From Promethearchaeota archaeon (GTDB lineage Archaea > Asgardarchaeota > Odinarchaeia > Odinarchaeales > JBHLKK01): a stretch of DNA of 10,942 nucleotides. Under the pieces are notes generated by a model. That model did no database searches. It saw nothing but the letters and a program-made list of their open reading frames with translations, and was not told the DNA's origin. The translations under genes and the position numbers were made by a program. Below, piece after piece: positions 1-10,942 of the stretch (positions are counted from its first letter, which is position 1; the number at the start of each line of letters is the position of its first letter). The stretch is taken from contig JBHLPL010000065.1 of NCBI GenBank assembly GCA_048939465.1, positions 1 through 10,942 of the forward strand, given 5' to 3'.

Positions 1-95
1 ACGAGTACCGAAGTTGATTTTTCTACACCCCATCCATTGGCGTCTATCATGTATATGTTATCAGATAGCTTGCAGGTATCAGCAAGTATCTCCAT
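1..95 (-). CDS. Probable independently initiated downstream protein (N-terminus only), possibly an MBL-fold metallo-hydrolase
   Basis: ATG 95..93 lies 4 nt after a perfect GGAGGTGA. The 31 visible residues (MEILADTCKLSDNIYMIDANGWGVEKSTSVL) resemble the first beta-strands of MBL-fold proteins, but the HxHxDH motif is not within the window. Confidence 0.45.
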   Translation of the reverse strand, partial: MEILADTCKLSDNIYMIDANGWGVEKSTSVL

Positions 96-317
96 CTTCT
101 CACCTCCCCCAATGATCGGTAGCACCACTATCTCATCGGTATTGCTCACCTCAGTTCCAAGAGAAGCAGATAAACCATTTATTAGAACTATTACTTTGTC
201 TTCGCTTATCCTGACGCCCAGCAAATCCTTGACTTTAGTCTTTTTGCTGATCTGTATCTCCTTCTTCTTGAATTTGGCCAAACTTGCAACATACCCTAGC
301 AACCTAATCTTGACCAT
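1..317 (-). CDS. MoaD/ThiS/SAMP-family ubiquitin-like protein (72 aa, ending LPIIGGG) continuing in frame into a downstream domain; 3'-partial at the window edge
   Basis: Not in the ORF track. Manual translation from ATG 317: MVKIRLLGYVASLAKFKKKEIQISKKTKVKDLLGVRISEDKVIVLINGLSASLGTEVSNTDEIVVLPIIGGG-EK-MEILADTCKLSDNIYMIDANGWGVEKSTSVL, with no stop before position 1. The beta-grasp hallmarks are MVKIRLLG, VLING and DEIVVLPIIGGG. A GGTGA SD (329..325) overlaps the FOR stop codon, 7 nt before the ATG. MoaD-like genes commonly follow AOR-family genes. Confidence 0.85.
   Translation of the reverse strand, partial: MVKIRLLGYVASLAKFKKKEIQISKKTKVKDLLGVRISEDKVIVLINGLSASLGTEVSNTDEIVVLPIIGGGEKMEILADTCKLSDNIYMIDANGWGVEKSTSVL
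100..107 (-). promoter_or_regulatory. Shine-Dalgarno GGAGGTGA embedded in the Gly-Gly codons of the ubiquitin-like ORF
   Basis: The minus strand reads ATT GGG GGA GGT GAG AAG ATG. It matches the archaeal anti-SD consensus. Confidence 0.6.
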
Positions 318-324
318 CAAGTCT

Positions 325-2163
325 TCACCGGGTCATTTTTACGTATTCTCCAAGTTCCTCTGCCACATACGCCAGCCCCAACTTCTCCAGCGTTTTTTTG
401 GTGGGTATCCCCCTCTCATCCCATCCTCTGGCTTCGTAATACCACGAAAGCATTTTTTCGTATCCATCTCTATCGAGCTTTCTTCCTTTTAGTGGGCCTT
501 TCGTAAGAGGTTCTTCGAACCATCTTTCTGGAACAGAGTCCATTTTCCTGTTCCATTCGCCTCCGAGCTCTCGCACCCAGAATGCTCTAATCAGTGCGTA
601 TATCCTATCACCGATGACGTATAACTCATTCATCGTGTAAGAGATACCCGTTACAGCCTTAATGTATTTAGGATACCAGTCCATTTCAAACCCAAGTTCA
701 ATCCACGGAAGTCTACAGGTACCCATCCCCTCGAAAATCCCTCCCCTTATCCTTTGGAATTCAATTATCTTATCAACCTTGTCTCTACTGTATGATTCTC
801 TCCCTACTTTCATTTCCCATGCTATAATCCACGCATCTTTATGGTGTGCGCCGATGGGGGAGGTGCCGAAAGCCAGAGCCATGCCTGGATTACAGTGACA
901 GTCATATGCAGAGGCCACCAATCCTTTGGAATGGATCGCCCAAACGTGTGACCCTTGTCCGAGTCTCTGTGAGAATCGCTCGACACCGTCTGCAATAGTA
1001 TTGCCTAAACCTCTCCTGTAGGCAGTATCCTTAATCAGCTTCTTAACTTTCTCAAAATTGCCCCACTCTATCTTCTCGTCGATCAGACCCTTCTCTGAGG
1101 CCTCCATTGCAAAGCTAATCGTTCCTCCCAATGTTATGGTGTCGATCCCGTAATCGTCAGCCAGCCAAATCAGAGAGCCGATCTCCCTCAGATCGTCCAT
1201 TCCGATATTTGCCCCCAGCATTCCTACATTCTCATAATCCATTTCGACGGGTCTCTTCTCTGTGTCAAGGATTCTGTTCCCGCATCGCATGTTGCAGAGC
1301 GGACATCCAATTCGATCATGCTTCATTTCCTCCATCACATCACCGCTAATACTCTCTGCCTGCTCGAAGCGACCCTCTTTAAAGTTGTATGAGGGCAAGC
1401 AGGATGTCTCTTGGCACCAAGAATGCACGCCCATAGTTCCTTGCCTAATCCAAAAGTCATAGTTCTCTTTCTTCTTTACTTCATTGTAGCCTTCTCGACC
1501 TAGCTTCTTTAGTTCATCCGGATCCGCCAAAGGAGTTTTTTTGGAACCTTTAATCACTACTGCTTTCAGACCTTTGGAGCCCATTACTGCCCCGATGCCT
1601 GGTCTGCCTCCTGCCCTACCCTCCATTGACATGATCACAGCGTATAGAACTTTGTTTTCGCCACCTTGCCCAATGCTCAAAACACCCGCATTCTTTCCAT
1701 ATTTCTCCTCAAGCCTCTTGTGTGTTTCAAAAGACCCAAGTCCCCACAAGTCTGCTGCTGGAAGAATCTCCGCTTCATCATCATCTATATAGACATATAC
1801 GGGTTTATCTGAGGCTCCTTCAAAGATAATCGCATCAAAACCTGCCTTTCTTAATTGAATTCCTCCATATGTGCCTATATTTCCATCTCCATATCCACCG
1901 GTAAGTGGACTTTTTGCTGCAACTATCAGCTTTCCGCTGCTTGGTAATACTGCGCCAGTCAATGGACCTGCTGCCATTATGAGCTTGTTTTCAGGAGCTA
2001 AAGGATCAACTCCAGGTTTGAGTTCGTCCCAGAGGATTTTGACCGCAAACCCCCTCCCGCCAAGGAACTCCAAAGCCCATTTCCTATCATATTCTTGGGT
2101 CTTGATTTCTTGGTTTGAAAGATTGATTCTCAAGAATTTGCCATTCCACCCCTTCAACAACAT
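325..2163 (-). CDS. for: Tungsten-containing aldehyde:ferredoxin oxidoreductase, formaldehyde ferredoxin oxidoreductase (FOR)-like
   Basis: The motifs KGWNGKFLRINLS, GGRG, ENKLIMAAGPLTG, AAKSPLTGGYGDGNIG, EGRAGGRPGIGAVMGSKGLKAVV, the [4Fe-4S] ligands GCPLCNMRCGN plus GTCRLPW, DYENVGMLG, GAHHKDAW and YYEARGWDERGIP closely follow Pyrococcus FOR as recalled. The track start (2175) is likely too far upstream. Use ATG 2163, or TTG 2157 (MKGWNGK, 5 nt after GGTGA). Confidence 0.93.
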   Translation of the reverse strand: MLLKGWNGKFLRINLSNQEIKTQEYDRKWALEFLGGRGFAVKILWDELKPGVDPLAPENKLIMAAGPLTGAVLPSSGKLIVAAKSPLTGGYGDGNIGTYGGIQLRKAGFDAIIFEGASDKPVYVYIDDDEAEILPAADLWGLGSFETHKRLEEKYGKNAGVLSIGQGGENKVLYAVIMSMEGRAGGRPGIGAVMGSKGLKAVVIKGSKKTPLADPDELKKLGREGYNEVKKKENYDFWIRQGTMGVHSWCQETSCLPSYNFKEGRFEQAESISGDVMEEMKHDRIGCPLCNMRCGNRILDTEKRPVEMDYENVGMLGANIGMDDLREIGSLIWLADDYGIDTITLGGTISFAMEASEKGLIDEKIEWGNFEKVKKLIKDTAYRRGLGNTIADGVERFSQRLGQGSHVWAIHSKGLVASAYDCHCNPGMALAFGTSPIGAHHKDAWIIAWEMKVGRESYSRDKVDKIIEFQRIRGGIFEGMGTCRLPWIELGFEMDWYPKYIKAVTGISYTMNELYVIGDRIYALIRAFWVRELGGEWNRKMDSVPERWFEEPLTKGPLKGRKLDRDGYEKMLSWYYEARGWDERGIPTKKTLEKLGLAYVAEELGEYVKMTR

Positions 2164-2177
2164 CACCCAAATCAATT

Positions 2178-2211
2178 TAACATACGTGTTAGGGCTTTGA
2201 CCAATTTTTAA
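2178..2211 (-). promoter_or_regulatory. Candidate FOR promoter: TATA-like TTAAAAAT (2211..2204) and palindrome TAACA-N4-TGTTA (2178-2191) near the expected start site
   Basis: The TATA-like box is about 40-50 nt upstream of the start codon, and the palindrome is read directly from the sequence. Function is inferred. Confidence 0.35.
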
Positions 2212-2332
2212 GATTTGTGATGGCTGAAAAGACTCTTATTACCTTTGGTCCTTTGATAATTACTACTCGGGACGAATCCTGTCAATTCTACAGGCTCAGC
2301 TATCTGGCCAACATACACCACTCTCCTCTTTT

Positions 2333-2366
2333 TTATAGAATATCAACATTATTATAGAATTTCAAC
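2333..2366. repeat. Tandem direct repeat TTATAGAAT(A/T)TCAAC x2, period 19 bp
   Basis: 2333-2347 TTATAGAATATCAAC and 2352-2366 TTATAGAATTTCAAC are 14/15 identical and lie in the divergent intergenic region. Confidence 0.7.
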
Positions 2367-2458
2367 GGGCATTATCTTTGAATGCATTTGAGGAAAAAGC
2401 TATATGAGGAGTGAGTTTGGCTCTTGAGTAGTGGACGTTTATTCCAGGTCTTATTACT

Positions 2459-2848
2459 ATGGTGATTGTCGTGGATTTAGAGCTGGATATAAGCATCTGT
2501 AAACTAGCCCAAATTCTGGAGGAAATCGGGTTTGAATGGGTCAAAATCAGGAGGGGTAGTTTGGAGGCCAAAATGAAAGACGGTTGTGGGAGGATACATA
2601 TACTTGCTAAGGAAATAGAGAAGAACGAGGTATATGTAGACGTTCATTGGGACGCTCTGATCCATTTCATCTTTTTCGGAGTGGACTATGCAAGGAGACC
2701 AGAAAAAGTATGTAGTATGATTATCAAGAAAATGGAAGAGAAAGAAATGAAATGGAAGGCGGTTGGAGGAACGAACTGGTTTAGCAGGAGAAATAAGGCG
2801 ATAATAAAAGGACTCAAGATACGAAACTACAAGGTCCTTTGCCCGTAG
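2459..2848 (+). CDS. Hypothetical protein (125-129 aa, Lys/Arg-rich C-terminus)
   Basis: It is the only substantial ORF in the gap and has a protein-like composition with no recognisable motif. GGTGA (2461-2465) lies 5 nt before GTG 2471, which is probably the true start (MDLELDISICKL). Confidence 0.7.
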   Translation: MVIVVDLELDISICKLAQILEEIGFEWVKIRRGSLEAKMKDGCGRIHILAKEIEKNEVYVDVHWDALIHFIFFGVDYARRPEKVCSMIIKKMEEKEMKWKAVGGTNWFSRRNKAIIKGLKIRNYKVLCP

Positions 2849-2855
2849 TATTATT

Positions 2856-2877
2856 AATGAACAGTCAACTGTGCATT
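2856..2877. terminator. Small imperfect hairpin between convergent genes, possible terminator
   Basis: AATG-A-ACAG-TCAA-CTGT-G-CATT starts 8 nt after the stop of the hypothetical gene, in an AT-rich convergent gap. It is weak, and archaeal terminators often need no hairpin. Confidence 0.2.
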
Positions 2878-2902
2878 CATATTTATTAAAATCAAATCAA
2901 TT

Positions 2903-2917
2903 GAGAAACAGTTTCTC
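2903..2917. repeat. Perfect 15-bp palindrome GAGAAAC-A-GTTTCTC
   Basis: Read directly from the sequence: 7-bp arms with a 1-nt centre. Confidence 0.6.
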
Positions 2918-2966
2918 GTTCAGACCTATTTAACTTCATTATGTTATATTGGAGAATGTTGGCTTC

Positions 2967-4004
2967 TTATGCAAATTTGGTTGAATCAATGGTTTTCAAT
3001 TTTTCGATTAGCTTTGGGATGATTTCAAATAAGTCTCCGACAATACAGTAATCTGCAGCCTTAAAGATTGGCGAATTGGCGTCTTTGTTGATGGCGATAA
3101 TCTTCTTGGAGTTTTTCATGCCTATCAGATGCTGTATTGCTCCGGAAATACCACAAGCGATGTAAATATCAGGCTTAACAGTCTGACCTGTTAATCCAAC
3201 TTGATGGCCATAGGAGATCCATCCAGCATCTACTGCCGCTCTCGAGGCCCCAACCTCTGCACCAAGAAGGTCTGCCAACTCTTTTATCAATTTGAAACCC
3301 ATGGGACCAGCGACTCCCCTGCCACCACTAACGATTATTCTCGCGTTTTCTAAACTCATTTCATCGTCTTTTCTAATAATGTCAAGAATGTCCACAAAGA
3401 GACAGCTTTCTCCTAATTTGATTTCCTCCGGTATAATCTCCCCCCTTCTTGAGGTGTTCTTCTCTAATGGCTCGAATATTCCCCGTCTCACAGTAGCCAT
3501 TTGAGGGCGTCTATCAGGATTTACTATCGTAGCCATTACGTCTCCGCCAAAAGCAGGCCTAATTTGATGAAGAATTCTCTCATATTCCTTTCCATTCTTC
3601 TTATCTCGCCAATTCCCAATTTCTAGATCTGTGCAGTCGGCAGTCAATCCTGTCTCTAGTCTAGTCGCAATTCTGGGCGCAAGATCCCTGCCGGTGGTGT
3701 CCGCAGCGAAAAGGAGTATTTCTGGTTTTTCTTTTCTTATAAGTTCTGTTAGGACATGTGCATAAGGTAATGTCGAATAAGTTCTAAGTTTTTCATTCTC
3801 TACTAGATAGACTTTATCTGCTCCGCGTTCTATTAGTTCGGGAGCAAGTGATTCAACTTCAAACCCAAGAAGCAAGGCGGATAAATCGATTTCAATTTCA
3901 TCTGCTAACCGTCTTCCCTTAGCTAACAGTTCTAGAGTAGATCTCTTGACTTTTCTATCTTGATGATTCGCATAAATCCAGACCCCTCTATATTCGCCTT
4001 TCAT
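2967..4004 (-). CDS. etfA: Electron transfer flavoprotein subunit alpha (FixB family)
   Basis: GVWIYA, KPEILLFAADTTGRDLAPRIATRLETGLTADCT, IRPAFGG, RPQMATVR, and the FAD-domain motifs IIVSGGRGV, VGASRAAVDAGW, QVGLTGQTVKPDIYIACGISGAIQHLIGM and IAINKDANSPIF. Confidence 0.97.
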   Translation of the reverse strand: MKGEYRGVWIYANHQDRKVKRSTLELLAKGRRLADEIEIDLSALLLGFEVESLAPELIERGADKVYLVENEKLRTYSTLPYAHVLTELIRKEKPEILLFAADTTGRDLAPRIATRLETGLTADCTDLEIGNWRDKKNGKEYERILHQIRPAFGGDVMATIVNPDRRPQMATVRRGIFEPLEKNTSRRGEIIPEEIKLGESCLFVDILDIIRKDDEMSLENARIIVSGGRGVAGPMGFKLIKELADLLGAEVGASRAAVDAGWISYGHQVGLTGQTVKPDIYIACGISGAIQHLIGMKNSKKIIAINKDANSPIFKAADYCIVGDLFEIIPKLIEKLKTIDSTKFA

Positions 4005-4806
4005 ATGAATTCCCCAAACTCACGTCATCTTCTTCCAATCTTTTCAGAAAATTATCGATAACTTCATCTATGGTTTCACCCTCAACCATGTACCTGTCCC
4101 TCTGAGAAATCATCTTCTCGATTTTCCTTATTTTTGTTGGTGAACCAGAAAGACCAATCTTGCACTCATCCACTCCAATATCCTTTGTCGATAATGCTGT
4201 CAGAGGCATCTTTGTTGCTCTGATTATCCCTGCAAAAGTTGTGCCTCTAGGTTCATTTGCAGTATTCGTGATTGTCAACAAAGCGGGTAGTTTCACTCTG
4301 GCTATTTCATAACCACCTTCAAGCATGCGTCTTGCTTCTGCGTATTTTCCCCCAACTTTGAGATTGTCAACATATGTTATTTGAGGAATCCCAAGGCGTT
4401 CGGCAACACCTGGGCCAACTTGGCCAGTATTCCCATCGCTTGCTTCCATTCCACACAATATCAGGTCATAGCAGTCAAGCTTTTTGATCGCACAGGCTAA
4501 AGCGTAAGAGGTTGCCAGAGTATCTGATCCTGGAAGTCTTTTATCTGAGAGCAATACAGCTTCATCTGCCCCCATTGCTAGAGCTTCTCTAAGAACATCC
4601 CTGGCTTTGGGCGGCCCCATTGAAACTGCGGTTATTTTTGCATCGGATTTTTCTTTAATGGTAAGTGCCGCTTCTAACGCGTTTTTATCATAAGGGTTGA
4701 TTATTGAGCTGGCTTTTTCCCTGTCGAGTGTTCCGTCTTCTTTTATCCCGACATAGCCCTTTGGATCAGGAACCTGTTTTATTAAGACGATAATGTGTAG
4801 AGTCAT
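3988..4806 (-). CDS. etfB: Electron transfer flavoprotein subunit beta (FixA family)
   Basis: IIVLIKQVPD, INPYDKNALEAAL, SMGPPKA, LAMGADEAVLLSD, GSDTLATS, DGNTGQVGPGVA and GLSGSPTKI. ATG 4806 overlaps the upstream TGA (TGATG). The gene overlaps etfA by 17 nt. Confidence 0.97.
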   Translation of the reverse strand: MTLHIIVLIKQVPDPKGYVGIKEDGTLDREKASSIINPYDKNALEAALTIKEKSDAKITAVSMGPPKARDVLREALAMGADEAVLLSDKRLPGSDTLATSYALACAIKKLDCYDLILCGMEASDGNTGQVGPGVAERLGIPQITYVDNLKVGGKYAEARRMLEGGYEIARVKLPALLTITNTANEPRGTTFAGIIRATKMPLTALSTKDIGVDECKIGLSGSPTKIRKIEKMISQRDRYMVEGETIDEVIDNFLKRLEEDDVSLGNSYERRI

Positions 4807-7373
4807 CAAATCCCACTCTCATATTCCGCTAATGCCGCAATTTCCACCGGCGTAATCTTTCTATATACCTCTCTCGGTTTCTTTCTAACTCCCTGGACAG
4901 TGAGAAGGTCTTCAATTTTGATTCCAAATAATTGCTGGTTTTCCTTCAATAACGGCAGAATCCTTTGCCAATCTTGAGTAGATAAAGAAACGATTTTCCC
5001 ACCATTAAGTTGGTCTTCCCCTACCGTCTGCCAAGGATCTCTCAAATAGATTGAACTTGCAGCAGCAAGGGGAAGCAAATTCCCTCCATGATATGGAGTC
5101 TCCTGTTCAACGAGTTTTCCACCTTCGTTGAACGTAATTCCATTCAGGATGATGAAACCATTTGCGGCCATGCAGGATTCGCCCATGTAATCCTTGCATG
5201 AGCCATTTATCACGGCAGTTGAACTTCCGACAGCATTGATCAGTGGTCTATCATTTAAGTCTCCCAATACAAATGTGACTCCGCCTTTGGCACCGTACTC
5301 AAACGCTTTTCCTGCATCCCCAAAAATCACTAGTTTTCCCGACCTAAAGCAATACGCAACTGAATCTTGAACGCTTTCATGAACATAAAATTCAGGACCA
5401 TCTGCAAAAGCAGCAAGACAGTCTCCAACCCGACCATATACATCGATCTTCATCGTGTCCCGAGCTACAAGCCCCGCTCCGAAGTTTCTTTGCCCTCTAA
5501 AGTTGTAGGCTATGATTTCCCGCCATCCGAGTTCATAAGCTTTGCTAAGAAACCGACATGTCCCGTCATCTCCTTCTGGGTCGAAATCACGCACATCGAT
5601 GATCAAAGTCTGGTTTGGGCGTAAGGGCTTTCTTATTCTTTCTCTATATTCAAAGTCGACCAAACAATATCGGCTTTCTAAGCCAGATTTTATGGACGGT
5701 GCAGAACTGAATAATCTAAAAAGCGCTTTCTCAATTAGACTAACTATGTCGCTTCTTTTCTTATCACCAGTTTCGTATCTCCTATCAATCAGGTGTGTCA
5801 ACGCCTTAATTGCCAGAGACCTCTCCTTATCCCCTTTCTCTCCAAACTTCCTCATTCTTTCTGCAAAATAGTGCAATTCATCGAAATCCCATTCTTTGAT
5901 GGCCTTTGAAGCATAATGGAAGAAGTTGGTGGGCCTCTGCAGTATTTTTGATATTTCTGCATCTATGGTGGGAGAAGTACTCTTTTGATAGATAGGCTTC
6001 TTCTTATAATGAAGTTGATGATTTGCGGTCGAGATGGGTTTTCCAAACTTATCGGTGCACACCAGATTTCTTGATTCATCGACTGTAAACAGGAAGGCAC
6101 CACCATCGGTATAGCTTCCTCCTCTGGCATACCAGTACCTATCAGCCCTTGGATGAAATCTATCGTCACTTTCCGCTAGGCTCTCAAGCATTGCGTCTAT
6201 TGCTTGTTTCTCAGATGCAATAAGCCCTATTCCGAGTGTTCCTTCTTGAAGAGCAAAAACCTGTGGCCTCAACATCGAAGTATCTGTTATACCAATAAGT
6301 TGAAATCGCCTTTTGAGAGGGTCATTTCTAGCAATTATGAAAAACCATGGACCATCCGGGGAGCCGTGAGCATGTGTCGTTTGAATCACGCGATATATTT
6401 GCTTTTTTTCTTCGGGCAGCATCACAAAATCTCTTTCGGTTGTTGGAGCGATAGCCTCGATGGAATATTCCAATGGGTAACGATACACTCTCGTCAGTAG
6501 ATCCCAGTATAGGGCAGCAACTTCTGTGTCCGTCAAAAAGAGAGGGTACATGTTTCTTTGCCTAAGATACTCAGCTATCGAATAGTAGTTTGCGAAATCA
6601 CCGTTGTGAACCAAAGCATCATGTAATCCAATAAAGGGATGCGCTCCTCCCGGATGCCAGATTTTGCCTTTTGTCGGATACCTCTGGTGCCCCATCCAAA
6701 TATGAGCCTCAAGATCTTCAAGCAAATAATACTTCAGAACTTGCTCCGCATATCCGACGATCTTTAAAACCATCATATTCTTTCCGTGAGAAACAACAAA
6801 AGCCTTTTTTTTGACAAGTGAAGCATAGAACTTCTCGTTCAAACTGAAGCTATTTCGATAAATGAACTCATCTTCTGCCACGCTTGGATCTGAGTCAGGT
6901 TTGCTTTCCTCAATGAAGCTTTGTAATACGTCCTCGTCTACTTTCGTAAAATACCTCCAAACTTCAGGAGGTCTAACATCTAATCCAAGGCTCCTATAAT
7001 CTTGTAAGGTCGGAATCCTCTCCGTATAATCAATGGCAAGATATGGTTTTAGGAATTCATCCTCAACGCTCTTCCTTGATTTAGGATCTAGATAAGCCAC
7101 CTGTATCAGATAATCCTCCTCCAAGACTCTTTTGGGTACCCCCAGTTGCATGTGAGAAAGCCCGACCGCCGCTAAACCACCACCCTTCCCATTACCTCTG
7201 TTGTGCATCTGCACCATTGGTCGTAGCAGATGTTCCCCTCTAATTGGGAGAGAACAGGCAACTCCGAGAACACCACATCCGCCTTCGGCTATTCTCTGTT
7301 GAAACTTTGAGTTAGAAGAATATCTGAGCATTTTTTCCTTCGAGATATTCTTGTTGTCTGACTTACTCGTCAT
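4806..7373 (-). CDS. gltB1: Glutamate synthase-like subunit: class II glutamine amidotransferase (GltB1) fused to a GXGXG beta-helix domain (GltB3)
   Basis: The Ntn nucleophile context AEGG-CGVLG (Cys33), HNRGNGKGGG, GHQRYPT, HPF, VHNGDFANY and TDTEVAAL mark the GATase domain. The C-terminal repeats GQRNFGAGL, GRVGDCLAAFADG, GDAGKAFEYGAKGG and LINAVG mark the GXGXG domain. Confidence 0.88.
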   Translation of the reverse strand: MTSKSDNKNISKEKMLRYSSNSKFQQRIAEGGCGVLGVACSLPIRGEHLLRPMVQMHNRGNGKGGGLAAVGLSHMQLGVPKRVLEEDYLIQVAYLDPKSRKSVEDEFLKPYLAIDYTERIPTLQDYRSLGLDVRPPEVWRYFTKVDEDVLQSFIEESKPDSDPSVAEDEFIYRNSFSLNEKFYASLVKKKAFVVSHGKNMMVLKIVGYAEQVLKYYLLEDLEAHIWMGHQRYPTKGKIWHPGGAHPFIGLHDALVHNGDFANYYSIAEYLRQRNMYPLFLTDTEVAALYWDLLTRVYRYPLEYSIEAIAPTTERDFVMLPEEKKQIYRVIQTTHAHGSPDGPWFFIIARNDPLKRRFQLIGITDTSMLRPQVFALQEGTLGIGLIASEKQAIDAMLESLAESDDRFHPRADRYWYARGGSYTDGGAFLFTVDESRNLVCTDKFGKPISTANHQLHYKKKPIYQKSTSPTIDAEISKILQRPTNFFHYASKAIKEWDFDELHYFAERMRKFGEKGDKERSLAIKALTHLIDRRYETGDKKRSDIVSLIEKALFRLFSSAPSIKSGLESRYCLVDFEYRERIRKPLRPNQTLIIDVRDFDPEGDDGTCRFLSKAYELGWREIIAYNFRGQRNFGAGLVARDTMKIDVYGRVGDCLAAFADGPEFYVHESVQDSVAYCFRSGKLVIFGDAGKAFEYGAKGGVTFVLGDLNDRPLINAVGSSTAVINGSCKDYMGESCMAANGFIILNGITFNEGGKLVEQETPYHGGNLLPLAAASSIYLRDPWQTVGEDQLNGGKIVSLSTQDWQRILPLLKENQQLFGIKIEDLLTVQGVRKKPREVYRKITPVEIAALAEYESGI

Positions 7374-7377
7374 ATTA

Positions 7378-8928
7378 TCACTTCAAATGGTCGAGGTGAA
7401 TGAGGTGGTTAAATACACCTTTATGGAACTCTATCTCACACTTAGGCCGAAGATCCCTTATGTTTCTCAACTCAAGCCTTGTCAGAATGTAGTGCCACTG
7501 CTTTTTCCACGAATGATATAAGTTGATTATCCTCTGAGCACCCCATTCTGGATCAATCAGGTGCATTAGAGCTTGATCTGTTGTGGCTATACCAGAGGGA
7601 CAGCCTCTTCCTCTCTCACAGTTTTCGCACCTTTTGCATCCAAGCGCAACTAATTCAGCAGTTCCAATTACGGCCCCATCAGCTCCCAAAGAGATGATTT
7701 TTGCCACATCAAAAGCCGTCCTTATCCCGCCGCTAGCCATTACAACAATTTCATCCCTTACTCCTTCCTTAACCAAATAATTATGAACTATTGGAATTGC
7801 GTATTCAATTGGCATAGCGATATTCTTTTTTGCCACATCAGGAGCTGCACCTGTTCCGCCACATCCTCCGTCGATCTGTAATATATTGGCGTTTGCATAG
7901 TAACTTCCAATTGCAACCATATCTACATCAGTAGGAGTTGAGACCTTAACAGAGACCAGCACTTCAGGATTGATATCTTTCATTAATTGAACATGCCTAT
8001 AGTGGTCTTCAACGGAGTAAACGTTATGGAACGGAAAAGGAGAAAACAGACTTATATGCGGAACAACCTCTCTTATTTTTGCAACGTCTGCAGTAACTTT
8101 ATCTGCTAATAAATGGCCGCCTAATCCTGGTTTTGCGCCTTGAGCATATTTGAGAACTACAATCCTGGCTCTCTTTATGGTTTCAGCATTTACGCCGAAA
8201 TGACCCGTTGCAATTTGAGTAATAACATTATCCTTGTACGGGATTAATGAATCAGGATAGCCTCCTTCTCCAGTGCTTGTGAAAATGTTCCAAGCTCTGG
8301 CAGCTTTGGCCCTTGCAAGCATTACGTTCAGACTTATGGAGCCAAAAGACATATCTGCGCCATATACTGGAATTGGAAGCTTGATTTGAGGTCGCCCGTC
8401 ATGCCTTTTGTTCAGAACTATTGTAGTATCAACTCTAGTATTCTCAAATGACTCATAGTCGACTGGCACATCCTCGTGTAACTCGAAATCAAATCTTATT
8501 CTGTCAAACCCCCCGCCAGAACTGCCAATCCTATGTTCATAGATCCTTGGAATTGTACCATTTTCGGCCTGTTCCCAAGTTGACAGTATCAAATCTGAAG
8601 TCCAGCGGTAATCACCGAGCGTCAAATATTGCGAACTAGTTCTGACTGTCAGCGCATTTGCAGGGCATGACTCTATACATCGCTCACAGGAAATACCAGA
8701 ACATGATTCATTTGAATTATCCAGACGGACATATCCTTCAGGCTTCTTAAAGGCTTCATAATCGATTGACGCAGAGCCCAAATAGTCTGGGCACACCTCA
8801 ACACACATTCCACAGGCAGTACACTTGGCTCTATCTAGAATCACTTCATGCTTTCTTATTGTGCTTGGATAAGGGAATCTTGTACGCTTTATTCCGGGTA
8901 TAGAGGCAAGAATCTGTTTTTGCATCAT
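7378..8928 (-). CDS. gltB2: Glutamate synthase FMN-binding subunit (GltB2) with an N-terminal 2x[4Fe-4S] ferredoxin domain
   Basis: CTACGMCVEVCP and CSGISCERCIESCP, then MSFGSIS, STGEGG, QIATGHFGV, KYAQGAKPGLGGHL, FSPFPFHNVYSVED, VSVKV, IDGGCGGTGAAP, ASGGIR, LGADG and GCKRCENCERGRGCPSGIAT. Confidence 0.92.
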   Translation of the reverse strand: MMQKQILASIPGIKRTRFPYPSTIRKHEVILDRAKCTACGMCVEVCPDYLGSASIDYEAFKKPEGYVRLDNSNESCSGISCERCIESCPANALTVRTSSQYLTLGDYRWTSDLILSTWEQAENGTIPRIYEHRIGSSGGGFDRIRFDFELHEDVPVDYESFENTRVDTTIVLNKRHDGRPQIKLPIPVYGADMSFGSISLNVMLARAKAARAWNIFTSTGEGGYPDSLIPYKDNVITQIATGHFGVNAETIKRARIVVLKYAQGAKPGLGGHLLADKVTADVAKIREVVPHISLFSPFPFHNVYSVEDHYRHVQLMKDINPEVLVSVKVSTPTDVDMVAIGSYYANANILQIDGGCGGTGAAPDVAKKNIAMPIEYAIPIVHNYLVKEGVRDEIVVMASGGIRTAFDVAKIISLGADGAVIGTAELVALGCKRCENCERGRGCPSGIATTDQALMHLIDPEWGAQRIINLYHSWKKQWHYILTRLELRNIRDLRPKCEIEFHKGVFNHLIHLDHLK

Positions 8929-10346
8929 TCGTCACTTCCGAAAATTCTCATTTGGAGATCTTCGTAGAACATGGCTCTACCGATCTCACCTCTTTGCCTT
9001 CTCACTTCACGTAAACCCATTCCGCTGAGAACTTCTAGAAGCTGATCTCTCCAAGATCCCACCAGGTTGACGATCCTCTGAACTGCCCATTCAACGTCTT
9101 GGTCTTTAATTCCTAAAGGACAGTCTTCGGAGTCAAGAGTACCCTGGCAGATCTTGCACCCCAAGGCAATCTGGTAAGCCAAATCAATGGTTACAGCGTC
9201 TGCTCCAAGAATTATAGACTTAGGAATATGAGCTGCTTCAGCCACTCCACCGCCAAATATCAAAGTGACCTCATTCCGAATATTCTTTTTGACGAGATAC
9301 GAATGAACCTGACAAATTGCATTCTTAATTAATTCTGGATCCTCTTCTACCGCTTTGTTATCAATGTGAAGAGAGATCATATCTGCACCCTTCTCTGCCA
9401 GCATATATGCTGTCTCATGAGAGTTTTCATCATATGAAACACGAAACGAGACTAGTGCTGATGGATTTATTCTCTTAATTCTTTCCAGAGAATCTTGAAT
9501 TTGATGATCCTTCTCATTAAGGTCAACCTCAACGATTCTTGAAAGCTTGATTAGGTAACCAAACTCATCAATTTCACTGGGCTTGAACGTAGGAATTATG
9601 CTTGACTTGTACGGAAGTAAGCTTTCTGAGTAAACCTCCGAATCTACATTTGAAAAAGTTCCGAGTCTTGAAGCTGCCTTTGCAACAGCAAGCTGAAGAT
9701 TATCTTTTGTTTTTGAGCAGGCAGGTGCACCCAAAATTATCGGTATTGGAATCCCGATGGTCTTTGGGGGAGTAGAAAGAAGCCTTCCATCTTCTCCAAA
9801 GCGAAGATAGGGTAACTTCCTTCCTAAATCAACCGATGTGGAAATGTATTCTCTCCCATGGATTCCGTCTCTTGTAGGTCTTACGATTTCTGAAAAATCA
9901 AACCAAAGGCTGTCTAATCCTCTTCCAGCGAAAGGACCTTTATAGCCTGTCCCAGAAACAGGCACCTTACCAGTTTCTGCCTCAAAATGGATTGTTCTTA
10001 TTCGATTCGGTGTATAGTAGGAGTTACCTAATTTCTTAAATTCCGGATTGGCTTCAACCGAAATTGCGTTTTTGGGACAGTTTAGAACACAAGAAAAACA
10101 ACCCCTGCATAATTCGTGAATGGGGTCCGCTATTTTCCCGTCTTCGTCGACTAGGTGAACACCATATATGCACGCTTGAGCGCATTCTTGAACATTTACA
10201 CAGTTATTATAGCGTTTAACAATGAATCTGGGGGGTATCTTAATTAGGGGAGGGGCTTCTTTTACCTCAATTCGATATCTTACAAACTTTGTCTTAGGCG
10301 TTCTAAAGGGCTTAGATACCGCTTCTTTCTTTGACACATTTGTCAT
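8925..10346 (-). CDS. Degenerate GltB2-like paralogue (ferredoxin plus FMN-barrel-like domain), probably non-catalytic
   Basis: The true start is ATG 10346 (473 aa); the extra 86 codons in the track are antisense to the Lrp gene and promoter. It aligns by eye with the adjacent GltB2: VHSYLVKKNIRNEV vs VHNYLVKEGVRDEI, ILGADAV vs SLGADGA, EWAVQRIVNL vs EWGAQRIINL. It lacks MSFGS, TGEGG, QGAKPG and DGGCGGTG. Confidence 0.85.
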   Translation of the reverse strand: MTNVSKKEAVSKPFRTPKTKFVRYRIEVKEAPPLIKIPPRFIVKRYNNCVNVQECAQACIYGVHLVDEDGKIADPIHELCRGCFSCVLNCPKNAISVEANPEFKKLGNSYYTPNRIRTIHFEAETGKVPVSGTGYKGPFAGRGLDSLWFDFSEIVRPTRDGIHGREYISTSVDLGRKLPYLRFGEDGRLLSTPPKTIGIPIPIILGAPACSKTKDNLQLAVAKAASRLGTFSNVDSEVYSESLLPYKSSIIPTFKPSEIDEFGYLIKLSRIVEVDLNEKDHQIQDSLERIKRINPSALVSFRVSYDENSHETAYMLAEKGADMISLHIDNKAVEEDPELIKNAICQVHSYLVKKNIRNEVTLIFGGGVAEAAHIPKSIILGADAVTIDLAYQIALGCKICQGTLDSEDCPLGIKDQDVEWAVQRIVNLVGSWRDQLLEVLSGMGLREVRRQRGEIGRAMFYEDLQMRIFGSDE

Positions 10347-10408
10347 GAGAAGGATTTTTATACTAGAACTATTTAAGGATTCTTGCAAGAATACTGAATG
10401 AACATTCA
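10347..10408. promoter_or_regulatory. Divergent control region with interleaved TATA boxes and two 14-bp palindromes
   Basis: Plus strand: purine-rich GAGAAGGA (10347-10354), then TTTTTATA (10355-10362). Minus strand: TTAAATA (10376..10370), 23 nt before ATG 10346, with no SD. Palindromes: ATTCTTGCAAGAAT (10379-10392) and TGAATG-AA-CATTCA (10395-10408). Confidence 0.6.
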
Positions 10409-10434
10409 AAAGAAGGGCGAGGAATGTGAAAAAA

Positions 10435-10899
10435 ATGAAAATCAGAGATCTCTCTGCCTTGACGGAAGAAACAGATGTTAAAATCCTAAAAGTCCTACTC
10501 TCGGAAGCCAAGCTATCAAATAGACAGATTGCAAAAAGGGTCGGTGTTTCTGTTAACACAGTAATATCAAGAATAAGGAAAATGGAGGAAAAAAGGATAA
10601 TCAAAGGGTATACTGCCGTTTTGGATCATGAAATGTTGGGATATGATCTGACTGTAATTACAGAAATAACAGTCTCAGAGGGCAGACTATTGGAGATGGA
10701 AAAAGAAATCGCGAAAATACCAAATGTTTGTGCTGTCTACGATGTTACTGGCCTTATTGATGCTATAGTCGTTGCGAAGTTTAGGAATAGAGAAGAACTA
10801 AGCAAATTCACCAAAGGCTTACTTGCGCTACCTTTCATTGAGAGGACAAATACACATCTGGTATTAACAACAGTAAAAGAGGAGTATAAAATGGTCTAG
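10435..10899 (+). CDS. Lrp/AsnC-family transcriptional regulator
   Basis: HTH region DVKILKVL..EAKLSNRQIAKRVGVSVNTVISRIRKMEEKRIIKGY, linker LGYDL, and RAM domain VYDVTGLIDAIV...ERTNTHLVL. ATG 10435 lies 5 nt after the SD-like GGAATGTGA. GTG 10426 is an alternative start. Confidence 0.95.
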   Translation: MKIRDLSALTEETDVKILKVLLSEAKLSNRQIAKRVGVSVNTVISRIRKMEEKRIIKGYTAVLDHEMLGYDLTVITEITVSEGRLLEMEKEIAKIPNVCAVYDVTGLIDAIVVAKFRNREELSKFTKGLLALPFIERTNTHLVLTTVKEEYKMV

Positions 10900-10924
10900 G
10901 ATTTTGTCTCAAGGGGGAGTTGAT

Positions 10925-10942
10925 TTGAAGATAGCAATGGCT
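10925..10942 (+). CDS. Possible start of the next gene (MKIAMA...), truncated by the window edge
   Basis: SD-like GGGGGAG (10913-10919) lies 5 nt before TTG AAG ATA GCA ATG GCT. It is too short to assign a function. Confidence 0.4.

Follow-up and report, generated by a model that had tools for sequence, protein, structure and literature searches.

A one-base deletion joins an AOR-linked ubiquitin-like gene to a metallo-hydrolase gene in one Asgard archaeal species

In one species of Asgard archaeon, the gene for a ubiquitin-like (Ubl) protein that follows a tungsten-type aldehyde:ferredoxin oxidoreductase (AOR) gene has no stop codon after its last glycine codon, and reads on in frame into the gene for an MBL-fold metallo-hydrolase. 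We hold it as almost certain that this fusion is real, that it belongs to this species specifically and that it was born by the deletion of one base. Our best explanation taken as a whole, in which the species-specific deletion is followed by processing of the fused product, has a little less than an even chance of being right.

Results

The Ubl reading frame continues into a hydrolase gene

The window, that is the whole stretch of DNA analysed, covers bases 1 to 10,942 of C122, a contig of a public metagenome-assembled genome (MAG; 152 contigs, 91% complete). Judged by the names of the proteins most closely related to its own, the genome belongs to the Asgard group Hodarchaeota/Promethearchaeota. 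The operon lies on its minus strand and consists of the following features.

325 to 2163, minus strand: AOR, tungsten-type aldehyde:ferredoxin oxidoreductase, 612 aa, first gene of the operon (Pfam AFOR_N 4.8e-76, AFOR_C 3.9e-115)
102 to 317, minus strand: Ubl (ubiquitin-fold) domain, ThiS/MoaD-like, 72 codons, C-terminus PIIGGG, without a stop (PF02597)
102 to 104, minus strand: deletion site of 1 nt, the missing A lying between bases 103 and 102 (junction alignment)
100 to 107, minus strand: Shine-Dalgarno (SD) site GGAGGTGA, 4 nt 5' of the hydrolase ATG (alignment with relatives)
96 to 101, minus strand: linker GAG AAG (Glu-Lys), formerly the 3' part of the stop codon plus a 4-nt spacer (sequence)
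1 to 95, minus strand: MBL-fold metallo-hydrolase, codons 1-31 and part of the 32nd, ATG at 95-93 (exact in-frame overlap with contig C89)

The Ubl gene is directly adjacent to the AOR gene on the same strand: seven bases separate the AOR stop codon (TGA 327-325, -) from the Ubl ATG (317-315). Five further genomes of the phylum show this pairing. The sequence-only reading had described a 72-residue Ubl protein lacking a stop after its GGG, followed by Glu-Lys and an in-frame ATG in a frame open to the window edge, and every part of that description held. The last Ubl codons, ATT GGG GGA GGT (113-102, -), run into GAG AAG (101-96) and the in-frame ATG at 95-93; no stop codon follows up to base 1, and the frame has 302 further codons after the Ubl in all. 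The start of contig C89 is the reverse complement of window bases 1-23, an exact 23-nt overlap that keeps the frame; the hydrolase gene carries on as C89 bases 24-831 and a convergent PEBP-family gene comes next. Joined, C122 and C89 contain a 374-aa ORF from ATG 317 made up of the Ubl, Glu-Lys and a 300-aa MBL-fold hydrolase, and the contiguity of the two contigs is borne out by four bridging contigs (see below). The annotation of the public MAG, in which the break between C122 and C89 cuts the fused gene, lists two partial genes of 106 and 276 aa.

Further upstream on the minus strand (2967-10604) lie genes for ETF alpha and beta, preceded by three large genes whose products have 4Fe-4S motifs and domains of the glutamate-synthase type. 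The latter encode an 855-aa protein (sub-threshold matches to GXGXG and GATase_6) and two Glu_synthase proteins of 516 and 559 aa; taken together, the genes resemble a split glutamate-synthase-like complex linked to ferredoxin or ETF. Between the ETF and AOR operons lies an orphan 129-aa ORF on the plus strand (2459-2848), which has no Pfam match and is called as 91 aa in Logan contigs.

Relatives carry two genes and one additional base

We aligned the junction across 14 related loci, which fall into four distinct junction versions. In a genome of the same genus the gene order is AOR-Ubl-MBL-PEBP; a TGA follows the terminal GGG of its Ubl, and 4 nt further on the MBL gene starts in the +1 frame. 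The same two-gene arrangement is found on eight contigs with the 72-aa protein P0003, on four with P0002 and on two more, the downstream gene in the relatives being a separate MBL gene of 300 aa. The AOR of the window is 90.5% identical over 612 aa to that of these relatives, and its gene order matches theirs. At the junction the relatives read …GGAGGATGAGAAGATG, …GGAGGATGATTAGATG or …GGAGGATGAGACGATG, compared with …GGAGGTGAGAAGATG in the window; in the core, GGAGGATGA of the relatives stands against GGAGGTGA, from which exactly one A is absent. GGA TGA has thereby become GG TGA, so that the codon GGT consists of the rest of the ancestral GGA and the T of TGA, and the former stop codon (TGA, 102-100) is now out of frame. 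Because the downstream gene lies in the +1 frame, loss of this one A both abolishes the stop and joins the two frames. The sequence-only reading had offered a recent loss of the stop codon as an alternative to a conserved fusion, and it is this alternative that the comparison with relatives shows.

The AOR-linked Ubl of more distant genomes of the phylum again ends in GGG and a stop; one of these genomes has a separate MBL gene 8 nt further on. In a close relative (L028, ENA scaffold SCHO22-1…_38738; L028:40-100, equivalent to window 93-113) CGA replaces TGA. Its Ubl ends in GGGR, a natural one-residue C-terminal extension, and a TAA stands 1 nt ahead of the MBL ATG.

The fused architecture is not conserved in orthologues; inspection of the relatives finds two genes with a stop directly after the glycine codons, which by the refutation test that the sequence-only reading had set makes the change a private mutation. 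No ThiS domain was found in any of the 18 MBL homologues at E <= 1e-10 (216-336 aa), and no ThiS-MBL fusion among the cluster members listed for these 18 (78-305 aa). An exhaustive HMMER search with the 106-aa protein of the window against 1.84 billion representatives returned 48 relatives, all of 68-95 aa and none of them a fusion. A search of 5.8 billion proteins yielded no unfused 72-aa copy of the species' own sequence, and an exact-pattern scan of metagenome contigs gave no match to either junction variant. A search for related loci found nothing among metagenome contigs, and among genome contigs only the same-genus contig. With no other fusion among the MBL homologues and the 48 ThiS representatives, the loss of the stop codon is recent and species-specific, and as far as public data go the fusion is confined to one species. 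The ancestral state, as comparison of these loci shows, is a three-gene operon of AOR, a 72-aa Ubl with GGG and a stop, and a 300-aa MBL hydrolase.

The allele is present in separately assembled contigs

An artefact, in which assembly or sequencing introduced a one-base indel where coverage is poor towards a contig end, was suspected at first; an assembly indel had also been named in the sequence-only reading. The junction lies about 100 nt from the end of C122, and the C122/C89 overlap of 23 nt compares with 77 nt for most overlapping contig ends in the assembly, which suggests a coverage gap. Against this stands the 374-aa protein P0070, the second member, beside the partial hydrolase protein of the MAG, of a 90%-identity cluster. 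P0070 matches the predicted fusion residue for residue, and its gene lies on four contigs, which come from separate assemblies of the four runs SRR34261216 to SRR34261219. These Logan contigs cross the C122/C89 joint without gaps or indels at 99.86-99.96% identity, and all carry GGAGGTGAGAAGATG. The junction is thus identical in five independent assemblies, the MAG and four others, and the free C-terminus that a stop right after Gly-Gly would give is missing in the window and the four contigs alike. Since the four contigs carry SNPs relative to the MAG, they are not one and the same consensus; the suspected artefact is ruled out by these separate assemblies, and we consider it very improbable.

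Each of the four contigs differs from the MAG at one to eight positions. The SNPs within recognised genes, of which ETF-alpha has one, AOR two and MBL one, are all synonymous, and the others are intergenic or lie in the orphan ORF. One contig (L036) has five of its eight SNPs within 2520-2580, which marks the stretch of the orphan ORF as the least constrained part of the region. Because the SNP combinations form at least three haplotypes in all, the deletion predates the present diversity of the population. The deletion allele is common to all sampled strains of the species.

The hydrolase retains an ancestral ribosome-binding site

The sequence-only reading had pointed out an internal SD within the Gly codons. 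An SD is indeed there, GGAGGTGA standing 4 nt before ATG 95, yet it did not evolve within the fusion: the relatives have GGAGGA at the same place, their last two Gly codons always being GGA GGA. Since they keep this motif, the site is ancestral: it is where ribosomes bind for the hydrolase gene, and it overlaps the Gly codons and the former stop; the deletion merely extends the match to GGAGGTGA.

Motif counts in this genome indicate that such a site carries information. SD-like pentamers precede 25% of the first ATGs of long ORFs, compared with 6% of internal ATGs, and GGAGG precedes 7.5% and 1.2%, respectively. Genome-wide, first ATGs show a 4- to 18-fold enrichment of SD-like motifs with a G peak at -12 to -7. 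By these counts the organism initiates translation of some of its genes by SD, and the enrichment makes an SD at the spacing seen before ATG 95 meaningful. With the ancestral SD and ATG 95 both retained, the 300-aa hydrolase could still be produced alone.

The other junction of the operon has a similar layout. The last AOR codons, CGG TGA, form GGTGA, an SD-like motif 10-14 nt before the Ubl ATG (window 318-330, -), so at both junctions the SD of the next gene lies inside the end of the preceding one.

The Ubl protein belongs to the ThiS family and is conserved in sister species

The Ubl matches PF02597 (ThiS) with 30.7 bits against a cut-off of 22.5 (query residues 8-73, profile positions 4-76 of 76), and its matches to the NCBIfam models moaD_arch, SAMP1 and Urm1-like are all sub-threshold. 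It is 78-82% identical to 72-aa MoaD/ThiS proteins from Hodarchaeota MAGs, and G71 and G72 are invariant among 46 aligned relatives. The closest solved sequence relative is Pyrococcus furiosus SAMP2, PF1061 (PDB 5LDA chain B, 1RWS), a weak match (E 0.011-0.017) that spans residues 15-72 and reaches the C-terminal Gly-Gly of both proteins; PF1061 ends in SGG, not GGG. The 48 ThiS-family representatives, counted by C-terminus and not by gene context, end in GGG (25/48), in xGG (16/48) or in 1-21 extra residues (7/48). These seven, together with the GGGR end of one close relative, hint that C-terminal trimming is usual in the family. The AOR-linked Ubls found in the phylum end in Gly-Gly-Gly rather than Gly-Gly (L004-L007, L013; P0023-P0069).

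Among sister species the Ubl is 90-96% identical with a dN/dS of about 0.06, a mark of strong purifying selection which argues that the Ubl matters. The Ubl of the window has 13-16 differences from its relatives, mostly conservative, with a dN/dS of 0.06-0.13 and no further lesion. Its amino-acid differences exceed the expectation from MBL divergence; its dS is high too, and the changes are split between both branches. A check of dN/dS and polarity found no clear relaxation of the Ubl, 72 codons giving such a check little power. Position 54, Asp or Glu in most relatives, is Gly in the window, which could be a first sign of relaxed constraint, and the deletion may be too recent for decay of the Ubl to have become visible.

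The hydrolase is intact

The downstream enzyme had been guessed to be an MBL protein, and the extension on C89 bears this out, its HxHxDH motif reading HRHTDH. Counted from ATG 95, the joined hydrolase has exactly 300 aa, and its alignment with four relatives of 300 aa each covers the full length with no gaps among them. Across 36 aligned sequences, H73, H75, D77, H78, H155 and H223 never vary. The fusion and its relatives are listed under PF00753, and no NCBIfam subfamily reaches its cut-off.

The triad of AOR, GGG-ended Ubl and MBL is conserved across this Hodarchaeota group. A different family of the phylum also has it (L007:1471-2627, genome G012); there the MBL gene lies in a 338-aa open frame. 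We also considered a general linkage of this MBL to AOR and ThiS and rejected it, as homologues in Aigarchaeota, Nitrososphaeria, Freyarchaeota and others have unrelated contexts. In the first three of these groups, the nearest homologues have YjbQ, radical-SAM and Oxidored_molyb genes close by.

The fused product may be cleaved or tolerated

In this one species, loss of a single A removed the stop and put Ubl and hydrolase in frame as a 374-aa ORF. In the sequence of events that we propose from there, ribosomes starting at the kept SD and ATG 95 would make the normal 300-aa hydrolase, and those starting at ATG 317 would make the fusion, in which the C-terminal Gly of the Ubl would be blocked. 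One of the two JAMM/MPN+ proteases of the genome might then cleave the fusion after the Gly run, for which the natural MoaD-MoaE protein offers a precedent. Cleavage would leave both proteins functional, and would so explain how the allele could spread. Given a real allele, we put cleavage after the Gly run, the likeliest fate of the fusion, at about even odds.

The main inference of the sequence-only reading, a polyprotein that would need JAMM cleavage and might give two isoforms, is a candidate reading on the present evidence. That reading had suggested looking for a JAMM gene in the genome, and there are two with an intact HxHx(6-7)Sx2D motif, one at C7:3778-4545 and one split over C142 and C59; neither is at the locus. 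The split gene encodes a small, stand-alone JAMM/MPN+ protein (G000:C142:9358-9618 and G000:C59:5598-5906, on overlapping contigs), and in its motif, HSHPAPPYPSDTD, the distance from His to Ser is one residue shorter than in the canonical HxHx7Sx2D. The genome further holds three other ThiS-family genes, three E1-like (ThiF/MoeB) genes with PF00899 above the cut-off and none of them at the Ubl locus, one MoaE gene and four more AORs. Several points speak against processing: the linker is only two residues long, and the fusion occurs in a single species whose sisters keep a free, highly conserved Ubl. A complex prediction for Ubl and hydrolase scored 0.00, below the mark, and was used for neither reading.

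The strongest rival holds that the fusion is not processed at all. The Ubl would then be dead as a carrier or modifier, its paralogues would cover for it, and the allele would have drifted to fixation as an early stage of pseudogenisation, with the hydrolase still produced from its own SD and ATG. We regard this as a credible reading that falls somewhat short of probable. It fits a fusion that is private to one species while relatives retain the stop, the Gly at a usually acidic position 54, and the lack of any JAMM gene in or beside the operon. Moreover, the paralogous Ubls, the E1-like genes and the MoaE of this genome, its several AORs, and the published redundancy of archaeal Ubls, which includes the AOR-adjacent TK1065 (PMC11323500), mean that a disabled Ubl could be tolerated without processing. 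What weighs against it is the constraint on the Ubl described above, both the low dN/dS and 90-96% identity in sister species and the freedom of the window Ubl from any other lesion. Processing and tolerated loss come out about equal, at roughly even odds, with a small share left for an uncleaved functional fusion.

That small share covers two versions which we assess jointly and consider quite unlikely. In the first, the beta-grasp domain would serve as an attached module of the hydrolase, for example by docking to AOR or to cofactor-maturation proteins; in the second, the deletion would have been selected because it takes the hydrolase SD from GGAGGA to the full anti-SD complement GGAGGTGA. 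Known Ubl-enzyme fusions such as ThiS-ThiG, MoaD-MoaE and the Azoarcus MoaD-AOR (PMC1779556) lend the idea some support, as do the tight coupling of the Ubl-MBL pair in all relatives within the group, its recurrence in another family of the phylum and the fixation of the allele in at least three haplotypes. On the other side, the fusion is found in a single species and no search produced a second ThiS-MBL fusion; the MBL homologues of other archaea are unlinked to AOR or ThiS, and the known N-terminal Ubl fusions need cleavage for activity (PMC4443979, PMC8832034).

Programmed -1 frameshifting on the G run, which could restore termination at the out-of-frame TGA 102-100, seems extremely improbable when judged from the sequence. 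Five consecutive G do stand ahead of the site, and slipping by -1 would bring ribosomes to AGG TGA, but T GGG GGA differs from the canonical X XXY YYZ heptamer, termination there would leave GGR rather than GG at the end of the product, and the relatives need no such device.

Discussion

Eukaryotes always produce ubiquitin as fusion precursors. A further possibility is that the fusion described here is a working, newly evolved precursor of this style, in which the Ubl would be produced solely as an inactive Ubl-hydrolase precursor, the hydrolase would also be made alone from the internal start, and release by JAMM would gate the supply of sulfur carrier for AOR cofactor maturation. We think this unlikely, and any usefulness of the newborn fusion is at present a candidate property.

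The setting of the locus is a familiar one. AOR-linked MoaD/ThiS genes are a described neighbourhood, with a proposed role in the molybdopterin sulfur supply for the tungsten cofactor (PMC1779556, PMC2948915). In Thermococcus kodakarensis, UblC/TK1065 adjoins the AOR gene TK1066 and acts both as sulfur carrier and as protein modifier, and Ubl sulfur carriers are functionally redundant in Thermococcus (PMC11323500). Our locus shares with these the small Gly-Gly-ended beta-grasp gene directly after a tungsten-type AOR. It differs in the GGG end, seen here and in AOR-linked relatives, in the stop codon that this species lacks, and in the next gene, which encodes an MBL-fold hydrolase, not a radical-SAM protein or MoeB.

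Adenylation of ThiS/MoaD/SAMP proteins requires a free C-terminal glycine (PMC2948915), and fused forms are known to be released by JAMM proteases: HvJAMM1 splits a linear Haloferax SAMP1-MoaE fusion into active parts (PMC4443979), and DRJAMM cuts the natural Deinococcus radiodurans MoaD-MoaE protein, DR2607 (PMC8832034). Iyer et al. proposed this cleaving role for JAB proteins in all fusions of ThiS or MoaD with other proteins (PMC1779556). As in the Haloferax and Deinococcus fusions, the Ubl here occupies the N-terminal part, and a peptide bond to the product of the neighbouring enzyme gene blocks its Gly-Gly; there Ubl function requires JAMM release, and here JAMM genes with intact motifs are present in the genome. 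In contrast to them, the partner is an MBL hydrolase, the fusion stems from a stop loss in one species and is not conserved, and cleavage is a proposal.

A ubiquitin-fold protein with residues beyond its C-terminal Gly, which needs processing before use, is likewise what ubiquitin precursors are. In Caldiarchaeum subterraneum a Ub precursor is processed by CsRpn11 (PMC6043591). There and in eukaryotes the precursors are conserved and their processing has been demonstrated, whereas here a single recent deletion affects a Ubl of the ThiS/MoaD type. What is new here is the MBL-fold partner, a single-base stop loss caught while it is still species-specific, and the Asgard archaeon as host.

The case also has a practical side. 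In a protein database clustered at 90% identity the full fusion is hidden as a non-representative member, and searches of the representatives miss P0070.

The locus shows how a Ubl precursor can be born from a single-base deletion at a translationally coupled junction, in a host equipped with JAMM proteases beforehand. Should processing take place, existing deubiquitinase-like enzymes would render such fusions free of cost; if it does not, the locus would record a dated first step towards the loss of a redundant AOR-linked sulfur carrier. Should the fusion indeed work as a precursor, it would be a natural snapshot of how a ubiquitin-fusion gene originates, in the lineage closest to eukaryotes.

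Follow-up and report, generated by a model that had tools for sequence, protein, structure and literature searches.

Which electron donor serves a split glutamate synthase that is encoded beside EtfAB, and is that ETF dedicated to it? The question is raised by a five-gene operon of a Promethearchaeota (Asgard) archaeon, for which the window (the whole stretch of DNA analysed) corresponds to one entire contig (10.9 kb) from a MAG that is 91% complete. No published description of a pairing between EtfAB and a split glutamate synthase was found in the literature.

Gene order and boundaries of the operon

Five ORFs lie on the minus strand and encode, from upstream to downstream, a GltB2-like subunit (8925..10346, 473 aa), the GltB2 catalytic subunit (7378..8928, 516 aa), a GltB1-linker-GltB3 fusion (4806..7373, 855 aa), the small subunit EtfB (3988..4809, 273 aa) and the large subunit EtfA (2967..4004, 345 aa); we refer to the first three genes as the triad. 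Successive genes are joined by an ATGA overlap (8925-8928), a 4-nt gap (7374-7377, TGA-TAAT-ATG), a TGATG overlap (4804-4808) and a 17-nt overlap (3988-4004), and re-reading of the sequence reproduced all of the ORFs and junctions reported in the initial annotation. EtfB is likely to start at the ATG at 4806, which overlaps the stop codon of the fusion gene. The longest ORF of the GltB2-like gene extends to a TTG at 10604, and because this extension would overlap the divergent gene, the ATG at 10346 is the sensible start.

The divergent gene (10426..10899, plus strand) codes for an Lrp/AsnC-family transcription regulator with Pfam AsnC_trans_reg and HTH_24/HTH_AsnC domains. In the intergenic region between the two genes (10347..10425) we read A/T-rich TATA-like boxes (TTAAATAG and TATAAAAA) directly upstream of the ATG at 10346; this region is a probable promoter, and the mRNA made from it is possibly leaderless. 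The unit had been described as bounded by a divergent regulator and a convergent gene, and although the regulator is borne out by its domains, the convergent gene is an orphan 129-aa ORF (2459-2848, plus strand) that has positive GC skew as its sole support and no family match in Pfam and NCBIfam profile searches. Nowhere in the 10.9-kb window is there a gltD, a fixCX or a gene for an acyl-CoA or lactate dehydrogenase, in agreement with the earlier statement on the operon. Other members of the genus and order of the window genome lack the triad, so the operon was probably acquired laterally; the composition of the contig is typical of its genome.

Composition of the triad

GltB2 is composed of an N-terminal 2x[4Fe-4S] ferredoxin domain and an FMN barrel (Pfam Glu_synthase PF01645, 302 bits), and it aligns with residues 882-1167 of the A. 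brasilense GltS alpha subunit. The motifs QGAKPGxGG, SPxPxHxxYSxED and GGTGA(A/S)P are all kept, matching A. brasilense GltS residue for residue. At the four-cysteine cluster site CxxCxxCx5CP, C431, C437 and C443 align with the three [3Fe-4S] cysteines of that enzyme and C434 is extra; all eight cysteines of the ferredoxin domain and all four of the C-terminal site are invariant in 35 homologues.

The GltB2-like subunit was initially taken for a second gltB2, but alignment with GltB2 identifies it as a catalytically degenerate paralogue, in which the barrel has lost the FMN and substrate motifs KYAQGAKPGLGGHLL and DGxxGGTGAAP. It has an N-terminal ferredoxin domain (Fer4_7), a partial Glu_synthase match (57 bits) and three cysteines kept at the C-terminal cluster site. 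Its gene is the first of the triad and is kept in about 90 loci, and the subunit probably has a structural role or serves as an electron wire. We infer that the subunit is equivalent to the GltS central domain; the match to Glu_syn_central is weak (E 4e-5), and that to the FMN domain is better.

The 855-aa fusion was assigned through homologue alignment, AlphaFold and Foldseek, its Pfam matches being sub-threshold (GATase_6, and GXGXG at 30.7 bits against a cut-off of 32.5). A propeptide (residues 1-32) is followed by an Ntn glutaminase domain with Cys33, a helical linker (about 465-560) and a C-terminal GXGXG beta-helix. The sequence GGC33GV stands directly after the propeptide, and C33, R59, N257-G258, D282, the HNGDF motif and the GXGXG glycines are invariant across 48 homologues. 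In the AlphaFold model (pLDDT 85.5), residues 1-31 are disordered and the beta-helix strands span 619-796; in the Foldseek ranking, glutamate synthase large subunits come top, as whole-chain matches, followed by GlmS and PurF.

Judged by sequence and predicted fold, the three-gene triad is a complete split glutamate synthase, and it is predicted to convert glutamine, 2-oxoglutarate and two electrons to two glutamates. Compared with GltBD (A. brasilense 1EA0, 2VDC, 6S6S) and Fd-GltS (Synechocystis 1OFD), it has matching FMN-domain motifs and cluster cysteines, the same N-terminal cysteine of an Ntn glutaminase behind a propeptide, and the same GXGXG beta-helix. It differs from them in being split into three polypeptides with another order, in having a degenerate second barrel where the central domain would be, and in having extra ferredoxin domains and a four-cysteine rather than a three-cysteine cluster site; unlike GltBD, it is without GltD and has an ETF in its place.

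The linked ETF and its recurrence

EtfA matches the Pfam families ETF and ETF_alpha (159 and 122 bits) and has no N-terminal ferredoxin domain; EtfB matches ETF (162 bits). The best PDB matches of EtfB are CarD, C. difficile EtfB, T. maritima EtfABCX, LctB and A. fermentans EtfB (155-208 bits, against at most 105 bits for non-bifurcating ETFs). Those of EtfA are CarE (327 bits) and T. maritima EtfABCX (322 bits, 7KOE chain B), with the five solved bifurcating ETFs at 246-327 bits and the non-bifurcating ones at no more than 156. All five thus outscore every non-bifurcating ETF, by at least 50 bits for EtfB and at least 90 bits for EtfA. The EtfA sequence IRPAFGG aligns with TRPTFGG of T. maritima and keeps the RPxFGG arginine, which is nearly invariant among 24 ETFs and is essential for bifurcation in EtfABCX (PMC10734219). 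By these scores and the RPAFGG motif the window EtfAB is of the group-2 (bifurcating) sequence type, in line with the initial annotation.

Small-subunit motifs of bifurcating ETFs include GxxSPTxV and RxGV (PMC10734219). In the window EtfB the former reads GLSGSPTKI, with a conservative V-to-I change, and the latter reads REKA, with the arginine kept and GV lost; DGDT is DGNT (in DGNTGQVGP), the second aspartate being replaced by asparagine. A T. maritima R38Q variant retains partial bifurcation (PMC10734219). ETFs with 57-59% identity to the window EtfA occur in classical bcd-etfBA clusters. The best NCBIfam match is the acryloyl-CoA reductase ETF of C. propionicum, which to our knowledge has not been found to reduce ferredoxin.

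At least 592 species genomes, from anaerobic archaea and bacteria, carry the triad, and gltB-etfBA synteny recurs beyond the source genome, a point that the initial annotation had proposed to check. The etfBA genes are directly downstream of the triad in 12 of the 27 triad-bearing Asgard genomes and likewise in Thermoproteota and Nitrososphaerota, in one unclassified archaeon and on metagenome contigs; the synteny recurs in at least 16 loci. With contigs matched by identical length, at least 12 are common to the match lists of the fusion (B1B3) and EtfA. Start/stop overlaps at these loci are conserved across phyla. The linked ETFs belong to two independent lineages, type A without a ferredoxin domain and type B/C with one, with a 99/98 branch between them. 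In the core tree, ETF-linked triads occupy three distinct branches, and the pairing therefore arose or was retained repeatedly. In type B operons (GS, fused barrels, B1B3, EtfB, EtfA(Fd), NadE) both ferredoxin domains of the core are lost, and all ten such cores have an ETF. The initial annotation also raised the prospect of gltD in homologous operons; no gltD accompanies the triad, here or at about 100 homologous loci.

Most triads have no ETF (about 85 of about 100 loci), including those of the closest Asgard relatives of the window core (G002 and G003, 71% identity), and so the triad core does not need one. The ETF is an optional input module and not part of the basic enzyme. Instead of an ETF, 38 of the roughly 100 loci (mostly bacterial) have MvhD-MetV-MetF, which lies upstream of the triad.

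Other possible partners were sought in the genomes. Five acyl-CoA dehydrogenase genes lie outside the contig in the window genome, together with two further ETF pairs, both beside one of these dehydrogenase genes, and one GltD-family gene. The latter, the only strong Fer4_20 match, is split over the ends of two contigs (C53 and C125) and comes after an NfnA-like gene and a GDH gene; a sub-threshold Fer4_20 match is on contig C119. FixC (PF21162) has no match in this 91%-complete genome. A single EtfA is encoded in each of the Thermoproteota genomes G400 and G401. That of G400 is the triad-linked one; that of G401, on a separate contig, is taken to be the continuation of the partial EtfB at the contig end of its triad locus (L016). 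Neither genome has a match to Acyl-CoA_dh_1, ETFQO_UQ-bd (FixC) or FAD-oxidase_C (LctD-type).

Complex formation was predicted for EtfB, GltB2 and a shortened EtfA (residues 198-345), with alignments prepared for this analysis. The complex scored 0.50 against 0.24 for the best control, the runs agreed in at least 71% of contacts, and partner pLDDT was at least 74. In a benchmark, 58 of 80 solved complexes reached this mark, as did 2 of 110 mismatched pairs, and scores of 0.60 or below comprised only seven of the 80 solved complexes plus both mismatched pairs that passed. The prediction lends weak support to a physical ETF-GltB2 complex.

Electron input and alternative readings

A role of EtfBA as a dedicated NADH-input module of the triad is well supported, since the genes are joined by overlaps, the synteny recurs, and G400 and G401 have no other ETF partner. 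We infer a physical complex of ETF and triad, NADH as the donor, and reduction of ferredoxin. For the locus as a whole, an ETF-dependent glutamate synthase with group-2 EtfBA as its dedicated NADH-oxidising input module seems to us about equally likely to prove right or wrong. More tentatively, and with the greater weight on the side of doubt, we propose a flavin-based electron-bifurcating glutamate synthase with the reaction 2 NADH + oxidised ferredoxin + Gln + 2-oxoglutarate -> 2 NAD+ + reduced ferredoxin + 2 Glu.

In such an enzyme, NADH would reduce the bifurcating FAD of EtfBA, and the high-potential electron would pass from the electron-transferring FAD to the ferredoxin-domain clusters of the synthase, much as in EtfABCX, then to the cluster beside the FMN and to the FMN itself. 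Electrons from the FMN would reduce 2-iminoglutarate, formed from 2-oxoglutarate and glutamine-derived ammonia, and the low-potential electron would most likely reduce ferredoxin. A precedent for the proposed path from ETF through clusters to FMN is the route in EtfABCX, where the ET-FAD feeds two [4Fe-4S] clusters of EtfX and then a flavin, with an acceptor at -74 mV (PMC10734219). The likeness to EtfABCX/FixABCX (T. maritima PDB 7KOE) extends to a group-2 EtfAB with the RPxFGG arginine, to the order of ET-FAD, two [4Fe-4S] clusters and acceptor flavin in the proposed path, and probably to the acceptor potential (an estimated -70 mV or so for the window, and -74 mV for menaquinone); among the ETFs sampled, those of type A linked to the triad have FixC-linked Asgard ETFs as their sister group. 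The window differs in having no FixC or FixX, with the ferredoxin-like clusters residing in glutamate synthase subunits, and in that a soluble biosynthetic reaction is proposed in place of quinone reduction. Bcd-EtfAB, CarCDE and Ldh-EtfAB (5OL2, 6FAH, 7QH2, 4KPU) provide the best sequence matches for both ETF subunits, and the N-terminal ferredoxin domain of CarE and LctC is shared by the type B linked EtfA, but their partner is an FAD dehydrogenase and not an FMN/Fe-S glutamate synthase with a glutaminase.

The evidence from synteny and from partner genes fits equally well if the ETF is a plain, non-bifurcating NADH:glutamate-synthase reductase that replaces GltD, with both electrons at high potential and no ferredoxin reduced. 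The altered EtfB motifs (RxGV to REKA, DGDT to DGNT) favour this, and the C. propionicum acryloyl-CoA reductase ETF illustrates that the group-2 sequence type is no guarantee of bifurcation. By textbook estimate, however, the glutamate synthase reaction with NADH is about as exergonic as the known bifurcating acceptors. The arginine of RPxFGG, essential in EtfABCX, is kept in the window EtfA (PMC10734219), and type B EtfA retains its N-terminal ferredoxin domain as in CarE and LctC; we regard a plain reductase as unlikely, if a serious contender.

It is more improbable still that there is no dedicated partnership, such that the triad is ferredoxin-dependent, EtfBA serves other dehydrogenases, and their adjacency reflects co-regulation or a hitch-hiking pair. 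The triad core does occur without ETF in most lineages and has ferredoxin domains of its own, the five acyl-CoA dehydrogenases of the window genome could use the linked ETF in trans, near relatives of this ETF are Bcd-linked, and the ETF-GltB2 complex prediction is weak. Against this, the triad-etfBA start/stop overlaps are kept across phyla, triads have recruited two independent ETF lineages to the same position, and two other ETF pairs already adjoin an acyl-CoA dehydrogenase in the window genome. Moreover, G400 and G401 have a single ETF and no acyl-CoA dehydrogenase, FixC or LctD-type match, and type B cores that lack ferredoxin domains have an ETF without exception (10/10).

We also considered whether the triad is an amidotransferase-coupled reductase that uses a different 2-oxo acid or amine, for instance in the manner of N-methylglutamate synthase, whose MgsABC subunits are GltB1/B3/B2 homologues working without an external electron donor. 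The triad family has no characterised member, the glutaminase and GXGXG parts of the fusion are below Pfam thresholds and very divergent from GltB1 and GltB3, and at one locus (L054) a second, more canonical gltB set adjoins the triad. But the GltB2 substrate and FMN motifs and cluster cysteines are identical to those of A. brasilense GltS, the triad is the only GltS-family (Glu_synthase) locus in the window genome, and its neighbours in relatives include glutamine synthetase (17 loci) and other nitrogen-assimilation genes, with NadE (13), CPSase (12), Amt (9) or an Lrp/AsnC regulator (13) also beside it. We know of no need for an external reductant or Fe-S wire in N-methylglutamate synthase, no protein of the operon has an Mgs-type NCBIfam match, and three Fe-S sites with ETF coupling favour a redox enzyme; the N-methylglutamate synthase-like reaction raised initially is without support and does not fit the Fe-S wiring of the triad, and we regard it as very improbable that the triad is something other than a glutamate synthase. 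Reverse (confurcating) glutamate oxidation, also suggested initially, is likewise unsupported and unlikely, given the conserved glutaminase nucleophile and the presence of glutamine synthetase and enzymes that use glutamine among the neighbours.

An exchangeable electron-input module on split archaeal-type GltS modules is a design shared with the putative F420-dependent, FrhB-linked glutamate synthases of methanogens and ANME (PMC3448663, PMC9012536); in the window the input module is EtfAB instead. If the electron-bifurcating reading is true, the locus would add a new kind of partner to those of bifurcating ETFs, and its enzyme would be a glutamate synthase of a new class. The pairing may allow nitrogen to be assimilated at the expense of NADH with ferredoxin recharged at the same time, and if so anaerobes would regain energy from a glutamate synthase reaction that is strongly exergonic.

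Operon layout and glutamate synthase subunits

The window is one entire contig (10,942 bp) of a 1.96 Mb metagenome-assembled genome that is 91% complete, and its proteins find their nearest named homologues in Njord-, Heimdall-, Hod- and Lokiarchaeia. Misbinning of the contig was ruled out (GC content 42.7% versus 43.4% for the genome, with a tetranucleotide distance equal to the genome median). Reading of the sequence bore out the five minus-strand genes of the initial annotation and their junctions: an ATGA overlap (8925–8928), a 4-nt gap (7374–7377), a TGATG overlap (4804–4808) and a 17-nt overlap (3988–4004). The ATG at 10346 is the sensible start for the first gene because a longer, TTG-started ORF enters the divergent Lrp/AsnC gene upstream of the operon. 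The convergent gene proposed at the other end is present as a 129-aa ORF (2459–2848, plus strand), but it is an orphan that matches nothing in Pfam or NCBIfam and lacks homologues both in the genome and among the fetched loci, and positive GC skew is the one indication that it is coding. Beyond it, on the same strand as etfA and ~800 bp downstream, is a full-length tungsten-type aldehyde:ferredoxin oxidoreductase gene (325–2175, minus strand; AFOR_N 255 bits, AFOR_C 385 bits), encoding a ferredoxin-reducing enzyme that adjoins a putatively ferredoxin-linked operon.

To judge from its sequence, GltB2 (516 aa) is a genuine FMN domain of glutamate synthase: it matches PF01645 at 302 bits, carries an N-terminal 2x[4Fe-4S] domain, and, at the substrate and FMN motifs and the cluster cysteines, aligns position by position with A. 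brasilense GltS, with an extra cysteine giving a CxxCxxCx5CP site. Pfam matches to the 855-aa product of the third gene are all sub-threshold. Its Cys33, which follows a disordered 32-residue propeptide, its HNGDF motif and its GXGXG glycines are invariant in 48 homologues, and the best fold matches of its AlphaFold model (pLDDT 85.5, pTM 0.88) are glutamate synthase large subunits, followed by GlmS and PurF; we therefore interpret it as a GltB1–linker–GltB3 fusion (B1B3). The product of the first gene (GltB2-like, 473 aa) is missing the KYAQGAKPGLGGHLL and DGxxGGTGAAP segments and is not a second catalytic subunit. GltB2-like retains a ferredoxin domain and, where the cluster would sit, three cysteines, matches PF04898 weakly, and may be a stand-in for the GltS central domain. 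These two are the only Glu_synthase-family genes in the genome, and together with B1B3 we refer to them as the triad.

ETF type and linkage to the triad

EtfA and EtfB are both full-length. In comparisons with each of them, all five bifurcating ETFs of solved structure (CarDE, C. difficile EtfAB, T. maritima EtfABCX, LctBC and A. fermentans EtfAB) outscore all non-bifurcating ETFs, the margin being 50 bits or greater with EtfB and 90 bits or greater with EtfA. EtfB contains DGNTGQVGP and GLSGSPTKI, with REKA replacing RxGV, and EtfA contains RPAFGG, a motif whose arginine is essential to bifurcation in T. maritima EtfABCX (PMC10734219). In an EtfA tree the triad-linked ETFs form two clades split by a 99/98 branch; the window's clade (type A) lacks a ferredoxin domain and, within the tree sample, groups as sister to FixC-linked ETFs, and the other (type B, plus locus L075) has an N-terminal ferredoxin domain. 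The sister relationship is confined to that sample; a global search placed ETFs with 57–59% identity to the window's EtfA in bcd clusters. All near relatives are thus group-2 ETFs, the bifurcating sequence type, with classical partners.

The gltB–etfBA synteny recurs beyond the window genome, in archaeal genomes and metagenome contigs. As in the window, etfBA lies directly after B1B3 in two metagenome contigs (L011 and L012), a Thermoproteota genome (L019), a Nitrososphaerota genome (L016, where the contig ends inside etfB), an unclassified archaeon (L075) and 11 further Asgard genomes, and at least 12 contigs, matched by identical length, are common to the B1B3 and EtfA match lists. Among 400 genomes searched, 27 Asgard genomes carry the triad and 12 of these are ETF-linked. 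The triad is absent from the window genome's own genus and own order, so the operon was probably acquired laterally as a unit. Its closest genome-level relative (L102, in an Asgard genome) has a sixth gene, of the ornithine cyclodeaminase/mu-crystallin family (5009–6100), overlapping the end of etfA.

ETF-linked loci occupy three positions in a B1B3 tree: an archaeal clade where they are mixed with ETF-less Bathyarchaeia, Thermoplasmatota and Asgard members, an all-ETF Asgard clade, and L075 by itself. The EtfA tree rules out a single origin of linkage for the two ETF types. Within type A a single origin is possible; the B1B3 tree requires at least three changes, and the GltB2 tree of the clade is an unresolved polytomy. 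Type B operons, represented by L111 (4729–15266, in an Asgard genome) and nine related loci (L103–L112), contain a 130-aa ORF followed by genes for glutamine synthetase, an 821-aa fusion of the GltB2-like and GltB2 barrels from which both ferredoxin domains have been lost, B1B3, EtfB, ferredoxin-domain EtfA and NadE. Loss of the ferredoxin domains is accompanied by ETF in type B and L075 (10/10 cases). It does not predict ETF generally, failing at L035 and in a third triad clade (L115–L121, Asgard families f9–f12), which have neither ferredoxin motifs in the barrels nor an adjacent ETF; genomes of this third clade, where no other adjacent partner is seen, bear FixC-linked EtfAB elsewhere (L122–L124, L130), sister to the window's ETF type in the sample.

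Three residues set the four ETF-linked members of the archaeal clade apart from the rest: A38 (8815–8817, inside C36-x2-C39) and L457 of GltB2, and V50 of GltB2-like (10197–10199, next to C49); random subsets of four members match this in only 0.8% and 6% of cases. With four sequences and an unresolved phylogeny we regard these as a hint and not as evidence, although A38 and V50, which lie at the first cysteine motif of their respective ferredoxin domains, could mark a surface where ETF docks.

The triad family and other redox partners

Database relatives of the 855-aa fusion number more than 7,600, and it occurs across at least 592 GTDB species genomes, in groups including Bathyarchaeia, Thermoplasmatota, ANME-1, Desulfobacterales, Syntrophales and Dehalococcoidia. 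The order GltB2-like, GltB2, B1B3 is held in nearly all loci with sufficient flank. Neighbouring genes cluster around nitrogen assimilation: glutamine synthetase (17 loci), Lrp/AsnC and glutamine-dependent NadE (13 loci each), carbamoyl-phosphate synthase (12 loci) and Amt (9 loci). None of the ~100 triad loci carries gltD, whose presence in homologous operons had been raised as a check. MvhD–MetV–MetF genes occur in the upstream flank of 38 of these ~100 loci, mostly bacterial (among L022–L090; for example L037 3426–5014 and L074 4066–4497), with an additional 975-aa HdrA-like protein at L068, and no partner is visible at 41 further loci. One Thermodesulfobacteriota locus (L054) has a more canonical gltB1/gltB2 pair directly downstream of the triad (5857–8338; 32–33% identity to the triad proteins), suggesting that the two systems are not redundant.

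A GltD encoded elsewhere in the window genome was ruled out as the true partner. The sole strong GltD-family gene comes after glutamate dehydrogenase and NfnA-like genes (the row spanning C53 17038–19592 and C125 2–1264) and so reads as part of NfnAB; it is split over the ends of the two contigs, which are therefore probably adjacent in the genome. FixC was not found in this 91%-complete genome. There are five acyl-CoA dehydrogenase genes, one of which is on contig C67 (515–5455), divergent from two further, tandem EtfB–EtfA pairs; of these, the first EtfA (403 aa) includes a 2x[4Fe-4S] domain at its N terminus, and the second pair is divergent and truncated by the contig end.

ETF as a putative electron-input module

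The best-supported reading of these comparisons is that the ETF would be an optional but dedicated NADH-input module of the glutamate synthase. The operon differs from FixABCX in lacking FixC and FixX, from Bcd–EtfAB in lacking an adjacent acyl-CoA dehydrogenase, and from GltBD in lacking GltD, but has parts in common with each of the three; it would represent an established enzyme core fitted with a new input module, and a known type of ETF joined to a new partner.

In T. maritima EtfABCX, NADH reduces the bifurcating FAD, from which the high-potential electron passes via ET-FAD, two [4Fe-4S] clusters and an acceptor flavin to menaquinone (-74 mV), and the low-potential electron passes directly to ferredoxin (PMC10734219). 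In the window's enzyme EtfX would have its counterpart in the ferredoxin domains of GltB2 and GltB2-like, and the acceptor flavin in FMN. By textbook free energies, glutamine-driven 2-oxoglutarate reduction is ~0.25 V above NAD+/NADH, i.e. near -70 mV, within the range of known ETF high-potential acceptors, which makes bifurcation thermodynamically plausible. Alternatively, the ETF could be a non-bifurcating NADH reductase. The recurring linkage and the group-2 ETF type support part of the initial annotation's candidate electron-bifurcating glutamate synthase, and we place the likelihood of bifurcation itself at slightly under even.

A partnership between the ETF and the glutamate synthase, bifurcating or not, is probable on the genomic comparisons. 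It could be proposed instead that the two merely neighbour one another and that the ETF serves the genome's acyl-CoA dehydrogenases, but this is less likely given that ETF has been recruited repeatedly and with translational coupling, and given the genomes holding L019 and L016. Each has one EtfA, which in the former is the linked one and in the latter is on another contig, presumed to be the continuation of L016; both contain glutamine synthetase, and neither, completeness not being stated, has an Acyl-CoA_dh_1, ETFQO_UQ-bd or FAD-oxidase_C match. Complex prediction with our own alignments lends the partnership weak support: EtfA 198–345 with EtfB and GltB2 scored 0.50 versus 0.24 for the best control. 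Of 80 solved complexes 58 attain that mark, as do 2 of 110 mismatched pairs, with scores of 0.60 or below coming from only 7 of the 80 solved complexes and from both passing mismatches. Runs agreed in at least 71% of contacts, with partner pLDDT of at least 74. That the triad is a related but different amidotransferase-reductase is made less likely by the conserved GltS residues and the nitrogen-assimilation context.

Our literature searches turned up no account of a glutamate synthase linked to ETF, and the initial annotation knew of no characterised example. Glutamate synthase is the main entry of nitrogen into biomass, and its known electron donors are NAD(P)H via GltD, ferredoxin and, putatively, F420. 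To our knowledge the partners of bifurcating ETFs are few, namely acyl-CoA and caffeyl-CoA reductases, lactate dehydrogenase and FixCX/quinone. Split archaeal GltS domains are known solely as ORFs (PMC8097209), and F420-linked glutamate synthases have been proposed (PMC3448663, PMC9012536). The comparative data delimit the triad as a large, uncharacterised split glutamate synthase family with members in at least 592 species, and its exchangeable inputs (none, ETF, or Hdr/MvhD/MetFV) offer a ready test system for the swapping of electron-input modules. An ETF-driven glutamate synthase would give the ETF family a new partner and glutamate synthases a new donor; if bifurcating, it would also let a biosynthetic step restore low-potential ferredoxin, which bears on the narrow energy margins of Asgard archaea, Thermoproteota and other subsurface anaerobes.
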